Origin: a virus
Taxonomy: Duplodnaviria > Heunggongvirae > Uroviricota > Caudoviricetes
Reading direction: 5' to 3' (one strand)
IMG/VR virus record: IMGVR_UViG_2675903313_000009
Length of the DNA: 64,000 nucleotides
Program-made: the position numbers and the translations under genes
Notes under the pieces: model-generated
The model's database searches: none
Seen by the model: the letters and a program-made list of their open reading frames with translations, nothing else
What the model was told of the DNA's origin: nothing
In this document: positions 1 to 64,000 of the stretch, in pieces
Position numbering within the stretch: position 1 is the stretch's first letter
How the letters are laid out: each line of letters starts with the position of its first letter

Positions 1-2
1 AC

Positions 3-248
3 TACGAGCAGCGACAGGCTCAAGGTCTTAATCGTATTAAAGAAGAATGGTCGTTAACCTTTACCAGATCATACAACGAAATTAATGCAATCGATGACTT
101 CCTGACTGAGCGATCAGGCGTTGAATCGTTCTATTGGGTTAATCCAAGAGGCAAGCAGATTGTAGTTGTATGTGACAGTCATACGGTCAAGCGATATCAG
201 GGGTACTGTGTCTTAACTGCTACATTCAGACAAGTATTTGAGGCTTAA
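3..248 (+). CDS. Minor tail protein M-like, C-terminal fragment (gene starts upstream of window)
   Basis: Frame-3 translation YEQRQAQGLNRIKEEWSLTFTRSYNEINAIDDFLTERSGVESFYWVNPRGKQIVVVCDSHTVKRYQGYCVLTATFRQVFEA* has no stop until 246-248 and sits directly upstream of the gpL-like gene, matching lambda tail gene order M-L-K-I-J. Confidence 0.6.
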   Translation, partial: YEQRQAQGLNRIKEEWSLTFTRSYNEINAIDDFLTERSGVESFYWVNPRGKQIVVVCDSHTVKRYQGYCVLTATFRQVFEA

Positions 249-297
249 GTATCTGGATAAGTAAGTACTAATTTACTATCATTGTGGCGCTGACAGG

Positions 298-1029
298 ATG
301 TTAGCGCCTACTTATTTCAAGGATGAAACAATGGGAATTAAAGCTGATATTCAGAGCTTATCTCCCTCTGCACTCATTGAGTTGTTCGTACTGGATATGT
401 CGAACACAACTTCAGGGGGGAAGCTATTCTTCCACGCCGGAACAAACGAACTGATGCAACCGGTCGTCTGGCAAGGAGTGACATACGAGCCGTGGCCAAT
501 CAAAGCATCAGGCTTTGACAAAACTGGCCAGGGAACGTTGCCACGTCCAAAAATTCAGGTATCGAACTTTGCCGGAACCGTCTCTGCGGAAGTTCAGGCG
601 AACGACGATCTTGTTGGCTGCCGCATTATTCGCAAGATGACGCTGGCTCGCTTCCTCGATGCCGTTAATTTTAAAGACGGCAACCCAACAGCAGATCCAA
701 ACCAACATTTCCCGGATGAAATGTGGTTTATCGAACAGAAAACTCTCGAAACTCATCAGGTTGTCGAGTTTGAATTGTCCAGTGTGTTCGATTTGATGGG
801 GGTGCAACTGCCGTATCGTCAGATCATTAAAAACACCTGCCCGTGGAAATACCGAGGGCCAGAATGCGGCTATACCGGTCCATATTTCGACAAAAATAAC
901 CAGCAGACGTCTATGTCTGGTGCTGATTACTGCACAAAACGTTATGACGCCTGTAATGCGCGTCGGAATTATTTTGCCAACGGAGTGATCCATTTTGGCG
1001 GGTTTATTGGAGCTACGCGATATGGGTAA
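298..1029 (+). CDS. Minor tail protein L (lambda gpL-like)
   Basis: Track ORF; motifs VVWQGVTYEPWPIKASGF and ARFLDAVNF plus a C-terminal Cys cluster (CPWKYRGPECGY...CTKRYDAC) match my memory of lambda gpL. True start may be the internal Met at 331. Confidence 0.85.
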   Translation: MLAPTYFKDETMGIKADIQSLSPSALIELFVLDMSNTTSGGKLFFHAGTNELMQPVVWQGVTYEPWPIKASGFDKTGQGTLPRPKIQVSNFAGTVSAEVQANDDLVGCRIIRKMTLARFLDAVNFKDGNPTADPNQHFPDEMWFIEQKTLETHQVVEFELSSVFDLMGVQLPYRQIIKNTCPWKYRGPECGYTGPYFDKNNQQTSMSGADYCTKRYDACNARRNYFANGVIHFGGFIGATRYG

Positions 1030-1819
1030 TAAAGCAATCCCTGAGCTTGGCTCTGATGTTATGCAGCAAATCTATCTCTGCGCCATAAATCGCTACCCTA
1101 ATGAAGCGTGTGGCTTTCTGGTGAGAACTAATGGCGACAAATATCGCTTTATGGAAGCGCGAAATGTTTCGGAGAACCCGCAGAACACTTTTGTAATGCA
1201 CGTTGACGACATTATGGCGGCAGAGGATGCGGGTGATGTTATCGCAATCTGGCATTCACATACTGATGAATCAGCAGAAGCATCTGATGCCGATCGTGCA
1301 GGCTGCGAAGCGACGGAAGTTCCGTGGATGATTCTGGCTATTCGCAAGAATGTTGAGGGAGATGCCCCTTTCCATTTTAGCGAGATGAATGTGATCACAC
1401 CTGATGGTTTCGAAATGCCATACCTGGGTAGACCGTATGTATTTGGCGTATTCGATTGCTGGATGTTGTGTCGGGACTATTTGAAGCGTGAGTTTAACGT
1501 CGAACTAAACCCGAACGCACACCTGCATATTCCATCGTGGTACACCGGCGATAACGACATTCTCGATCAGAACTACCGTAACGAGGGATTGGTGCGTCTT
1601 GCGCCCGGAACAGAGCCTCAACGTGGGGACATCTTCTTTATCCAATACGGGAAAATGCCTGACCACTGCGCGGTTTATATCGGCGATGGAATGATTCTTC
1701 ATCACCAGATCGACCGCCTTAGTTGTCGTGCTTATTACGGCGGGATGTATCAGAAACATACGACGCATCACTTGCGTCACAGAGACTTGCTCAAGGGAGA
1801 TGAGACGTGTCTGAGTTAG
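1022..1819 (+). CDS. Tail assembly protein K (gpK-like; MPN/JAMM plus NlpC/P60-like domains)
   Basis: ATG at 1022 overlaps the gpL stop (ATGGGTAA). JAMM-like HSHTDES...SDAD motif and a Cys/His motif (DCWMLCRDY ... H) later. Track ORF 995-1819 begins at an upstream alternative codon. Confidence 0.8.
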   Translation: MGNKAIPELGSDVMQQIYLCAINRYPNEACGFLVRTNGDKYRFMEARNVSENPQNTFVMHVDDIMAAEDAGDVIAIWHSHTDESAEASDADRAGCEATEVPWMILAIRKNVEGDAPFHFSEMNVITPDGFEMPYLGRPYVFGVFDCWMLCRDYLKREFNVELNPNAHLHIPSWYTGDNDILDQNYRNEGLVRLAPGTEPQRGDIFFIQYGKMPDHCAVYIGDGMILHHQIDRLSCRAYYGGMYQKHTTHHLRHRDLLKGDETCLS

Positions 1820-2400
1820 TTCATGTGCAGCTTGGCGGCCCTATGGCCAAACATTTTGGCCGCCACTGGCATCTAAAGGTGCGCAATACAAAACAGGCTC
1901 TGGATTTAATTGAGGCCAACAAGCCTGGGTTTAAAGCATGGATGAAGCGCAACATCAAAACCTATGACAGATACCACATCCAGATCACCAATAAACAGGG
2001 CCACAAGTGGTCTGTGGACGAGAGTGAATATCAGATGATGGGGCAGTCTGACAACATAGCCAAAATCCGCATTACCCCTGTTCCGCGAGGAAGCGGCGGT
2101 TCTGCTTTTGGGTGGTTTCAGACGGTAGTAGGAGCCGCTTTGTTGGTTGTATCGGCGGTAATGATGCCCGCTCTTGCGCCTCTCGGTTTGTCACTGATGA
2201 TGGGCGGTATAGCGCAAATCATATCTCCGCAAGCCACTAACGAAAGTGTGAGGCAGGCGGATAACTCGAACTCTTATTACTTTGATGGACCTCAAAACAC
2301 AACAAACCAGGGGAACCCTGTACAGCTTATCTATGGCGAGGAAATTTTAGTTGGCTCACAGGTCGTGAGTTCTTCTATCACCATCGATCAGCTTATGTAA
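1807..2400 (+). CDS. Tail assembly protein I (gpI-like)
   Basis: Position between K and J; 197 aa with a hydrophobic C-terminal half; overlaps the K stop. Confidence 0.7.
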   Translation: MSELVHVQLGGPMAKHFGRHWHLKVRNTKQALDLIEANKPGFKAWMKRNIKTYDRYHIQITNKQGHKWSVDESEYQMMGQSDNIAKIRITPVPRGSGGSAFGWFQTVVGAALLVVSAVMMPALAPLGLSLMMGGIAQIISPQATNESVRQADNSNSYYFDGPQNTTNQGNPVQLIYGEEILVGSQVVSSSITIDQLM

Positions 2401-2411
2401 TCAAGGATTTT

Positions 2412-5400
2412 TTGGACATGGAACAGTTCAAGAAGAAAAAATTACCGCTTCTTATTGCCGGTGCTGGTGGCAAGAAAAGTAAAAGCTCCAGCCGTACCCC
2501 GGTTGAAGCTGATGATACTGTCAATTCTCGTGCTATGGCAGCCATCCTCGACCTTCTTGGCGAGGGGGTTATCGGTGGCCTGGTAAATGGCGCAAAGTCG
2601 ATCTTCATCGACGATTTACCGATCTTGAATGAAGATGGCTCTTCCAACTTCAGCGGTATTACATGGGATTTTCGTGACGGCTCACAAGACCAGACGCCAA
2701 TGGCTGGTTTTGATTTTGTTGAAACGCCTAAGTCCGTAAATATTCAGCTTAAAAAAACACACGACGTTACGGTTTCAATCGATAACGATGAAGCTGATCG
2801 CGTTCGTGTCATCATGAAATTCCCCTCTTTACGTAGCGTTGATAAAAGCTCTGGCGATACAAATGGCACTACGGTGAAGTACAAATTCCAGATCGCCAAC
2901 GCAGACGCAACATTTTCTGATGTAGTGGCAGAAGGTGAGAAAAGCGTTGATATCACGCTAACGGCAAAGAAAACCGGCGTGTATTACCGTAGCCATGAGC
3001 TGAAACTGCCTAAGCCTGGTCGTGCATACAAGGTTAGGGTGATTCGTCTTACAGATGATAATAGTAGCCAGTACCTCTACAACGACACATGGGTTGATTC
3101 CATCGGTGAGATTGTCGACACGCCAATGAACTACCCTAACTCTGCTCTTGTTGGCTTGAAGGTCAATTCAGAGCAGTTTGGTAGCACAATGCCTTCCCGT
3201 TCGTATTTGGTGCGCGGTATCAAAATCCGAGTACCGTCAAACTACAACGAATACACCAATACTTATGTCGGCGTATGGGACGGTACTTTTAAGCTGTTGT
3301 CTTCTTCAAACCCTGCGTGGATTCTCTACGATTTGCTTACCAATACTCGGTATGGTCTTGGGCAATTTGTGTCGGAATCCATGATTGACCTCGGCCAGCT
3401 CTACCAGATTGGTCGATATTGTGACGAAGAGGTCGATGATGGCTTTGGGGGTAAAGAGAAACGCTTTGCAATCAATACGCAGATCACCAGTCGACAAGAC
3501 GCATACCGATTAATTCAGGATATTGCCGGTGCATTCCGCGGCATGGTGTTTTGGGCTGGTGGCATGGTTAACATCATGCAGGATAGCCCATCAGATCCGG
3601 TAATGATGTTTACCAACTCCAACGTCAAAGATGGACTGTTTACCTATAAAGGTTCTGCGCGTAAAGATCGCCCATCCGTTGCGCTCGTAACCTACAACAA
3701 CAAGGAGGACGGTTATAAGCAAAATATCGAGTACGTTGAAGATCAGGACGCAATGCGCCGTTATGGTGAGCGTAAAACAGAAGTCGTAGCATTTGGATGT
3801 ACAAGCCGAGGCCAGGCTCACCGAGTTGGTTTGTGGCTTTTGTATACCGCCAGAATGGAGTCGGATGTAATTACATTTACTGCCGGCTTAGACGCCTCAT
3901 TTCTGATGCCCGGTGAAACCGTTCTGATTCAGAACAAATATCGTGCAGGTAAACGTAACTCCGGTCGAATTGTGGAGTTTACCAAAAACAGCATCACTCT
4001 CGATGCGCCTGTGTCGTTAGCTAAAAGCGGCAGCTTTATTCGGATATTGAATCAGGAAGGCAAAATCGTTGAACGCGATGTTCTTGAAACTGGCGAAAAC
4101 ATAACAAAGGTTACGTTTTCAAAAGCCCTGTCGTCAGCGGAAACGCCTGTTTTGAACGGTGTCTGGACAATTACAGAACCAGATCTCGAACCTATGCGCG
4201 TTCGCATCGTTAACATCGCGCAGGGGGAAACGCCGGGTAGCTTTGACATCACCGCTGTTGAGAACAATCCGTCTAAATATGAGGCAATCGACAATGGTGC
4301 AACGCTGATCCCGCAGAATACGACGGTATTGGACCCAACTTACTCCAAGCCATCTAATCTGCAAATCACTGAAGGGACTTATCTCTCAAGCCCGGGCAAC
4401 CTGTCAGTAAAACTGACTGCAACATGGGAAGGAAAATCTCCAGAGTATTGGATCAGTTGGCGACGTTCTGATGAAAACAATGTATCGAACTGGCAATCGG
4501 CGCGTGTAACCGAAGAGCAATACGAAATCGTTAATGTCGCGGAGAATGGACGCTACGACTTCCAGCTGTATGCGGTTTCATTCAACGGTAAAAAAACAGA
4601 GATTATCAGTACCGTTTATCAGGTGTTGGGCACAATGACACCGCCGGATGCCCCAACGTCATTAACGGCCGTTGGAGACTATCGTAATGTGATACTGAAT
4701 TGGGTTAATCCAGATTCGGTAGACCTTGATCACATTAATGTTTACGCATCCCAGACCAACAATCTGGATACGGCGAAACTGATCGCAGAGTCTGCAAGCA
4801 CCACCTTTACACATGCTGGTCTTGGGGATAGCGAAACGTGGTATTACTGGGTTCGAGCATCGAACAAGCGAGGTATGTTAAGTCCTCCGAACTCAAACTT
4901 GGGTACAGAGGCGGCAACTCGCGATGTACTGTCGTTCCTGACTGGCAAAATTACATCTTCCGAGCTTGGTCAGGCTCTGCTTGAGGACATCAACAGCAAA
5001 GCCTCTCAAGAAGCAGTTGACGAGTTAAATGAGCATATCAACCAGAGCGTCGAATCTTTGGAGGGGGCGGTAAACGACGTTAAGGAAGATATAGCTGAAT
5101 TAGATAAGCAGTTCAGCGATAACCTCGCGAATTTTGAAATAAAATTCAACGAGCGTAGCGATGCTTTGGAGAACGCACAAACCGAGCTTAAAGGTGAGGT
5201 TTCGGCAACGATCGACAAGGTCAATGAAGCGTTTGAAAAAATTGATGCTACTGATGCTGCAATTGTTGAAATCGAAAACACCGTATCTGAACACGATAAA
5301 GCTCTCGCTAATACAGTCGAGGCAATAAAGGCTGCAAGAGATGAAGCGGCGGCTCTTATTGCTAAGGAAAGCGAGGCTCGTGTTGAAGGCGATGCTGCAA

Positions 5401-7142
5401 ACGCTAAACAACTGGAAGTGTTGCAGTCAACGGTAGAGGAAAGCTCCGCTGCCGTTGAAGAAATGAAAAAGACGGTTGCAGAGGTCGATCGTGCCAGTGC
5501 AGAACTGACTACGAACATTGAGGCGTTAGCCAAAACAAATATTGACTTGGCTCTTCGTCAAGATGAAGACCAGCACAAGCAGATGGTCAATAACGCGAAG
5601 ATCGCAACAACACAGAAAACCTTTGCTGATGATATGTCTGCAATGGCCACGAAGGTTGAGGAAATTCGCGTAGAAATTGGCGAAGACATTAAGGCCAGTA
5701 TTCTGGAAGAGTCCACCGCTCGTGCCGATGGCGATGAAGCGTTGGCAAAGCGTGTCACTCAGCTGCAATCTAAGTTTGAAGGAGATATCAGCGCGGCGAT
5801 TAGTACAGAGCAGGAGGCTCGTACATCTGCCGATGAAGCTCTGACGACACAGATCACTCAGCTTGAGTCGAAAGTAAGCAACGATATCGTCGCAGCTATT
5901 AAGGAAGAGCAAGAAGCCCGAGCAACGGAAGATTCGGCTCTGGCAAGCCAGATCACCCAACTTCAGGCAAAGGTTGATGATGATATTTCTGCTGCAATAC
6001 GTAGTGAGCAGGAGGCCCGAGCAAGCGGGGACTCTGCGTTAGCCAAACAAATAAACCAGCTTCAGTCAAAGGTTGACGGTGATATATCCGCTGCCATCAC
6101 TCAGGAGCAGGAGGCCAGAGCAAGTGCTGACCAGGCGCTCTCACGAGAAATTAACAGCCTGCGAGCACAAACCGGAACTGATATTGCCGCAGCGGTTGCT
6201 GTAGAGACAAAAGCAAGGACTGATGCCGATAGTGCATTGTCTACCCAGATTACGTCTCTTACAGCAAAAGCTAATGATCTCAAGGCGTCTCTTGCCAGAG
6301 AAACAACGGCTCGTGCAGATGGTGATACCGCTTTAACAAAAGAGGTTTCAAGTTTAAAAGCACAGACAGCGAAAGATATTAGTGCGGCCGTTGCAGTTGA
6401 AACGCAGGCTCGAACTGATGCTGACTCGGCGTTGTCGTCTCAGATCACCAAGCTGACCTCTCAATACAAAGAGGATATTAAAGCGGCTGTAGCAACCGAA
6501 ACGAAAACGCGTACAGAGCAAGATGCTGCATTGGCAACTCAAATCACAAACTTAGAGTCTCAAACGGCAGCCAACATTTCCGCGGCGGTCACAACTGAAA
6601 CGACAGCGAGAACGCAGGCAGATAATGCTCTGAGTGGGCGAATCGATACTCTGAAAGCAGAGGTGAATGGAAATACCGCGACAATTCAACAGCAGGCAAC
6701 AGCTATTGCTGATACCAACAAAAAAGTGTCAACCGCGTGGACGTTGAAAATGGAGACTTCAACGAGCGGAGGGCAGAAGTATGTTGCCGGTATTGCGCTT
6801 GGTATTGACACCACTGGGCTATCTCAGTTTTTGGTTCAGGCGGACAGGTTTGGTTTGGTCAACTCTGTTAACGGGAAGATCACAACGCCATTTGTTATCG
6901 AAAACAGTATCGCCTATATGAATGGAGCGTATATCAAGGATGGCACAATCACCAATGCAAAAGTAGGCGATCTGCAATCTACCAATTTTGTTAGCGGTAG
7001 ATCTGGATGGCGGTTCGGCAAAAATGGAACGCTTGAGATCAACGGTAATAGCGGCGGCAATGGGCGATTGGTTATAAATGGTCAGCGGATTGACGTTTAT
7101 GACGATAACAACGTCCTACGAGTAAGAATTGGCCGTCTGTGA
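2412..7142 (+). CDS. Host specificity / tail tip protein J (lambda gpJ-like) with a long central coiled-coil repeat insert
   Basis: 1576 aa; N-terminal and later blocks (FRDGSQDQTP, GCTSRGQAHR, KITSSELGQALLED, GQKYVAGIALGID..LSQFLVQADRF) match lambda J from memory; about 570 aa of heptad-rich tandem repeats lie in the middle. Confidence 0.9.
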   Translation: MDMEQFKKKKLPLLIAGAGGKKSKSSSRTPVEADDTVNSRAMAAILDLLGEGVIGGLVNGAKSIFIDDLPILNEDGSSNFSGITWDFRDGSQDQTPMAGFDFVETPKSVNIQLKKTHDVTVSIDNDEADRVRVIMKFPSLRSVDKSSGDTNGTTVKYKFQIANADATFSDVVAEGEKSVDITLTAKKTGVYYRSHELKLPKPGRAYKVRVIRLTDDNSSQYLYNDTWVDSIGEIVDTPMNYPNSALVGLKVNSEQFGSTMPSRSYLVRGIKIRVPSNYNEYTNTYVGVWDGTFKLLSSSNPAWILYDLLTNTRYGLGQFVSESMIDLGQLYQIGRYCDEEVDDGFGGKEKRFAINTQITSRQDAYRLIQDIAGAFRGMVFWAGGMVNIMQDSPSDPVMMFTNSNVKDGLFTYKGSARKDRPSVALVTYNNKEDGYKQNIEYVEDQDAMRRYGERKTEVVAFGCTSRGQAHRVGLWLLYTARMESDVITFTAGLDASFLMPGETVLIQNKYRAGKRNSGRIVEFTKNSITLDAPVSLAKSGSFIRILNQEGKIVERDVLETGENITKVTFSKALSSAETPVLNGVWTITEPDLEPMRVRIVNIAQGETPGSFDITAVENNPSKYEAIDNGATLIPQNTTVLDPTYSKPSNLQITEGTYLSSPGNLSVKLTATWEGKSPEYWISWRRSDENNVSNWQSARVTEEQYEIVNVAENGRYDFQLYAVSFNGKKTEIISTVYQVLGTMTPPDAPTSLTAVGDYRNVILNWVNPDSVDLDHINVYASQTNNLDTAKLIAESASTTFTHAGLGDSETWYYWVRASNKRGMLSPPNSNLGTEAATRDVLSFLTGKITSSELGQALLEDINSKASQEAVDELNEHINQSVESLEGAVNDVKEDIAELDKQFSDNLANFEIKFNERSDALENAQTELKGEVSATIDKVNEAFEKIDATDAAIVEIENTVSEHDKALANTVEAIKAARDEAAALIAKESEARVEGDAANAKQLEVLQSTVEESSAAVEEMKKTVAEVDRASAELTTNIEALAKTNIDLALRQDEDQHKQMVNNAKIATTQKTFADDMSAMATKVEEIRVEIGEDIKASILEESTARADGDEALAKRVTQLQSKFEGDISAAISTEQEARTSADEALTTQITQLESKVSNDIVAAIKEEQEARATEDSALASQITQLQAKVDDDISAAIRSEQEARASGDSALAKQINQLQSKVDGDISAAITQEQEARASADQALSREINSLRAQTGTDIAAAVAVETKARTDADSALSTQITSLTAKANDLKASLARETTARADGDTALTKEVSSLKAQTAKDISAAVAVETQARTDADSALSSQITKLTSQYKEDIKAAVATETKTRTEQDAALATQITNLESQTAANISAAVTTETTARTQADNALSGRIDTLKAEVNGNTATIQQQATAIADTNKKVSTAWTLKMETSTSGGQKYVAGIALGIDTTGLSQFLVQADRFGLVNSVNGKITTPFVIENSIAYMNGAYIKDGTITNAKVGDLQSTNFVSGRSGWRFGKNGTLEINGNSGGNGRLVINGQRIDVYDDNNVLRVRIGRL
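5000..6700 (+). repeat. Tandem coding repeats (units of about 33-36 codons) inside J: Q/E-rich coiled-coil modules (..QITQLQSKV.DDISAAI..EQEARA.AD.AL..)
   Basis: At least 12 consecutive similar units visible in the translation; antisense ORFs listed here by the track are artefacts of the repeat. Confidence 0.75.
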
Positions 7143-7235
7143 TGGTGGAAAAAAAAATTTATATCGGTAAAAATAGGTAAGTATTTACTTAATGGCGGGC
7201 AAGGTTGGCCCGCCAAATCAAGGAGCATATTCAAC

Positions 7236-10200
7236 ATGTGGTACAGGGAAGGTACTATCACATTTACACAGGGTAGCAATACTCTGGTTGGGGCAGGGAC
7301 AGCCTGGAATGTAACAGCTAATGGTGTGTTGCCGGGGATGATCGTCATTGGCCCCGACAATAAGCTGTATGAGATCAAGCGCGTAATAAGCGATACGAAT
7401 ATTGTTCTCTCAGAACCTTATACCGGCGAAACTCAGTCTGAGGTTCCGTGCCGAATCATTACGACCTATGAAGGCGACTTAACACAGTTTAGCGCGCGCT
7501 TTACTGCGCTAATGTCGCGTATGTCGGCTGATTCCAAGTCCATACGCAGTTGGTTGACTGCGCTGGATGAGGTGACAATCGAGCGTGAAGACGGTACAGA
7601 AGTGACCGTTAAGCCGCTAATGCAGATCGTCAACGAGCACAACGAAAACGTTGAGTGGTATAAAAATAACACTGACGCGATTGATGCTGCTGGCGACAAA
7701 GCTCGTGAGGCGGCGGCCAGTGCTGCCGCAGCAGCAAAAAGCGCCAATGTCGCTGGAGAAAAAGCCTCTCAAGCGTCTCAAAGTGCATCCGCTGCGGCAT
7801 CCTCACAAAGTGCCGCAAGTGCGAGTGCAACTGCTGCGAAAAAATCTGAAACGAATGCTGCAGCGTCACAAAAATCTGCAGCCACTTCTGCATCCACCGC
7901 GACCACGAAGGCGTCAGAAGCTGCCACCTCAGCCCGGGATGCGGCGGCCTCAAAAGAGGCAGCGAAATCATCAGAAACGAGCGCTGCCTCGAGCGCCGGC
8001 AGTGCAGCTTCCTCGGCAACGGCGGCAGGAAATTCCGCGAAGGCCGCAAAAACGTCTGAGACGAATGCGGATAACAGCGCACAGGCGGCAGCAGACTCAC
8101 AAACTGCATCGGCAAACTCCGCGACAGCAGCCAAAAAATCAGAAACCAACGCGAAAAATAGTGAGGCAGCAGCAAAGGTCAGCGAAACCAACGCTAAAGC
8201 GTCAGAGAACAAGGCGAAAGAATATCTCGACAAGGTCGGGGGACTCGTCAGCCCGATGACGCAATACGATTGGCCCGTTGTTACTGGTAATGAGTCTTTT
8301 TACATAAAGATCGCGAAACTTTCCGATCCCGGAAGCAACAATTGCCATGTAACGCTAATGGTTACTAACGGCGGTGACTACGGCTCCCCTTACGGAAACA
8401 TTGACTTTATCGAGATCTCGGCGCGCGGTCTGCCTTCTTCGCTTACTGCTGATAATGTATCTCGTTACCTGAGTATACGCCGTTTAGGGCCAACCGGGCT
8501 AATCAATAGCATGCAAATGCGTTACGGCCTGGTTAAAGGTGATGGCTTTATTGAGGTTTGGGCCTTCCAGCGTGCATTTATCAACGGCGCAAAGGTTGCG
8601 GTACTGGCGCAGACGGCACGCACGGAATTATACATTCCAGACGGATTTGTTAAGCAAACCGCCGCGCCTTCTGGATATGTTGAAGGCAACGTTGTAAGGA
8701 TTTACGACCAGGTAAACAAGCCGTCGAAATCGGATGTTGGACTTGGCAACGTAACGAACGATGCGCAGGTAAAAAAAACCGGCGATACAATGACCGGTGG
8801 GCTTACTTTTGCAAACGACTCAATCCTTGCCTGGATTCGGAATACTGACTGGGCGAAGATTGGATTTAAAAATGATGCCGATGGTGACACTGATTCATAC
8901 ATGTGGTTTGAAACAGGCGACAACGGCAATGAATATTTCAAATGGAGAAGCCGCCAGAGCACCACAACAAAAGACCTGATGAATCTTAAATGGGATGCTT
9001 TGTCTGTTCTTGTTAAAGCCCTTTTCAGCAGTGAAGTAAAAATATCGACAGTCAATGCACTGAGGATTTTTAATTCATCCTTTGGTGCTATTTTTCGCCG
9101 TTCTGAAGAAAGCCTGTATATCATCCCTACACGAGAAAATGAGGGTGAAAATGGAGATATTGGGCCATTAAGGCCATTCAACATCAACTTAAGAACAGGA
9201 GTTGTGTCTGTTGGTCATGGACTAAATGTTACTGGTGGCGTTAATGGTAGTTTGAACGGTAATGCTTCAACAGCTACGAAGTTGCAGACTGCGCGTACTA
9301 TTAATGGGGTGTCGTTTGACGGTTCTAAAAACATTGAGCTAACTCCAAGGTCTATAGGAACGATCAACTCAGCAACAATGTCTTTTAGTGGTGGTGCCGG
9401 ATGGTTCAAGCTGGCAACTGTAACCATGCCACAGGCCAGTTCCGTGGTTTACATAAGCCTGATTGGTGGTGCAGGGTATAACGTTGGCGCCCCGCAGCAA
9501 GCAGGCATCTCTGAGCTGGTTCTGCGTGCCGGAAATGGAAATCCAAAGGGTATTACTGGTGCATTATGGCGACGGACATCGGTTGGATTTACTAATTTTG
9601 CATGGGTGAATACATCCGGTGATACCTATGATGTTTATGTTGAAATAGGTAATTACGCCACAGGTGTTAATATTCAGTGGGATTATACCAGTAACGCCAG
9701 CGTAACGATTCATACATCACCAACTTATACAGCGAATAAACCAACTGGTCTTACTGATGGAACGGTATATGTCATTTACAGTTCGCACATTAAACCGACC
9801 GCCACGGATGTCGGCGCATTACCAATAACCGGAGGAAATCTCAACGGCGGTTTAACGGCTACTGGTGAGATCATTTCAAAATCGGCGAATGGTCTGCGCA
9901 TTGCCTATGGCAACTATGGATTCTTTATCCGTAATGACGGCGGCAGCACATATTTCATGCTAACAGCATCAGGAGATACATTAGGTTCATGGAACGGTTT
10001 GCGACCTATTACAATTAATAATACCAGCGGTGCTGTATCAATTGGTAATGGACTAAATGTGACTGGTGGCGTAAATGGTAGTTTGAACGGTAATGCTTCA
10101 ACAGCTACGAAGTTGCAAACAGCGAGAAACATCAATGGTGTTAAGTTTGATGGTTCAGGCGATATCAATATTAATACATTGGTATCTCGTGGCCGAGTTA

Positions 10201-11150
10201 CGGCGTTAAGCGGCTCTACTCAAGGCACTGCTGGCATTCAAATGTATGAGGCGTACAACAATAGCTACCCGACCACGTATGGCAACGTATTGCACATGAA
10301 AGGTGCGAGTGCTGCTGGTGAGAGCGAGTTGCTTATTGGCTGGAGTGGTACGAGCGGTGCACATGCGCCAGTTTTCATTCGCTCACGAAGAGATAACACA
10401 GGTGCAGCATGGTCAGCGTGGGCGCAGGTATATACCGCTAAGGATTCAATCCCTGGTGTGAATACAACTGGTAATCAGAACACTACTGGTAATGCCGCAA
10501 CCGCCACAAAATTGCAGACAGCAAGGAAAATTGCTGGTGTGGCGTTTGATGGCTCTGCCGATATAACTTTGACTGCGGCTAACCTTAATGCTTACACGAA
10601 AACAGAGGTAGCAAACCTTCTAAGTTCCTATGCAAGCAGATCATCACTGACAGGCTATAGTGGCAACCTGGATATTGTTGCTGAAACACTGGTTGTCAAA
10701 TCAGGCGGTAGTGGAGGGTTTGCTATATGGGATATTGGCACAACTACTAGCGGTGCCAATATGTACATTGATCCAAACCCAGGTATCAATACAGTTTGGC
10801 GTTCAACGTCTTCAAGGCGCTATAAAAAGGATATTGAAACATTACAAGATCGATATGCTGATGAACTTTTGTCATTAAGACCTGTTTGGTATCGTTCAAT
10901 TTGTCGAGGTGACCGAAAGAATTGGGGGTATTACGGCCTTATTGCTGAAGAGGTTGGTGAGATTGCCCCGCAATATGTCCATTGGCGTGAACCAACAAAT
11001 AATGATTCTCCAGAAGATATTTCCTCAAATGGTATGGTCGCTGAAGGAGTGATGTATGAGCGTTTGGTTGTACCACTCATTCATCATATTCAGCAATTGA
11101 CCAAAAGGGTTGAGGAGCTTGAAACGAAGTTAAATTCACCTAAAGAATAA
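7236..11150 (+). CDS. Side tail fibre protein with C-terminal intramolecular chaperone (S74-like autoproteolytic) domain
   Basis: 1304 aa; AGGAG RBS upstream; Ala/Ser-rich low-complexity stretch; motif [20 protein letters not shown] present three times; C-terminal block ([22 protein letters not shown]...GLIAEEV) resembles fibre chaperone domains. Confidence 0.8.
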
Positions 11151-11210
11151 ACAACTTCAATCGGGGCTGGAGCTAAACCAGCCCCTGCTTAAAAGTATAA
11201 GGATATATTT

Positions 11211-11465
11211 ATGAGCTATGGTGCACAGGTTTGGTCGCCATCAAGACAGGAGATGGTCAATGCGTTGGCCCCTGTTTATTACCTCGATTATTTTACTCCC
11301 TCTGGTTCAGGAAGTAGAACATATGAGGTTGAGGCGGGATTGGGAATCGACTATTACATAATGGACGTAACCAATGGAAAGTACACAAGTCTTACGGTTT
11401 CTGGAAATACCATTTCGTGGTCTGGAGCTAGTGGTAATTTAAACATATTGGTTTTTCAAAAATAA
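11211..11465 (+). CDS. Hypothetical protein (84 aa), tail-fibre-associated by position
   Basis: Track ORF with AAGGA-like RBS; no recognisable motif. Confidence 0.4.
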   Translation: MSYGAQVWSPSRQEMVNALAPVYYLDYFTPSGSGSRTYEVEAGLGIDYYIMDVTNGKYTSLTVSGNTISWSGASGNLNILVFQK

Positions 11466-12073
11466 TGTACGGAAGCAAGATATATCGATCTGACGGGAAG
11501 GTCTGGATGTCTCCTTCTTTGTCTCCTATCGTTTTTCAGAGAAAGCAGGTTGTTTCTTTGTCCGGCGGAACAGAGTTTAACACCAAAATATCTCCAGATC
11601 GTTCACCGATTATTTTTGTTGCCTATTCGAAAGCTGTTTCATTAATAGCCAACAGAATAGTGCGTAACAACCAGGTGATTTACAGTTTCGGAGGTCGGGG
11701 TAGCGACTCTAGTGCCACGATATACGTATTTTCGAAAGGTATAGCCAAAAAAGAAACTTGGGGCATGAGTTTTTTCAATGCACAAGGGGGGGAAATCTAT
11801 AATACGGCAAATATCCCACTTTCATTTACCTTTCTTAATAATACGGAGTGGAACAGCTCTGGAGGGCATGTTTTTGATTACCCTCCAGCGATAATCCCAA
11901 CATATGCGAATGTGTTCGCTGTTCCAGTACCGGGCGGAGCCATGACAATGGTTTATGGATATGCGGCGTATGGAAATACTGTTAGCTCGATATTCGTAAA
12001 CCAACTTAATGGCGGCCATAGTTTTAGCGTAAATGGCAGAGTACCGGTAATAAATAGAAATCTGTATAACTGA
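11465..12073 (+). CDS. Hypothetical protein (202 aa), Gly/Ser/Asn-rich; possible adhesin or fibre accessory
   Basis: Start overlaps previous stop; composition typical of beta-rich distal fibre proteins; no motif recognised. Confidence 0.45.
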   Translation: MYGSKIYRSDGKVWMSPSLSPIVFQRKQVVSLSGGTEFNTKISPDRSPIIFVAYSKAVSLIANRIVRNNQVIYSFGGRGSDSSATIYVFSKGIAKKETWGMSFFNAQGGEIYNTANIPLSFTFLNNTEWNSSGGHVFDYPPAIIPTYANVFAVPVPGGAMTMVYGYAAYGNTVSSIFVNQLNGGHSFSVNGRVPVINRNLYN

Positions 12074-12080
12074 TGAGTAA

Positions 12081-12314
12081 ATGATGAAAAGATTATTTCT
12101 AACAATAGCTGTTGTTCTCTCTCTTACTGGCTGCCAGAAATTGCCGACACCTATATGTTATGGTGAAGCTATCATTGGTGGACAGGAGACAGTCATACCC
12201 ATATATGCTGTTAAAAAAGTGAACGACTATACCTTATACAAAGCGGGTAGCATCTATAACTGGCGATGGGTTGGAGTAGGTGCTTTCTCATCAATCGGTT
12301 GCAATGCTGAATGA
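12081..12314 (+). CDS. Small lipoprotein (77 aa)
   Basis: N-terminus MMKRLFLTIAVVLSLTGCQ is a lipoprotein signal with lipobox LTGC; sits immediately after the fibre genes. Confidence 0.55.
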   Translation: MMKRLFLTIAVVLSLTGCQKLPTPICYGEAIIGGQETVIPIYAVKKVNDYTLYKAGSIYNWRWVGVGAFSSIGCNAE

Positions 12315-12383
12315 TAGGTAAGTACACACCTACAACAAAAGGGTGAAATGTGATATAAATCCGCCATCCCGATTTGACTTTTC

Positions 12384-12719
12384 ATGGAGGAAAACATGTC
12401 GAACGAGATGGCGGGCGTTACAACAGAGCAAGTTGAGCGTATTGCCGCGATCGTTGCTCGGGAGGTTGTTGGCAAATTAGGTAAAGAGCTACGTGAAGAA
12501 ATTGGCCAGGAGGTCAATGATCAGCTGAAAACCTACTTTGGTGATATGACCCCGGCGCAACATAGTATTCAACACTCCAATCTGGACAAACTCCTTAACC
12601 GGTTAGATTCCATCTCAAGTGGGTTCTTTGGCGGCATTGTTTCTAAAATAACGTCGTTCATTATTACCGCACTGCTTTTGGGGTTAGCCGCGTATGGCGT
12701 AAAAAGTGGACTGCAATAA
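12384..12719 (+). CDS. Putative holin (single C-terminal TM)
   Basis: 111 aa with hydrophobic helix ITSFIITALLLGLAAYGV near the C-terminus; directly precedes the putative endolysin. Confidence 0.4.
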   Translation: MEENMSNEMAGVTTEQVERIAAIVAREVVGKLGKELREEIGQEVNDQLKTYFGDMTPAQHSIQHSNLDKLLNRLDSISSGFFGGIVSKITSFIITALLLGLAAYGVKSGLQ

Positions 12720-12732
12720 CAGGAGATCAAGG

Positions 12733-13425
12733 ATGAAGACTCCGAGAGGCATTCGTAATAATAACCCCGGTAATCTTGATAAAGGATCACCGTGGCAAGG
12801 TCTGGTTGCGAATCCAGACGAACCGCGCTTTTGCACGTTTAAAGACCCTGTTTGGGGGATTCGTGCGCTGGCGGTGACTCTAATTACCTACCACGATAAA
12901 CGTCGCGCAAAAGACGGCTCAAGTATCGATACCATTCGTGAAGTTATTGAACGCTGGGCACCGCCGAATGAAAACAATACTGACGCCTACATTAATGAGG
13001 TGTCTAAAGCCGTTGGTGTAACCGCAGACATGATCATCGATCTGCATGATTACGACATCCTTCGACCTTTGGTTGAGGCAATCATTCGCCACGAGAATGG
13101 CCGAGGCCCGCTAAAAACGCTGAACACCTGGTATGCGGCAGAAGTTATTGAGGAAGGTCTGCGTCGAGCTGGCGTTGTTAAGCCGGTGAAAACCGTGAAG
13201 GCTGTTCCTGTAACTAAAGAAACCGCAGGCGCAACTGTTACAGCAGGTATTGGTCTGGCGCAGCTGGCCGATGTTATGCCGCAGGTTTCCGCTGCTATGG
13301 ATAAAGCACAAGGTCATATCTCTAGCGGGGATACAGTACGCATCATCTTCGGTATTGCCACTATTGTTGTGGCAGGATTCATTGCCTGGTCGCAGGTAAG
13401 AAAACACCAGAAAGGGATGGTCTAA
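12733..13425 (+). CDS. Putative endolysin / cell-wall hydrolase with C-terminal membrane helix
   Basis: ATG at 12733 preceded by AGGAG; conserved-looking N-terminal RGIRNNNPGNL block; assignment rests mainly on position between holin and spanin candidates. Confidence 0.4.
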   Translation: MKTPRGIRNNNPGNLDKGSPWQGLVANPDEPRFCTFKDPVWGIRALAVTLITYHDKRRAKDGSSIDTIREVIERWAPPNENNTDAYINEVSKAVGVTADMIIDLHDYDILRPLVEAIIRHENGRGPLKTLNTWYAAEVIEEGLRRAGVVKPVKTVKAVPVTKETAGATVTAGIGLAQLADVMPQVSAAMDKAQGHISSGDTVRIIFGIATIVVAGFIAWSQVRKHQKGMV

Positions 13426-13426
13426 T

Positions 13427-13678
13427 ATGCTAGGCAGCCTGATGACAAAGCTAAAAGTTGCTTTGATTACGCTGGCTGCCGTTCTTTTCGTTCTGGTCGG
13501 CGCTTACACGATGGGCGGAAATGCGGCGCGACGAGCAATGGAAGAGAAGGCAAAACAGGAAGACAGGAAACGACTTCAAAGCACAGTGGATGTCAAAAAT
13601 GAAACGGTTAATGAAGTGCGGCAAAAAGATGCCTCTGGTGTTCATCGCGAGCTGTTTGATAAATGGGTGCGTGATTAA
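13427..13678 (+). CDS. Putative i-spanin (Rz-like)
   Basis: 83 aa, N-terminal TM (LKVALITLAAVLFVLVGAY) followed by a charged helical region. Confidence 0.45.
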   Translation: MLGSLMTKLKVALITLAAVLFVLVGAYTMGGNAARRAMEEKAKQEDRKRLQSTVDVKNETVNEVRQKDASGVHRELFDKWVRD

Positions 13679-13826
13679 GACGCAGGCTCCAGGCGTGCTA
13701 TTCTGCGATGCTGCAAATCCTATCTATGTGAGTAGAGAGGATTTTATGACTGAGGAAACGGAGCGACAGTTGCTTATCCACAATACGATAGGTGAAAGGC
13801 TGTGTGAGTGGGGGCACCTGAACTGA
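13590..13826 (+). CDS. Putative o-spanin (Rz1-like lipoprotein) overlapping the i-spanin in another frame
   Basis: Internal start of track ORF 13521-13826; MSKMKRLMKCGKKMPLVFIASC carries a lipobox; the overlapping arrangement is typical of Rz/Rz1. Confidence 0.4.
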   Translation: MSKMKRLMKCGKKMPLVFIASCLINGCVIKTQAPGVLFCDAANPIYVSREDFMTEETERQLLIHNTIGERLCEWGHLN

Positions 13827-14050
13827 GTCGATGATTGATGAGTGGTCTCAGTTTACCTTTTATCCTAAAGATGGCATCTTCACTCATATACACGCCTGTT
13901 CACTCAAGCTCATGTTGAATCATTTAGTAATTTGATGTAGATTTATTAGGCATCCACGTAAGTGGGCACATACAGGCTACGCATCCTCGTAGCCTTCAAC
14001 CCCGAGAGGGGTGCCGCAATGACACTTGTGTTAACGGCTAAGGTGGATAT

Positions 14051-14470
14051 ATGCTAAATTATCATGACAATACGCGTTCTATGCAGACGATCCGCACCAA
14101 TACTGCGGTCATCGACAGCTTTCCTATGCGTATTCACAACAGTGAAGACGCAGTAGAAGTGCGACGTATGTTGTGCCGTGAATCAGCTAACCGCCAGCAC
14201 TTCATCGTCACTTTTAAGAGCGATGTGGCGCGTGCCGAAAAGATCTCTAATTCTACGTCACTGGTTAAACCGTTGGCCGAGGTTGTCGCTAACGGTAAAC
14301 GAACCTCTTTTGTTTTAGATGTTGCTGAACAATATCCTGACTTGAAGTGTTTAGATCGTGATATTTCTTCACGAATCAAACAAGTTGTAGAGTCTTTTAT
14401 GAAGAAATTCTGTAAAATCGATGATATGGAACCATCAACGGCACAGAATACTTCATGGCACCATCTCTAA
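14051..14470 (+). CDS. Hypothetical protein (139 aa)
   Basis: Track ORF; no motif recognised. Confidence 0.45.
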   Translation: MLNYHDNTRSMQTIRTNTAVIDSFPMRIHNSEDAVEVRRMLCRESANRQHFIVTFKSDVARAEKISNSTSLVKPLAEVVANGKRTSFVLDVAEQYPDLKCLDRDISSRIKQVVESFMKKFCKIDDMEPSTAQNTSWHHL

Positions 14471-15228
14471 TTGGTCAGGCGAACAGATTAATCCCTGAAA
14501 TAGAAGACTACAGCAAGGTCTTGTCTGAAATGCCGAGAGCGACGAGAATTATCGCTCTCGGTGAGTTCTATTTTATCTCCCGAGGTTTCGATCTAATTCG
14601 ATTTACCGAATACGAGCTTGTTGATTCGGCCTATGAACGCTGTATTGTTGGCGAGTGTCTTGAGTCATGTGATCCTGATTACCAAGAGCAGGAAGTTAAG
14701 CGACTCAAACGTGCTGGTTACACACCTCTTGAGATAGGAGCAGAAATTGAATCCTACAAGTTGCATGTGGGGCAGCCAGTCCAAACAGTCTTCCGCGTGG
14801 CCTACTGCGAGTTTCCAATCAAGGATAAATCTGGAGTAAAAGTCAGCGCCAAGCAGATTAGAGGGGTTTTTACTCATGCTGATTATATGGGATTAGGCAT
14901 CGCAAGTTTTGCTTACCTTTATCTCGTAGATAAGTATCAGTACTTGGTTTGCGATACGTTACAGACGGTAAAAGGCGCAACTCTTTGGGCTGTGAGTATG
15001 CGCAAACATGGACTGGTCGAAATTTACGATACGAAGAACGAAAATTTTATAGAGGAATTGGGTGAGGATGCCTGTGGCGTAAGTGGTTTTATTCCGTGGG
15101 ATATCGGTAAGTCTGACGGAGGCCAGATGCGAAGACGTGAAGAGTGGGGGACTAATAAAATCAATCTCACCCCAGGTGCTTGTACTCATATAGTGAACAT
15201 TCTGACTAAACGATCTATGAATCAATAA
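14455..15228 (+). CDS. Hypothetical protein (257 aa)
   Basis: Track ORF overlapping the previous gene; followed by a strong terminator. Confidence 0.5.
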   Translation: MAPSLIGQANRLIPEIEDYSKVLSEMPRATRIIALGEFYFISRGFDLIRFTEYELVDSAYERCIVGECLESCDPDYQEQEVKRLKRAGYTPLEIGAEIESYKLHVGQPVQTVFRVAYCEFPIKDKSGVKVSAKQIRGVFTHADYMGLGIASFAYLYLVDKYQYLVCDTLQTVKGATLWAVSMRKHGLVEIYDTKNENFIEELGEDACGVSGFIPWDIGKSDGGQMRRREEWGTNKINLTPGACTHIVNILTKRSMNQ

Positions 15229-15229
15229 A

Positions 15230-15250
15230 CCCGCTACGGCGGGTTTTTTG
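15230..15250 (+). terminator. Rho-independent terminator
   Basis: CCCGCTACGGCGGG hairpin followed by TTTTTTG. Confidence 0.75.
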
Positions 15251-15377
15251 TTATTAAGCCCCCCCTATGTACCTATCATTAAACCTTTACACCGCAGCCG
15301 TAGGCATTTAGGCTATATCACATATAAGAAAACAAGTTGTTTCAGACGATAATTATATACGCAAAGGGAACTCTCCA

Positions 15378-16046
15378 ATGACCAAGATCTTTGTGGTTGG
15401 CGGCACAAAGGGCGGGCCTGGCAAATCCACCGTTGCCCAGCAAATTGCCGTTTGCCTGAAAGTCAAAAAGAAGAAGAAGGTTTATATTACCGATATAGAT
15501 ATTCAGCGCACGACAACGAGCTGGTGTGAAGACCGTCGACAGAACGAAGACCTTGAGCTGATTCCTTTTGCATACGTTCAGGATGACATCATTAAGCACC
15601 TAAAATCGCTTCAGGGTAGAGCTGAGTTTGTAGTGGTAGATGCTGGTGGCTTCGACTCCGAAATTCAGCGACAAGCGATGCTGATGGCTGACGTTATCAT
15701 TATCCCGCTGCGTCCTAAGCGTCGTGATTTGAAATCTTTACGTGACATCGATCCTATTATCGACAATGTTCGCAATGTAAACGATAAAGTGAAGGTCCGC
15801 GCGGTCATGAACCAGTGCCCGGCTTTGCCATCACAAGTGTCTCGCATTCTGGCGGCTAAAGAGATTGTTGAGACGTTTGGCATCGAGTCTGCGCCAGTCA
15901 ATCTATATAACCGCAACGTCTATGATGATGCGGAAGAGTCTGGTCGTTCTATCTTTGAAATGACCGGTAGCGAGCGCGACAAAAAGGCGGAAGCCGAGTT
16001 TGAAGAATTTGTAGATTATCTGTTGAGTCTGGAGGAAGAAGAATAA
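15378..16046 (+). CDS. parA: ParA-like partition ATPase
   Basis: Deviant Walker A GGTKGGPGKST at the N-terminus; 222 aa, size of small type Ib ParA. Confidence 0.85.
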   Translation: MTKIFVVGGTKGGPGKSTVAQQIAVCLKVKKKKKVYITDIDIQRTTTSWCEDRRQNEDLELIPFAYVQDDIIKHLKSLQGRAEFVVVDAGGFDSEIQRQAMLMADVIIIPLRPKRRDLKSLRDIDPIIDNVRNVNDKVKVRAVMNQCPALPSQVSRILAAKEIVETFGIESAPVNLYNRNVYDDAEESGRSIFEMTGSERDKKAEAEFEEFVDYLLSLEEEE

Positions 16047-16405
16047 TGTCCATGAAAATGGGTGACCTAGCAAAGCGCAAAGAGCCTGATGCACCGGCTA
16101 AGAACACAACTCCTTTGCGCCAACCAGTCAGACCACAGGGACGCCCGACTCGTGGCAAAGAGAAAATTAAAAGCCGCACAATGTCACTGGAGGACGAATA
16201 CTTCGAACTGCTGGAGATGATGAAGTTCATCCCTCGCTTCGAGAAGTTCACTCGTTCTGACGTGATTCGTGCTGCTATTTTCCATCTTGCGGAGAAGACA
16301 CCGCAGGAAATCGAGGACATCGTGAAACTTAACGAGGCGATCACAGCTGCCGATGTCACGATGCGTACCGATGAAATCAAACGCGAGTTGATGAAGAAAG
16401 GTTAA
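16046..16405 (+). CDS. Small partition partner (ParG/ParB-like)
   Basis: 119 aa, basic N-terminus, overlaps the parA stop; fold assignment not verified. Confidence 0.5.
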   Translation: MSMKMGDLAKRKEPDAPAKNTTPLRQPVRPQGRPTRGKEKIKSRTMSLEDEYFELLEMMKFIPRFEKFTRSDVIRAAIFHLAEKTPQEIEDIVKLNEAITAADVTMRTDEIKRELMKKG

Positions 16406-16412
16406 TTTTATT

Positions 16413-16437
16413 GAGGTGCTGCTTGGCACCTCTTTCT
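16413..16437 (+). terminator. Rho-independent terminator after the partition operon
   Basis: GAGGTGC-TGCTTG-GCACCTC hairpin followed by TTTCT. Confidence 0.55.
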
Positions 16438-16449
16438 ATAGGTTCCCTA

Positions 16450-17169
16450 ATGCTCTACAAATATATTGGAAGTGAAGATTCGCAAAAAGTGTTACGTAAC
16501 CTCAAACGGTTTGTAGAGGACGGCACTATCTCTGCTAGCGCACCTTCTTCATTCAACGACCCATCAGAGTTCAAAGTTTCGATAACGATGGGAGGTACAG
16601 AAGTGGAGCACCGGAAACACTTTGAAGACAATGGATGTAAGGATTTTTCCTTTGAAGACTGGGATGCTGTAGCTCCTGAAGCTGCAAAATCGTTGGCTGT
16701 GGATTTGCGGAAAGAATCATTAGGGGCTTTTGGTGTGGTGTGCTTGTCACCAAACGAAGATAACATCTTGATGTGGTCACATTACTCAGTGTCGCATAAA
16801 GGTTTCTGCATAGGCTTTGATGATGATTTTGTTACCTCTATTGAGGGGTATCACAGCTTTGATAATGTGAAATATATACCTTCTGTTCCCGTGTTCGATG
16901 AAGTTACAGATGAGTTTAAGGTACTTTTTGATAAGCTCTTTTTCTACAAGCACGAATGCTGGAAATATGAGGAAGAACAAAGGGTTATTACTAAAAAAAT
17001 AGGCGCTCAGGCATTTGATAAGAAATATATTAGAGAGATCATTCTTGGACATAACGTTTCTCCTGAAGTAGAAGAATATGCCCGGACACAGCTAGACACG
17101 AGCATCGAGGTTTACAAAATGAGTACACCTGATGATGGTTATCTTCTTGTCAAAGAAAAGCTGAAGTAG
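16450..17169 (+). CDS. Hypothetical protein (DUF2971-like by motif memory)
   Basis: ATG at 16450 inside track ORF 16411-17169; begins MLYKY...; motifs FNDPSEF, MWSHYSVSHKGFCIGFD and ECWKYEEEQR resemble the DUF2971 pattern as I remember it (unverified). Confidence 0.5.
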   Translation: MLYKYIGSEDSQKVLRNLKRFVEDGTISASAPSSFNDPSEFKVSITMGGTEVEHRKHFEDNGCKDFSFEDWDAVAPEAAKSLAVDLRKESLGAFGVVCLSPNEDNILMWSHYSVSHKGFCIGFDDDFVTSIEGYHSFDNVKYIPSVPVFDEVTDEFKVLFDKLFFYKHECWKYEEEQRVITKKIGAQAFDKKYIREIILGHNVSPEVEEYARTQLDTSIEVYKMSTPDDGYLLVKEKLK

Positions 17170-17235
17170 CTCCAGACTTTCCTCAAATGATTATGTTGGG
17201 CGCTTTTCTTATTGAACTGGTTAGTGAGGCTAATA

Positions 17236-18408
17236 ATGGATTTGTTCTCAACCAAAATAGCAAAAAACAAGCTGCACGAATCTTTTAAACAGATTTATCA
17301 AGATAATACATATGCTCCAGTAAGAGAAGTGATACAGTCGTGGGGGCGTGGGTTACTGGAGCGTAGCGGTGAGCAGACTAAATTCGTTAAAGAGTTTCAG
17401 ACAACCTTCAATTCCGCCTTATGGGAATTGTATCTGAACGAAATGTTTATTCGTCTCGATTATTCTGTCGACTACACAAAAGACAGTCCCGATTTCTGTG
17501 TTACTACACCGTCAGGCTACCAGTTTAACGTCGAAGCTGTGATATCAGATCGGCCACATAATCCACCTGCAGGTGTTCTTTTTAGCGAATCAAAATTCAA
17601 ACATCAATCAACGCTAAAATTAATCGGAAAAATCAAAGACAAACATGATCTTTTTACAGGAGTTAATGGCAAAAAATTCCCGTACTCTACGATGTCTCAT
17701 GTAGTTAATAAGCCGTTTGTTCTGGCGCTTGCACCCTTTGACTCCGATTTATCATTGTCTCAAAATAACACAATCATCAATCGAGTGTTGTTTGGCATTG
17801 AGGAACCTACCACCAGAAATTTGGTGACTGGCAGCCAAACTAAAGTTACCTCAATCAAAAAGAATGAAGACGTTGAAATTCCATTAGGTATATTTACTAA
17901 CGACTCATATAAAGAAATAAGTGCGGTTATTTTCTCCACCACCGGCACTTTTGGAAAAGCCGTGGTTCAAAGCGGTATCGGTAGATATGTAAGGTCAACA
18001 CGATATCGAGCCATTGATGTGAATGATTTCATCGCCAATGAAGGGATGAAAAACGAGGGAAAGCACACACAAAGGATAGGACCTGATCATTTCATCACTA
18101 CATATCGGCATTTTTTAAATAACGAAGTCACTGGTGCGGATATTGTAGTTTGTCATTCCACTGCTCATGAAGAGACGCACTTTGACGGCCTTCATATTTA
18201 CTACAATCCTTTTGCGACAGTGCCACTGGACAGAAATATTTTCTTCCCCCCAGAGATAACTCATAATTTTTACGATATGGAAAAAGAACAGTCTGTTCAG
18301 AATCATCCTGATGGAGCGCTGGTATCTAGACAGGTTTTTGAACCAACTAGAGCACATTTTAGGTATATCATGAAACATTGGTTTCCAGGCTTTCTAAAAG
18401 ATGTTTAA
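17236..18408 (+). CDS. Hypothetical protein (about 390 aa), no recognisable domain
   Basis: Internal ATG of track ORF 17212-18408, preceded by a GAGG-like RBS; more AT-rich than the flanking modules; 66 nt downstream of the DUF2971-like gene, same strand. Confidence 0.5.
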   Translation: MDLFSTKIAKNKLHESFKQIYQDNTYAPVREVIQSWGRGLLERSGEQTKFVKEFQTTFNSALWELYLNEMFIRLDYSVDYTKDSPDFCVTTPSGYQFNVEAVISDRPHNPPAGVLFSESKFKHQSTLKLIGKIKDKHDLFTGVNGKKFPYSTMSHVVNKPFVLALAPFDSDLSLSQNNTIINRVLFGIEEPTTRNLVTGSQTKVTSIKKNEDVEIPLGIFTNDSYKEISAVIFSTTGTFGKAVVQSGIGRYVRSTRYRAIDVNDFIANEGMKNEGKHTQRIGPDHFITTYRHFLNNEVTGADIVVCHSTAHEETHFDGLHIYYNPFATVPLDRNIFFPPEITHNFYDMEKEQSVQNHPDGALVSRQVFEPTRAHFRYIMKHWFPGFLKDV

Positions 18409-18432
18409 GCATCCTGCTGGTTGAATTTGGAA

Positions 18433-18495
18433 CCTGCTTCTGTATATAAATACTAAGTTACTTATTATTATTTATACGGAAGCAGGTCTTTTTCT
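18433..18495 (+). terminator. Long AT-rich palindrome / terminator closing the cassette
   Basis: CCTGCTTCTGTATATAAATA ... TATTTATACGGAAGCAGG inverted repeat followed by TCTTTTTCT; loop contains TAAGTTACTTAT. Confidence 0.55.
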
Positions 18496-18596
18496 ATGCC
18501 AACTTCCCAGACACATTCCCTTCCGTTTCCACTTCCAAAAACTGCCACCAGTCGCTATCATCCGCTCATTGCAATAAGTAAGTAACTACCTATCTG

Positions 18597-19346
18597 GTGA
18601 GCCACATGAGCCAAATCTTTTTTGATACCATTGACAACGACCAGTACGACTTCATGACAGAGTGGAATACCGCTGTTATGGACAAGTGGGTCGCTGAAAA
18701 CATTGGTTTGTCGCGCTGCAAAGACGAGGCTGAACTCTTCGAGACGAAGTGGTTTGATTACCGCGATATGCATCCTCTCATGGCCACCTGTCTGTTTACG
18801 GAGGCGTACAAACGTCAGTACTCAAATATCATGCTGACGCACGGTCGCGAACACTTTGAAACAGCTCCGTTCACCACCGGGTTAAAACGCCTGCCTTATC
18901 AGGAGTTGTCGACTGCCAATAAAACGTCGCTATGGAAAGCACGCCAGTTTGCTGATCGCTATTGCTGTTCATACGACTACTTTATCTCCACGGTTCTTTC
19001 CGCAGCTGCACGGCGTCTGTGGGACAAGTTGCCGCGCCCACAGCATTTATGGCAGCCAGAACTGGTTGAGATATTCGAAGAGAAATTATCCAGACGCGCA
19101 ACAACCCGTCTGGATGACTCTCTGGTTAGCTTTAAGCATATGGGAGACATGCAGTTCAACCCGATTCAGGAAAGCTATTTTGAGTGGATTCTGGAGCGTT
19201 TGCGCATCATCCCCCGCAGCAAGCGCATACGCGCAATTTTCTCTGCTATCTGGCTAATGGAAATCGTTCCAGAGCGCCTTATTTCCGCCCACTTTCCAGA
19301 AGAACTGGAAGAAGCACGGCGGTTTATTGATCCCCTATCTAATTAA
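18597..19346 (+). CDS. Hypothetical protein (249 aa) preceding the helicase; possible replication accessory
   Basis: Track ORF (GTG start 18597 or ATG 18606); no motif recognised. Confidence 0.5.
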   Translation: MSHMSQIFFDTIDNDQYDFMTEWNTAVMDKWVAENIGLSRCKDEAELFETKWFDYRDMHPLMATCLFTEAYKRQYSNIMLTHGREHFETAPFTTGLKRLPYQELSTANKTSLWKARQFADRYCCSYDYFISTVLSAAARRLWDKLPRPQHLWQPELVEIFEEKLSRRATTRLDDSLVSFKHMGDMQFNPIQESYFEWILERLRIIPRSKRIRAIFSAIWLMEIVPERLISAHFPEELEEARRFIDPLSN

Positions 19347-19389
19347 CTAATACTAGAAAACAATTTGTTTAAAAAACAAAGGAAAGCAC

Positions 19390-20730
19390 ATGACCGAACT
19401 TTGCCATACAGGACGCGGGCTGTCCGAAGAGTTTGATGAAGATTTCCAGAACAGACTGACGGCATATTTTTGTCGTGATCACGAGTTTCTTACTCGTGCG
19501 GGAGATCTGGTTGTGCCTAGCCAATTTGCCAATGCGGCCAATGCCATATTGGTTAATATGGTTTCGGGCTATTACCGTATGTACAAGAGCGCGCCTTCTT
19601 CATCTGCGATTCTGGATATGCTTAAGCGCGCGAAACGCGATAAGACCATCCGTGAGGAACTCTTCCCGGATGTTGTTGCTGCGTTTAAGCGCATCCTTGC
19701 AGAAAAATTGTCTGATACCACGTACATGGTTGACCAGGTATCCACATTCGCAAAAAGTGTAGCGTTTGATGATGCTCTGATTAAAGCTGCTGAACTGAAA
19801 GAGAAGGGCGACTTTCAGGGGGCGATGGCAATCATGGCCAAGGTTCAGCAGATAGGCTCGAACGAAGCGACCGGAATCTATGACTACTACACCTCCGCAA
19901 GTGAGCGATTGAAAGCGCGTGAATATGAGGCTTCAGAGGAGTATGTGCCAAACAGCATTACAACTGGACTCCCTCTGCTCGATAGGTTGCTGTACCAAAA
20001 AGGCTGGGCGAAGCGTGAAATGGTGCTCTTCATGGGGTTCGCTAAATCCGGCAAATCGACCGCAATGGGTGAGTTTTCCATAAACGCAACGCTTGCTGGC
20101 TACAATGTTCTGTATCTCTCGCTGGAGGTTCACACCACCATTTTATCCGACCGTTTTGATGCAAGATTGTCGGAGACAGAAATGTCCAAGCTGGTGGAAC
20201 GGCGCGATGAGGTTCATCGTAAGTTGGCAGAGTTGGGAGCCACGAAGGGGATTGGTAGTTTGTGGGTGGTTGAGCGTCCGTCAGGAAGTATGTCACCGGC
20301 AGATCTGGACCGTATGCTTAACAGCATGAAAGCCAACGGCATGGTGCCTGACATGGTTGTTGTCGACTACGCAGATTTGATGCGTGCCAGTTATGACCTT
20401 CGTGATGATCGCGCCAACATTCGTAGTATCTACACCGATTTACGTGCTCTTTATGACAAGCATAACGTTGCTGGGATTACGGCATCGCAGACAAACCGTG
20501 AAGGTGGCGCGTCAGAAGTTGCCACAATGATGCACGCTGCCGACAACATCGAAAAAGTACGTATTGCTGACCTGGTAATAACGATCAACAAAACCGAAGA
20601 AGAAGAAGCGAAAGGAGAGGCTCGTCTCTACTTTGCTGGTTCACGTAACCAGCAGGGAGGGATCAGCATTCGCGTTAAACAAAACCTCGAACAAATGCGC
20701 TTCATTGAGCGAATCTTAGACGTTACCTAA
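19390..20730 (+). CDS. Replicative DNA helicase (DnaB family, RecA-like core)
   Basis: Walker A GFAKSGKST; 446 aa; conserved leader AAAGGAAAGCACATG upstream. Confidence 0.7.
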   Translation: MTELCHTGRGLSEEFDEDFQNRLTAYFCRDHEFLTRAGDLVVPSQFANAANAILVNMVSGYYRMYKSAPSSSAILDMLKRAKRDKTIREELFPDVVAAFKRILAEKLSDTTYMVDQVSTFAKSVAFDDALIKAAELKEKGDFQGAMAIMAKVQQIGSNEATGIYDYYTSASERLKAREYEASEEYVPNSITTGLPLLDRLLYQKGWAKREMVLFMGFAKSGKSTAMGEFSINATLAGYNVLYLSLEVHTTILSDRFDARLSETEMSKLVERRDEVHRKLAELGATKGIGSLWVVERPSGSMSPADLDRMLNSMKANGMVPDMVVVDYADLMRASYDLRDDRANIRSIYTDLRALYDKHNVAGITASQTNREGGASEVATMMHAADNIEKVRIADLVITINKTEEEEAKGEARLYFAGSRNQQGGISIRVKQNLEQMRFIERILDVT

Positions 20731-20811
20731 AAAATAAGCGTGGAGAACACCTCCACGCTTGATTCATTGGTGAAACAACTTTTCTTTTGCCAAACCACAA
20801 AAGAAAAACAC

Positions 20812-21993
20812 ATGAACCTTTATATTATATCAACATTTAGGTTGGTCACAATATTGCCTATTAAAAGTGGAATTATCGTGAGCGAGCTGAAAGAGCTAAT
20901 TACCGAATTAGATTTTGAACAATGGTTGGACACTGAAGGTATCGTTTATCGACGTGGAGGCGTGAGTGCTCGCGGTCGTGAAGTGAATATCAAGGAGTGT
21001 CCGGTATGTGGCAGCTCCAACTGGAAGGTATATTTCAATCTGACCAGTGGCGTCGGCAAATGCTTTGCTGGTGATCATCCCGAAGAGATTCAGTTCAATA
21101 AGCTGATCTTCCTCAAGCACTACAGCGGTAAATCACGACGACAGTTCGAGGAATATGTGCAGAACGCGCTGATCTCACAAGGATGGGCGCCGAAGAAGGA
21201 AGAGGTCGTGCTGGCCAGCAAGGTTGAACTCGAAGGGCCAGTAGCTCTCCCTCGACATTACGAACTCCCCATTGACGGTCGTCTTCCTGATTATCTGGTG
21301 GAGCGCCATATCTCCCCGGATCTGGCCAAATACTTTGATCTGCGTTACTGCGTCGAAGGCAAGCACGCATACGTCGATCCGTACACAGACCAGGTCAAAG
21401 GGCAGGTGTTTGATATGCGCATCCTGATACCGGTTTACGATCTGGATGGCGTGATGAAGACCTTCCAGGGGCGTGACATTACCGGTGCAGCAGAACGTCG
21501 CTACCTCTTTCCTATGCAGCTTCCAGCTTCAGGTAGGTTTCTCTACAACGGCCATAATGCAGTCGGCAAACAGACTGTAGTTGTCTGTGAGGGGGCGTTC
21601 GATGTTATGGGGGTCAAACGAGCTATTTTTGACGAAGAAACATTACGTGATTACGTGGAACCAATAGGAACGTTCGGGATGCATCTATCTGGTAACACCA
21701 CTCAGGATGCAGAAGATCAGCTGGGCGCGTTCCTGACGCTCAAGGCGCGTGGGCTACGTAATGTGATTATGATGTGGGATAGTGAAAAGCAGGCTATACG
21801 CAACACTATGGCCGCAGCCAGGCGACTGAGCAGTATTGGTCTTAATGTGAAAATTGCATGTTTGGGCGAGGAAGGACTCGACCCCGGCGATGCGACCCCG
21901 GGGCAGATTATCAAAGCCTACTATTGCGCAAAACCTTACTCACGACAGCTTGAACTTTTAAGCAAGGTAAAAGGCATAGCTGCATTAGTTTGA
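20812..21993 (+). CDS. DNA primase (zinc-binding plus TOPRIM)
   Basis: ATG at 20812 follows the conserved AAAAGAAAAACACATG leader; CPVCGSS..GKCF zinc motif and VVCEGAFDVMG TOPRIM-like block. Track ORF 20740 starts inside a hairpin after the helicase gene. Confidence 0.65.
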   Translation: MNLYIISTFRLVTILPIKSGIIVSELKELITELDFEQWLDTEGIVYRRGGVSARGREVNIKECPVCGSSNWKVYFNLTSGVGKCFAGDHPEEIQFNKLIFLKHYSGKSRRQFEEYVQNALISQGWAPKKEEVVLASKVELEGPVALPRHYELPIDGRLPDYLVERHISPDLAKYFDLRYCVEGKHAYVDPYTDQVKGQVFDMRILIPVYDLDGVMKTFQGRDITGAAERRYLFPMQLPASGRFLYNGHNAVGKQTVVVCEGAFDVMGVKRAIFDEETLRDYVEPIGTFGMHLSGNTTQDAEDQLGAFLTLKARGLRNVIMMWDSEKQAIRNTMAAARRLSSIGLNVKIACLGEEGLDPGDATPGQIIKAYYCAKPYSRQLELLSKVKGIAALV

Positions 21994-23130
21994 ACCAGTA
22001 TTAGTCACATACACATTGACCGAAAATGATTTAACTTCAGTATTGAAGTTGTCAGTCATTACCGCGAGGTAGGCATTTTTGGTATCTCTGAATTGCTTCA
22101 GGATGATTTGAACGTTATCTGTGCAAACAAACGAGGTAGCCAGATTGCCTCCTTTCTCTGAAAAATCCTTCAGGAATGTGCAGTCAACTTTGCCATCATT
22201 AGCGGTGAAGGTAGCATCATCACCCTGCCAGGTAAATGTAGCGTTAACGCCCTTATCAATGGATTTAGCAATAAGTCGCTGGGTGGCGGATTTTGTTTTG
22301 GCTTTGGAAGCCGGCGCTCGATATTTGCCGCTTTCTTTCAGTTCTGCAATGTAATCGCAGCCTCTTTTTTCTCCTTTATCGCAAGCAGTCTGATAAAGGT
22401 CGGCTGCTTTTTTATAGTCCTTTTTTACACCTTCCCCATTCTCATACATAATGCCAAGATTGGTTATGGCGTCGGCGTTTCCAAGTTCCGCTGCCTTTTT
22501 ATACCACTTAACTGCTTCTGCATCATTGCGTTTAACGCCTAACCCATCATCGTATAGTATTCCTAATCCTATCATAGCTTCTGAACTGCCTTGGTCTGCC
22601 GCCTTTTTGTAATAAGTAAAAGCCTTTTTATAATTCTTTTTAACGCCTTTACCATATTGGTAATACGCCCCAAGAACTGAAGTTGCTTTAACATACCCGG
22701 CATCAGAGGCTAGTTTGAAGTATTTAATGGCGAGTGCATGATCTACTTTACCAAGCAACCCCTTTTGATAAATAGCACCAAGATTGTTGTAGGCTCTACC
22801 TTCACGAGCATCCCCCGCAAGTTTGTAGTACTCAACAGCTTTATTTAGGTCTTTATCTACACCCTCGCCAAATGTGTACATAACCCCAAGTGCATAATAT
22901 GCTACTTTGTCTCCCTTTTCTGCAGCGAGATCAATCCACTTCTTGGCCTCAACTACATCCTTATCAAAACCATTGATACCATCAAAATAATTTGTCCCTA
23001 ACTCACTTTGTGCTGCGGTATCCCCTGCGGTAGCGGCTTCTATCAGCGTTTGTTTATTGTCTGCGTTAACGAATCCAGAGCTAAAAAGCAAAGTTAATGC
23101 CAGCAACGATGAAGATTTTATGTATTTCAT
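21985..23130 (-). CDS. Secreted Sel1-repeat (TPR-like) protein
   Basis: Start at internal Met (MKYIKSSSLLALTLLFSSGFVNA signal peptide) of track ORF 21985-23175; at least seven Sel1-like units (A..YY.LG..Y..G.GV.KD...A..WYKKAA). Confidence 0.75.
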   Translation of the reverse strand: MKYIKSSSLLALTLLFSSGFVNADNKQTLIEAATAGDTAAQSELGTNYFDGINGFDKDVVEAKKWIDLAAEKGDKVAYYALGVMYTFGEGVDKDLNKAVEYYKLAGDAREGRAYNNLGAIYQKGLLGKVDHALAIKYFKLASDAGYVKATSVLGAYYQYGKGVKKNYKKAFTYYKKAADQGSSEAMIGLGILYDDGLGVKRNDAEAVKWYKKAAELGNADAITNLGIMYENGEGVKKDYKKAADLYQTACDKGEKRGCDYIAELKESGKYRAPASKAKTKSATQRLIAKSIDKGVNATFTWQGDDATFTANDGKVDCTFLKDFSEKGGNLATSFVCTDNVQIILKQFRDTKNAYLAVMTDNFNTEVKSFSVNVYVTNTGSN

Positions 23131-23363
23131 ATTTTTTGTTCTGTTGATATAGGATGAACAGTTTAGACGCGGCAAGCGTCAAGTGTGCGAAAAAGGGTAC
23201 TTAAATTTAGTTAATATGTCAGCTTTGTTGATTTAGTTTATGGTCGGTAAAGTTACTAGGAAACTAATAACCATAAGAAATAGTACGCCATTTAATTATT
23301 GTGGCACTGCTCGTGTTTTGATTAACTAATACCTGCGATAAATATAAATAAAGGGAAGCCAAC

Positions 23364-23777
23364 ATGAGCAAAAATAAGCTGATTTTAACAGGAGCTTTAT
23401 TGTCTTTGTTTGCTTTAGTGGGGTGTAAGCCTACAGACGAGAAGGCTATTGCTCTGGGCCAACAAGCAATTGCGGATGATATGAAAGATCCCACGTCGGT
23501 GATGTTTAGGAAAGATAAGTTTGTCAGGACTGATCATGACGATGGGAGTGTGACAGGCTTTGTGTGCGGAGAATTGAACGCCAAAAATGGCTTTGGTGCA
23601 TACGTGGGCTATCACTCATATGTTGTTGAACTCGAAATGAAGCCAAAGGGCATGTTTTCGAAAGGGGTGGTATACAAAATCCTATCGAAGTCGTTGGCAC
23701 CTAATGATCCTCATGACTTACAGCGTTATAAGCAGGTCTACAGAAAGATGTGCAACAGTGAGGCTGTAGCTCATTAA
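23364..23777 (+). CDS. Lipoprotein (137 aa)
   Basis: Signal peptide with lipobox (LFALVGC). Confidence 0.55.
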   Translation: MSKNKLILTGALLSLFALVGCKPTDEKAIALGQQAIADDMKDPTSVMFRKDKFVRTDHDDGSVTGFVCGELNAKNGFGAYVGYHSYVVELEMKPKGMFSKGVVYKILSKSLAPNDPHDLQRYKQVYRKMCNSEAVAH

Positions 23778-23902
23778 TGGTGAATGCCGGGCAGACTATA
23801 AGCCCGGCATCTTCGTATAGGGAACTATTGCGCCTAAAATGATAAGTAGATACATACTTAGTTTTTTGTAAGAATACTTTCATCTGTTAGCTAGGAGTTG
23901 GT

Positions 23903-24679
23903 ATGAAAGACGAAATTCAGAAATTGGCCTGTGACATCATTGATAAAACAGGTTTAGAAATCAGCGAGGGCAGTCGACTAGACATCATTGGAAAGGCCGT
24001 CAATACAGCAATGAATCATATCGCTGCTCGTATGGACGAGATCCCGCTACCAGGGTTGCCTTATCTGAAAGTTGAGTTACACGTATGGGGCGAACCTTCT
24101 TGTGCACGGCGTTCTGCATTAGTTGTTTTTATTAGCAAAGAAAACCCGCTCAGTCTTAAAGTGCAGGTTGGAGCATGGCTTGATGGCAGAGTGATCTACA
24201 CAAATACCGTTTTTTGTCTTTCAAACGACGAAACTATTGAAGCGGCCATTCAAGAAGCAGTTCTAGCAATGCGCAGCAGCGGTTTGATGAAGAATAACTA
24301 CGAAGAGTACTTGCGTTCGATAAGTGGTGAAAAGACATTATCTCTGAAAGCAGATTTCGTTACCCCGAAAAATCTGTTGGAAGTTTTGATTAATAAAGGG
24401 GCTAATAGTGCCGTAAATGTAATCAGAGAGAGTGAATACGCGTCTCTTTGGGATATGTGCAAAAGCCAGTTGGATCTTGTGCATATCGTTGTAGATGCGG
24501 GGAAGGCTTGTGATGGCGTAATGGCGGAATTTACTGGGAAGATGGTCAGGATTGCTAACGAATTACCGATGATTAAACAAGAGGCTAAATCATACGCCAC
24601 CAATCATGTCACAGAGCTTCTTGCCCCTTATCGCTTAGAAAGCGATCAGCGCAAGATGATTAGCTGGGGAAGTTGGTAA
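23903..24679 (+). CDS. Hypothetical protein (258 aa)
   Basis: Track ORF; no motif recognised. Confidence 0.5.
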   Translation: MKDEIQKLACDIIDKTGLEISEGSRLDIIGKAVNTAMNHIAARMDEIPLPGLPYLKVELHVWGEPSCARRSALVVFISKENPLSLKVQVGAWLDGRVIYTNTVFCLSNDETIEAAIQEAVLAMRSSGLMKNNYEEYLRSISGEKTLSLKADFVTPKNLLEVLINKGANSAVNVIRESEYASLWDMCKSQLDLVHIVVDAGKACDGVMAEFTGKMVRIANELPMIKQEAKSYATNHVTELLAPYRLESDQRKMISWGSW

Positions 24680-24746
24680 GCTCTCTGTGTGTCGTTTTTT
24701 ACGCAAACAATGATAGGTAAGCACAAGATTATTTCTGGCGGTAATT

Positions 24747-25217
24747 GTGAAAGCTGATTTGTCAAAAATCCCTTCTATTTCAGGAAATAACGGTTATTCA
24801 CTTCGTTGTGAGGAAGTAAAGATAAACGGTGAGTCGGCATATTGCAGCTACTCCGTTTGCCAGCACACCATTCTTGCCTTCAAAGAAAACCGTCTTCCTC
24901 GAACTTCATTCCAGTCGTGCGCAACCGCTATCAAAGCAGGCAAATGCAAGGCGTTAAAAATGATGGTTGAAGAGATTCGTAAAGGAGAATCTCTGTATTT
25001 CGAAGATATGACCGCGCTCATTAAGGAGGTTGAAGAACGGAATAAACAAGCCAGAACTTTAAAACGAAAACGTGACAGTGTAACGATTAATAGCATGGTT
25101 AAGAAGAGCACCACATCACAAACAGCGATCACTGACGTGTATGCGGCGTTGCTTGAAGAAACAACAAAAGAAACACATGAGCAAATCGATCAACATATGG
25201 AGGTAAAACAACAATGA
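24747..25217 (+). CDS. Hypothetical protein (156 aa)
   Basis: Track ORF; its stop overlaps the ligase start. Confidence 0.45.
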   Translation: MKADLSKIPSISGNNGYSLRCEEVKINGESAYCSYSVCQHTILAFKENRLPRTSFQSCATAIKAGKCKALKMMVEEIRKGESLYFEDMTALIKEVEERNKQARTLKRKRDSVTINSMVKKSTTSQTAITDVYAALLEETTKETHEQIDQHMEVKQQ

Positions 25218-26536
25218 AAAAGTTGATCGCACTTAAGCATAAGCTGGACGAAATGAAAGCTATGGGAACCAATGCAAAAAAAGAGGCATTGGCCAACATG
25301 GATGACTTCGAGCAAAGCATGGTTTCATTGATGCTCAACCCTTTCATCCGTTTTGGGGTAAAGAAATACAAAGTGGCAGAGCCGCTTAGTGAGTCCATCC
25401 CAAGTGACGAAAAAGCCATTGATGTACTGAATAAGCTGGCCTCTCGCGAGCTAACGGGGAACGCAGCAATAGCTGCTGTTGAGTCTATCGTGGCGTCAAT
25501 GTGCGCCGATGGGCAGGACGTGTTCCGTCGTTTCCTCTTAAAAGACCCGAAAGCGGGTGTTGGGATTAGCCTATGCAACAAGGTTTTTGAAAATCCCATT
25601 CCGAAATTCGAGGTGCAGCTGGCGTCACCGTATAAAGAAAAAGGCGACAAATACCCCTTCAAGCCAAATCCTAAAGCAAAATGGCCGATGATTGGCAGCC
25701 TTAAGCTCGATGGTTTGCGAGTAATTTGCGAGGTTATTGTTGACGAAGAAGAGGTTAACTTCCTTTCTCGTACTGGTAATCCAATCACGTCTCTCGATCA
25801 CCTAAAGCCAGCCATGCTCGAATTAGGCAAACTTTCAGGCCACAAACACATCTTCTTCGATGGTGAAGGCACAGCCGGTTCATTTAACCAGTCCGTATCT
25901 GCATTGCGCAAAAAGAACGTGCAGGCAATTGGCGCTATTTATCATATTTTCGACTTCTTCCTACCGGAATGGCGAGCACAGGCTAAATCCAAAGAGTATG
26001 CAAAGACAGGTATGAAGCTGAAAGAGCGCCTGGCTATGCTGGTGGCGTTGTTCAAAAACGATCGCAGTGAAGGCTACACACAAGACATTCACCTGCATCC
26101 GTTCTATATCATCCATAGCCACGAAGACTTCATCGAACGCTTCATGAAACGCCTGGACGATAACGAAGAAGGGGAGATGGGCAAAGATCCGAACTCTGTT
26201 TACGAGTTTAAACGTACCCGCAGCTGGTGGAAGTTAAAAGACGAAGATTCAGAAGATGGTGAAATTATCGACTTTGAGCCGGGCGATCCGGACTCTGGTT
26301 TTGCCAACACGCTTGGAAAAATTGTTATTCGCCTTGAAAACGGTGTGATTGTTCGTGCGAGCGGCATTAAGCATAAATATCTGGACGAGATCTGGAACAA
26401 CAAAGAGAAGTACCGTGGTCGTATTGTCGAGGTTCATTGTCACGAGAAAACGCCGGATGGCAGCTTACGCCACCCACGACTGAAATGGCCGCGTTGCTTA
26501 CGCGATACAGAAGATCGAATCGGAGATAAAGAATGA
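25214..26536 (+). CDS. ATP-dependent DNA ligase
   Basis: Nucleotidyltransferase motif I KLDGLR (in IGSLKLDGLRVICEV); 440 aa. Confidence 0.85.
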   Translation: MKKLIALKHKLDEMKAMGTNAKKEALANMDDFEQSMVSLMLNPFIRFGVKKYKVAEPLSESIPSDEKAIDVLNKLASRELTGNAAIAAVESIVASMCADGQDVFRRFLLKDPKAGVGISLCNKVFENPIPKFEVQLASPYKEKGDKYPFKPNPKAKWPMIGSLKLDGLRVICEVIVDEEEVNFLSRTGNPITSLDHLKPAMLELGKLSGHKHIFFDGEGTAGSFNQSVSALRKKNVQAIGAIYHIFDFFLPEWRAQAKSKEYAKTGMKLKERLAMLVALFKNDRSEGYTQDIHLHPFYIIHSHEDFIERFMKRLDDNEEGEMGKDPNSVYEFKRTRSWWKLKDEDSEDGEIIDFEPGDPDSGFANTLGKIVIRLENGVIVRASGIKHKYLDEIWNNKEKYRGRIVEVHCHEKTPDGSLRHPRLKWPRCLRDTEDRIGDKE

Positions 26537-26712
26537 TGCTCGGTTGGATGATTGCATTTTTAGCAGTTGGTTTTTTCATAGGTATTGTGGTGATGTCCAG
26601 TTGCATCAATGACTACATTAAAAGCGGTGTTATAGAAAGACGCGGTCGTATTTATCGCATTGTAGAAATAACCAACACCGTGAAGGAGATTAAGGATGAT
26701 CGTATTAAGTAA
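26533..26712 (+). CDS. Small membrane protein (59 aa)
   Basis: Below track length cutoff; ATG overlaps the ligase stop (ATGA); TM helix then GRIYRIVEIT motif. Confidence 0.35.
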   Translation: MMLGWMIAFLAVGFFIGIVVMSSCINDYIKSGVIERRGRIYRIVEITNTVKEIKDDRIK

Positions 26713-26911
26713 ACGGGAGAAGGAAACGCTTCATGAAATCAGTAAGTGGCCGGAGTTCCCTGAGTACTGGAAGCCTAAAACGCGAGCTAAGTTAGAGCGT
26801 TTAGGGTTGGTTGCAAACGTTTCTGAAACGTGGTGTTCGGCCAACTACCAGTTAACTGATAAAGGGAAAGTATTGCTACAGCAATTAGTAGAATCAGGAG
26901 TGTTAAAATGA
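26696..26911 (+). CDS. Small hypothetical protein (71 aa)
   Basis: Track ORF with AAGGAG RBS. Confidence 0.4.
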   Translation: MIVLSKREKETLHEISKWPEFPEYWKPKTRAKLERLGLVANVSETWCSANYQLTDKGKVLLQQLVESGVLK

Positions 26912-27060
26912 TTCCATACATCTCATTAGCTTTTATGGGTGGCTTCCTTATCGGCTTCGGCATCTGTCGTGATTTAATTAAGCAGGAACTTAAAACCAAA
27001 ACACTGTGCATCGGAAAGCGTGTGTATCGGGTAGTTCATGAAACAAAGGTGAAAAAATGA
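26908..27060 (+). CDS. Small membrane protein (50 aa), paralog of 26533-26712
   Basis: ATGA overlap with previous gene; TM helix then GKRVYRVVHET motif. Confidence 0.35.
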   Translation: MIPYISLAFMGGFLIGFGICRDLIKQELKTKTLCIGKRVYRVVHETKVKK

Positions 27061-27347
27061 TCAATTTGACTTCTTGGAACTGGTGGTTGGCCACCTATTT
27101 CTTAGCGGCCGGAGTCGCATTCGCCTTTTACGTAGGTCAGTTAGTCGTAAAACTGTTGCTGATTAAATTTGCTAGTCATAAACGTATCGATGATGGTCTG
27201 TGGCGTCTTGGCACCCTGGTGGAAATTCGCTACGGGCAACTTAAGGAGAACGAAACCATTACTATCCAAGCGAAACGATTCACTGCCACCATTACAAGAA
27301 CACCTAGTCGTAGAGTGGCCTTGATCAAAAAAGTCACAACCGAATAA
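27057..27347 (+). CDS. Small membrane protein (96 aa)
   Basis: Track ORF; ATGA overlap with previous gene; N-terminal TM helix. Confidence 0.45.
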   Translation: MINLTSWNWWLATYFLAAGVAFAFYVGQLVVKLLLIKFASHKRIDDGLWRLGTLVEIRYGQLKENETITIQAKRFTATITRTPSRRVALIKKVTTE

Positions 27348-27737
27348 AAACATATTGATAAGTATTTACTTACTTATCTTTTGTGTATAAGATGACTTTG
27401 TTTTCGTTGAGACGCGACTGTTTGAACTTAAATACAAGTGCAAACGAAGAAGTCTATCTGGCAGTAGCCTAATAAGCCAAACACCAGCGAGGTCAGTTTC
27501 CAGCCTCGTTACCGAAATGGGACACACTGAGCGAGTGTGATTGCAGAACGCAGGAGGGAACATTCATGTTCCCTCCGATGAAGTAACAGAATGGGCGGTT
27601 GGTATATTTTCAACTCCATATGACTCCCGGATTCTTAGCCACTGACCGCCCATCCTGTTACGTCATTTTGTTCAATTATGTCGTTTATACTGGGTTAAAA
27701 AGCGGCGACGTAGCCCGGCTGGTATGGTTAGCCAGCA

Positions 27738-27859
27738 CACAACGTTGAGGCCATTACATTTTTATCAATTCTAAGGTTCTATTCACAGAGATACCGGCGA
27801 ACGTTGATATGTAACATGTTGGGCAAACATTCAATCGGAGTAGTGGCCTCAACGTTGTG
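27738..27859. repeat. Long inverted repeat (16-bp arms CACAACGTTGAGGCCA / TGGCCTCAACGTTGTG, about 90-nt loop)
   Basis: Perfect complementarity read directly; first of three related stems around the tRNA genes. Confidence 0.6.
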
Positions 27860-28125
27860 AAGACGGGATTGTTGTGTAGGTTTAACCACTGTTGCCATTG
27901 GTGCCTGTTTTCACAACAAATGATTCCATACATCACATAGTATAAATTACAAAGTAGGTGCTGTCCTCAGAAACATCATCTACTTAAAGATTTTGCCTTC
28001 TACTATTGAGCGAAGTCGAAAGCGTCTGGCACTAACGAAAAGTGCAAGTAGCGGTGCGTTTCCTGGCAGAAACTAAACCGTCGCGATTGGCACTGTTGAG
28101 TAATAAATACTGGCAGTGCTGAATT

Positions 28126-28200
28126 GATGGTGTAGCTCAGCGGTAGAGCAGTTGGCTGTTAACCAACTGGTCGGTGGTTCGAATCCACCCACCATCGCCA
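28126..28200 (+). tRNA. tRNA-Asn (anticodon GTT)
   Basis: Hand-folded cloverleaf: acceptor GATGGTG/CACCATC, anticodon loop CTGTTAA, T-loop TTCGAAT, encoded CCA. Confidence 0.8.
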
Positions 28201-28205
28201 ATTTA

Positions 28206-28292
28206 GGGGAGTTAGTCCGTAGAGGTAGCGGTGTAGACTGTAAATCTACTGTCATGGCGACTCGGGTGGTTCGACTCCATCACTCCCCACCA
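28206..28292 (+). tRNA. tRNA-Tyr (anticodon GTA), long variable arm
   Basis: Acceptor GGGGAGT/ACTCCCC, anticodon stem-loop GTAGA-CTGTAAA-TCTAC, T-loop TTCGACT, CCA end; D-arm not fully canonical in my fold. Confidence 0.65.
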
Positions 28293-28296
28293 AATT

Positions 28297-28372
28297 GCCG
28301 GTTTAGCTCAGTTGGTAGAGCAGTCGCTTTGTAAGCGAATGGCCAGCGGTTCAAGTCCGTTAACCGGCACCA
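28297..28372 (+). tRNA. tRNA-Thr (anticodon TGT)
   Basis: Acceptor GCCGGTT/AACCGGC, D-arm AGCTCAGTTGGTAGAGC, anticodon loop TTTGTAA, T-loop TTCAAGT, CCA end. Confidence 0.8.
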
Positions 28373-28373
28373 A

Positions 28374-28462
28374 CACAACAGGTAAGAGCATTGGGCGAAT
28401 CGGCGATACTGACCCACAAGGCCGTAAATCGATAGAGTCAGACCAGTGCTCTTACCGTTGTG
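28374..28462. repeat. Long inverted repeat (about 20-bp arms CACAACAGGTAAGAGCATTGG / CCAGTGCTCTTACCGTTGTG)
   Basis: Between tRNA-Thr and tRNA-Ser; one bulge and one mismatch. Confidence 0.6.
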
Positions 28463-28562
28463 ATGAATGCACAGGCTGATGTGCCGCAACTACAGTAGTG
28501 CGCGCTTTGCGGGGCTTGCTACAACCCTGTGTCGGAGTTCAGTACCGACCATCACAATAGCT

Positions 28563-28649
28563 GGAGAGTAGGGAGCATGGTGCTCAAGCGGTCTTGAAAA
28601 CCGTTCCATTGTGCAAACGATGATGGTTCGATTCCATTACTCTCCGCCA
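28563..28649 (+). tRNA. tRNA-Ser (anticodon TGA), long variable arm
   Basis: Acceptor GGAGAGT/ACTCTCC, anticodon stem-loop GCGGT-CTTGAAA-ACCGT, T-loop TTCGATT, CCA end. Confidence 0.7.
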
Positions 28650-28650
28650 G

Positions 28651-28729
28651 ACACAGCGTTGAGCGGTTTGGCCTTTTAATCAACTCGATTAAGACTCCGC
28701 TAACATAAACCAGACCGCTCAACGCTGTG
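28651..28729. repeat. Long inverted repeat (20-bp arms CACAGCGTTGAGCGGTTTGG / CCAGACCGCTCAACGCTGTG)
   Basis: Directly after tRNA-Ser; one mismatch; arm sequence related to the 27738 repeat. Confidence 0.6.
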
Positions 28730-28806
28730 ATAGATAATTACGGCAGACGTTCTTAACCATAGCTTGCTAACATCTTAGCAACACTTTTTTCAGCGCAAAA
28801 TTCAAA

Positions 28807-28826
28807 GGGGCTTCGGCCCCTTTTTT
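28807..28826. terminator. Bidirectional rho-independent terminator
   Basis: GGGGC-TTCG-GCCCC hairpin flanked by an A-run upstream and T-run downstream; lies between the tRNA cluster and the convergent gene 28842-30104. Confidence 0.7.
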
Positions 28827-28841
28827 GTTGAACAGTGCAAT

Positions 28842-30104
28842 TTACTTTACATAGTCGCCCAGTTTTAATATTTCGCGCTTATATTCTTTAACCATGCTAC
28901 TGGATTCAGTATAAATTCGATTTAAAAGATTATCGCTATCTTTATTCTCATTTATCTTAATGAGTGATAATTTAAATTCATAGTCATCAAATGCCACAAT
29001 CAAATGGTGGCCTGGGATTATATCTTCGTCACTCTTGAAGTATATATCTTCAAGTATGTAATCTAGTTGATTAGATTTTCTTTTCTCGATGTAATCTTCA
29101 GCCATAGCTATTACATCATTCCTGTCATTTAACCTGTTTTTTTCGGAAGGCACATCTTCGTAATGTTGCACGATTGAACAACCAATAAGGCGTGGGATGT
29201 AAACGTCAAAATGAGTAACTCTATCATTCGCGGTTTTAAGTTGTTCCTCAAAGTAGTTTCTTACATGTAAAGGCAACTTCTCAAAGTAATCATTAATTAT
29301 AGGAGAACAAGGAGTTTTATAATTCATAAGAACCGACGGTACGAGCTGTGGGCGTCGAAACATCCAGTCCCTTTTAACGTCCGATGGAACATAATAACTT
29401 TTAATGATATTATCAAAATAATTTATCATTCGAGATTTGAATATTTTATTGAATCTAAGGTTTATGAATGTATCCAGATAAGGCATATTTGAATAAGCAT
29501 CATCAAAAAATATTTCATCATTGAAAAAATCATATTTATTCAATAAACAACACAGTTTTTCCGAATTAATATGTTCACAATAATCGATTTTTAATCCAAA
29601 GATAGCAATGATCAACTTCATCTGAGGTGGGATTTTAAAAATTAATTGTGATACATACGCTCTTTTTTCCTTGAGACATTCCCCATCAATATAAAATGAA
29701 CTATCCACATACTCAAATATATTAATAATATGCTTCACATACTGTATTACCTCATGCTGTTTTACCAATGGGTAATAGAGTCTATGTAACTCATCGCTGT
29801 TTAAATTAATTTTGTGTTTATCGATAATTTGTTTTGCAAGAAGACATAACGCATCATGTTGATTTAATAAGGAATCAAACCATTGTTTAAATGCACTCTT
29901 TCGCATTTCGAACAATGATTCAGTTGTTAATTGAAGGGCTGAAAAAGCTGCTTTTGCACTTTTTCTCGCTTCGTAGGCATTCCATGCTGTTGCTATAAAA
30001 GCAAATGCTGTAGCCAATGTTCCAACAGTTTGACCATTTAAAACAACCCAATCCCAAAAAATAACGGTGAGCAGTAGTATAATAATGAAAATTAAAAAAG
30101 GCAT
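28842..30104 (-). CDS. Hypothetical membrane-anchored protein (420 aa), strongly AT-rich
   Basis: Only long ORF in a markedly AT-rich segment; N-terminal TM helix (MPFLIFIIILLLTVIFWDWVV...); Ile/Lys/Asn/Tyr/Phe-rich; no motif recognised. Confidence 0.6.
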   Translation of the reverse strand: MPFLIFIIILLLTVIFWDWVVLNGQTVGTLATAFAFIATAWNAYEARKSAKAAFSALQLTTESLFEMRKSAFKQWFDSLLNQHDALCLLAKQIIDKHKINLNSDELHRLYYPLVKQHEVIQYVKHIINIFEYVDSSFYIDGECLKEKRAYVSQLIFKIPPQMKLIIAIFGLKIDYCEHINSEKLCCLLNKYDFFNDEIFFDDAYSNMPYLDTFINLRFNKIFKSRMINYFDNIIKSYYVPSDVKRDWMFRRPQLVPSVLMNYKTPCSPIINDYFEKLPLHVRNYFEEQLKTANDRVTHFDVYIPRLIGCSIVQHYEDVPSEKNRLNDRNDVIAMAEDYIEKRKSNQLDYILEDIYFKSDEDIIPGHHLIVAFDDYEFKLSLIKINENKDSDNLLNRIYTESSSMVKEYKREILKLGDYVK

Positions 30105-30278
30105 GTATGTATTTCACTCTACTAACTATAAATTATTAGGCTAATGTTAACCAAACAATGCCTTAATTAATAGATTGATCGAGGCTTTAATAGCTTTATA
30201 ATGCAGACTGCAAAGATAAGTATGCACATACCTATCTTCTTTGTAAGTAAAGTTGCATATCAATTCTATGAGGTAACA

Positions 30279-30524
30279 ATGACGATCACTATCTACGGAC
30301 GAGATAACTGCTCATACTGCAAACGTGCGGTCGAGCTGGCGAAGCAACTAAAGGGACATGGCTACGGTGATTATGAGTACATCGACATCACCACTGCCGG
30401 TATCAACAAGGAAAAACTAAGTGAAATTGTTGGTAAACCGGTAGAGACTATCCCCCAGGTGCTGATCGATGGCCAGCCGATTGGCGGATACACAGAACTG
30501 GCTGCATACGTCAGCACCCTCTGA
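30279..30524 (+). CDS. Glutaredoxin (Grx1-like)
   Basis: Internal Met of track ORF 30201-30524; CSYC redox motif and GKPVETIPQVLIDGQPIGGYTELAAYV closely resemble E. coli glutaredoxin 1 from memory. Confidence 0.8.
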   Translation: MTITIYGRDNCSYCKRAVELAKQLKGHGYGDYEYIDITTAGINKEKLSEIVGKPVETIPQVLIDGQPIGGYTELAAYVSTL

Positions 30525-30530
30525 TTTTAA

Positions 30531-30554
30531 CGGCTCACAGGAGCCGTTTTTATT
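30531..30554 (+). terminator. Rho-independent terminator
   Basis: CGGCTC-ACAG-GAGCCG hairpin followed by TTTTTATT. Confidence 0.65.
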
Positions 30555-30734
30555 CCCACCAAACTCACTCCCATTTCCCTTAAAATTCAAAAAACAACGT
30601 CAAAATGATTCCATACCTACTATGTATGGAATCATTACTGAAAATGAGTTACTTTTACTCTTGATCCTATAAGAATCTATGCCTAATATACTGTTTACTT
30701 ATACAGTGAATCGGCGTAACTCGGTGATTGTCAT

Positions 30735-31838
30735 ATGAAAAATAGCTTTGACAGAGCACGCGCTGCGGAGAACACCTCAAAAGAGGCGATTGAGTATCTC
30801 GAAAGAGCATCTCAAATGCAGGCCGTTATGATCTCGCAGGTCAGCAATGACATGAGATTCTCGGACGCATTCATGTTATTCACTCGCTTATCTCTGCTGA
30901 TAACAAGACGTCGGCCAGAGATCGCTGTTCATTGTATTTTGATACATGTTTTGCCGCACATTGCCGATGTAAAAGTAAGTGACATTAATAGGTTCATGGT
31001 GAACCAACTGGTCAACCCACTAATACTGGATGGCAAAATTGTTATGGGCCGCCGCGTTTTCTCTCTGATGAAGCAGTTCCTTAGCTGGTGCGCCTTCCAG
31101 GGGATGATAGACGTGTCACCGTTAAACGATATGTCACTAAACAAAGTTGCCGGTGGCGCAAAGCCCACACCTCGCGAGCGGAAGCTGACCGACGCAGAGG
31201 TATGGGTGTTCTGGAATATATGGGACTACTTCAATGTGTGCGCTGGTACAAAATGGGCGGCCAGGCTGTGTCTTGTATCCGCAAGACGACCTGACGAAGT
31301 ACTGCGGGCTAAAAAAAGTGAGTTCAATCTTAAGCGTGGGGTTTGGAATCAAGGCAAGAGGAACAAATCTGCCCGTGAGCATTCGCTGCCTTTAAGCACA
31401 TTAATGCGCACATGTATTGAAGAGTTGTTCGAATACGGTAAAGGCAGCCAGTGGCTCGTGCCTTCGAATAAAAAAATCGGGAAAGACCTTCCTATGTCTA
31501 AAGTGGCAATAGCCCAGGCATTACGTCGTATCCTGGAACGACCAGAACTGATGGAGCTTGAGCCATTTACACCCCGAGACTTGCGCCGTACTGCGCGTAG
31601 TTACTTCCCAGCATTAGGCATAAGCCAGGAGGTATCACGCAAAATCATGAACCACAGTCTTGAGGGGATAGATCGAGTCTACGACCGGCACGATTATATG
31701 GACGAGATGCGAGACGCCTTAGAAAGTTTCTCGACGTACATCGCATCAATCGTAGAGCAACCGGATTTAGACGAAATTGACCACAAATTCAAGGGAGATC
31801 GTCTATCAACAGAGCTTATTCGTGTAAATTTTTCATAG
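30735..31838 (+). CDS. Tyrosine recombinase / integrase-like protein
   Basis: C-terminal half has catalytic-type blocks (..ARRPDEVL.., ..TPRDLRRTARSY.., ..NHSLEGIDRVYDRHDY..); the usual His of the H-x-x-R box appears as Arg; start uncertain. Confidence 0.6.
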   Translation: MKNSFDRARAAENTSKEAIEYLERASQMQAVMISQVSNDMRFSDAFMLFTRLSLLITRRRPEIAVHCILIHVLPHIADVKVSDINRFMVNQLVNPLILDGKIVMGRRVFSLMKQFLSWCAFQGMIDVSPLNDMSLNKVAGGAKPTPRERKLTDAEVWVFWNIWDYFNVCAGTKWAARLCLVSARRPDEVLRAKKSEFNLKRGVWNQGKRNKSAREHSLPLSTLMRTCIEELFEYGKGSQWLVPSNKKIGKDLPMSKVAIAQALRRILERPELMELEPFTPRDLRRTARSYFPALGISQEVSRKIMNHSLEGIDRVYDRHDYMDEMRDALESFSTYIASIVEQPDLDEIDHKFKGDRLSTELIRVNFS

Positions 31839-32219
31839 AGACTTTATGGCCTCAACAACCTTTTGTGATGCGCCTTTCTCTTTACCGAATCGCTCGTTAT
31901 ATGCAGCAAGAACCTGTTTTTCGTCCTCGTTAAGAGGAGCGGTGCCTTCTTTGTATAAAAATGCTGCGAGTTCAGGTTGGCGTTCTTCCAGCACCATCAT
32001 CATAAGACGACTTGGCTCAATACCCAGCGCCAGCGCCAACGGACGAACCTTATCGATAGGCAAAGGAATTTTGCCACTTTTAATTAAAGAAAGGTTGTTG
32101 GCATTTTTATAACCAATAAGTCTGGCTATTTGGGCCTGACTCATAGGTGAGGATTCAATCAGCCCTGCGATAAAAGCAGCATAGCGACTTTCTATAAATT
32201 CAATCTTGTTGTCAGACAT
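31833..32219 (-). CDS. HTH (XRE-family-like) transcriptional regulator, candidate repressor
   Basis: HTH-like segment MSQAQIARLIGYKNANNLSLIKSGK; divergent from a promoter region containing GGTAAGTGCTTACC palindromes. Confidence 0.65.
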   Translation of the reverse strand: MSDNKIEFIESRYAAFIAGLIESSPMSQAQIARLIGYKNANNLSLIKSGKIPLPIDKVRPLALALGIEPSRLMMMVLEERQPELAAFLYKEGTAPLNEDEKQVLAAYNERFGKEKGASQKVVEAIKSL

Positions 32220-32469
32220 TGTTACAACCTTTGCGCGTTCAATTCTCTCTGGTAAGTGCTTACCGATATTACATCAAAGGTTAGGGTTGTAAAGCTATTA
32301 TCATTTTTTCGATAGGCACTTAAAAGACCGGTTAAAGGCCATTGCACGGAGAAAAATTAGCCCAAAACAGGTAAGAAAATTAACTTGCATATGATATGAA
32401 TGTATTCAGTATTGATATAAATTTTAGTAGTATTCCTTACCATAGTATAAGTTAGAATGGATTGATTGA

Positions 32470-32682
32470 ATGAACACCACTATTTCCAGCCTAATCGCTC
32501 TTGAGATCGGACACGTACAGAAATTAGCTGATGAGTGTGTAGCTGACATCCTCACCGATCTACCGAATGAGCAGATTCAGGTTGGTGTGAATGACACAAC
32601 TGGCTTTATATTCGAACTTAACAACAAACGCTTCACGCTTCTCAATATCGGCTCCGGGTCTTTAGCCGTCAGAATCTGTTAA
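32470..32682 (+). CDS. Small hypothetical protein (70 aa)
   Basis: Track ORF divergent from the HTH gene; weak support. Confidence 0.3.
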   Translation: MNTTISSLIALEIGHVQKLADECVADILTDLPNEQIQVGVNDTTGFIFELNNKRFTLLNIGSGSLAVRIC

Positions 32683-32780
32683 CCCCTCTTCTCCCTGCGC
32701 GAATGGCTTAGTTCCCTGTTCGCGCAGTGCTACATTAAACACACTAGTAAATAATTTGTTTTCATAACAAAGGATTAGCC

Positions 32781-34889
32781 ATGTCTAAAAAACGTTCCAT
32801 CAAAGAGGTTCAGGACTTCCGTGACAGTGTAAAACGAGTAGTCGCTCTCCTTTCAGGTAAAAACATCCCTGTTGCAGAACGAGGGGACGACGCTTATGTA
32901 CGCTATAACGATGATGGAGAGCCAATTCTCGTAAACATCCCATCAATCCCGGATAACGCAACACCGGCATTGATGAATGCTGTGCGCGGATTTCTCGATC
33001 ATGAGGTTGCTCACATTTTGTTTACCGATATTCGTGTGTCCAACAAAATGAGAGAAAAAGGACGCGTTCCTTCCTGGTCGCTATGGAATGCCTTAGAAGA
33101 CGTGTTCATCGAGCGAAAAATGGGTCAGGTCTTTAACGGAACAAGACGTAATCTGATGGCAACTCAGCGCCTTATAATCGAAAAAGTCTTTAAACCAAAG
33201 GCTTCAGAGGCTATTGCTTATTGTGGCAAAGATCAGCGCGCGCTTTTTCTAAACTTCTTTCTCTGTCCGGTTGTAAGAGCCTGGGATGGCCAAGCACCGT
33301 TCGTAGATTTCATGGATGAACATTGGCCTGTCATTGAGAAACCAATTTCATTATTAAAAGAACATGGTATCGATGTGGCCGTGCGTAACATGTCTTGCAC
33401 CGAGGATTGTGTAAAGGTGGCTGCGACCATAGCTAAGATCCTCAAAGACACTGAAAGTGAAAGCAAAGGTAAGGAGTCAGCTCCGGGAAAAACTTCCGAT
33501 CCTTCAGACGCTGACCAGACGGATGCCTCTGGAGAAAACAATGAAGACAACGAAGATCATGAGACTCCCTCAGTGTTAGATAATTACAAATCTATCAAAT
33601 CAGAATCACATAGTAAGTACAAACATGATAATAACGACAGTGATGATTCAGATAATTCTGAATCATCAGAAACAATATTCGATGATACAGAAAATGATAA
33701 AGAGGTATCAGATTCTGATGCTTCTGATAACGCGGCGTCAGAATCATTAACCGCTGACCACGAAAAAAGAAAAACGACAGAAGACGGCTCTTCAGATATC
33801 CCAACTCCGTCAAAAATGAGTCTGGAAGAGGCTTTAGAGGAGTTGGATAGCATGGAAGATGAAGTCGGAGGCATGACAGAAGATGCGCTATCCGAAACGA
33901 TTAAAAGCGAGTTAACAGAAAGCTCGAAAAGCGAATACAGGCCATACAATCGCTCATACGACTTCATCGGCTCGATTGATCAGGCAGAAGCCCATATCAA
34001 ACGGCTTATTAAAACATTCTCCGATATTGATTTGGGAGGATATCCAATCAGCCGCTATCGCATCGTTCCTGAAGGCAACCAGCTCTTCGACAAATATATT
34101 GAAAAGCATCTTTCGTCAGGTGTTTCGTCGACGCTGGCAAAAGACCTGGAGCGAGCAATAGCAAGCAGAAACAGAGTTCAGTTTATACCGGGCCAGCGTC
34201 GGGGGCGCATTCATGGTTCTAGTATCTACAGATTAGCAATGAATGATGCTCGCGTGTTTCGTAAAAAAGAAGAATCTAAAGCCGTTAACGCCTGTGTTCA
34301 ACAAGTGATTGATTTATCAGGTTCAATGAGTGGTATAACGATTAAACTGGCTCTTGCAAGTGCATATACCATCGCCGATGCCCTTGATCGAATAAATGTT
34401 CCCAACATTATCACCGGCTTCACTACATTTGGTAGTCATATGGCGGCAGGAGAACTTAAGGCTGTCAAGTATGAGTTCTCTCGCTTTGAATCTTTAATGC
34501 TACCTATCATCAAAAATTGGAATGAAAAGGTAAATTCTCGCGAAGTTCGCTCACGTATGGGGTGCGTAGGCTACACATTCCCACTTCTTAATAACGTGGA
34601 TGGTGAAAGCATAGCCAGCCTTGCATCGTTATTTTCCGGTCGCATGGAGGACAGGAAGATCATGCTTGTTCTGAGTGATGGCGCGCCGTGGGCTGTTGGG
34701 AGAGGTTTTGACGCTCATTTGCGTTCAGTTGCGAAGCAAATTGAAACGCAGACTGATATTGATTTGATGGCAATTGGCATCATGACTGACGCACCGGAGA
34801 GATTTTACTCAAATCATGCCCTGGTAACGAGCGTTGATAGTCTTGGTTCATCTGTAGTTACTGAACTATCTCGTATCATTTTAAAGTGA
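32781..34889 (+). CDS. CobT-like von Willebrand factor A domain protein with acidic Ser/Asp-rich linker
   Basis: MIDAS-type motif DLSGSMSG in the C-terminal half; long disordered acidic region (DSDDSDNSESSE...); partner AAA+ gene follows. Confidence 0.65.
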   Translation: MSKKRSIKEVQDFRDSVKRVVALLSGKNIPVAERGDDAYVRYNDDGEPILVNIPSIPDNATPALMNAVRGFLDHEVAHILFTDIRVSNKMREKGRVPSWSLWNALEDVFIERKMGQVFNGTRRNLMATQRLIIEKVFKPKASEAIAYCGKDQRALFLNFFLCPVVRAWDGQAPFVDFMDEHWPVIEKPISLLKEHGIDVAVRNMSCTEDCVKVAATIAKILKDTESESKGKESAPGKTSDPSDADQTDASGENNEDNEDHETPSVLDNYKSIKSESHSKYKHDNNDSDDSDNSESSETIFDDTENDKEVSDSDASDNAASESLTADHEKRKTTEDGSSDIPTPSKMSLEEALEELDSMEDEVGGMTEDALSETIKSELTESSKSEYRPYNRSYDFIGSIDQAEAHIKRLIKTFSDIDLGGYPISRYRIVPEGNQLFDKYIEKHLSSGVSSTLAKDLERAIASRNRVQFIPGQRRGRIHGSSIYRLAMNDARVFRKKEESKAVNACVQQVIDLSGSMSGITIKLALASAYTIADALDRINVPNIITGFTTFGSHMAAGELKAVKYEFSRFESLMLPIIKNWNEKVNSREVRSRMGCVGYTFPLLNNVDGESIASLASLFSGRMEDRKIMLVLSDGAPWAVGRGFDAHLRSVAKQIETQTDIDLMAIGIMTDAPERFYSNHALVTSVDSLGSSVVTELSRIILK

Positions 34890-34984
34890 ACAAAACAGCC
34901 TTAACGATAAGTAACCACTTACGATATATAATGATATATTTATATAAGAAGTTGAACGCTCATTAGAGAACAAAGGAAAAACGC

Positions 34985-36220
34985 ATGACGACTACTGCAC
35001 TGCAAAATGAAAAAAATCCTTCTGATTACCTTGTTTGCAAGTGGTGCGGCAAATCATTTCACTATTTTAAGTCCCATGTAGCCAATGGTAATTGCGAGGG
35101 CATTCCTGAGTCAGTAAAAGATGCCGATCCTGACACCGTACTGAAAATGTACACAACGCAGTTTCCAGATGAACCAACGCTATCGAAAAAGGCACTTGAT
35201 GCAATTCAAGCTAAACGTGCCGAGCAAAAAAGCGAAATGGCCAAATCTTCTGGCTTGACCAGTAGCCCTGGCTACACAGGCACAGTTGAGTACAAGACAG
35301 ATCTGGTCGCAGCTCACGAACTGCTAAACGTAACGGTGGAAGAACTCGGAACAAAACGTGGGACGCCGCTCATGGTTAGCGTCAACGTCAATACGCCGTA
35401 TCCAGAGTTCGTTCCCGAAGTGAAGAAAGGCTACGTATATGGCGACTTCGAACTGATCAAAGATATTTTCATGATGCTTGAACTTGGCATACCTGGCTAT
35501 TTGTGGGGTCATGCAGGAACAGGCAAATCGTCATTGCCTACACAGCTATGTGCTTTGCTCAATCGTCCGTTGATCCGTGCCCAACATACAGCATCAATGG
35601 AAGAGGCACATGTTACGGGGCAAATTCTGGCGCGTGATGGCTCTACGTATTTCGAACCTGGCTTGCTTGCGCTCGCAATGAAGCATGGCTGGGTTTACCT
35701 CGCGGATGAATACGACTTTGCGTTTCCACAAATTCTTGGCGTGTATCAGCCAGTGCTGGAAGGTGAAGCGTTGGTCATCAAAGAGGCAACTCCAGAATGG
35801 CGTCGCATTACTCCGCATGAACGGTTTGCTTTCATTGGCACTGGCAACACGAACGGATCTGGTGATGAAACCGGCTTGTACCAGGGTACAAACATCCAGA
35901 ACGCCGCGAACTTTTCGCGTTTTGGCATCGTTTCGAATGTGAAATACATGAGCAAAGACGCAGAGATCAACATGTTGACAAATGCAGGCATCGTGGATGA
36001 ATACGCTGAAAAGATGGTTAAGTTTGCCGGTATCGTTCGCGATGGATACGAAGAACACCTCATTAGTCAGCCAATTGGCCCTCGTGAACTTTTGTTGTCG
36101 GCCAAGATTGGAATGATGCGAGGCGACTTTGTGACAGGTATTGAGCGTTCTTTCATTAACAAACTCCCTTCAGCTTCTGCACAAGCGGCTCGTGAAGTTG
36201 TTCAAAAAATATTTGGTTAA
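34985..36220 (+). CDS. CobS/MoxR-like AAA+ ATPase
   Basis: Walker A GHAGTGKSSL, Walker B-like VYLADEYD; N-terminal Cys/His cluster (CKWCGKSF..H..C). Confidence 0.7.
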   Translation: MTTTALQNEKNPSDYLVCKWCGKSFHYFKSHVANGNCEGIPESVKDADPDTVLKMYTTQFPDEPTLSKKALDAIQAKRAEQKSEMAKSSGLTSSPGYTGTVEYKTDLVAAHELLNVTVEELGTKRGTPLMVSVNVNTPYPEFVPEVKKGYVYGDFELIKDIFMMLELGIPGYLWGHAGTGKSSLPTQLCALLNRPLIRAQHTASMEEAHVTGQILARDGSTYFEPGLLALAMKHGWVYLADEYDFAFPQILGVYQPVLEGEALVIKEATPEWRRITPHERFAFIGTGNTNGSGDETGLYQGTNIQNAANFSRFGIVSNVKYMSKDAEINMLTNAGIVDEYAEKMVKFAGIVRDGYEEHLISQPIGPRELLLSAKIGMMRGDFVTGIERSFINKLPSASAQAAREVVQKIFG

Positions 36221-36222
36221 TC

Positions 36223-36426
36223 GTGCGTAAAGGATGTTTCGGCTCTCTTATCGCTGCTTCTGAAACTGGTAAGGCTTGTCTGGTGTGTCCAGACAAGCCC
36301 GATTGTCACCAATCAGCAAAAGAAGTTGCGATTTCGATGCATGGGAAGTTCGTAGGCTTCCCCAATGACAAAATCAAAAAAACCAGAAAGGTAAAAACAC
36401 ATGAAGGCACTGATGGTTCGAACTGA
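36223..36426 (+). CDS. Small Cys-rich protein (67 aa)
   Basis: CLVCPDKPDCH motif; overlaps the polymerase start; weak. Confidence 0.3.
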   Translation: MRKGCFGSLIAASETGKACLVCPDKPDCHQSAKEVAISMHGKFVGFPNDKIKKTRKVKTHEGTDGSN

Positions 36427-39400
36427 CTTCTCACTTGGGGAGTCGGCTCTAAAAGCAGAAAACGCGGTGAAGATTGCCAGAGAAGCTGGCTACACCGCTG
36501 TAATTTCAGCAGATAGCATGAATATTGCGAGCGTTATTCCACTACAACGTGCCGCTGGTGACGACATGGCGGTTATTTGTGGTGTGAAACTAAACATTGT
36601 TGATGATCCCACATACGAGCACCGGGCTAAACTTGCTAAAGAATCTATGAGATGTATGGAATCATTAGAGCGGGGACGTAACTACTCGTTTACCGCTCTA
36701 ATTAAAAATGAGCAAGGATATCGCGACATCTGCGAACTAATGACGGTGGCCAACACACGAGAACAGTTCTACTTTGTACCGCGTCTCTCGCTCGAAAAGT
36801 TGGTTTCTACATATGCCAAAGGCAACATCATCCTGCTCACTTCCGACATCGGTAGCGTGTTCCAACGCAACGATTTTGCAAAAATCATAAGCTCACTGAT
36901 TACAGCGGGCGGGAAAGACAACTTCTATAGTGTGGTTTATCCGCACCCTACCCCATTCTACGACCAGATTAACGTCCGAGCGATGAAAGTCGCCAGCGCA
37001 CTGAAAATAGAGCCAGTAGCGTTCTATCCCGCTTATTACGAATCGATCGACGATGCAGACATTAAAGACATTGCGCACATGGTTACGAACAACATAAAAA
37101 TCGACCAGCCGCATCGTCTGCGTATCCCCCACCAGCGAGATAACGCCATCAATGGTCGTCGCCATCTCCTTGAGGCGCTTAAAGCCTTCTCCGTTCGCAT
37201 GGATGTGCCGGTAACAGCTGCAATGGCCTCAACAACGCAGGACTCCATTATCGATGCCTGCACATGGCGCTGGCATGAATTGCCACCAGCACTGCCCAAG
37301 ATGGCAGACGACGAACCTGCAACGCTGATGAAACTGGCTGTTGCAGGGCTGCGTAAACGTCTTACCACAAAAGAGTTTGGATACACACCACCTGCTTCTG
37401 AGAACAGGGTTTATGTTGAGCGGCTAAAGTACGAAATGGACACGCTGACTCGCCTGGGATTCTGTGGTTACTTCCTGATGGTACGCGATCTGATGAATCA
37501 CAGCCGTGAAACTGGCATTCCTGTCGGGCCTGGTCGTGGTTCCTCTGCCGGTTCTCTGGTGGCGTGGTGCATAGGCATAACCAACGTCGACCCAATCCGT
37601 CACGGTCTTCTGTTTGAGCGTTTCATCAACCCTGAGCGTCTCGACTTGCCGGATGCGGACTTGGACTTCAGCCAGGCACGTCGCCATGAGGTGATCGAGT
37701 ATCTGAATGAACGCTACGGCGAAGATTACGTTGCAGGCATTCCGAACTTCACCTACCTGGGCGCAGCCTCTGCACTACGTGACACCGCTCGTATTTATGG
37801 TGTGGAGTCCGCAGATATGGCGGTATCAAAAGAACTGAAGAACGTCGAGGATGATAGCCTTCCATTGGAAGAGCTGCGCGAACAACTGGCAAGTCTCGAC
37901 AAATACGCAACAAAATATCCTGATGCATTCAATGCAGCCTGCAAGTTACAAAGCCTTATGCGTGGCTTTGGTAGACATGCGGCAGGGATGATCGTAGCAG
38001 GTGTTCCTCTAACAGAACGTACACCGGTTGAGCGCCGTGGTGACGCGCGTTGTATCGCATTTGACAAGCGTTACTGCGAGGCTATGGGCCTAATTAAGCT
38101 GGACGTACTTGGTCTGGCAACTCTCGATTTGCTCGATAGTGCAAAACGCTACATAAAAGAGAACACAGGTGAAGATATCAATCTTGATGCCATTTCTCTT
38201 GAAGATCGCAAGGTGCTGGATGGTTTTGCTGCTGGGTACACTCAAGGTGTTTTCCAGCTTGAATCAGGCCCAATGCGCAAGCTGCTTAAAGATTTAGGTG
38301 GTGGAATTGAGCCAATGAGCTTTAAAACGGTTGTTGCTACGACTGCGCTCTTCCGGCCGGGGCCAATTCAGTCAGGCATGTTGGATGACTATGTTTCTGT
38401 AGCCAAAGGCTTTATGACGCCGGAATCATTACACCCCGTTCTTGATGAACTTACCGCAGAAACAAATGGCGTGATTCTCTATCAGGAACAGACGATGAAC
38501 GCGACTCGATTGCTTGCTGGCTTCACAATGGCTGAAGCTGACGGCGTTCGTAAAGCGATCGGTAAAAAAGACATGGAAAAAATGAAGAGCATGGGCGAGA
38601 AGTTCATCGTTCAGGCTCAAGCTGGCTGGATAGACGTTGAGCTGGAAGATGGCACTACACAGCGCATTCACCGTGCGGAACATTTTAAATGCGAAGACGG
38701 AACTCTGAAAACTGTCGAAGAGGCACTTGAGTACGGCGCAAAACTACCTATAAACGCAGTACGCGTTACAGCGTCACATCCAGGGCTATCAGAGATGAAA
38801 GCGAAGGAGATCTGGACCGCATTCGAAAAGAATGGTGCCTACCAGTTCAACAAATCACACTCTGTTGCTTACTCCTTAATCAGTTATCAATCTATGTGGT
38901 TGAAAACTCATTATCCCGCGGAGTTCTTCGCTGCTGCTCTCACTATTCTTGGCGAAGATAAACACCAGGGGCTGGTTAAAGATGCGCTGACCTATGGTAT
39001 TCGCGTATTGCCACCAGACGTTAACGTGTCATCTAACCGAATCGAGATCCGCACGCTTGAAGATGGCAGCCAGGTGCTGTATGCGCCCTTCTCTGCTGTG
39101 AAAGGGTGTTCTGAGAATGGCTGCCAAGCCATCATGAGAGCGCGAGAAAAAGTTGGCGGCAAATTCGAGTCACTGGCGCAATTCGAAGAAGCTGTCGAGA
39201 AACGTGCCTGTAATAGTCGAGTGCGCGAATCGCTGCAAAAAGTAGGGGCGTTTGCATCCATCGAGCCAGGCAGTCTGCCAGCAACTGATCCAGAGCGCCT
39301 ACGCGACCAGGCTGAATTGATGGGAAACCTTGTCATAGACGCAGTTAAAGCCTCACGTCCGTTTGAGATGAACCCCAAACGTTCGGCTGAAATTAACGTA

Positions 39401-39919
39401 CTCATGACGCGGATGGCGGCTGAAATGGGCTTAGGTGATGAACTAATCCGCCCCAGCATTGGTATTAAGCCGAAAATCATGATCATTCTGGACAATGCGA
39501 ACGGCAATGATGCTCGAACCGGTTACTTTATGGAGAACGGATACGACGACTTTAAGGCCAAGCTATTGACGGCTGGAGATTTACGCATGGGCGATCTCTA
39601 TGTCACAGGTGTTTGCAAGAAGGTTAAAGACAAAGAAAAAGACTACACCAAAGACGAGATCGGCCAGTTCACCGACTTTATGCGTGAAGAGATCAATCTG
39701 GTGCGTCCGACCTATGTGCTGACGTGTGGCAGCCGGGCAACTTCATTGTTTAACAACAAAAACAAGCCATCCGATTTGGTCGGCAGGAAGGAGTATCTTC
39801 CAGACCTTGACGTTACTGTCTTTTACGGGTTTAACCCCAACATTCTTTACTTCAGACCTGAAGAGGGAGAACGACTAGAAGCGATATTAGCCGACGTAGC
39901 AGAAACCATTAAGACGTGA
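36401..39919 (+). CDS. DNA polymerase III alpha-like replicative polymerase (DnaE family, N-terminal PHP domain)
   Basis: 1172 aa; N-terminus MKALMVRTDFSLGESALKAENAVKIAREAGYTAV is PHP-like; blocks GPGRGSSAGSLVAWCIGIT and FERFINPER..LPDADLDF are typical of the pol III alpha core. Confidence 0.85.
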   Translation: MKALMVRTDFSLGESALKAENAVKIAREAGYTAVISADSMNIASVIPLQRAAGDDMAVICGVKLNIVDDPTYEHRAKLAKESMRCMESLERGRNYSFTALIKNEQGYRDICELMTVANTREQFYFVPRLSLEKLVSTYAKGNIILLTSDIGSVFQRNDFAKIISSLITAGGKDNFYSVVYPHPTPFYDQINVRAMKVASALKIEPVAFYPAYYESIDDADIKDIAHMVTNNIKIDQPHRLRIPHQRDNAINGRRHLLEALKAFSVRMDVPVTAAMASTTQDSIIDACTWRWHELPPALPKMADDEPATLMKLAVAGLRKRLTTKEFGYTPPASENRVYVERLKYEMDTLTRLGFCGYFLMVRDLMNHSRETGIPVGPGRGSSAGSLVAWCIGITNVDPIRHGLLFERFINPERLDLPDADLDFSQARRHEVIEYLNERYGEDYVAGIPNFTYLGAASALRDTARIYGVESADMAVSKELKNVEDDSLPLEELREQLASLDKYATKYPDAFNAACKLQSLMRGFGRHAAGMIVAGVPLTERTPVERRGDARCIAFDKRYCEAMGLIKLDVLGLATLDLLDSAKRYIKENTGEDINLDAISLEDRKVLDGFAAGYTQGVFQLESGPMRKLLKDLGGGIEPMSFKTVVATTALFRPGPIQSGMLDDYVSVAKGFMTPESLHPVLDELTAETNGVILYQEQTMNATRLLAGFTMAEADGVRKAIGKKDMEKMKSMGEKFIVQAQAGWIDVELEDGTTQRIHRAEHFKCEDGTLKTVEEALEYGAKLPINAVRVTASHPGLSEMKAKEIWTAFEKNGAYQFNKSHSVAYSLISYQSMWLKTHYPAEFFAAALTILGEDKHQGLVKDALTYGIRVLPPDVNVSSNRIEIRTLEDGSQVLYAPFSAVKGCSENGCQAIMRAREKVGGKFESLAQFEEAVEKRACNSRVRESLQKVGAFASIEPGSLPATDPERLRDQAELMGNLVIDAVKASRPFEMNPKRSAEINVLMTRMAAEMGLGDELIRPSIGIKPKIMIILDNANGNDARTGYFMENGYDDFKAKLLTAGDLRMGDLYVTGVCKKVKDKEKDYTKDEIGQFTDFMREEINLVRPTYVLTCGSRATSLFNNKNKPSDLVGRKEYLPDLDVTVFYGFNPNILYFRPEEGERLEAILADVAETIKT

Positions 39920-40044
39920 TCCCATAAACATGGCCTCTATGGCCATGTTTTCTCTTATCCCCTCATATCCCCTATCCTCGAACTCCTTGCCTTATCATCA
40001 CAATGATATAATCAATATAAGATGATAAGTAAAAAGGAAAGCAC

Positions 40045-40476
40045 ATGATCACCGATATTTACGAGAAAATAATGTCTGATCTCGAGTTTGACCGAGACAA
40101 TCTGGAGGAAGTCTGGCGTAGACAACCCCGCCTTTTAATGGAGTATGGCTCAAAACTCGCTCATGCAGAAAGAAGTGTCGCAGAGGCAAAACTTAACCTT
40201 GAAGCTGTTGAAGCAAAGCTATACGACACAGAGCGTAAGAACTTGAGTATGAACGGCATTAAGTTCAACGAATCTGTACTGGACGCTAAGGTTAAAACAA
40301 ACCCACAGTATCTGTCTAAACGGCAGAAGTTGGATGAAGCACGGCACATCGCAGACATATACAAACATGCTGTCGCCGCCTTTTCGCATCGCCGAGACAT
40401 GATCGTTCAGGCGTCAAAGATGGCCATCGTTGAATTAGAGCGATTAGGCTCTGAACGCTTTATTACTCCCCGTTGA
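40045..40476 (+). CDS. Hypothetical helical protein (143 aa)
   Basis: Track ORF with the conserved AAAGGAAAGCACATG leader. Confidence 0.5.
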   Translation: MITDIYEKIMSDLEFDRDNLEEVWRRQPRLLMEYGSKLAHAERSVAEAKLNLEAVEAKLYDTERKNLSMNGIKFNESVLDAKVKTNPQYLSKRQKLDEARHIADIYKHAVAAFSHRRDMIVQASKMAIVELERLGSERFITPR

Positions 40477-40593
40477 TTTTTGATAGATAATAAGTATGTA
40501 CTGATCTATTATTTAACAGCTCGAAAGAGCCACGAATGAACGAAAGCCCAACGCGCATAGCGCCATCGGCCAAATCACAACAAGGAGAAACAC

Positions 40594-41622
40594 ATGTCTA
40601 AGACATTACTTGATTTGCTTAACAAAACTCGTGAAGACATTGCCGCCAAACGTGGTAACAACGTTGATCTGACTCGCTTAAAAGACGGCGTCAACTATAT
40701 CCGCATCTTCCCGAATAAAGACGACCCAAACGGTAAGTTCTTCCAGACTTTCGGTATGCACTACGTTAAGTATCAGAACGAGGAAGGTAAAGAAGCAACC
40801 AACGCTTATATTTGTGAGCAACATACTCACGGTCGCGCTTGTCAGCTATGCGAAATGGTGATGGAAGGTCGCGCTCGTCACAAGGGTAACAAAGCAATGG
40901 AAGAACGCATCGGTCAAATGCGTGCCACTCCTCGCTACCTGGTCAACGGCATTCTTTCTGCTCGTGAGGATTTCGCAGATGCTGAGAAATGCCAGTTAAT
41001 CGAGCTGCCGTCTACTGTATTCGATGATATCTGCAAAGCAATCACCGAAGACATCGCTGATGATATCGGCAATCCACTGAGCAAAGAGGAAGGCTACGCA
41101 TTCCTGATTAAACGTACTGGCTCTGGTCGCGATACCAAATATGACGTCTCGCCTAAGCGTAAAGTCTACAAAGGCGATATCGAAGATAAATTCTGGAACA
41201 CCCAGCATGATCTGATCGCATACGCAAATCAGGCTGATGAAACTCGTCTTCTGTCGACAGTTCGCACTATGGGTCGTCTGATTGGCATCGCTGCACCAAC
41301 TGCCGCAGCATCTGCACCAGCAATTTCCTCAACCGCGAAAACATCGGCTGCGGCACTACCTGGATTTGGCTCTGTCACTGGTCATACAGAAGGAGCGACT
41401 GCTGTAGCAACCGCTCACACCCCAGCTTCTGAACCAACCAGTCTGGTTGATGAAGAAATCCTCCGTGCCGTTGAAACTGAATTTAAACCAGAGGCAAGTT
41501 CCGCTGCCGTTGCCGTATCAGTCAAAGAGTCTGAAGCAGTCGCAGCGACATCTGTAGCAACCGCATCTGCGACGGAAGATGAAGGTCTGGATGACCTACT
41601 GAGAGAGCTGGACTCTCTGTAA
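40594..41622 (+). CDS. Putative ssDNA-binding protein (gp32-like: zinc site plus acidic C-terminal tail)
   Basis: Cys/His cluster CEQHTHGRACQLC and strongly acidic C-terminus (EDEGLDDLLRELDSL); sits with FEN and RecA genes. Confidence 0.5.
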   Translation: MSKTLLDLLNKTREDIAAKRGNNVDLTRLKDGVNYIRIFPNKDDPNGKFFQTFGMHYVKYQNEEGKEATNAYICEQHTHGRACQLCEMVMEGRARHKGNKAMEERIGQMRATPRYLVNGILSAREDFADAEKCQLIELPSTVFDDICKAITEDIADDIGNPLSKEEGYAFLIKRTGSGRDTKYDVSPKRKVYKGDIEDKFWNTQHDLIAYANQADETRLLSTVRTMGRLIGIAAPTAAASAPAISSTAKTSAAALPGFGSVTGHTEGATAVATAHTPASEPTSLVDEEILRAVETEFKPEASSAAVAVSVKESEAVAATSVATASATEDEGLDDLLRELDSL

Positions 41623-41641
41623 TCCCATTACGTGACCAGTA

Positions 41642-41667
41642 AGGCGTCTACGGACGCCTTACTTTTT
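41642..41667 (+). terminator. Rho-independent terminator (GGCGTC...GACGCC family)
   Basis: AGGCGTC-TACG-GACGCCT followed by TACTTTTT. Confidence 0.6.
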
Positions 41668-41682
41668 GGAAGGAATGTACCG

Positions 41683-42627
41683 GTGAATTATCTCTTCGTA
41701 GATGGCAATAGCCTGGGTTATTACCACCAACAATCTGACAAATTGCACAACGGCGAAATGGAAGTACAGGCTGCTTTCGGCTTTGTTAAGAACGTCCGTC
41801 GTTATGCCTCCATCCTCCATGCCCGACCTATGATTCTTTGGGATGGATTTAGTGACAAGCGTCGCGACTTTTACCCGGACTACAAAGCAAATCGCGACGA
41901 CGATCCTGATATGAAAAAGATGAAGGAAGGCTTTGCTATCCAGAAGCCATACATCCTCAAAATGATGACCGCGCTTGGAGTTACCCAACTCATTGCAAAA
42001 GATGCAGAAGCGGATGATCTGGCCGGGCTGCTGGTAGCCAGCATTGCACCGCAGCCAATCGTTGAACACATCTATCTGTTAACAGGCGATAGCGACTGGC
42101 TTCAGTTAGTTCGCGAAAACGTAAGCTGGGTAAGCCTGCGCGAAGACGCCAAAAACAAGCAGGTTAATTTTGAGCAATTTGCGGAGCTGACAGGATTCGC
42201 TACTCCTCGCGCATTTTTGGAAGCAAAAGCATTACAAGGCGATAAATCGGACAACATTAGCGGTGTTGGTGGCATTGGTGCTGGCGGTGCGAAAGAGCTG
42301 CTGCATGAATGGGGAAGTGTCGCAACGATGGTACGCGGCATCAACGACGGCTCAATCGTGGTTGACAAAGGACGCCATAAGACCGCCTTCAACAAACTAG
42401 CGAAGAATGCCTTCAACGAGAAAACAGGCTGTCGAATGCTCGAAGCGTTCAAGAGAAACATCACGCTAATGAACCTGATTGAGACGAAGTTTCCGCCTAC
42501 CGAAATCGAAACAATCAAAGGCAATCGTGACGTGAAAGCATTCGAGCAACTGTGCTACGAGCTGAATTTCCGTTCGTTCCTTGAAGACCTTGAAGTGTTT
42601 GTTCTTCCATTCGAAAGGTATTGCTAA
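41683..42627 (+). CDS. 5'-3' exonuclease / flap endonuclease (FEN, PIN-like)
   Basis: GTG at 41683 preceded by GGAAGGA; N-terminus NYLFVDGNSLGYY and later acidic clusters typical of FEN-family nucleases; the track ORF start at 41632 lies inside the terminator hairpin. Confidence 0.8.
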   Translation: MNYLFVDGNSLGYYHQQSDKLHNGEMEVQAAFGFVKNVRRYASILHARPMILWDGFSDKRRDFYPDYKANRDDDPDMKKMKEGFAIQKPYILKMMTALGVTQLIAKDAEADDLAGLLVASIAPQPIVEHIYLLTGDSDWLQLVRENVSWVSLREDAKNKQVNFEQFAELTGFATPRAFLEAKALQGDKSDNISGVGGIGAGGAKELLHEWGSVATMVRGINDGSIVVDKGRHKTAFNKLAKNAFNEKTGCRMLEAFKRNITLMNLIETKFPPTEIETIKGNRDVKAFEQLCYELNFRSFLEDLEVFVLPFERYC

Positions 42628-42893
42628 TGCTTAAATCGATTATCAATGGCGCTACAACCACCCCTGCCCAACTGGCAAAAGAGATTGTCTTTTATCACGG
42701 TGAGTACGCTGTCATCGCACTGCCGTCAATTCTAGGCGCTGCCGGAATGAAAGCGACAGATCGCGAGTTTGGATTAGTCAGCGAGCAGGTCGTAAAAATC
42801 CTCGCTCGTGTATCCAGACTCCTTAACCACGATGCGATTGTATTCGATGAATCCGCCGCTTTAAAACGAATCAACGAAACAAAAGGAGCCTGA
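42621..42893 (+). CDS. Small hypothetical protein (90 aa)
   Basis: Track ORF overlapping the FEN stop; weak. Confidence 0.35.
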   Translation: MLMLKSIINGATTTPAQLAKEIVFYHGEYAVIALPSILGAAGMKATDREFGLVSEQVVKILARVSRLLNHDAIVFDESAALKRINETKGA

Positions 42894-42895
42894 TC

Positions 42896-43969
42896 ATGGC
42901 AAAAGGAAAATCCGCACTGGCACTTGCTCTGAAAAAGAAAATCGGTAGCAACGACGAAATTCAGAAAGTAACTCATTGGATTGATACAGGCTTTCCACCG
43001 TTAAACAAAGCTATTTCTGGTCGTTACGATGGCGGCTTCCCATGTGGTCGTATCGTCGAAGTATTCGGTCCTCCAAGTGCAGGGAAAACGTTCCTTGCAA
43101 CAGCAGCGATGATCTCCGCTCAAAAACAAGATGGTCTGGCGGTATTCCTCGATCATGAAAACAGTTTTGACGTTGGCCTGGCTGTAGCCAATGGCCTGAA
43201 CGCAGATGAGGATGACGGTCAGTGGGTATACAAGCAGCCTGACACCTTCGAAGACTCTGTAGAGTTGATCGGCACAATACTTAAATTGGTACGTGATGAA
43301 GAGCTTATCCCTGAATCAGCACCTATCTGTATCGTGGCTGACTCACTTGCGTCTATGGTTCCGAACTCCAAAGCCGAGAAGTTCGAAAAGATGGCTGAAG
43401 GCACTGCCAAAGACAAAGATCAGCTAAACATGAACGACAATACGGCACTGGCTCGTGCGACAAGTGCGAACTTCCCTACTCTGGCTTTGTGGGCACGCAA
43501 ATACAACGCCTGCATCATCTTCTTGAATCAGGTTCGCACAAAAATCGGTGTAATGTTTGGCGACCCTACTACGTCGCCAGGTGGAGATTCACCGAAGTTC
43601 TACGCTTCTGTACGTATCCGTCTTGGTGCATCGGTGATGAAGGATGGTAAAGAGAAGATCGGCCAGGACGTAGGCGCAGAATGCATCAAAAACAAAGTTG
43701 CACCACCGTATGGCAAATGCACCTGGAAATTCTACTTCGATCCTACTCGTGGCCTCGACGTTATCGAATCGCTCGTCGAGTACATGCTGGAAGAAGGATA
43801 CCTGCCAAAGAACGCCAGCGGGCGAGTTGAAATTGGTGACAAGAAATACACCAAATCGCAGATCGTCGAGATGTATCGGGAGAAGCCACTGGCTGAAATC
43901 ATTGCGGCTTTGCAGGCAATCGACGACCGAAGAGCAAAAGACAACCCCACCGAGTCAGTAGAAGAGTAA
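42896..43969 (+). CDS. RecA/UvsX-family recombinase
   Basis: Walker A GPPSAGKTFLA in a RecA-like context; 357 aa. Confidence 0.75.
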   Translation: MAKGKSALALALKKKIGSNDEIQKVTHWIDTGFPPLNKAISGRYDGGFPCGRIVEVFGPPSAGKTFLATAAMISAQKQDGLAVFLDHENSFDVGLAVANGLNADEDDGQWVYKQPDTFEDSVELIGTILKLVRDEELIPESAPICIVADSLASMVPNSKAEKFEKMAEGTAKDKDQLNMNDNTALARATSANFPTLALWARKYNACIIFLNQVRTKIGVMFGDPTTSPGGDSPKFYASVRIRLGASVMKDGKEKIGQDVGAECIKNKVAPPYGKCTWKFYFDPTRGLDVIESLVEYMLEEGYLPKNASGRVEIGDKKYTKSQIVEMYREKPLAEIIAALQAIDDRRAKDNPTESVEE

Positions 43970-43975
43970 ACACAA

Positions 43976-43998
43976 GGCGTCCACAGGACGCCTTTTTT
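43976..43998 (+). terminator. Rho-independent terminator (GGCGTCC...GGACGCC family)
   Basis: GGCGTCC-ACA-GGACGCC followed by TTTTTT. Confidence 0.75.
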
Positions 43999-44061
43999 AT
44001 CTCTTGAAAATATATAAGTACTTACTTATTATTTTCGCATAACAACCACATAGGAAAACAC

Positions 44062-44262
44062 ATGATCAAAATCTATCTATTGGCAGTAGCCACAGGCGTT
44101 TCAGTGGCTCTCATCTACGGTTTACTGGTTCCGTCGCTGATTTCTACCAAGAGTGATTTAGCCGTCATGTTTGGAGTTATCGTTGGTTTTGGTGCTCCTG
44201 TAATCGGTCTTATTGCTGGTCGTAAGTTTATCAACTCATTAATCAAAGCAAAGGGGAAATAA
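44062..44262 (+). CDS. Small two-helix membrane protein (66 aa)
   Basis: Two hydrophobic segments; conserved GGAAAACACATG leader; immediately upstream of the SPFH gene. Confidence 0.5.
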   Translation: MIKIYLLAVATGVSVALIYGLLVPSLISTKSDLAVMFGVIVGFGAPVIGLIAGRKFINSLIKAKGK

Positions 44263-44265
44263 GTA

Positions 44266-45096
44266 ATGAAGAAAGGTTTACTTGCAGTTGCTCTGGCGGC
44301 TATTTGCACAATGGGTCTTACTGGCTGTGATCGCGTGGAGCCTGGATACGTTGGCATCAAAGTAAACAAATTAGGTGAAGACAAAGGGATCGGTGAAGTG
44401 GTTGGCGTTGGTCGCCAATGGACAGGTCTTAACACCGAACTTTACGTATTCCCGACCTTCAAACAAATGAAGACCTACGACGAGCCGTTCACATTCCAGA
44501 TGAGTGACGGTACTGCTATTGGTCACAAAATTGGCGTTGCGTATCTGGTTAATCGTGACAAGGTAACGACGGTGTTCCAGACCTATCGCAAAGGCGTAGA
44601 CGATATCACCGAATCAGATCTGCGTCAGAAAATTGCCGACTCTCTAAACCGTTTGGCCAGCCGTATGACCACTGACTCATTTATCGACGGTGGTAAGGCG
44701 CAATTGCTGGACAACGCACTGAAAGACATTCAGAAAGAGATGTCTCCGGTTGGTATTGAGGTACTGAGCCTGTCATGGGTTGGAAAGCCTGATTACCCAA
44801 AAACCGTCATTGAATCTATCAACGCCAAAGTAACGGCTAACCAGCGTACTCTGCAACGCCAGCAGGAAGTTGAACAGCGTAAAGCTGAGGCGAATATGCT
44901 ACGTGAACAGGCTAATGGTGAAGCTGATGCTATCCGTGCTCGTGCGCAAGCAGAAGCAGACGCCATTCGTCTGCGCGGTGAAGCTCTGCGTCAAAACCCG
45001 AACGTTATGGAGCTGGAAGCCATCAATAAATGGAATGGCCAGTTACCGCAGTACATGACTCAAGGGGCTAACACTCCTTTCATTACAGTGAAATAA
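44266..45096 (+). CDS. SPFH/band-7 domain lipoprotein
   Basis: Lipoprotein signal (AICTMGLTGC); central SPFH-like region; C-terminal Ala/Glu/Arg/Gln-rich coiled coil typical of the family. Confidence 0.7.
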   Translation: MKKGLLAVALAAICTMGLTGCDRVEPGYVGIKVNKLGEDKGIGEVVGVGRQWTGLNTELYVFPTFKQMKTYDEPFTFQMSDGTAIGHKIGVAYLVNRDKVTTVFQTYRKGVDDITESDLRQKIADSLNRLASRMTTDSFIDGGKAQLLDNALKDIQKEMSPVGIEVLSLSWVGKPDYPKTVIESINAKVTANQRTLQRQQEVEQRKAEANMLREQANGEADAIRARAQAEADAIRLRGEALRQNPNVMELEAINKWNGQLPQYMTQGANTPFITVK

Positions 45097-45113
45097 CTCC
45101 CCTTAAAAGTTCA

Positions 45114-45138
45114 GGCGTCCAGTTGGACGCCTTTTTTA
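45114..45138 (+). terminator. Rho-independent terminator (GGCGTCC...GGACGCC family)
   Basis: GGCGTCC-AGTT-GGACGCC followed by TTTTTT. Confidence 0.75.
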
Positions 45139-45187
45139 TCGCAATTATCTTATTAAGAAAACAATTTGTTTAAAAGGATAAGAAAAC

Positions 45188-45613
45188 ATGACAGTTATTA
45201 AGAAACTCTACGATGCCGCAAACGTGGCTCTGGATGTTATTGATGATGAAGTAGCAAAAGGCTTTCCTGAACCTGATTGGGCGCATCAGCTACGAAACGC
45301 TATCGCAGAAATGACCCCACCAGATCCAACCCCCGACGAGACAGACTGGCAGCGATTCATCCGTATGTACGCTCAGGAAATAGGTCCAACGCCAACGGCA
45401 GAGCAGGCAATGCTGCTGAAATACTTCAAAGAGGCGGGAGAGGATTTACCAATTGATGACTCAGCATATTGGTTCCACTGCGCATGGCGTAAGTATGACG
45501 TGATATTCACACAAGGCATGGGAAGCAAAGATATGGTTGTGTGGCATCTACTCCATATAGACACAGCCGTTGACAGAGTTATTGAACAGTTTTTCCCTAA
45601 CCAAGAAGATTGA
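45188..45613 (+). CDS. Hypothetical protein (141 aa)
   Basis: Track ORF preceded by the AAACAATTTGTTT palindrome and RBS. Confidence 0.5.
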   Translation: MTVIKKLYDAANVALDVIDDEVAKGFPEPDWAHQLRNAIAEMTPPDPTPDETDWQRFIRMYAQEIGPTPTAEQAMLLKYFKEAGEDLPIDDSAYWFHCAWRKYDVIFTQGMGSKDMVVWHLLHIDTAVDRVIEQFFPNQED

Positions 45614-45668
45614 TCGCCTATTCATAACTAACAAAATAAGTAAACACTAACCACAAAAGGAAAAACAC

Positions 45669-45944
45669 ATGAGAGTTTTAGTTCGAATCGTTACCAGCAC
45701 TGTCTATGACGTGTTTCCGCTTTTTATGGTCAAAGTCGATGGCCTTAACGATGAAGAAACTGACGCGCTGATCCAGCGTACTCTTGTTGAATATACAGGT
45801 CATGACGCTGATTCAGTGATGGTTGATGATGATGGTGTTTGTTGGCATAACGGCAACTGTTGGTACGTAGAAGAGACTCAACAAATCAGTAATGAAGATG
45901 CTGAACATCTTGAGCGTATTTTAAGCATCAGCACTTTTGAGTGA
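45669..45944 (+). CDS. Hypothetical protein (91 aa)
   Basis: Track ORF with the conserved AAAGGAAAAACACATG leader. Confidence 0.45.
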   Translation: MRVLVRIVTSTVYDVFPLFMVKVDGLNDEETDALIQRTLVEYTGHDADSVMVDDDGVCWHNGNCWYVEETQQISNEDAEHLERILSISTFE

Positions 45945-46159
45945 GTTTACAGTAAAGTTTATATAAGTTAGTATCTACCTATCATGAAGATTTTTATTGA
46001 ATACTTGTTACTCATCGTTTCAATAGCTTTTGTCATCGACTGCATTTTCACTGGTGTCATTCGTAAAGTCTTTTCCCCGGTGCACGACGTAGTCATAAAC
46101 GCTTTGGCTATCGTGCTCGTATTTAATTCAGCATTTGATGTAATCAAAGAGGTGGCAGC

Positions 46160-46495
46160 ATGAAGACCATCCCATTCGCGCTGTTGTTTCTTTCTTCGAT
46201 CGTTGTGGCCGACACCACTGTTTATCAGTGTGAAATGTCTGTAGCCGACGTTAAGAATGGCGCTCTTACCGACGTCATAAAAGCACCATATGGAGCGATG
46301 GTCGTAGACAGCGGCGACCAGTTCTATATTGTGCGTGACGATCGAGTGTTGTCATCCCCATATCTCACAAATCGTAATGGCAAATTAACCGGCGTCGGAG
46401 AAGACCACTTCGTATACAACAAATACAAGGGCTTTTATGGCGTTCACGCTTCTCAGCAAAGCTACCTTTTCGATGACTGCAAGGAGGTTGGGTAA
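46160..46495 (+). CDS. Secreted hypothetical protein (111 aa)
   Basis: N-terminal signal peptide (MKTIPFALLFLSSIVVA). Confidence 0.5.
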   Translation: MKTIPFALLFLSSIVVADTTVYQCEMSVADVKNGALTDVIKAPYGAMVVDSGDQFYIVRDDRVLSSPYLTNRNGKLTGVGEDHFVYNKYKGFYGVHASQQSYLFDDCKEVG

Positions 46496-46707
46496 TGGCA
46501 TTAACACTGGCAGGTCTGGAAATCGAGAAAACAAGCGGCTACTGGCGTGCTAAGGGTTTCAAGCAGCCTGGCATTCTTGAGCGTCTGGAACGTGAAGATG
46601 GGTATATCGTCCACCAGCGGCGTGAATGGCGTATGTACGATCCAGAAACAGGAAAACTGACTACAAAAGCCGGAACACTTTGGGGTCTGTTAAAGAAAAT
46701 ACACTAA
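46495..46707 (+). CDS. Hypothetical protein (70 aa)
   Basis: Track ORF overlapping the previous stop. Confidence 0.4.
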   Translation: MALTLAGLEIEKTSGYWRAKGFKQPGILERLEREDGYIVHQRREWRMYDPETGKLTTKAGTLWGLLKKIH

Positions 46708-46753
46708 ATGCAAACTGACTGCGGCTCGTTCCGCAGTCATATTTCATAGTCGT

Positions 46754-47289
46754 CACCGCTGACAGCATACACAATCAACTACCGCTGATAGCATATCGAG
46801 AGTCTATATCACCGCTCACAGCATACTTTACTCGATTTTTTACCGCTGGCAGCATACTTAAGACATTGCATGAATAATGTGTACCGGTATGGGTATAACC
46901 AGAACAAAATTACCGCTGGCAGCATACGAAGGTCTGACATATACCATTAATTACCGCTGATAGCATATCCAAACAAAAATTCCTCAATAAAACACCGCTG
47001 ACAGCATACGTTCTATCAGGGAGCAGCAGGCAATAAATGCCTTTCACTACAAGCAATCAGCGCAATAGCAATAGAATGTTAGTGAGCGCAAACCTATATG
47101 GAATGCACTCTTCGAGGTTAGTAACCACTGGGGAGGTATGACAGAGCATTGAGTGGTGATAGATGATTTACCGCTCACAGCATACGTTTATCTCACTATA
47201 CCGCTGGTAGCATATCTTTAACCGTTCACAGCATACTTTTCAGAAAAATAGCCGCTGATAGCATACATTTCACCGCTGACAGCATATCA
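46754..47289. repeat. Iteron array (about 12 copies of ACCGCTG-R-Y-AGCATAY) downstream of repA, incA-like
   Basis: Copies read at roughly 46754, 46781, 46811, 46842, 46912, 46953, 46994, 47170, 47200, 47221, 47251, 47272, in both orientations and irregularly spaced. Confidence 0.85.
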
Positions 47290-48381
47290 AAGCAGTTTGA
47301 GACTATTGGAAAGGATCTCAATCATCTTGATATTTTCAGGCGTCAAATTCTGCGAAAGTTCGGTTATCTTGTTGATAATGTTCTGTTTGGCATCAATTTC
47401 CCCAGCTTTCTCATCTGGTTTTTTGGGTTCGATGTCTTCAGGTTTTGGCGGTGCGACTTTGAGTTTTGGATTGCGGCTGTGAATCTGGATATAGATCGAC
47501 CGCCCTCGCTTAATCTCGCTGTATTCGAGATAGCCCAAATCTTGGAGAGCTTTTAAGCCGTTACGTATAGTCTGATTCTGCGAGCTGACATTCCTGCTAC
47601 TCAAATTGAGTCGCGCACGTAATCGAGCAAGCGATACCGGCGCAGGCTTGGTTGGAAGACTTTCGATGAAGGTGTACAGAGCCTGTGCTGTTTCTTTGCG
47701 TGGTAGCTTATTGATAACCTTTAACTGCAAAAGAACCTTATGGTCAAAGCGATATAGTTCGGCCAGCTTCGGTTCTGCATAGAACACCACCGTATCTTTC
47801 TGCTCGTTGTAGTCCACGCTATTGATGAGGTGCACCATCAGAAGCGAGATCTTGTTAGAGCCGTCGACATTCTTTTCTTCATACGTTCTCTGAAAAGACA
47901 GAGTTGTACGCATGATCTTCAAAAGACTGTTTGTAAGCCGGTCGCGGAGTGTTTTGCGGATCTGTGACGATGGATAGCCACAAAACTTCGCAAATTTCGT
48001 GATGCTTAACTCGACACGACCGTTAGGTTCGCCGTATTCTGCCAGCGAACGCACAACGCCCACCCACGTTTTGAAATCATGATCCATGTCGAGACGAGGA
48101 CCGGTTATCTTGATATCGGAATAACCTTCAGAACGGGCTACTTCGAGCTGAACAAGCTCCTTTGAAGCATCGATCTCATTTGGCTTATTACGCTTGCTGT
48201 ATTTTGTCCCCTTGAGCGTGGGCACGAACAACCCCAGCCGCATCAACGCAATTGGTTGGACTGTATTGTTGCTATTAGGGACAAGTTCCCCTGTGTACAA
48301 TTCAAGGGAACCTTCTTCAAAGTTGTCGAGATTATCTTCTACTTCTTTGTTATTTTTACCTTTTTTATTTTTTGTGGACAT
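47287..48381 (-). CDS. repA: Iteron-binding plasmid replication initiator (RepA-like)
   Basis: Start taken at internal Met (MSTKNKKGKNNKE...) of track ORF 47287-48501, because the upstream extension is encoded by the iteron DNA; flanked on both sides by iterons. Confidence 0.7.
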   Translation of the reverse strand: MSTKNKKGKNNKEVEDNLDNFEEGSLELYTGELVPNSNNTVQPIALMRLGLFVPTLKGTKYSKRNKPNEIDASKELVQLEVARSEGYSDIKITGPRLDMDHDFKTWVGVVRSLAEYGEPNGRVELSITKFAKFCGYPSSQIRKTLRDRLTNSLLKIMRTTLSFQRTYEEKNVDGSNKISLLMVHLINSVDYNEQKDTVVFYAEPKLAELYRFDHKVLLQLKVINKLPRKETAQALYTFIESLPTKPAPVSLARLRARLNLSSRNVSSQNQTIRNGLKALQDLGYLEYSEIKRGRSIYIQIHSRNPKLKVAPPKPEDIEPKKPDEKAGEIDAKQNIINKITELSQNLTPENIKMIEILSNSLKLL

Positions 48382-48400
48382 GTGGACACCTTTGTCATTC

Positions 48401-48503
48401 AACCGCTGACAGCATACTTGATTTGCCGCTGGCAGCATACCAAAAACAGTTGGCAGCATACGGCGAACCGTTGACAGACTATCAATTACCGCTGGTAGCA
48501 TAC
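48401..48503. repeat. Upstream iteron cluster (4-5 copies of ACCGCTG..AGCATAC), origin iterons
   Basis: Copies at roughly 48401, 48425, 48449 (partial), 48467 (degenerate), 48488. Confidence 0.8.
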
Positions 48504-48539
48504 ATGAACATGGCTTCAGACCAGTCGTGGCGCGGCTTA

Positions 48540-48620
48540 CAGCGATCGGGGATCTTATTTGATCTATACAAGGATCTATCTATGGATCTCTTTATTAGGA
48601 TCTATCCTGTGGATATGTGA
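48540..48620. promoter_or_regulatory. Putative origin core: six GATC sites in about 60 bp within GGATCTAT-type repeats, then a DnaA-box-like TGTGGATAT
   Basis: GATC at about 48544, 48551, 48561, 48573, 48585, 48599; CTGTGGATATG at about 48605-48615; immediately beside the upstream iterons. Confidence 0.6.
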
Positions 48621-48702
48621 ATAATTAAAACAGGCATTTACTACCTTCGGCGCACCTGGTGGGTTATCGTTGCCTCGGCTAACAATCACAGAAAAATGAC
48701 AT

Positions 48703-49356
48703 ATGGATCTAAAACGCACGCGCTGGGTTCGTCGTCTTGAAGACGGCTCCTACACTATCGAATCAAATTCCAACCTGAATAAGCAGAAGTTGCTTTGTGA
48801 CATCTGCGGTATAGCGGCGAAGTGCCCGATCTACGAAACCAGAATTAAACTTGATAAGGCTGGTGTGAATTTTCATTTAAACAGTTGCATCAGGTACGTT
48901 CCATTGCTCGCATTTCGTAAACCGATCATCGGATTGGATGCCCCCTACTTCAACACACTCCGTTCAGGTGTGACGTGGCGAGATCGTTTATCACCAGACA
49001 AGCTGATTTGCCTTGTATCCGCAGACACAGGGAAAATCATCCGTTTTGGGAAAGTAGACAAGGTTTACTCAGGTCCAGTAGACGAAATGTTGCGAAAACA
49101 CAGCCGGTTTAATCATCTCTGTATGGGGGGTGAGAAAATCGAGAAGGTAGAAGAAGTGATCCGCAAATCCTACGGACACTTCCTAACCAAAGATAGCCTG
49201 CTCACCGCAATCTACATCAGACATGTAAAACGTGAGTTCGACCTCGAATACCACAGTGAAGAAGAGCTTAACCTTGTTGACCCACGTCCAAAAGCTGGCG
49301 TCATAAGCATAAACGCAGCGCGTAACGCGCGTAAAAAGCCCTCCGACACGATTTAA
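48703..49356 (+). CDS. Hypothetical protein (217 aa)
   Basis: Track ORF; Cys pair CDICGIAAKC near the N-terminus; no motif recognised. Confidence 0.5.
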   Translation: MDLKRTRWVRRLEDGSYTIESNSNLNKQKLLCDICGIAAKCPIYETRIKLDKAGVNFHLNSCIRYVPLLAFRKPIIGLDAPYFNTLRSGVTWRDRLSPDKLICLVSADTGKIIRFGKVDKVYSGPVDEMLRKHSRFNHLCMGGEKIEKVEEVIRKSYGHFLTKDSLLTAIYIRHVKREFDLEYHSEEELNLVDPRPKAGVISINAARNARKKPSDTI

Positions 49357-49503
49357 ATGGTTTAGTAGGCCCATCCACAAACAAAAAAAGAGCGCTCGTT
49401 ACATAGGCGCTCATTGGCTTTTAGAACTTTTCCTGTTTAAAATTTACTCATCCAAGTAATGGTAATCCTTTAAGAGACAAACCCTCAAAACTAATACAAC
49501 TAT

Positions 49504-49761
49504 TTAAATAAGTTTTCTATCCACAAATAGTTGTCGAATTTTATTAAATTCATCGGAGGGTAAATCTTTAATTTTTTCTGAACATGCTCCTGCAAATGTG
49601 ATCAATTTGGCTTTTTGCATATGGTCAAATTTATTTTCTACATTTCCACCTCGAGGAGCGTATTTCACTTCATCATCTTTTATTTCTAGAACGACCCGTT
49701 CTTGATTCGTATGGGTCTTGTACAATCCACCAACAACAATATTTCTTTCATCAATAGCCAT
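49504..49761 (-). CDS. Hypothetical protein (85 aa)
   Basis: Track ORF in an AT-rich intergenic island, convergent with the previous gene. Confidence 0.4.
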   Translation of the reverse strand: MAIDERNIVVGGLYKTHTNQERVVLEIKDDEVKYAPRGGNVENKFDHMQKAKLITFAGACSEKIKDLPSDEFNKIRQLFVDRKLI

Positions 49762-50052
49762 TGATAATCAATCCTTTTTCAATTTGGAAAATTCCTCTTA
49801 TACGGTAATTGTTGATAATAAAAATATCAAATGATACATGACCCATGAGATAGTTCATTCATATGTAACGATGAGACTTTTGCCTACCATATACATCTAA
49901 GCACTTCAATGAAACTCTAGCCGCCTTGTAAGCAATCCATTCAACAATTTTGGTAGGTATTCACTTACCTATTTATTTTGTAATACTATGCCTGTTGATG
50001 TTCTTCTGTGCCGTGCTGTGTTGGTTGCTCACCTCTCGAGCAAGCTTAAGAT

Positions 50053-51168
50053 TTGTATCAAATAACCACAAAGGAAAAACACATGACTTTGCCATACGGC
50101 GTCATTTCTGACTGCCACTACCACAAATGGGATGCGTTCTCCACGACGAACGCTGAGGGGCTTAACTCCAGACTTGAAATACAGTTGGAAGCAACGAAAG
50201 AAGCAGCCATCGCCATGAAGAAGGCCGGTTGTAAGTACATGTTGGTTGCCGGTGATACATTTCACGTCCGAGGAACTGTGTCCCCTTCTGTTTTGCATTA
50301 CGTAACTGAAACGTACAAGTGGATTATCAACGAGCTTGATCTGACAGTAGTAATGCTGGCCGGTAATCACGATCTTGAAACCAACGATTCATTATATAGC
50401 GCCAACGCAGCAGCATCGCTGAGTTCTATCGGCGTGGTAATCGTATGTGGCAAGCGCCCACACTCAATAAAAATTGGTGATGTGACTGTCCACCTGATTA
50501 GCTGGCGTAACAATCATGCAGAGCTTATCAGCGATCTGAAAGCATTACGTAAGAGCGTAGAAGGTGATAATCATGATGTTGTTATCCATACATCCATTAA
50601 CAAAGCCATTCCAACAATGCCTGACGTCGGTATCGATGCGCAGGAGTTAAAGGATATCGGCTTTCGTCTCGTGCTTAGTGGGCATTACCACAACCATAAA
50701 GAGGTCATTCCTGGAGTTATCAGTGTCGGTGCGCTGACCCATCAAAATTGGGGAGATGTTGGATCTCTGGCTGGTTACATGATCGTAAACCCGGACGGCA
50801 GTTTCAGTCACTACGAAACCAGTGCGCCTAAATTCATTAACCTGGAAGATTATGTTGCCGATGACCAAATTCGCGGCAACTACGTGCGTTTCCGCGCCGT
50901 AATTGAGAACGATGAAGAAGGCATTAAGTACCAGAACATCCTCAAAACAATGGGTGCAAAAGGTGTCGTGTGCAACTTCATCCGTAAGTCATCAATGATG
51001 GAAGGGACAGCAAGCACAACGGAAACCAGCAAAATCGATAGCCTGGGAGAGTCGGTATCTGCTTATTGCAAGATTGTCCACGATACTGACGGCGGATTTG
51101 ATCTAAGCAAGTTGGATATTTTGTGTCAGGAAATCCTCACCGAAGCGGAGAGTTCGGAGGCTGTGTGA
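50053..51168 (+). CDS. SbcD/Mre11-like nuclease (calcineurin-like phosphoesterase)
   Basis: Motifs GDTFHVRG, AGNHD and GHYH; the likely true start is the ATG 30 nt into the ORF, which follows the conserved AAAGGAAAAACACATG leader. Confidence 0.8.
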   Translation: MYQITTKEKHMTLPYGVISDCHYHKWDAFSTTNAEGLNSRLEIQLEATKEAAIAMKKAGCKYMLVAGDTFHVRGTVSPSVLHYVTETYKWIINELDLTVVMLAGNHDLETNDSLYSANAAASLSSIGVVIVCGKRPHSIKIGDVTVHLISWRNNHAELISDLKALRKSVEGDNHDVVIHTSINKAIPTMPDVGIDAQELKDIGFRLVLSGHYHNHKEVIPGVISVGALTHQNWGDVGSLAGYMIVNPDGSFSHYETSAPKFINLEDYVADDQIRGNYVRFRAVIENDEEGIKYQNILKTMGAKGVVCNFIRKSSMMEGTASTTETSKIDSLGESVSAYCKIVHDTDGGFDLSKLDILCQEILTEAESSEAV

Positions 51169-51209
51169 GGCAAAGTCGTTATGGGAGCTTTCGAGACTTT
51201 GCCATCACG

Positions 51210-51401
51210 ATGAAAAGACTTGAACGAGGCCAGACGGTGATGTTTCACAAGCCCTACCCGCCACAAGGAAATCCCGTAGCGTTTTATCTTGGAAGGTTAA
51301 CCAGAAAAGGCGTATTGAGGCGCAGATCCTTCCCGGCGCATACGGAGTTCAGATTGAAAGAAGGTCAAAAGCTAACACACGGTATCAAAGGTGTTATATG
51401 A
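51210..51401 (+). CDS. Small basic protein (63 aa) between the SbcD-like and SbcC-like genes
   Basis: Internal Met of track ORF 51123-51401; its stop overlaps the SbcC-like start (ATGA); weak RBS. Confidence 0.3.
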   Translation: MKRLERGQTVMFHKPYPPQGNPVAFYLGRLTRKGVLRRRSFPAHTEFRLKEGQKLTHGIKGVI

Positions 51402-53314
51402 AGTTTTTAAAGCTCCAGGTTGAGAATTTTATGGCTATCGCCAGCGCGGAGGTCGAGTTAGATCAGCGTGGTTTAGTGCTCATTCAGGGTGTTAATAGTG
51501 ATGATAGTTCCGCATCAAGTAATGGCTCTGGAAAGTCAACGCTAATGAATAGCCTGATGTGGTGTCTTTATGGCGAAACAGCTCATGGTGTGAAGGGTGA
51601 CGATGTGTTGTCTACCGACCATGAAAAGAACTGTCGTGTTGCAGTAACCATCGAGGATGAAGGCAAGAGATATGCGATCATTCGTCACCGTAAACACAAA
51701 GAGTTCAAAAATCGGCTTATCGTTCGTGGTGAAGACGGCGATATGACGAAAGGCAAAGATGCGCTGACGCAAGAGTTCGTCGAGCGTCTGATCGGTGCAT
51801 CTAAAGAGGTTTTCATGGCTTCCATCTATGCGAGCCAAGAAGCTATGCCAGATTTACCTGGAATGTCCGACAAAAACCTCAAAACCATCGTAGAAGAAGC
51901 CGCTGGCGTTGACAGACTGACACGCGCCTACGCTATTGCTCGTGAGCGAGCTAATGCAGCTGCCGCACGTATGGATGTGGTTAAAACCAAATTGGAGTCG
52001 ACAATCTCGACCATTGAGGCAACACAGTCAGAAATTGAGTCAGCGAAAGCCTCCTCTGAATCATGGGAGCAAGAGCGTTCTAAACGTTATGACGATGCCC
52101 TGGCTGGGCTGGCCAGTGCCGAAGTTGAGTTAACGGAAGTTGAACTTGAGATCCGCACTCTTCCCGAACAGATCCGTGATACCGAGAAGGCAATCGAAAG
52201 TGAGCGCAAAAAGTTAGCCTCAAAAGAAGAACATGACGCCAAGTTGCTCAAAGTTCGTGGTGCGATAACTGATATTCGGGCAAGCATCAAAGCTACAGAA
52301 AATAGTCAGGCTGATGCAATGAACCGCGCGCGTAATTTTAAGACCAAAGCAGAAGAGGTTGGTACTAAAGTGGGATCACCATGCCCTACTTGTGGCAAAG
52401 CCTACTGCGAAGAAGATCTATCAACGGTGAAGGAGAATTTCATTGAACAAGCACGTCAGGAAATTGGTCAGGCGAAGACACTTGCAGAGGCAATGGCTAA
52501 ACACAAAACGAATCTTGAGAAAGCGTTAAGCATTGAGTCTGCCCTTGTTAAAACGACACCTGATGTAACGGCTATCATTGCCCGGATTGAAGAGCTTACG
52601 AAACAACTCTCATCTTTGCGTCATCGTGAGAAGGAGGTTGTTGCTATTGAGTCTCTTGTGACTCGTGCTCGTACTGAGGTCGATCGTATATCAAAAGAGA
52701 TTAATCCGTTTATTGCTCTTATCGCCAGACACGAAGATAACCTGGTATCCAGTAAGTCTACCTTCAAGTCCTTAAAAGATGAGTTGAAGGCTATTCAGGA
52801 ACAAACGTTGCTATTGGAAAAAGCTCGTCAGGTCTACTCTCCTGCCGGGGTGCGTTCTCATATTTTGACGTCTGTTACGCCTTTCCTGAATACACGCACT
52901 GCCGAGTATCTCAATACGTTGTCTGACGGGAATATTACTGCTGAGTGGTCGACGATGGATGTCACTAAAAAAGGTGAGTATCGCGACAAATTCAACATTA
53001 GTGTGCAGAAGAAAGGTTCAAGTAAGTCGTTCCAGACCCTCTCTGGTGGTGAGAAGCGGAAGGTTCGCATTGCGTGTTCTTTGGCATTGCAGGATCTGGT
53101 TAGCAACCGGGCGAGTAAAAACATCGATTTGTTTATCGGCGACGAAATTGACGATGCACTCGATACAGCCGGTCTTGAACGCCTCATGGGTATTCTGGAG
53201 TCCAAAGCTCGCGAGCGAGGTACTGTGCTGATTATCTCCCATAAAGAGATGAAGTCATGGTTCCGGGAAACTATTACGCTGGAAGTTAAAGAGGGGCGCA
53301 GCTATGTCGTTTAA
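51398..53314 (+). CDS. SbcC/Rad50-like SMC-family ATPase
   Basis: Walker A GSGKST, zinc-hook-like CPTCGK within a long coiled coil, signature LSGGEKRKV, Walker B LFIGDEIDDALD. Confidence 0.85.
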   Translation: MKFLKLQVENFMAIASAEVELDQRGLVLIQGVNSDDSSASSNGSGKSTLMNSLMWCLYGETAHGVKGDDVLSTDHEKNCRVAVTIEDEGKRYAIIRHRKHKEFKNRLIVRGEDGDMTKGKDALTQEFVERLIGASKEVFMASIYASQEAMPDLPGMSDKNLKTIVEEAAGVDRLTRAYAIARERANAAAARMDVVKTKLESTISTIEATQSEIESAKASSESWEQERSKRYDDALAGLASAEVELTEVELEIRTLPEQIRDTEKAIESERKKLASKEEHDAKLLKVRGAITDIRASIKATENSQADAMNRARNFKTKAEEVGTKVGSPCPTCGKAYCEEDLSTVKENFIEQARQEIGQAKTLAEAMAKHKTNLEKALSIESALVKTTPDVTAIIARIEELTKQLSSLRHREKEVVAIESLVTRARTEVDRISKEINPFIALIARHEDNLVSSKSTFKSLKDELKAIQEQTLLLEKARQVYSPAGVRSHILTSVTPFLNTRTAEYLNTLSDGNITAEWSTMDVTKKGEYRDKFNISVQKKGSSKSFQTLSGGEKRKVRIACSLALQDLVSNRASKNIDLFIGDEIDDALDTAGLERLMGILESKARERGTVLIISHKEMKSWFRETITLEVKEGRSYVV

Positions 53315-54047
53315 ATTAAGTCGCTCGCAGTTTTTGCAGGTATTTGCAGTGATGCAGTCGATAAAACTGATCAATGGGCATACTTCCAATGGTGCGGCTC
53401 CACGTATTCTGTGGGGCAGCAACAATATTGACGGAGTACAATTCGCCGCGTTGCTTGGTCTAATATCCGAGACGCCATTGATGCAAAGTTTGAAATCACT
53501 ACCACCTGGATGTATTGCGCCGATCCTGATTAATCCTTTTGTTGAGGGGGGATATCTTCCCAACGTCGGGCCTGGGTTTATTGCATCCCATGAAACTGAA
53601 GATCTTAACATTAATAGCGAAGGGTTCTTTGGGGGAATGGGTGCGCATCACTGTATGGCTTTCACGAACCTTATTCGACTTGCCAATAAGCGGGTGGATA
53701 GTTTGGCATCGCCAGGTGATGCTTTTACTGGTTTCCTTATCCAAAGGAGGGATAAAAAGTACAGTGCGGACAAACTACAGTTTGTTGGTAAGTATGGAGA
53801 AATGGTAGAAATCGAACTTCAGCTCCCTCATGTTTTAGCAAACGATAGTGCAGACAGTCGGAGGCTGTTGGGCATCATGCGTCATTTCATAGCAAGTGGT
53901 GTTAAACATGCCGCAGATAAACGTGTCACGCAGGAAAATGAGTATTCAGACTTTGCAAACTATCCCCAACCAACGTTGCAAACGGCAATAGTAGCCAATT
54001 CGTTGGAGGCGAGATTATTGGAAAACCCTATATGGGGAACATGGTAA
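53304..54047 (+). CDS. Hypothetical protein (247 aa)
   Basis: Track ORF overlapping the SbcC-like stop. Confidence 0.5.
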   Translation: MSFKLSRSQFLQVFAVMQSIKLINGHTSNGAAPRILWGSNNIDGVQFAALLGLISETPLMQSLKSLPPGCIAPILINPFVEGGYLPNVGPGFIASHETEDLNINSEGFFGGMGAHHCMAFTNLIRLANKRVDSLASPGDAFTGFLIQRRDKKYSADKLQFVGKYGEMVEIELQLPHVLANDSADSRRLLGIMRHFIASGVKHAADKRVTQENEYSDFANYPQPTLQTAIVANSLEARLLENPIWGTW

Positions 54048-54056
54048 GGAGACTAT

Positions 54057-54626
54057 ATGAGTAAAAAAATCAGCGTAGTTGGTGTTGATCCCTCAATGAG
54101 CAACTTTGGGCTTGCTGTGGGCACTTTAGACCTTGAGACGGACGAACTTGAGATTCACGGCCTTACTCTTGTTGAGACTAAAGCGGGGAGTAACAAAAAG
54201 ACCGTTCGTGTGAACAGTGACGATCTGCGCCGAGCCAGTGAAATATGGCGTGTTGCGAAGCCAATCATTGATAAGGCAAATATGGTTTTTTGTGAGCTAC
54301 CGGTTGGGAGCCAAAACTCTCGTTCGCAGACGTCTTACGGTATTTGTATCGGTGTACTTGCGTGTGTGGATAAGCCATTGATCCAGGTTACTCCAAACGA
54401 AATCAAGCATTTTGTCGGCAATAAACTTACTACATCGAAAGAAGAGATTATCCAGTGGGCTACGAAAAAACACCCTAAAGCACCGTGGCTGCGTCGTAAG
54501 CAATCTGGACAGGATGTTCTCGTGAACAAAAACGAACATTTGGCTGATGCGGTGGCTGCCATCCATACCGGTATGCAAACAGATCAGTTCCGCCAGGTGC
54601 GCGATGTTCTTAAGTCTCTCATTTGA
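54057..54626 (+). CDS. Putative RuvC-like Holliday junction resolvase (RNase H fold)
   Basis: N-terminus KISVVGVDPSMSNFGLAVG resembles the first catalytic strand of RuvC-like resolvases; later acidic residues; not verified. Confidence 0.5.
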   Translation: MSKKISVVGVDPSMSNFGLAVGTLDLETDELEIHGLTLVETKAGSNKKTVRVNSDDLRRASEIWRVAKPIIDKANMVFCELPVGSQNSRSQTSYGICIGVLACVDKPLIQVTPNEIKHFVGNKLTTSKEEIIQWATKKHPKAPWLRRKQSGQDVLVNKNEHLADAVAAIHTGMQTDQFRQVRDVLKSLI

Positions 54627-54660
54627 TTTCATTGATAGGTAAGTGCTTATCTATTAACAT

Positions 54661-54692
54661 GGGCCACTATATTTAGTGGCCCTCTTTATTTG
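54661..54692 (+). terminator. Rho-independent terminator
   Basis: GGGCCACTA-N-TAGTGGCCC hairpin followed by a T-rich tract. Confidence 0.6.
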
Positions 54693-54699
54693 GTGATAC

Positions 54700-57015
54700 A
54701 TGATAAGCATCGTAAAACGTAACGGCCAAACAGAGCCGTTATCCGAAGAAAAATACAACCGCGTCGTAATGTATGGCGTAGAAGGCATTCGTGGTGTAAG
54801 CGCATCCGCTGTAGCAATGGGAGCTGCGGCCAGCATTTTTGATGGGATTACCACCAGCCAGTTGCATGAGGCTTTGGTTAAATCTGCCGCTGATTTGATC
54901 TCACCAGAAGCACCAAATTACTCACAGGTGGCTGCCCGCCTGAACATTTTTAAAATCCGCAAAGATGCCTTCGGTCGTTACGACTATCCGAACTTCTACC
55001 AACACATTGTCAAGAACGTTAACAAGGGCGTTTATGACAAGGATTTGCTGACACATTATTCGTTTGAAGAGATCGAAGAACTCGGCAATTACATTAAGCC
55101 GAAACGTGACGATCTTTTTGGCTATGCAGCTACGGTGCAGTTGCAAAGCAAATACCTCGTTCAAAACCGTGTTACTGGTGAGATTCATGAGGGGCCGCAA
55201 CATATCTATATGCTGGTAGGCATGTGTCTGTTCCAGAATTGGGAAGACGACTGCGCTGGCAAAACACGTATGGAGATGGTCAAAGGTTTCTATGACGTTA
55301 CAAGTACGTTCAAACTGTCTCTGCCCACACCAATCATGGCCGGCGTCCGTACTCCAACCCGTCAGTTCTCCAGTTGTGTGCTGATTGAGTCTGGCGATAG
55401 TCTGAAAGGGATTAGTGCAGCTTCAGCCGCAATTATCGACTACGTTTCACGTCGTGCTGGAATTGGTATTGGTTTTGGCCGTATCCGTGCGCTGGGCAGC
55501 GAGATCCGCAATGGTGAAGCCACCCATACCGGAGTTATTCCATTCCTGAAGCATTTCCAGACGGCTGTTAAATCTTGTTCGCAAGGTGGTGTTCGTGGTG
55601 GCGCAGCAACAGCGTTTTACCCGATCTGGCATCTTGAAGTTGAAAGTCTGCTGGTGGTGAAAAATAACCGTGGTATTGATGAAAACCGCGTTCGCCATCT
55701 TGATTACGGCGTCATGAGTAACCGTCTAATGTACCGTCGACTCGTCAGAAGCGAGAACATCACTCTGTTCAGCCCGCATGATGTGCCTGATATGTACGAA
55801 GCCTTCTTCACAGACCAGGAGCTGTTTGAAAAGCTGTACCATAAATACGAAGCCGATGATTCAATTCGCAAGAAGTCAGTACCTGCCATTGAGCTGTTCT
55901 CATCTCTGATGCAGGAACGAGCGTCCACGGGCCGAATTTATATTGCGAACGTCGATCATATTAATGAGCATGGCGCTTTCATTCCTGCTCTTGCACCTGT
56001 CCGCCAGTCAAACCTGTGTATGGAGATCACCCTACCCACCCGTCCACTGGCATTTACCGACGACCCGAACGGTGAGATCGCGCTATGCACTTTATCCGCT
56101 TTTAACCTCGGAGCCATCCGTTCACTGGAGTCTCTTAAAGAGGTGGCGTTCTATGCCGTTGCTGCACTGGATTCGTTACTGGATTATCAAGACTATCCGA
56201 TGGAGGCAGCCGAAGTGCCTGCCAAAGCTCGTCGTAGCTTGGGAATTGGTGTAACCAACTTTGCTTATTACCTGGCAAAGAATGGCGTTCGTTATTCTGA
56301 TACCGCTGGCAATAAACTGGTGCATGAAACGTTCGAAGCTATCCAGTATTACCTTCTTGATGCCAGCTGCCGACTTGCCGAAGCAAAAGGTGAGTGTGAC
56401 TGGTTTGAGCAGACCAAATACGCAATTGGTCAGTTGCCGATCGACCATTACCGTTCTTCATTAGACGAAAGTGGCGAAACAAACTTTGAGTTAAAGATGC
56501 CGTGGGAAGAACTGCGTGAACGTATTGCAAAATACGGCCTTCGCAACTCCACACTGACGGCACAAATGCCATGCGAGACTTCCAGCCAGATCACTAATTC
56601 CACCAACGGCATCGAACCGCCTCGTGGCCCGGTGTCAGTGAAATCTTCTAAGGACGGCATCGTCAAGATGGTCGTGCCTGAGTTTGAAAAACTGAAGGAA
56701 CAGTATGAATACCTGTGGGATATGCCGGACAACCGCGGCTATCTGACAAAGGTGGCGATCATCCAGAAGTTCTTTGACCAGGCTATTTCGGCCAATACCA
56801 ACTATGACCCTTCTCGCTTTGAAGGCGATAAAGTCCCAATGATGACGCTACTGTCAGATTTGCTTCTCGCCTACAAGATGGGAGTTAAAACGCTTTACTA
56901 CCACAACACCAGAGATGGTGCAGGAAAGCGTGATGACGACGAACCGCAGAATCCACTGGCGCAAGCTGTAGCCGTCGAGCCAGAAGATGAGTGCGACGGA
57001 GCCTGCAAAATCTGA
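54700..57015 (+). CDS. nrdA: Ribonucleoside-diphosphate reductase class Ia, alpha subunit
   Basis: 771 aa; N-terminal ATP-cone, long blocks matching E. coli NrdA from memory (YLVQNRVTGEI, PTPIMAGVRTPTRQFSSCVLIE, SQGGVRGGAAT, SNLCMEI) and C-terminal CDGACKI. Confidence 0.95.
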   Translation: MISIVKRNGQTEPLSEEKYNRVVMYGVEGIRGVSASAVAMGAAASIFDGITTSQLHEALVKSAADLISPEAPNYSQVAARLNIFKIRKDAFGRYDYPNFYQHIVKNVNKGVYDKDLLTHYSFEEIEELGNYIKPKRDDLFGYAATVQLQSKYLVQNRVTGEIHEGPQHIYMLVGMCLFQNWEDDCAGKTRMEMVKGFYDVTSTFKLSLPTPIMAGVRTPTRQFSSCVLIESGDSLKGISAASAAIIDYVSRRAGIGIGFGRIRALGSEIRNGEATHTGVIPFLKHFQTAVKSCSQGGVRGGAATAFYPIWHLEVESLLVVKNNRGIDENRVRHLDYGVMSNRLMYRRLVRSENITLFSPHDVPDMYEAFFTDQELFEKLYHKYEADDSIRKKSVPAIELFSSLMQERASTGRIYIANVDHINEHGAFIPALAPVRQSNLCMEITLPTRPLAFTDDPNGEIALCTLSAFNLGAIRSLESLKEVAFYAVAALDSLLDYQDYPMEAAEVPAKARRSLGIGVTNFAYYLAKNGVRYSDTAGNKLVHETFEAIQYYLLDASCRLAEAKGECDWFEQTKYAIGQLPIDHYRSSLDESGETNFELKMPWEELRERIAKYGLRNSTLTAQMPCETSSQITNSTNGIEPPRGPVSVKSSKDGIVKMVVPEFEKLKEQYEYLWDMPDNRGYLTKVAIIQKFFDQAISANTNYDPSRFEGDKVPMMTLLSDLLLAYKMGVKTLYYHNTRDGAGKRDDDEPQNPLAQAVAVEPEDECDGACKI

Positions 57016-57020
57016 CATAT

Positions 57021-57050
57021 GGTGGGGGATATCCCCACCTTCTCTTTGAT
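57021..57050 (+). terminator. Hairpin/terminator after nrdA
   Basis: GGTGGGGGA-TAT-CCCCACC hairpin followed by a T-rich tract. Confidence 0.5.
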
Positions 57051-57121
57051 TTGTAAGCCTTGTTTAAACACATAAGATAACAACTTGTTTAAACGCACCA
57101 AAAAAGAAAAAGGAAAAACAC

Positions 57122-58264
57122 ATGTCATATTCAACGTTCCGTTTGGGTGCTAATGATGCAACCAAAGAGCCTATGTTCCTCGGACAATCTGTCAACGTGG
57201 CACGTTACGATCAGCAAAAATACCGTGATTTTGAAAAGTTGATTGAACGTCAATTGTCTTTCTTCTGGCGGCCGGAAGAAGTTGATATTTCGAGCGATCG
57301 TATCGACTTCAACACGAAGCTGCGGGACCACGAACGTCACATTTTTCTGAGCAATCTCCGTTATCAAACGTTACTCGATTCAGTTCAGGGACGTAGCCCA
57401 AATGCAACGCTGCTGCCGCTTATCTCTATTCCTGAACTGGAAACGTGGGTTGAAACGTGGTCTTTCTCTGAGACTATCCATAGCCGCAGCTACACCCACA
57501 TTATTCGTGGCATGGTGGACGATCCGAGCATTGTTTTTGACGGTATTGTTACGGATGAAGAAATCATCAACCGAGCGATCAGTATCTCTGCTGAATATGA
57601 CAGGCTTTATGGGATGACCTGCGAGCGCCAGTCGTTAGGTGAGAAGGAATTTGAGCGTCTGTACGTAAATGAATATGGCTGGGAGCCATACCCTTTGCAC
57701 CGTCAGCTTTTCCGCACATTGGTGTCCATTAATGCGCTTGAGGCGATCCGTTTCTATGTAAGTTTTGCATGTACTTTTGCCTTTGGCGAACGGAAGTTGC
57801 TTGAGGGTAACACCAAAATTATGCGCTTTATTGCCCGTGATGAAGCTCTGCATTGCGAAGGAACTGAACGCATGATCCGCTTCATGCGTACCGGTCGCGA
57901 AGGTTTATTGTGGAAAGAGATTGCTGCTGATGAAGAAAACGTCATTTACGACACCATGAAATCAGTCGCCGAACAAGAAATGAACTGGGCAGACTATCTC
58001 TTCAAAGATGGTTCGATGATTGGTTTAAACGCGGATATTCTCAAAACGTATGTAAAATACCGCACCAATCTGGCTATGAATCGTCTTGGCCTGAAGGCTT
58101 TATTTCCAGAAGTTACCACTGATCCGCTGGTCTGGATGAACAAGTGGTTGTTAACCGACACACTGCAAATTGCACCACAAGAGGCAGAGCAAAGCACATA
58201 TCTGGTAGGTCAGATCGATTCTACCGTGGATAAGGCTTCTCTAAGCCAGTTTGCAGACCTGTAA
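57122..58264 (+). CDS. nrdB: Ribonucleoside-diphosphate reductase class Ia, beta subunit
   Basis: 380 aa; long blocks matching E. coli NrdB from memory ([83 protein letters not shown]). Confidence 0.95.
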
Positions 58265-58341
58265 ACCGATACAAAGCATTATGTGGCCTGGCAACGCTGG
58301 GCCACAATGGATCACAAGAATTAAGAAGGAACAAAACTAGC

Positions 58342-59211
58342 ATGAACTTTACCAAACTGACTGACCACCTGAAACTTGCCACCGATCGACTCATTGGATT
58401 TAAGCCAGAACCATATGAGTTGCATGAAGGCCATGGTGTAGCCACTGAAAGTATTTACAAGATGGTCGATCAGTTTCATGAACTCTTCCAGCATCCGAGA
58501 CGCGTTATGCCGACACCAGAGCTGCTTCGTCTCCGTGCAAGCCTGATTCATGAAGAAGCTGTAGTGGAAGGTATTCCAGCCGCAATGAATGGGGATATTG
58601 AGCAACTGCTGGATGCAATGGCCGACTTTTTATACGTTGGTGTTGGTACGATGGTCGCCATCAAAGGTGGTATTTCTACCGGCATGACTTATTACACGCA
58701 GGAACAGAGCATTGATCGCTTTATGCAGACAATTTTTGTGCCTGGTAACACTGTTTTCGATGATATGGCAATGCCATTTCAGGAAGCTCGTGAGGCGTCA
58801 TGTATGCTCGAAGAGCTGGCAGATAAACTTGAGAACAAGACTGTTAAGGATTCTGAGCTGATTCAGGAACTGCGCCGTGTAATGAACAAAATCTATGTGG
58901 CGTGCATGATGACCTATCGACTGGCTGATTTCCTCGGTATCAATGTCGTCGAGCTGGTTGGCGAAATTCATCGGTCCAACATGACAAAATTATGGCCTGC
59001 AGATGCCAAAGAGCGTCGCCATGCTGTGGCCAACTGCAAATACGACTCTTCTGACCTGGGATTTCGCCATGCTGATGGCACCGATAAGATGATCGGTTTT
59101 CGAATTTCCGATGGAAAGATTCTGAAGTCTCCAACCTATAGTGATGTCGATTTATCCTCCTTTGTTGAGCAAGCTAAAGCCTCAGCAATGTACGGAATGA
59201 TCAAAAAATAA
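58342..59211 (+). CDS. Hypothetical protein (289 aa); N-terminal region with MazG/HisE-like acidic pattern
   Basis: E-rich helices (LIHEEAVVEGIPAAMNGDIEQLLDAMADFLYV) resemble all-alpha NTP pyrophosphohydrolases; tentative. Confidence 0.35.
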   Translation: MNFTKLTDHLKLATDRLIGFKPEPYELHEGHGVATESIYKMVDQFHELFQHPRRVMPTPELLRLRASLIHEEAVVEGIPAAMNGDIEQLLDAMADFLYVGVGTMVAIKGGISTGMTYYTQEQSIDRFMQTIFVPGNTVFDDMAMPFQEAREASCMLEELADKLENKTVKDSELIQELRRVMNKIYVACMMTYRLADFLGINVVELVGEIHRSNMTKLWPADAKERRHAVANCKYDSSDLGFRHADGTDKMIGFRISDGKILKSPTYSDVDLSSFVEQAKASAMYGMIKK

Positions 59212-59355
59212 TTGTAGGTAGTTATCTATCTGTGTATATTGCGTTGGCGCGTTAAATTTCTGAAACAACTATTCGTTTTTGGTGGCCTGTGGCCACCATT
59301 TTTTTATCTATCTGGTCTTGTTCTCTCAATAAATGTAAACTCACACAATGAATAA

Positions 59356-60486
59356 GTGATTACTTATCTTTGTGAGGTTTTTGTGTCACTCCTTTTGAAT
59401 CGTGAGCATACGAACGGTCAGGTAACAAACGCATCGTATGCAAAAGTTATTGAGACGGTGCTTAAAAGCGGCGTGCAGGCTGATGATCGCACAGGCACTG
59501 GTACTTTAAGCACCTGCTACGTTCCCTCTTACTACATGCTTACTGGTGGGACTGTGCCGCTTATTTCTGGAAAGGCGGTAAATCTTAAGCCACTACTTGT
59601 CGAACTTGAGTGGTATCTGAAAGGCACGGGCAACATCCAATTTCTCAAGGATAACGGCGTTAAGATTTGGGATGCATGGGCCGATGAGAATGGCGATTTG
59701 GGGCCGGTTTACGGTAAGCAGTGGCGTCGATGGGAAGATACCCGCATCGTGAGCCATAGTGAATATCTGAGCAAGATCGATACTTTCCGTGAACGCGGGT
59801 ACAAAGTCGAGGGATACCTGGGTATCAGTGAAGATCGCGTAGTGCTGTCCCGTGAAATCGATCAGCTACAGCGTATTGTCGATACACTGCGCACGAACCC
59901 TACCGATCGTCGCATCATGCTTAACGCATGGAACGTAGGCGAGCTTGAGGATATGAAACTGCCACCTTGCCACTTTGTCTTCTCTTTGTGGAGTCGTGAG
60001 CTTGATTTTGAAACCCGTTTAACGATGGCAACTGACATTGGTCTTCAACACAGTCGCCTCGGTTATGAGTCTATCTACACCAAGATGCTATACGATCTGG
60101 AGATGGACGGCAGTGTTACTGAAACTGAACTGGATGAACTTGGAATCCCCAAACGCATCCTCAACTCCTGCCTCGTACAGCGTAGCGTAGACACTTTTGT
60201 TGGTATGCCATTCAATATTGCTGGCTATGGCATTCTCACTCATTTTCTCGCGAAGATTACGGGTCACATGGCCGGTGCATTTGTGCATTTTGGCTTTGAC
60301 GTGCATTTGTACAACAACCACATGGAAGGTGTGTGTGAGCTAATGCAACGACAGGCTCCAGAGCATTCAGATCCGGTCGTTATATTCCCTAATGAATGGT
60401 CTGAGCTGGATGATTTCAAATGGGACGAGATTCTTATTCTTGGCTATGCCCCTCTACCGTGGATCAAGGTTCCAGTGGCGGTGTGA
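59356..60486 (+). CDS. thyA: Thymidylate synthase family enzyme with two insertions
   Basis: Blocks DRTGTGTLS, WDAWADENGDLGPVYGKQWRRW, NAWNVGELEDMKLPPCHFVF, GMPFNIAGYGILTHF match ThyA; 376 aa versus about 264 aa; GTG at 59383 after a GAGG RBS is a likelier start. Confidence 0.8.
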   Translation: MITYLCEVFVSLLLNREHTNGQVTNASYAKVIETVLKSGVQADDRTGTGTLSTCYVPSYYMLTGGTVPLISGKAVNLKPLLVELEWYLKGTGNIQFLKDNGVKIWDAWADENGDLGPVYGKQWRRWEDTRIVSHSEYLSKIDTFRERGYKVEGYLGISEDRVVLSREIDQLQRIVDTLRTNPTDRRIMLNAWNVGELEDMKLPPCHFVFSLWSRELDFETRLTMATDIGLQHSRLGYESIYTKMLYDLEMDGSVTETELDELGIPKRILNSCLVQRSVDTFVGMPFNIAGYGILTHFLAKITGHMAGAFVHFGFDVHLYNNHMEGVCELMQRQAPEHSDPVVIFPNEWSELDDFKWDEILILGYAPLPWIKVPVAV

Positions 60487-60487
60487 T

Positions 60488-60901
60488 ATGGCAAGAGGTA
60501 TGTATGTCTTATGCGAAATTGAAGGTGTGCTGGCAAATACCAGCCATCGTAAATCTGTATCTGACTCGGATGCAGGCCAATTCATTGCCGGTGATGAACT
60601 CATTTTCCCCACCAGCCGTATGTTGCGTGGTTTTGCTCGCTCAGGGGCTGAAGTGGTGCTTATCAGTAGCCGCTCTGAAACTCTTGAAGCGCCCACTAAA
60701 CGATGGCTGAAAGATTTTGGTGTTGATTACGACTGGCTTCATCTCGTACCGAATAGCACTAGTTATGAGAAGCATATTAAGCGCACATTAGCGGAGCATA
60801 AAGGCGATCTGCTTATCGCTGCGCTGGTGCACGATCCTCGACTCCGTGCCGCTTTAGCTGACTCTCATCATAGACCGGTCATCTATGAGGTGAGCATATG
60901 A
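60488..60901 (+). CDS. Hypothetical protein (137 aa)
   Basis: Internal ATG of track ORF 60392-60901, immediately after the thyA stop; no motif recognised. Confidence 0.45.
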   Translation: MARGMYVLCEIEGVLANTSHRKSVSDSDAGQFIAGDELIFPTSRMLRGFARSGAEVVLISSRSETLEAPTKRWLKDFGVDYDWLHLVPNSTSYEKHIKRTLAEHKGDLLIAALVHDPRLRAALADSHHRPVIYEVSI

Positions 60902-61374
60902 AGATGATAGCTGCTGTTGGCCGTAACTATGAGATCGGCATAGCGAACGAACTGCCCTGGCGTTGTTCTACCGATCTGAAGCTATTTAAGAGACTCACCA
61001 AAAACGCCACTGTCGTTATGGGGCGTAAAACGATGGAAAGTCTCAAACGCCCTCTTCCAGAGCGTCATAACCTCGTTTTGACGCGCTCGCATGGCTTTGT
61101 ACCAAATGGATTCTACCCTGCTGGTGTGGATGATGTGCTACGATTACCAGAGCCTGTGTGGGTGATTGGCGGGGAACAAATTTACTCGCTATTCATGCCG
61201 CATGTTGAAGAGATTTGGCTCTCTCACATCGGCGTTGATGTACCAAACGCCGATGCATTCTTCCCGACAAGCATGATGCGTAACTTAGGCTTTGTGCCTG
61301 TTGAAACAGTTTTTACCCAACGAGCCAGCGAGGAAGAGCCTGGCTTTTCGCAGATCGTATACAGAAGGTCGTAA
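60898..61374 (+). CDS. Dihydrofolate reductase
   Basis: 158 aa; N-terminus MIAAVGRNYEIGIANELPWR and size typical of DHFR; sits beside thyA. Confidence 0.85.
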   Translation: MKMIAAVGRNYEIGIANELPWRCSTDLKLFKRLTKNATVVMGRKTMESLKRPLPERHNLVLTRSHGFVPNGFYPAGVDDVLRLPEPVWVIGGEQIYSLFMPHVEEIWLSHIGVDVPNADAFFPTSMMRNLGFVPVETVFTQRASEEEPGFSQIVYRRS

Positions 61375-62018
61375 TGGATTACCGGATTGGGATCACTGGT
61401 GCTCAGGGCAGTGGGAAAACAACCCTGGCAAAATATATCGACAAACATTACGGAATCCCTTACGTGGATGCTGGGGTCGGAAGTTTGATGAGCCGACTCG
61501 GTGTTCGAGTAGGTGAGTCTATGCCTCTATATGAGCGGCTTCAGATTCAAATGGAAATAGCAAAGCATATAGAGCTACTTACGCGTGGTGTTGAAGGCTT
61601 TGTTATCGATCGCACACCTGCTGATGTTATGGCCTACACGTTGGATTTGGTCGGCCATACCAATGAAGATCGATGTATTGAGTTAGCCCTCGATATCGAA
61701 AAGTTTTGCCACAAAACTGCTATTTCAAATTTTAACGCCATTGCTGGCCTACGCCCGGGGGTCGCTCTCTCAGAGCGAGATTACTTGCGGTCACAACGAG
61801 CATCATTAGACCGTCTGTATGTCGCTCGTATTGATGCGTTGATGTGCGGGGAACTGACAAAAATTCACCTGCATCCGCAAAGGGGAGATCTGCAAACCTT
61901 CGTCGTTTCCAACCGGTATCGCACAGTTGAAGCAAGAGCCAGATCAGTAATGAGAATGCTCGATAACGCGGTAGAAAAGATAGAAAACCGCTTCTGTGGC
62001 CGAGTAACCGTTCATTAG
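61374..62018 (+). CDS. P-loop nucleotide/nucleoside kinase-like protein
   Basis: Walker A GITGAQGSGKTTLAKYI at the N-terminus; 214 aa; context of nucleotide metabolism genes. Confidence 0.5.
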   Translation: MDYRIGITGAQGSGKTTLAKYIDKHYGIPYVDAGVGSLMSRLGVRVGESMPLYERLQIQMEIAKHIELLTRGVEGFVIDRTPADVMAYTLDLVGHTNEDRCIELALDIEKFCHKTAISNFNAIAGLRPGVALSERDYLRSQRASLDRLYVARIDALMCGELTKIHLHPQRGDLQTFVVSNRYRTVEARARSVMRMLDNAVEKIENRFCGRVTVH

Positions 62019-62079
62019 AAATTGTTCGCCTCTTCGACATTGCGACAATAAAACTCTCAAAATGGGTTAAGGATAAAAA

Positions 62080-62499
62080 ATGTTTAGTGAACTGTTGCTT
62101 GAAGATGAACTGGATCGGAAAACAACAGAGGCTTTGATTCGTGTAGCGGACGAACATTCCCGGTCGCTTATGAGCGATCGAGAGGCTCGTCTGGCTATTC
62201 GTGCCATATTCGAAACTGCGCAGGGGCTTGTTGGTACACAAGTGGGTGAAGCCATTAACATCGCCATGTCTCAGTTCAGTGAAGGCAGTAAAAAGCCTCT
62301 GTTTCCTATGCATTTGATGCTGGCTGGTGGCACGGTGCTTTATATCTCTGTTTGTCTGGATAGCAACCAAATCAATATTCTCAACACTGTGTCAGGTAAG
62401 TGGAAAGATCCGATTGTCTGTGAAACCAGTGAAGAAACTTTGAAAAAAGCGGCTCAATTTGTACGTAGCGCACTACTTAAGGGCGCTAAGAAGTTGTAA
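62080..62499 (+). CDS. Hypothetical protein (139 aa)
   Basis: Track ORF with a GGA-rich RBS. Confidence 0.45.
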   Translation: MFSELLLEDELDRKTTEALIRVADEHSRSLMSDREARLAIRAIFETAQGLVGTQVGEAINIAMSQFSEGSKKPLFPMHLMLAGGTVLYISVCLDSNQINILNTVSGKWKDPIVCETSEETLKKAAQFVRSALLKGAKKL

Positions 62500-62508
62500 G
62501 GAGTTCTG

Positions 62509-63066
62509 ATGACAACGATTGTTGCAGGCATCGATATCGAGTCTACGGGACTGGATTTCCTTGCTGGTCATAAAATTATTGAAATCGCAATTACCCGCTA
62601 TGAACTGGAGACACAGAGACATATTGATAGTCTGGAGATGCGTTTTAACCCTCGCAGAAACATAGATCCGAAAGCTCAAGCCGTTCATGGCATTTCATTG
62701 GAACAGCTCGCAGCTGAACCTTTGTTGTCAAATCATGCCAGCGAAATTGGCGCTTATATGGGGGCATGTAGTGTGTGGGTTGCTCATAACGGCGAAGCAT
62801 TTGATATACCATTTATTCGACACGAGTTTTCAGGGTATGGAGTAAGACTGCCAGAAGTTCCTGTTATAGATACTATGTTATCGGGATTGTGGGCCACAGA
62901 AGACGGTAAACGTCCCCGCCTTGAAGAGTTGGCCTTCTCTCTTGGCTTTATATACGATCATGCCAAAGCACATAGTGCCTTATATGACACAAACTTAATG
63001 ATGCAATGCTTCTTTAAGGCACGTAATAAGTACGGATTTTTTAAATTACCCTCTGAAATTGTGTAA
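62509..63066 (+). CDS. DnaQ-like 3'-5' exonuclease (DEDDh family)
   Basis: Exo I IVAGIDIESTGLD, Exo II WVAHNGEAFDIPFI, Exo III HSALYDT. Confidence 0.75.
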   Translation: MTTIVAGIDIESTGLDFLAGHKIIEIAITRYELETQRHIDSLEMRFNPRRNIDPKAQAVHGISLEQLAAEPLLSNHASEIGAYMGACSVWVAHNGEAFDIPFIRHEFSGYGVRLPEVPVIDTMLSGLWATEDGKRPRLEELAFSLGFIYDHAKAHSALYDTNLMMQCFFKARNKYGFFKLPSEIV

Positions 63067-63074
63067 AACAAAAG

Positions 63075-63115
63075 CCTGCTTTAAAGAGAGTTTGAAGCAG
63101 GCTTTCTTTTAAAGA
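63075..63115 (+). terminator. Rho-independent terminator
   Basis: GCCTGCTT-loop-AAGCAGGC hairpin followed by TTTCTTTT. Confidence 0.6.
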
Positions 63116-63226
63116 ACAGTCGCCTTTCAATCATTTCCTGCCTGTATTTAATACTTTTCCGCCTGATAGGTTTAGTCAAAATGCAGCCATCGAAACGCAA
63201 ATGTAACCAAACAGAAGGAGACTTAC

Positions 63227-64000
63227 ATGAGTTCGGTTGAAAATGTAATGACAAATGATGATCTGGACGAGCTGACAGCCATGTTGCAATCACTTGATGA
63301 ACCAGTAAAAAAAGCTGCACAGGTTGAAAATACTGATGATATTGACGATCTGCTGCTCGGCCTAGATGCTGGCGTAGCCATGAGTTCTGATGATGTTGCC
63401 GAAGAACTGTTCAATGAAGAAAAAGCAGGTGATTTCAGCTCTACTTTAAATGAGTTGGAGTTAGCGCATGAGCCTATAAACGTAATTAACGCTGAAAGTG
63501 TTGAAGCTGCCGAAAACGAGCCAGAACAATTGGGATTTATTGAGGTTGAAGAGTGTGTTGAGGTTAATGATGAATTAAAAGTTCAACAGTCAAATGATAG
63601 CAATACAAATAAAAAAGCTCGTACTGCAAGAGGTCCTCGTTTTACTTTAAGTGATAAAGATGATTCGTTTTTCAATAAAGCGGGCTTAGAAAAAGATATT
63701 TTCTTAGACGCTTACGATAACGCGCCTGTCAAAGCAAAGGATAAGATATTAAACCTTCTTAATTGGTTTAGCGGAGGTCCAGATATTAGTGTTTACACGG
63801 TAATTTCCATGAGACACCTTCTCACAGAAAAGAAGGCTACAAGTAATAGTATTAAGATTGCTTTAATGAGCAATCCAGAAAAACCGTATCCGCTTAACAC
63901 TGCGTCAACTCAGGCTGGGCAAATGATGGCTGTATTTCCAGCGACAGGAATTGCCGTTAGAGACGGTGGAAATCTAACATTGAACGAAGAATCACCGATC
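63227..64000 (+). CDS. Hypothetical acidic protein, 5' part (runs off the window end)
   Basis: AAGGAG RBS then ATG at about 63227; open frame to the window end (at least 257 codons); very acidic N-terminal 110 aa; not in the track because no stop lies in the window. Confidence 0.5.
   Translation, partial: MSSVENVMTNDDLDELTAMLQSLDEPVKKAAQVENTDDIDDLLLGLDAGVAMSSDDVAEELFNEEKAGDFSSTLNELELAHEPINVINAESVEAAENEPEQLGFIEVEECVEVNDELKVQQSNDSNTNKKARTARGPRFTLSDKDDSFFNKAGLEKDIFLDAYDNAPVKAKDKILNLLNWFSGGPDISVYTVISMRHLLTEKKATSNSIKIALMSNPEKPYPLNTASTQAGQMMAVFPATGIAVRDGGNLTLNEESPI

Follow-up and report, generated by a model that had tools for sequence, protein, structure and literature searches.

We analyzed a 64-kb stretch of viral DNA (hereafter the window), an SSU5-like E. 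coli phage-plasmid, and found that two adjacent genes in it, encoding a 66-aa membrane protein and a 276-aa SPFH/Band-7 lipoprotein, are not peculiar to this element and constitute a widespread two-gene phage module that is also present in strictly virulent phages. The reading that we favor on balance, and hold to be somewhat probable, is that the pair is a self-contained cassette for a two-component, periplasm-facing SPFH scaffold of the inner membrane, with the small protein as its transmembrane partner, that it acts early in the lytic cycle and that membrane shielding is its most likely function. New in this analysis are the conservation of the cassette across the SSU5-like group, the wide distribution of the genes as a paired module, their natural fusions, the purifying selection acting on them and the repeat-mediated loss of the cassette.

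In the window, the two genes lie between a RecA-like gene and a DUF7238 gene (identified with Pfam and PHROG profiles), and the neighborhood also contains an exonuclease gene (Table 1). The TAA stop of the small ORF is followed by three nucleotides (GTA) and then the ATG of the SPFH ORF, and the two genes are translationally coupled. The anatomy is that of a moron, with a promoter-like site of its own, a terminator on either side and a position between genes of another module. The left terminator and the promoter-like site fall just outside the span of the original prediction, 44062–45138.

Table 1. Features of the two-gene cassette and its flanks, in positions of the 64-kb window
Feature	Position	Strand	Basis
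Upstream intrinsic terminator, end of RecA-like gene (left direct-repeat copy)	43974..44000	+	Terminator scan; folding
Sigma-70-type promoter-like site, TTGAAA-17 nt-TATTAT	44004..44032	+	10/12 matches, best in 41–48 kb
10-bp perfect palindrome TAAGTACTTA, candidate operator	44015..44024	.	Within promoter spacer
66-aa two-helix protein gene	44062..44262	+	ORF; PHROG 1130 at 9e-26
276-aa SPFH/Band-7 lipoprotein gene	44266..45096	+	ORF; Pfam Band_7; PHROG 200 at 3e-108
Downstream intrinsic terminator (right direct-repeat copy)	45113..45138	+	Terminator scan; folding

The larger gene had been predicted from its letters to encode an SPFH-domain lipoprotein with a long coiled coil, and both domain search and structure prediction bear this out. 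Residues 23–209 match Pfam Band_7 (PF01145) with an E value of 2.6e-30 (106.2 bits against a cut-off of 23.6 bits), and the match spans positions 2–176 of the 176 in the profile. The AlphaFold model (pLDDT 86.7) consists of strands at 21–95 and 164–176 and helices at 97–162 and 179–255 (coiled coil), with a 65-residue helix at 179–243 and another at 245–255. The SPFH domains occupy residues from about 21 to 176, and the alignment of homologues revealed a conserved C-terminal KWNG.LP motif; a conserved stretch of 7–10 columns was not found in the alignment of diverse homologues. The top Foldseek matches, all full length and with probability 1.00, were to HflK/C, prohibitin (PHB1/2), erlin1/2, stomatin and flotillin. 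The best of them was the HflK/HflC structure 7vhq (E 2e-14), while prohibitin and erlin gave E values of 8e-14 to 5e-13. As modeled, the lipoprotein has the full architecture of ring- and cage-forming SPFH proteins, and it probably forms an oligomeric cage. The only sequence match in the PDB was HflK (7vhq_E, E 0.007). Orthology to HflK or HflC was ruled out by the NCBIfam models, for which the scores were 30.2 against 134.4 bits (TIGR01932, hflC) and 18.7 against 159.4 bits (TIGR01933, hflK). Neither of the cassette proteins matched any defense-system family of PADLOC-DB v2 at E ≤ 0.1.

The lipoprotein assignment likewise agrees with the letters of the N terminus. The signal sequence, MKKGLLAVALAAICTMGLTG directly before the Cys, runs from MKK through a hydrophobic stretch to LTG and yields a putative lipobox, LTGC, with Cys21 as the acceptor residue and Asp at +2. 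Of the 48 homologues in the alignment, at least 90% share Cys21, and the protein is probably lipidated at this residue. Asp22 is shared with 112 scored homologues, while other lineages have S, T, E or G; Asp at +2 characterizes the enterobacterial members of the phage family and is conserved only there. Because of this variability, the case for retention of the lipoprotein in the inner membrane, which we infer, is made mainly by the hairpin–SPFH fusions described below.

The upstream ORF agrees with its earlier description as a gene for a two-helix membrane protein: its 66-aa product has two hydrophobic helices, and its C-terminal tail is basic. It is predicted to be a helical hairpin of the inner membrane with both the N and the C terminus inside. 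Searches of Pfam (E ≤ 0.1), NCBIfam and the PDB gave no match for it, and its 32 relatives share no consistent Pfam family; PHROG places its family, 1130, under "moron, auxiliary metabolic gene and host takeover." In the family alignment, P24, S28 and G38 are invariant in 32 diverse partners, fusions included, which gives the signature P..xS...G. An NfeD partner was considered and ruled out by the lack of a Pfam match for the small protein and its 32 relatives and the lack of a PDB match for the small protein itself; at 66 aa, there is also no room for an OB fold.

The dN/dS ratios, about 0.03 for the SPFH gene and 0.1–0.5 for the small gene, indicate purifying selection and, with it, that both genes are functional. 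In comparison with Cyrano, the small gene has a dS of 0.63 and the SPFH gene one of 0.05, a difference suggesting that the divergence of the former largely reflects allele exchange by recombination. Fast evolution of the small gene was accordingly rejected in part, given the dS of 0.63 relative to Cyrano and a dN/dS below 1.

We found SPFH homologues in 413 of 50,697 phage records (~0.8%), many of them from virulent phages; the searches for related loci used single distant SPFH representatives as queries. When the homologues were clustered at ~85% identity, 28 of the 38 clusters had a separate two-helix ORF upstream and one had a fusion. Relaxing the criteria added five more partners and brought the number of paired clusters to ~34 of 38, while ~4 lineages had no recognizable partner even then. 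Among control ORFs, a two-helix neighbor of that type was found for 1 of 102. The small partner is present also in P1-like, P2-like (P88 gp11 and gp12), phiP27, N4-like, rV5-like and Bruynoghevirus phages. Database members of PHROG 200, the family to which the window protein belongs, include phiP27 L05, P88 gp12, SSU5_062, PVP-SE1 gp117, TL gp12, the "SPFH serine protease" of KpCHEMY26 and the "band 7 lipoprotein" of phiCbK, with tblastn identities of 27–79%, and most of these phage lipoproteins share the small upstream partner. The labels of the family are inconsistent ("serine protease," "transposase fusion," "lipoprotein") and leave the two genes unlinked; the small partner of phiP27 has no annotation at all.

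The close connection of the two proteins is seen most directly in their natural fusions. Thirteen of the 150 top representatives combine hairpin, lipobox and SPFH domain in a single protein, and one such ORF (L133) was identified by direct reading of an 88-kb phage contig. A structure model of a natural fusion has three N-terminal helices and then the SPFH part. Fusion into one protein implies that the SPFH protein and its small partner work as one unit. In the fusions, the linkers between TM2 and TM3 are basic and the third helix ends in the lipobox; together with the basic tail of the separate small protein, this places the SPFH domain in the periplasm, attached to the membrane that holds the hairpin. 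The fused versions may be precursors that are cut at the internal lipobox, thus releasing both subunits.

In the loci examined, the pair was always located among early or DNA-metabolism genes. It occupies the slot of the C1-operated ban operon in P1-like phages, sits between cox and a replication gene in P88 and adjoins a dUTPase or exonuclease gene in virulent phages. P1 itself has upl/plp and tciABC in the slot where its relatives have the SPFH pair; an identity of upl/plp with the pair was ruled out, as plp is 125 aa long and lies on the opposite strand.

The cassette had been described as flanked by terminators of one family, and the claim stands: the two near-identical copies of GGCGTCC..GGACGCC on either side of the pair are the only ones in the whole 64 kb, in which shuffled sequences lead one to expect none. 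The upstream copy (AAGGCGTCC-ACA-GGACGCCTT plus T6, with the hairpin at 43974–43994 and the tail TTTTTTATC) folds at –14.7 kcal/mol (z = –6.8) and is kept in SSU5, Cyrano and the loci L028 and L032. The downstream copy (AGGCGTCC-AGTT-GGACGCCT plus T6, with the hairpin at 45113–45132 and the same tail) folds at –15.1 kcal/mol (z = –5.0) and is also kept in relatives. In all 45 SSU5-like loci studied, the small ORF lies directly 5' of the SPFH gene. The cassette is absent from 8 of 203 related E. coli SSU5-like plasmids, all with a clean empty site in which one hybrid terminator joins the RecA gene to the DUF7238 gene. This junction indicates that the terminator repeats mediate cassette loss by recombination. 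The persistence of the eight natural deletants as plasmids indicates that plasmid maintenance, at least, does not require the module. The gene is not absent or pseudogenized in most relatives, an outcome named in advance as part of what would count against the prediction: ~96% of the close relatives keep the SPFH gene.

Between the left terminator and the small gene, a 26-nt stretch of the promoter, including the spacer, is invariant in the window, SSU5, L028 and L032, whereas the flanking genes show dS > 1. The palindrome in the spacer recurs: allowing one mismatch, we counted six occurrences of the TAAGTACTTA motif in the window, where 1.55 would be expected. Each lies on the plus strand, in an intergenic gap 5' of a plus-strand gene; tail and nucleotide-metabolism genes are among these genes. 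This recurrence suggests repression in the lysogen, with the palindrome as a candidate operator represented by six short sites.

Among known systems, the HflK/HflC cage of E. coli (7vhq, 7wi3, 9cz2) is the best PDB match in sequence and fold, and it shares with the phage protein the SPFH1/2 domains, the long coiled-coil helix, the C-terminal cap segment and, as far as can be judged from the fusions, the periplasm-facing position on the inner membrane. The anchors differ, being a lipobox Cys in the phage protein and an N-terminal transmembrane helix in HflK/C, and in place of a K/C pair the phage has one SPFH gene and a 66-aa hairpin partner. The prohibitin PHB1/2 and erlin1/2 cages match the full-length fold as well as HflK/C does, including a C-terminal segment of the "LEA...P" type, but their identity is only 15–18% and their membrane anchors, organisms and partners are different. 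In gene arrangement, the module resembles the SPFH–NfeD operons (QmcA–YbbJ, PDB 8z5g; YqiJ–YqiK; archaeal PH1511–PH1510), in which an SPFH gene is likewise translationally linked to a gene for a small membrane protein and natural partner–SPFH fusions exist. The phage partner, however, lacks an NfeD or OB-fold domain. The phage SPFH protein is predicted to be exported, in contrast to the cytoplasm-facing QmcA and YqiK, and QmcA is a weaker fold match to the phage model (Foldseek rank 37, E 9e-8). T4 Imm and Sp, P22 SieA and HK97 gp15 are small, early or prophage-encoded inner-membrane or periplasm-facing proteins that protect the envelope from incoming phage; they are alike only in the proposed mode of action and have no sequence or fold relationship to the cassette proteins. 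Pasteurella multocida PM0222, which we compared by description only, is a prophage-encoded HflK/C-like SPFH protein that leaves the cell in vesicles and triggers TLR1/2, and its phenotype relates to inflammation and virulence in the host rather than to the biology of the phage (PMC9872710). We found no other phage-borne SPFH protein for which an experimental phenotype has been described. Our literature search found no published functional study of the phage family, in agreement with the original remark that no role on a phage has been established for it: papers just mention the gene, and one from 2026 states that the reason for its presence in genomes of phages "remains unclear."

The likeness to HflK/C allows a different reading, in which the lipoprotein and the hairpin assemble around or with host FtsH or HflK/C and alter the access of substrates to FtsH, for example stabilizing early phage proteins or biasing the lysis–lysogeny decision of temperate phages. 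Annotators have repeatedly speculated in this direction (PMC8540360, PMC4936722). HflK as the sole PDB sequence match, HflK/HflC as the best fold match, including complexes with FtsH (7wi3, 9cz2), the weak NCBIfam matches to the HflC and HflK models and the topology shared according to the fusions are all consistent with it. The scores are far under the equivalog cut-offs, however, and prohibitin, erlin and stomatin match about equally well, which puts the similarity at the level of the superfamily. The module is also common in strictly virulent phages, for which there is no lysogeny decision, and its conserved partner favors a complex that is complete in itself over a parasite of the host cage; we regard this reading as unlikely. 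We give somewhat less credence to a moron expressed constitutively in the lysogen from its own promoter and providing superinfection exclusion or, like PM0222, an envelope or virulence trait for the host. Such a role would fit the classic anatomy (a promoter of its own, a terminator on each side and relatives with a clean empty site), the PHROG category of the small protein and the attenuated virulence of a PM0222 deletion in mice (PMC9872710). It is at odds with the location of the pair in P1-like, P2-like and lambdoid phages, in early lytic operons under repressor control, with its frequency in virulent phages that never form lysogens and with the conserved palindrome in the promoter spacer recurring 5' of tail and nucleotide-metabolism genes. 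The operons and the palindrome together point to a role in the lytic cycle rather than to expression in the lysogen.

Very improbable, in our judgment, is a function in lysis timing, in which the 66-aa protein would be a pore former similar to class II holins or pinholins and be held by the SPFH cage, or the membrane be protected, until the proper time. Its size, two-helix topology and charged C terminus are indeed those of class II holins, and SPFH cages such as HflK/C and stomatin sequester membrane proteins. The setting next to an endolysin gene is missing, however: none of the loci examined is a lysis cassette, and the genes next to the pair serve recombination, replication and nucleotide metabolism. 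Canonical holin–endolysin genes are found elsewhere in the genomes of P2-like, lambdoid and P1-like phages. The one-to-one fusions with SPFH are easier to reconcile with a structural subunit than with a caged client, and PHROG 1130 carries no holin annotation.

Under the favored reading of a two-component scaffold, the 276-aa product would be exported and lipid-anchored at Cys21 on the periplasmic side of the host's inner membrane, and the 66-aa hairpin would be the transmembrane subunit of the complex. The hairpin would replace the N-terminal transmembrane helix of HflK/C and take the place of the NfeD partners, though not their fold. The pair would be transcribed from its own promoter, bearing the operator-like palindrome, and the module would be made early in lytic development and not constitutively in the lysogen; the repeat terminators would bracket the cassette and also permit its recombinational loss. 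The scaffold would fence off or stiffen patches of the inner membrane. Its purpose would most likely be to shield the membrane of the infected cell, excluding superinfecting DNA or blunting membrane-directed insults. The observations fit shielding or exclusion and protease gating alike, and control of the access of inner-membrane proteins to proteolysis would, to our mind, be the less likely function. Only tentatively, and with considerable doubt, do we extend this to a portable "membrane shield" of tailed phages of many kinds: an HflK/C-like cage of two subunits, in which the SPFH protein would form lipid-anchored walls and the hairpin helices a palisade. It would be built at the periplasmic side of the inner membrane within minutes of infection and would close off membrane patches, so as to block the entry of competitor DNA or neutralize membrane-depolarizing abortive-infection effectors.

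SPFH proteins are universal membrane organizers, and their roles in bacteria are still poorly understood. The module described here is a compact SPFH system that is under strong purifying selection and has passed among six or more phage types that are unrelated to one another. As a two-gene and sometimes fused unit, it is small and tractable for experiment, with the empty-site plasmids as natural knock-outs of the cassette. Recognizing the unit also sets right inconsistent labels like "serine protease" and "transposase fusion." Should the proposed protection of the membrane or the gating of proteolysis prove true, the pair would add a new class to the host-takeover or exclusion functions of phages.

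The original prediction placed a small two-helix membrane protein and an SPFH lipoprotein at 44062-45138, between paired terminators. The open reading frames, the Band_7 and PHROG matches, the hairpins and a promoter-like site found at the locus bear this out; the interval covers both genes, but the upstream terminator and the promoter lie just outside it. The TAA stop of the small gene is separated by 3 bases from the ATG of its neighbor. As read from its sequence, the 66-aa protein has a pair of hydrophobic helices along with a short polar loop and ends in a basic tail; it belongs to PHROG 1130 ("membrane protein," 9e-26). The 276-aa protein starts with a lipoprotein signal (MKKGLLAVALAAICTMGLTG followed by the cysteine), matches Pfam Band_7 across the entire profile (E 2.6e-30; 106 bits against a cut-off of 23.6 bits) and falls in PHROG 200 ("lipoprotein," 3e-108).

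Features of the SPFH cassette and related sites, in window coordinates
Feature	Position	Strand	Description
RecA-like recombinase gene	42896-43969		adjoins the pair on one side
Upstream terminator-like hairpin	43974-43994		folds at -14.7 kcal/mol
Promoter-like site	44004-44032		TTGAAA-17-TATTAT; best within the 7 kb scanned; first terminator 5', small gene 3'
10-bp palindrome	from 44015		TAAGTACTTA; in the promoter spacer
Small gene	44062-44262	+	ORF, 66 aa (MIKIYLLAVATGVSVALIYGLLVPSLISTKSDLAVMFGVIVGFGAPVIGLIAGRKFINSLIKAKGK)
SPFH lipoprotein gene	44266-45096	+	ORF, 276 aa
Downstream terminator-like hairpin	45113-45132		folds at -15.1 kcal/mol
DUF7238 gene			adjoins the pair on the other side
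TAAGTAYTTA motif sites	262, 7178, 27359, 32253, 44015, 54640	+	

An AlphaFold model of the 276-aa protein, built on 48 diverse homologues (pLDDT 86.7), begins with a signal helix; residues 21-176 form a beta-rich SPFH region, and a helix of 65 residues (179-243) is followed by a short terminal one. Foldseek matched it over its full length to the PDB structures of HflK and HflC (7vhq, E 2e-14), human prohibitin, erlin1/2, stomatin and flotillin, with QmcA ranking below these; by sequence, HflK was the only PDB match (E 0.007). Scores against the HflC and HflK equivalog models were far under the cut-offs, ruling out an HflK or HflC orthologue. Together, these results place the protein firmly in the SPFH superfamily, with the predicted architecture of a cage former.

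A 120-kb plasmid of E. coli TW10722 matches the region at 100% identity, and phages CMS-2020a, PhiR41_1 and Cyrano match it at 93-99%. The gene order is that of Salmonella phage SSU5 (exonuclease, recombinase, membrane protein, lipoprotein and downstream genes); the window is thus an SSU5-like phage-plasmid. The recombinase gene encodes an uninterrupted 357-aa protein in the window; in Cyrano (L001 3731-6070) and many E. coli relatives (e.g., L217 1501-3840), it is 779 aa long and annotated as a LAGLIDADG homing endonuclease, which suggests that the phage recombinase is polymorphic for the insertion of an intein or homing endonuclease.

The SPFH pair is not unique to this element: unrelated phages, both virulent and temperate, carry it in early-gene contexts. 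With tblastn, SPFH homologues were found in 413 of 50,697 phage records, among them temperate SSU5-like, P1-like, P2-like, lambdoid and Stx phages and strictly virulent N4-like, rV5-like, Bruynoghevirus, Erwinia phiEa104-like, phiCbK-like, Lak mega- and crAss-like phages. The pair's neighbors at each inspected locus are early genes or genes for recombination, replication or nucleotide metabolism; in P88, it sits between cox and the replication gene. The trnT-trnI slot of the C1-operated ban operon, which in P1 holds upl/plp and tciABC, carries the SPFH pair in P1-like relatives. On one P1-like viral contig (L053 5385-5960), a 191-aa protein with a Tad2-like (Thoeris anti-defence 2) domain (E 3e-9) is encoded just 3' of the pair and a tRNA and 5' of a ban-like helicase, and the slot appears to collect accessory or counter-defence genes. 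Among complete E. coli genomes, 373 of 5,426 match; plasmids of roughly 108 kb account for about half of the matches, and chromosomal prophages, at about 75% identity, for the other half. Product names across the family are inconsistent, and "serine protease" and "transposase fusion protein" are probably wrong.

The small gene accompanies the SPFH gene far beyond the window. All 45 SSU5-like viral loci have a small ORF 3 bases upstream of the SPFH gene, and in P1-like phages a 70- to 78-aa version overlaps the SPFH start. An ORF for a 62-aa two-helix protein (MRLYFTIVILLAIIACIYGLLVPFLISMKDT...) at 4756-4944 of phiP27 (L002, NC_003356), overlapping the start of L05 by 4 nt, is the partner gene missing from the RefSeq annotation. 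The partner is gp11 in P88 and a 61-aa "2 TMDs" protein in an N4-like Klebsiella phage; in PVP-SE1 and Pseudomonas phage TL, it lies one or two genes upstream. When the SPFH genes of 214 loci were clustered at about 85% identity, 28 of the 38 clusters had a separate upstream two-helix ORF and one had a fusion, with relaxed criteria adding 5; such a neighbor was found for 1 of 102 other long ORFs of the same loci. Fusions of 330-390 aa made up 13 of the best 150 matches among 1.84 billion representative proteins. In all 13, the same hairpin comes first and is joined by a basic linker to a third hydrophobic segment, which has a lipobox at its end; the SPFH domain follows. A 345-aa fusion ORF was seen directly on an 88-kb phage contig (L133 1812-2849), and a structure model of a natural fusion places three N-terminal helices ahead of the SPFH fold. 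The hairpin gene and the SPFH gene are one unit. The lipobox (e.g., AISAC, LTAC or FGGC) is retained past the third hydrophobic segment in that ORF and in P0125, P0136, P0152, P0166 and other fusion proteins, so the precursor may be cleaved inside by signal peptidase II, giving the two products of the two-gene version. P24, S28 and G38 are invariant in an alignment of 32 partners that takes in the N-termini of fusions; identity to the 66-aa protein ranges over 12-71%. Searches of Pfam families and PDB chains gave no match to the partner, which rules out NfeD as its identity. The SPFH lipoprotein, with its modelled cage-former architecture, thus comes with a conserved two-helix partner that is inherited along with it, is fused to it in some cases and belongs to a family outside Pfam.

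The basic character of the hairpin's tail and of the TM2-TM3 linkers in fusion proteins suggests that both hairpin ends are cytoplasmic, which would place the lipobox and the SPFH domain in the periplasm, on the hairpin's own, inner membrane. This predicted topology matches that of HflK/C. In enterobacteria, an Asp at +2, next to the lipid-modified Cys, signals retention in the inner membrane; it is present in the window's lipoprotein and its enterobacterial relatives, and other lineages lack it.

Over the SSU5-like elements, the SPFH gene has a dN/dS of about 0.03 and the small gene one of 0.1-0.5, indicating purifying selection on both and thus that both are functional. When the window is compared with Cyrano, dS is 0.63 in the small gene versus 0.05 in the SPFH gene, so the small gene is mosaic and has recombined independently of its neighbor, and the difference implies a breakpoint at the gene boundary. 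Cyrano, L048 and L027, two further related loci, carry a small-gene allele 71-73% identical in protein, and their SPFH proteins match the window's at 98.6-100%.

The pair forms a promoter-plus-terminator cassette that can be lost via its flanking repeats. GGCGTCC..GGACGCC occurs only twice in the 64 kb, in the two terminators, against a chance expectation of none, and terminators of this type are confined to the SSU5-like lineage. SSU5, Cyrano and two lineages farther removed retain the promoter and both terminators; a 26-nt promoter stretch including the spacer is invariant in 4 of 5 sequences, with the flanking genes saturated at synonymous sites. The spacer palindrome belongs to a motif, TAAGTAYTTA (often GGTAAGTRCTTAC), found 6 times in the window versus 1.55 expected with one mismatch allowed. 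All six sites are intergenic and just 5' of plus-strand genes, including those for a minor tail protein, a tail fibre, a CobT-like protein by a divergent regulator, the SPFH pair and NrdA, and several fall between -35- and -10-like hexamers. The motif may be a shared operator or promoter element of SSU5-like phage-plasmids. The terminators have AGGCGTCC and an identical 16-nt 3' part, GGACGCCTTTTTTATC, in common. Plasmid pEco_M21170_105 has ACACAAGGCGTCCACAGGACGCCTTTTTTATC after the RecA stop, joined directly to GCAATTATC..., the window sequence 3' of the downstream terminator; this hybrid terminator is as expected from recombination between the repeats. The identical junction occurs in 8 of 203 related E. 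coli plasmids, about 195 keeping the cassette, and deletion is the parsimonious direction, since the pair is present in SSU5 and all deeper relatives. A few other related plasmids have the cassette truncated by IS3. In some SSU5-like plasmids (L218 6340-10499, E. coli LCP22S3_I2; NZ_CP033097), the match stops within the small gene at an IS3-family element followed by fimbrial usher and fimbrial protein genes, and cargo has thus been gained at the cassette site.

We suggest that the lipoprotein and the hairpin would form a 1:1 periplasm-facing ring or cage in the inner membrane, expressed early in lytic growth, that would partition or shield the membrane. This reading together with the molecular description, which carries most of the weight, has in our judgment slightly better than an even chance. 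The original prediction held that the role of a phage SPFH gene is not established, and our literature search for functional work on the family agrees, returning annotation remarks only: a 2026 paper states that why the gene occurs in phage genomes "remains unclear" (PMC13239085). Others have speculated that the gene acts in lysogeny in the manner of HflK/C (PMC8540360, PMC4936722). Modulation of FtsH by the pair, to be set beside the HflK/C-like fold and predicted topology and the non-orthologous equivalog scores, seems unlikely to us.

The gene has also been listed as a moron (PMC5834331), and the sole experimental paper found on a prophage SPFH protein links Pasteurella PM0222 to host inflammation (PMC9872710). 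A moron or virulence factor expressed by the lysogen, to be weighed against homologues in strictly virulent phages and the early-gene contexts, appears somewhat less probable still, and a part in lysis timing, given the same contexts, quite improbable.

With the pair shared beyond this element and its gene family annotated for two decades, the finding is not categorically new. The pair is nevertheless a distinct variant of the SPFH-partner theme by its predicted lipid anchor, non-NfeD partner, fusions and breadth across phages, and it makes a good, tractable experimental target.

Follow-up and report, generated by a model that had tools for sequence, protein, structure and literature searches.

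A probable RepFIB/P1-type plasmid replicon in an SSU5-like phage-plasmid of Escherichia

The curated annotation of the P1 replicon lists a DnaA site, 5 Dam sites, 5 incC iterons, repA and 9 incA iterons. RepFIB replicons have iterons on both sides of rep, and control lies with those downstream, which were shown to determine both control and curing and to cause displacement on their own (PMC11983097). Plasmids of 109 kb classed as 'phage-related/RepFIB (Rep3 superfamily)' have been called analogous to P1 (PMC4270462), and the SSU5 supergroup has been described (PMC7969092). The RepA proteins of pECOH89 and p09EL50 are identical, and that of pECOH89 has 48% identity to the RepA of pLF82 (PMC3999498).

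We study here a window, that is, the whole stretch of DNA that was analysed, which shows 64 kb of an element of about 110 kb. The original prediction recognized in it the oriR-repA-incA organisation of P1: every structural element is indeed present, and in the same order as in P1, namely tandem DnaA boxes, GATC heptamers, five iterons, repA, and a second array at the repA stop. We consider it very probable that this locus is the theta plasmid-maintenance replicon of a pECOH89/p09EL50-type SSU5-like Escherichia phage-plasmid, and that it belongs to the RepFIB/P1 oriR family. The basis for this reading is homology, fold, site arrangement and conservation.

The carrier element

The window aligns with plasmid pEC881_2 at 94-98.6% identity, mostly collinearly and with a few variable gaps. 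Both the collinear backbone and the genes that flank the replicon, which match SSU5_070 and SSU5_068 at 85-94% identity, place the element in the SSU5 supergroup (pECOH89/p09EL50 lineage); the window is identified by its sequence as a pECOH89/p09EL50-type SSU5-like phage-plasmid of Escherichia (E. coli). The identities of its RepA (48% to SSU5, Cyrano/pLF82) agree with the values given for pECOH89 in PMC3999498.

A total of 143 plasmid records contain near-identical DNA, and in 118 the coverage is at least 80%; 136 of the 143 are non-mobilizable, and they are mostly of about 110 kb. The 2-kb replicon region is 97.5-99.4% identical in about 120 Escherichia and Shigella plasmids of about 110 kb and of pECOH89/p09EL50 type; phage PhiR41_1, recorded with K-12 as host, has it at 98% identity. 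Near-identical replicon DNA also occurs in SSU5-group phages, and this presence in both plasmid records and phages bears out the plasmid-prophage lifestyle that had been proposed. Since the element and its RepFIB-type initiator have already been sequenced many times and described, the replicon is an ordinary one: it is real, well supported and already known, with a function assigned by homology only. In published work, such elements are placed among phage-related RepFIB plasmids of the SSU5/pHCM2 supergroup.

A phage replisome had also been announced in the window, and the annotation of the collinear plasmid pEC881_2 contains dnaE, a DnaB-like helicase, a primase, a ligase and a 3'-5' exonuclease, together with tail genes, RecA, NrdAB, ThyA and a 5'-3' exonuclease. 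Since the element carries replisome genes of its own, another origin may exist. The replicon could then be a vestige, with repA and its iterons no longer in control of replication and the element maintained through that other origin by the DnaE, DnaB-like helicase and primase that it encodes; the large replisome gene set, the degeneracy of some origin iterons and the absence of a strong repA promoter in our scans all point in this direction. However, we find such an explanation quite improbable: the repA reading frame is intact, all classes of sites are kept across genera, the 2-kb region has the high identity given above in about 120 plasmids, and rep_cluster_488 is the sole replicon type in the one record examined, that of pEC881_2. 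Moreover, RepA and the iterons diverge together between lineages, which implies selection on their interaction.

The initiator and the origin

The maintenance replicon that we favor is made of the following features, given here with a candidate partition locus.

15378-16405, plus strand: candidate partition genes, unlinked to the replicon (profile matches)
46716-46739, unstranded: hairpin of 9 bp with 6 GC pairs, with the look of a bidirectional terminator, at the outer limit of the replicon
46753-47012, minus strand: distal control cluster, 7 iterons with a spacing of 26-70 bp, all oriented like those of the origin
47013-47167, unstranded: spacer of 155 nt between the control clusters, with a conserved block CCCAGTGGTTACTAACCT ... 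TCACTAACATT on the minus strand (alignment)
47168-47290, minus strand: proximal control cluster, incA-like, 5 iterons, the first of which abuts the repA stop codon
47287-48381, minus strand: repA, Rep_3/RepFIB-family initiator of 364 aa (homology, Pfam, phrog_775)
48400-48506, minus strand: five origin iterons, an incC-like array with core TATGCTGYCAGCGG on the minus strand (pattern and looser scans)
48507-48543, minus strand: GC-rich linker (59%) with GCCGCGCCACG at 48536-48526, kept in P1 oriR
48544-48606, minus strand: AT-rich block (34% GC) with six GATC (Dam) sites, which aligns with the five Dam sites of P1 oriR
48608-48624, minus strand: two adjacent predicted DnaA boxes, TTATTCACA (48624-48616) and ATATCCACA (48616-48608), on the outer border of the origin

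The ATG of repA is preceded, 6 nt upstream, by the Shine-Dalgarno sequence AAGGTG; the RefSeq start is 40 codons too early, inside the iterons. RepA matches the Pfam Rep3_N WH1 domain (3.9e-9, above the family cutoff) and phrog_775 (4.6e-133), a search of NCBIfam assigned it to no family, and 477 homologues carry the names RepB-family, RepA or RepFIB. The original prediction depended on homology to Rep initiators, and this homology is found: RepA has 43.5% identity to P1/P7 RepA over the whole length of P1's protein (E 2e-64), and 52% identity to the RepFIB Rep of the F plasmid (E 2e-110). By these identities, the replicon is nearer RepFIB than P1, and the closest characterised initiators are those of the RepFIB replicons (F, P307, pO157 and other enterobacterial IncFIB plasmids); the proposed P1-style layout is retained, with an initiator that is closer to RepFIB. 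RepA is longer than P1 RepA, by 31 residues at the N-terminus and 55 at the C-terminus: residues 310-364 form a tail that P1 RepA does not have, that SSU5 RepA, of the same length class, does have, and with which the F RepFIB Rep partly aligns. Public records name homologues of P1 RepA 'replication helicase'.

A sequence search of the PDB with RepA gave no match at E up to 1, and a fold comparison was therefore used. The AlphaFold model has a pLDDT of 71.6, with residues from about 65 to 305 mostly at 72-92, falling to about 55 around residues 221-230. Foldseek matches it to domains 2-3 of RctB (E 4e-7) and to RepE (2.5e-6), a protein with which RepA has no detectable sequence similarity (E 0.26), and also to the WH1 domains of MSBI1.176 and pPS10 RepA, and to TrfA. 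The TM-scores, 0.22-0.34, are low, which the disordered tails and the orientation of the domains explain. The model points to two winged-helix domains (WH1-WH2) in RepA.

The iteron pattern CCGYTSRYAGCATA, with at most one mismatch, was scanned over the 64-kb window. It has 16 matches where 0.26 are expected, a number reached by none of 100 shuffles; all the matches are within 46756-48502, and all are on the plus strand. A looser scan reveals a degenerate fifth origin iteron at 48468-48481. The total is 5 iterons upstream of repA (48403-48502) and 12 downstream (46756-47286), in agreement with the 4-5 and about 12 announced originally. The start-to-start spacings of the origin iterons are 21, 21, 21 and 23 bp, against 21, 21, 21 and 22 bp for the five iterons of P1 incC, and two of the five are degenerate, with 2-3 mismatches.

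These repeats have received another interpretation in the annotation of Klebsiella phage pJN2-26 (MZ779062): there, two 20-bp repeats that flank repA bear the labels attL and attR, the att sites of an integrated prophage. We give this interpretation practically no chance and count it among the errors of public records, in which one GenBank record labels iterons as att sites: the repeats exist in 13-17 copies rather than two, they are phased at 21 bp beside DnaA boxes and Dam sites, they flank a Rep_3 initiator, and the element is a circular plasmid.

A DnaA-box-like sequence had been noted in the origin. It corresponds to the box at 48608-48616, ATATCCACA, whose reverse complement is TGTGGATAT; the second box, TTATTCACA, ends 4 nt past the end of the region first proposed. 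Each of the two has one mismatch from TTATCCACA, and the tandem pair is kept in relatives from Salmonella, Rosenbergiella and K. pneumoniae phages; Klebsiella sp. L012 has a single box at the origin edge. Near the start of repA, a right-hand box, GTGTCCACA, is weak: with 2 mismatches, it falls short of its counterparts in P1 and in relatives, where there is a single one.

The six GATC sites that had been counted in about 60 bp start at positions 48544, 48551, 48561, 48573, 48585 and 48599, a span of 59 bp. Interval 48544-48602 is the sole spot in the window with at least 4 GATC per 80 bp; with the window's 266 GATC sites placed uniformly, the probability of such a cluster anywhere is about 0.0009. 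Five of the six sites are in the heptamer context (A/T)AGATC(C/A), like the heptamers of P1 oriR, and the block is presumed to be the region of unwinding and SeqA sequestration. Relatives from Escherichia, Salmonella, Klebsiella and Rosenbergiella share the five-slot origin array and the 5-6 GATC.

The repA promoter presumably sits inside the origin iterons. A standard scan upstream of repA finds no minus-strand sigma-70 promoter at threshold, and a looser scan yields weak -35/-10 candidates within the origin iterons, TTGATA-19-TATGCT and TTGGTA-18-AAGTAT; even the best have spacers that are not optimal and scores of 7-9 of 12. A 19-nt inverted match (18/19) exists between repA codons, at 48026-48044, and origin iteron 3 with its spacer, at 48451-48469. 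A dimer operator and a long-range mRNA pairing were considered for this match and rejected: since the coding-side copy is unconserved at synonymous sites in Klebsiella and Salmonella, the match is treated as lineage-specific or due to chance.

The downstream array and copy control

The 12 control iterons are all direct and form one cluster of 5 and one of 7, with a spacer of 155 nt between them, whereas the 9 iterons of P1 incA are 3 direct and 6 inverted; on this point the match to P1 does not hold. The first control iteron begins at the repA stop, as does iteron 9 of P1. The 601-nt array region matches 120 plasmids over at least 80% of its length, with 97.5-99.7% identity. The number of iterons differs among relatives; direct counts cover PhiR41_1 and two Salmonella contigs only: PhiR41_1 has 4 iterons in its distal cluster and 9 control iterons in total, and the Salmonella contigs have 7 and 6 in the distal cluster, for totals of 12 and 11. 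When the relatives from Escherichia, Salmonella, Klebsiella and Rosenbergiella are compared, the control array is found to contain between 4 and 12 iterons.

By analogy with P1 and RepFIB, the array is predicted to be the copy-control and incompatibility locus. One could instead take it for a locus of another kind, for example a second origin or a centromere used in partition: no centromere was identified, the par genes are not linked to it, and it consists of two clusters that enclose a conserved block other than an iteron. This seems very improbable to us, given that its repeats are the same RepA iterons as those of the origin, that it has the position of incA, starting at the repA stop as in P1, that RepFIB downstream iterons alone displace (PMC11983097), and that neither DnaA boxes nor a GATC cluster lie beside it.

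The block in the spacer is 65 nt long and contains two YACTAAC motifs, one of them within the palindrome GGTTAcTAACC. It is found only in Escherichia, Salmonella and K. pneumoniae-phage loci. A search for the motif as a genome-wide repeated operator showed no enrichment elsewhere in the window, and L012 and L013, which are less closely related, do not have the motif, which places it outside the replicon core. A scan of genome contigs returned only two loci. Rfam gives no match at E up to 1 in 46400-48800, hence no known RNA regulator there. It is conceivable, though unlikely, that the control locus exceeds a P1-style incA: the spacer block would bind a phage or host factor that couples copy control to the lysis-lysogeny state, and the 12 direct iterons, with their 9- and 11-copy variants, would tune copy number. 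If this were true, tuning by iteron number would also tune the dosage of cargo genes such as blaCTX-M-15.

The locus first noted for a ParA system, 15378-16405, encodes a ParA-like ATPase of 222 aa (15378-16046; phrog_164 at 4e-51, MipZ/AAA_31) and a partner of 119 aa without Pfam match (16046-16405), but it is not a P1-like par next to the array: this ParA, the sole one seen, lies 31 kb from the replicon. In P1, parA comes directly after incA; no type Ia parA-parB-parS was found immediately downstream of the control array here, where small conserved ORFs lie on the opposite strand.

If P1 and RepFIB are a guide, the maintenance replicon would work as follows. RepA monomers would occupy the five in-phase origin iterons and host DnaA would bind the two boxes at the origin edge, upon which the neighbouring AT-rich block of Dam-methylated GATC heptamers would open; after firing, the block, now hemimethylated, would be sequestered. 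RepA bound to the origin iterons would also repress its own promoter. The 12 downstream iterons would titrate RepA and pair with the origin ('handcuffing'), and titration and handcuffing together would keep copy number low and define incompatibility. RepA binding, dependence on DnaA and Dam, autoregulation, handcuffing and incompatibility are all carried over by analogy.

Relation to known replicons

The main yield of this study is a confirmed annotation: the element is identified and the replicon is mapped to the base, something poorly done in public records. There is also a modest practical value. Since iteron TATGCTGYCAGCGG is unlike both P1 iteron TGTGTGCTGGAGGG and SSU5 iteron CTATCCACTGTAGTGAG, the replicon is expected to have its own incompatibility specificity, likely apart from those of P1 and SSU5/pLF82, and anyone wishing to cure elements of this kind, which sometimes carry blaCTX-M-15, or to study their copy number would naturally turn to the 12-iteron array.

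In nucleotide sequence, the DnaA/GATC/GCCGCGCCACG part of the origin aligns with P1 oriR, base for base over its DnaA-box and GATC portion, and the tandem boxes of P1, TTATCCACA and TTATCCACT, align with the pair found here. The iterons of the two replicons have similar sizes and a common left half, GTRTGCTG, but differ in their right half, YCAGCGGTAA against GAGGGAAA. The carriers also differ, the one studied here being an SSU5-like element with a DnaE-based replisome of its own, not a P1-like myovirus.

The RepFIB origin of F has the same DnaA box and five GATC heptamers, and SSU5 follows the same design. The iterons of F and Salmonella RepFIB are of ATAAGCTGTAGTGAG type, unlike the present ones, and the present replicon is carried by a phage-plasmid, not by a conjugative F-like plasmid.

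In Salmonella phage SSU5 and in pHCM2 and pLF82 (Cyrano), the replicon has the same genomic position and flanking genes, with neighbours that are 85-94% identical. Compared with SSU5, nucleotide similarity ends at 46705 and returns at 48543, and interval 46706-48542 is diverged: the flanking proteins are 94% and 85% identical, RepA 48%, and the DnaA/GATC part of the origin 77%. The break in similarity between conserved flanks indicates that RepA and all the iterons diverged as a unit, while the DnaA/GATC part was retained. The iterons of SSU5 are unrelated to the present ones, and its control array mixes direct and inverted copies, unlike the all-direct array here. In sequence, the replicon would be a different specificity allele at the SSU5 locus, and its sharp boundaries illustrate the exchange, or divergence, of an initiator-plus-iteron cassette on a fixed phage backbone.

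Farther away, mini-F RepFIA (ori2, repE, incC) and RctB of Vibrio cholerae chromosome II share the two-winged-helix fold and the logic of iterons with a control array, but their origin architecture is unlike the one described here.

RepA and its gene

The evidence supports the identification of this replicon as a RepFIB/P1-family iteron replicon of an SSU5-like phage-plasmid of the pECOH89/p09EL50 type. The original description of the region proved accurate, and both the element and its assignment to RepFIB were known before. The identification is based on the homology and fold of RepA, the number, phasing and orientation of its sites, the nucleotide homology of the origin to P1 oriR, and conservation and co-variation in relatives. 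The features are:

48381..47287, minus strand: repA, open reading frame of 364 aa (ORF list and sequence), with AAGGTG 6 nt before the ATG
47171-47286: five proximal control iterons, the first adjoining the repA stop codon
46756-47008: seven distal control iterons
48608-48624: two adjacent DnaA boxes, TTATTCACA and ATATCCACA, predicted from sequence
48703-49356, plus strand: open reading frame of 217 aa, divergent from the origin; phrog_2105 (unknown function)
15378-16405, plus strand: ParA-like ATPase of 222 aa (MipZ/AAA_31, phrog_164) and a 119-aa partner (phrog_5111)

RepA carries a Rep3_N (WH1) domain (Pfam, 3.9e-9) and matches phrog_775 at 4.6e-133 in PHROGs. In tblastn searches of phage records, it is 99.5-99.7% identical to its counterparts in the Escherichia phages PhiR41_1 and CMS-2020a, 85-87.5% to those of Klebsiella SSU5-like phage-plasmids, 47.9% to those of SSU5 and Cyrano, and 43.5% to those of P1 and P7 (E 2e-64, across residues 32-309). 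Identity to the F-plasmid RepFIB Rep is 52% (E 2e-110); sequence comparison with RepE of RepFIA detects no similarity. Homology to Rep initiators, including those of P1 and RepFIB, is present, as the original prediction of a P1-style replicon implied.

A large protein database holds 477 homologues, named RepB-family, RepA or RepFIB, and 30 of them were used to build an AlphaFold model. The model has a pLDDT of 71.6, mostly 72-92 in the core, and the expected pattern of helices and sheets. The best PDB matches of this predicted structure are RctB domains 2-3, RepE, the MSBI1.176 WH1 domain, the pPS10 RepA WH1 domain and TrfA, which are winged-helix iteron initiators.

Two annotations deserve comment. 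RefSeq gives repA 404 aa from the ATG at 48501, in a frame whose extra part (48382-48501) crosses the origin iterons. The start at 48381 follows a Shine-Dalgarno sequence and lines up, in a three-way alignment, with where P1 and SSU5 RepA begin, and many assemblies are rotated to that position: the longer gene is probably a start-site error. RefSeq phage records (NC_005856, NC_050152, NC_018843 and others) and phrog_775 in PHROGs name the homologues in P1, P7 and SSU5 “replication helicase”. This label is wrong, since these proteins are Rep_3 winged-helix initiators and not helicases.

Iterons, origin sites and their variation

A degenerate iteron pattern has 16 copies where 0.26 are expected, all within 46756-48502 and in a single orientation; a looser scan adds one degenerate copy at 48468-48481. 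Together they give five origin iterons upstream of repA, with start-to-start spacings of 21, 21, 21 and 23, and 12 control iterons downstream, in agreement with the predicted 4-5 and about 12. Outward of the origin iterons lie a GC-rich linker, a GATC block and the DnaA boxes. The block, with 34% GC, has six GATC in 59 bp, as against a predicted six within about 60 bp, and is the only such cluster of the window (P about 0.0009, assuming uniform placement of GATC sites). The DnaA-box-like sequence that had been proposed is in fact a pair, its second box extending 4 nt beyond the end given for the replicon.

A 19-nt inverted repeat, complementary at 18 of 19 positions, pairs 48026-48044 in repA (codons LAEYGEP) with 48451-48469 (origin iteron 3 and spacer). 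It is kept in PhiR41_1, and its synonymous sites are not conserved in relatives from Klebsiella or Salmonella; the repeat may be due to chance or be lineage-specific.

The proximal and distal control iterons are divided by a spacer of 155 nt (47013-47167), whose conserved core, at about 47060-47135, is common to the Salmonella and K. pneumoniae-phage relatives. On the minus strand it reads CCCAGTGGTTACTAACCT ... TATGTTTGCGYTCACTAACATT, and contains the motif YACTAAC twice, at a distance of about 41 nt, once within the palindrome GGTTAcTAACC. In Klebsiella phage pJN2-26 this block sits past the last iteron; the Klebsiella sp. and Rosenbergiella loci, SSU5 and P1 lack it. The block has no enrichment elsewhere in the window and no Rfam match.

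All compared relatives have 5-6 GATC, a five-slot origin array with 21/23-bp phasing, and an origin edge with DnaA boxes, in most of them two in tandem, in Klebsiella sp. one. The number of control iterons varies: there are 12 and 11 in two Salmonella contigs that have the same RepA, 9 and not 12 in PhiR41_1, which lacks three distal ones (46756-46856 in the window), 8 in K. pneumoniae phage pJN2-26, 6 in Klebsiella sp. and 4 in Rosenbergiella. The P1/RepFIB model predicts just this, an origin that stays constant beside a control array that varies. In pJN2-26 (MZ779062), two RepA iterons flanking repA, at 1378-1397 and 2648-2667, are labelled attR and attL, almost certainly because a prophage tool that relies on repeats misread them.

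Assuming that the replicon works as P1 and RepFIB do, RepA monomers would bind the origin iterons and DnaA its boxes, and the methylated AT-rich GATC block would melt, and be sequestered while hemimethylated. RepA would shut down its own presumed promoter within the iterons, where we found no convincing candidate. The 12 downstream iterons would titrate RepA and handcuff origins, leading to low copy number and incompatibility; in RepFIB, downstream iterons are by experiment the controlling and curing determinant (PMC11983097).

The replicon within its element

Nucleotide similarity to SSU5, at 74-77% identity, ends at 46705 and restarts at 48543. The proteins encoded on either side are 94% and 85% identical to those of SSU5; between the breaks, identity falls to 48% for RepA, and the iterons bear no relation to those of SSU5. 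The diverged unit, 46706-48542, therefore consists of exactly RepA and all its binding sites. On this sequence comparison, the DnaA/GATC host-factor part belongs to the conserved backbone. The pattern fits a specificity cassette that was exchanged, or else co-evolution, and leads one to expect that the replicon is compatible with P1 and with SSU5/pLF82-type elements. The 217-aa reading frame, with no Pfam domain, is 85% identical to SSU5_070 and occupies the same place by the origin in SSU5 and in Klebsiella and Salmonella relatives.

By megablast, the 2-kb replicon region matches 143 plasmid records, 119 from Escherichia and the rest from Shigella, Salmonella, Cronobacter and others; 136 are non-mobilizable, and sizes among the matches listed are mostly about 110 kb, some 62-76 kb. 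One match is p09EL50 (98.5%). For the 601-nt control-array region, 120 records give matches that cover 80% or more of it, at 97.5-99.7% identity. The plasmid pEC881_2, the sole record examined for typing, is typed as rep_cluster_488 and lists no other replicon. It is largely collinear with the window (94-98.6% identity, a few variable gaps), and is annotated with tail proteins, dnaE, DnaB-like helicase, primase, ligase, exonucleases, RecA, NrdAB and ThyA; a phage adenine methyltransferase lies directly past the point matching the window end.

pECOH89 and p09EL50 share an identical RepA, which has 48% identity to the pLF82 protein (Falgenhauer et al., PMC3999498), the value computed here against Cyrano. 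Lanza et al. place 109-kb ST131 plasmids in the class “phage-related/RepFIB (Rep3 superfamily)” and regard them as analogues of P1 (PMC4270462). The definition of the SSU5 supergroup is due to Pfeifer et al. (PMC7969092), and IncFIB rep genes of the SSU5 group are already in PlasmidFinder-type tools (10.1101/2025.09.12.675607). We found in the literature no published map of iterons, GATC sites and DnaA boxes for the pECOH89/p09EL50 lineage; the predicted map is a direct consequence of homology.

Comparison with P1 and RepFIB

In the curated P1 record, the order is an 18-bp DnaA site, five Dam sites, the five iterons of incC, which enclose PrepA, then repA, nine incA iterons beginning at the repA stop, and the par operon. 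The window has the same order of replicon parts, as the proposed oriR-repA-incA organisation required, and in the left part of the origin its nucleotides line up one by one with those of P1 oriR: TTATYCACA-TATCCAC, GGATAGATCC, AATAA, (A/T)AGATCC repeats, CGATCG and GCCGCGCCACGnCTGG. The design of DnaA boxes and GATC heptamers recurs in the F RepFIB origin, one Salmonella RepFIB plasmid and SSU5, and is therefore a family trait.

The window also differs from P1. Of the iteron, only the GTRTGCTG half is common to both, and the right-hand DnaA box by the repA start is weak (GTGTCCACA, 2 mismatches), where relatives have GTATCCACA and P1 has CTATCCACA. The protein is longer than P1 RepA at both ends, by 31 residues at the N-terminus and by a C-terminal tail of 55 residues, in which two helices come after a proline/acidic linker; this tail is shared by SSU5 RepA, and F RepFIB Rep aligns with it in part. 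Partition is not P1-like: the predicted ParA system does include a ParA ATPase, but as one of two genes, the partner having no match in Pfam, and this small candidate lies 31 kb from the replicon, whereas the P1 par operon follows incA. Finally, the control array is bipartite, unlike that of P1, and all 12 of its iterons are direct, as against three direct and six inverted ones in P1.
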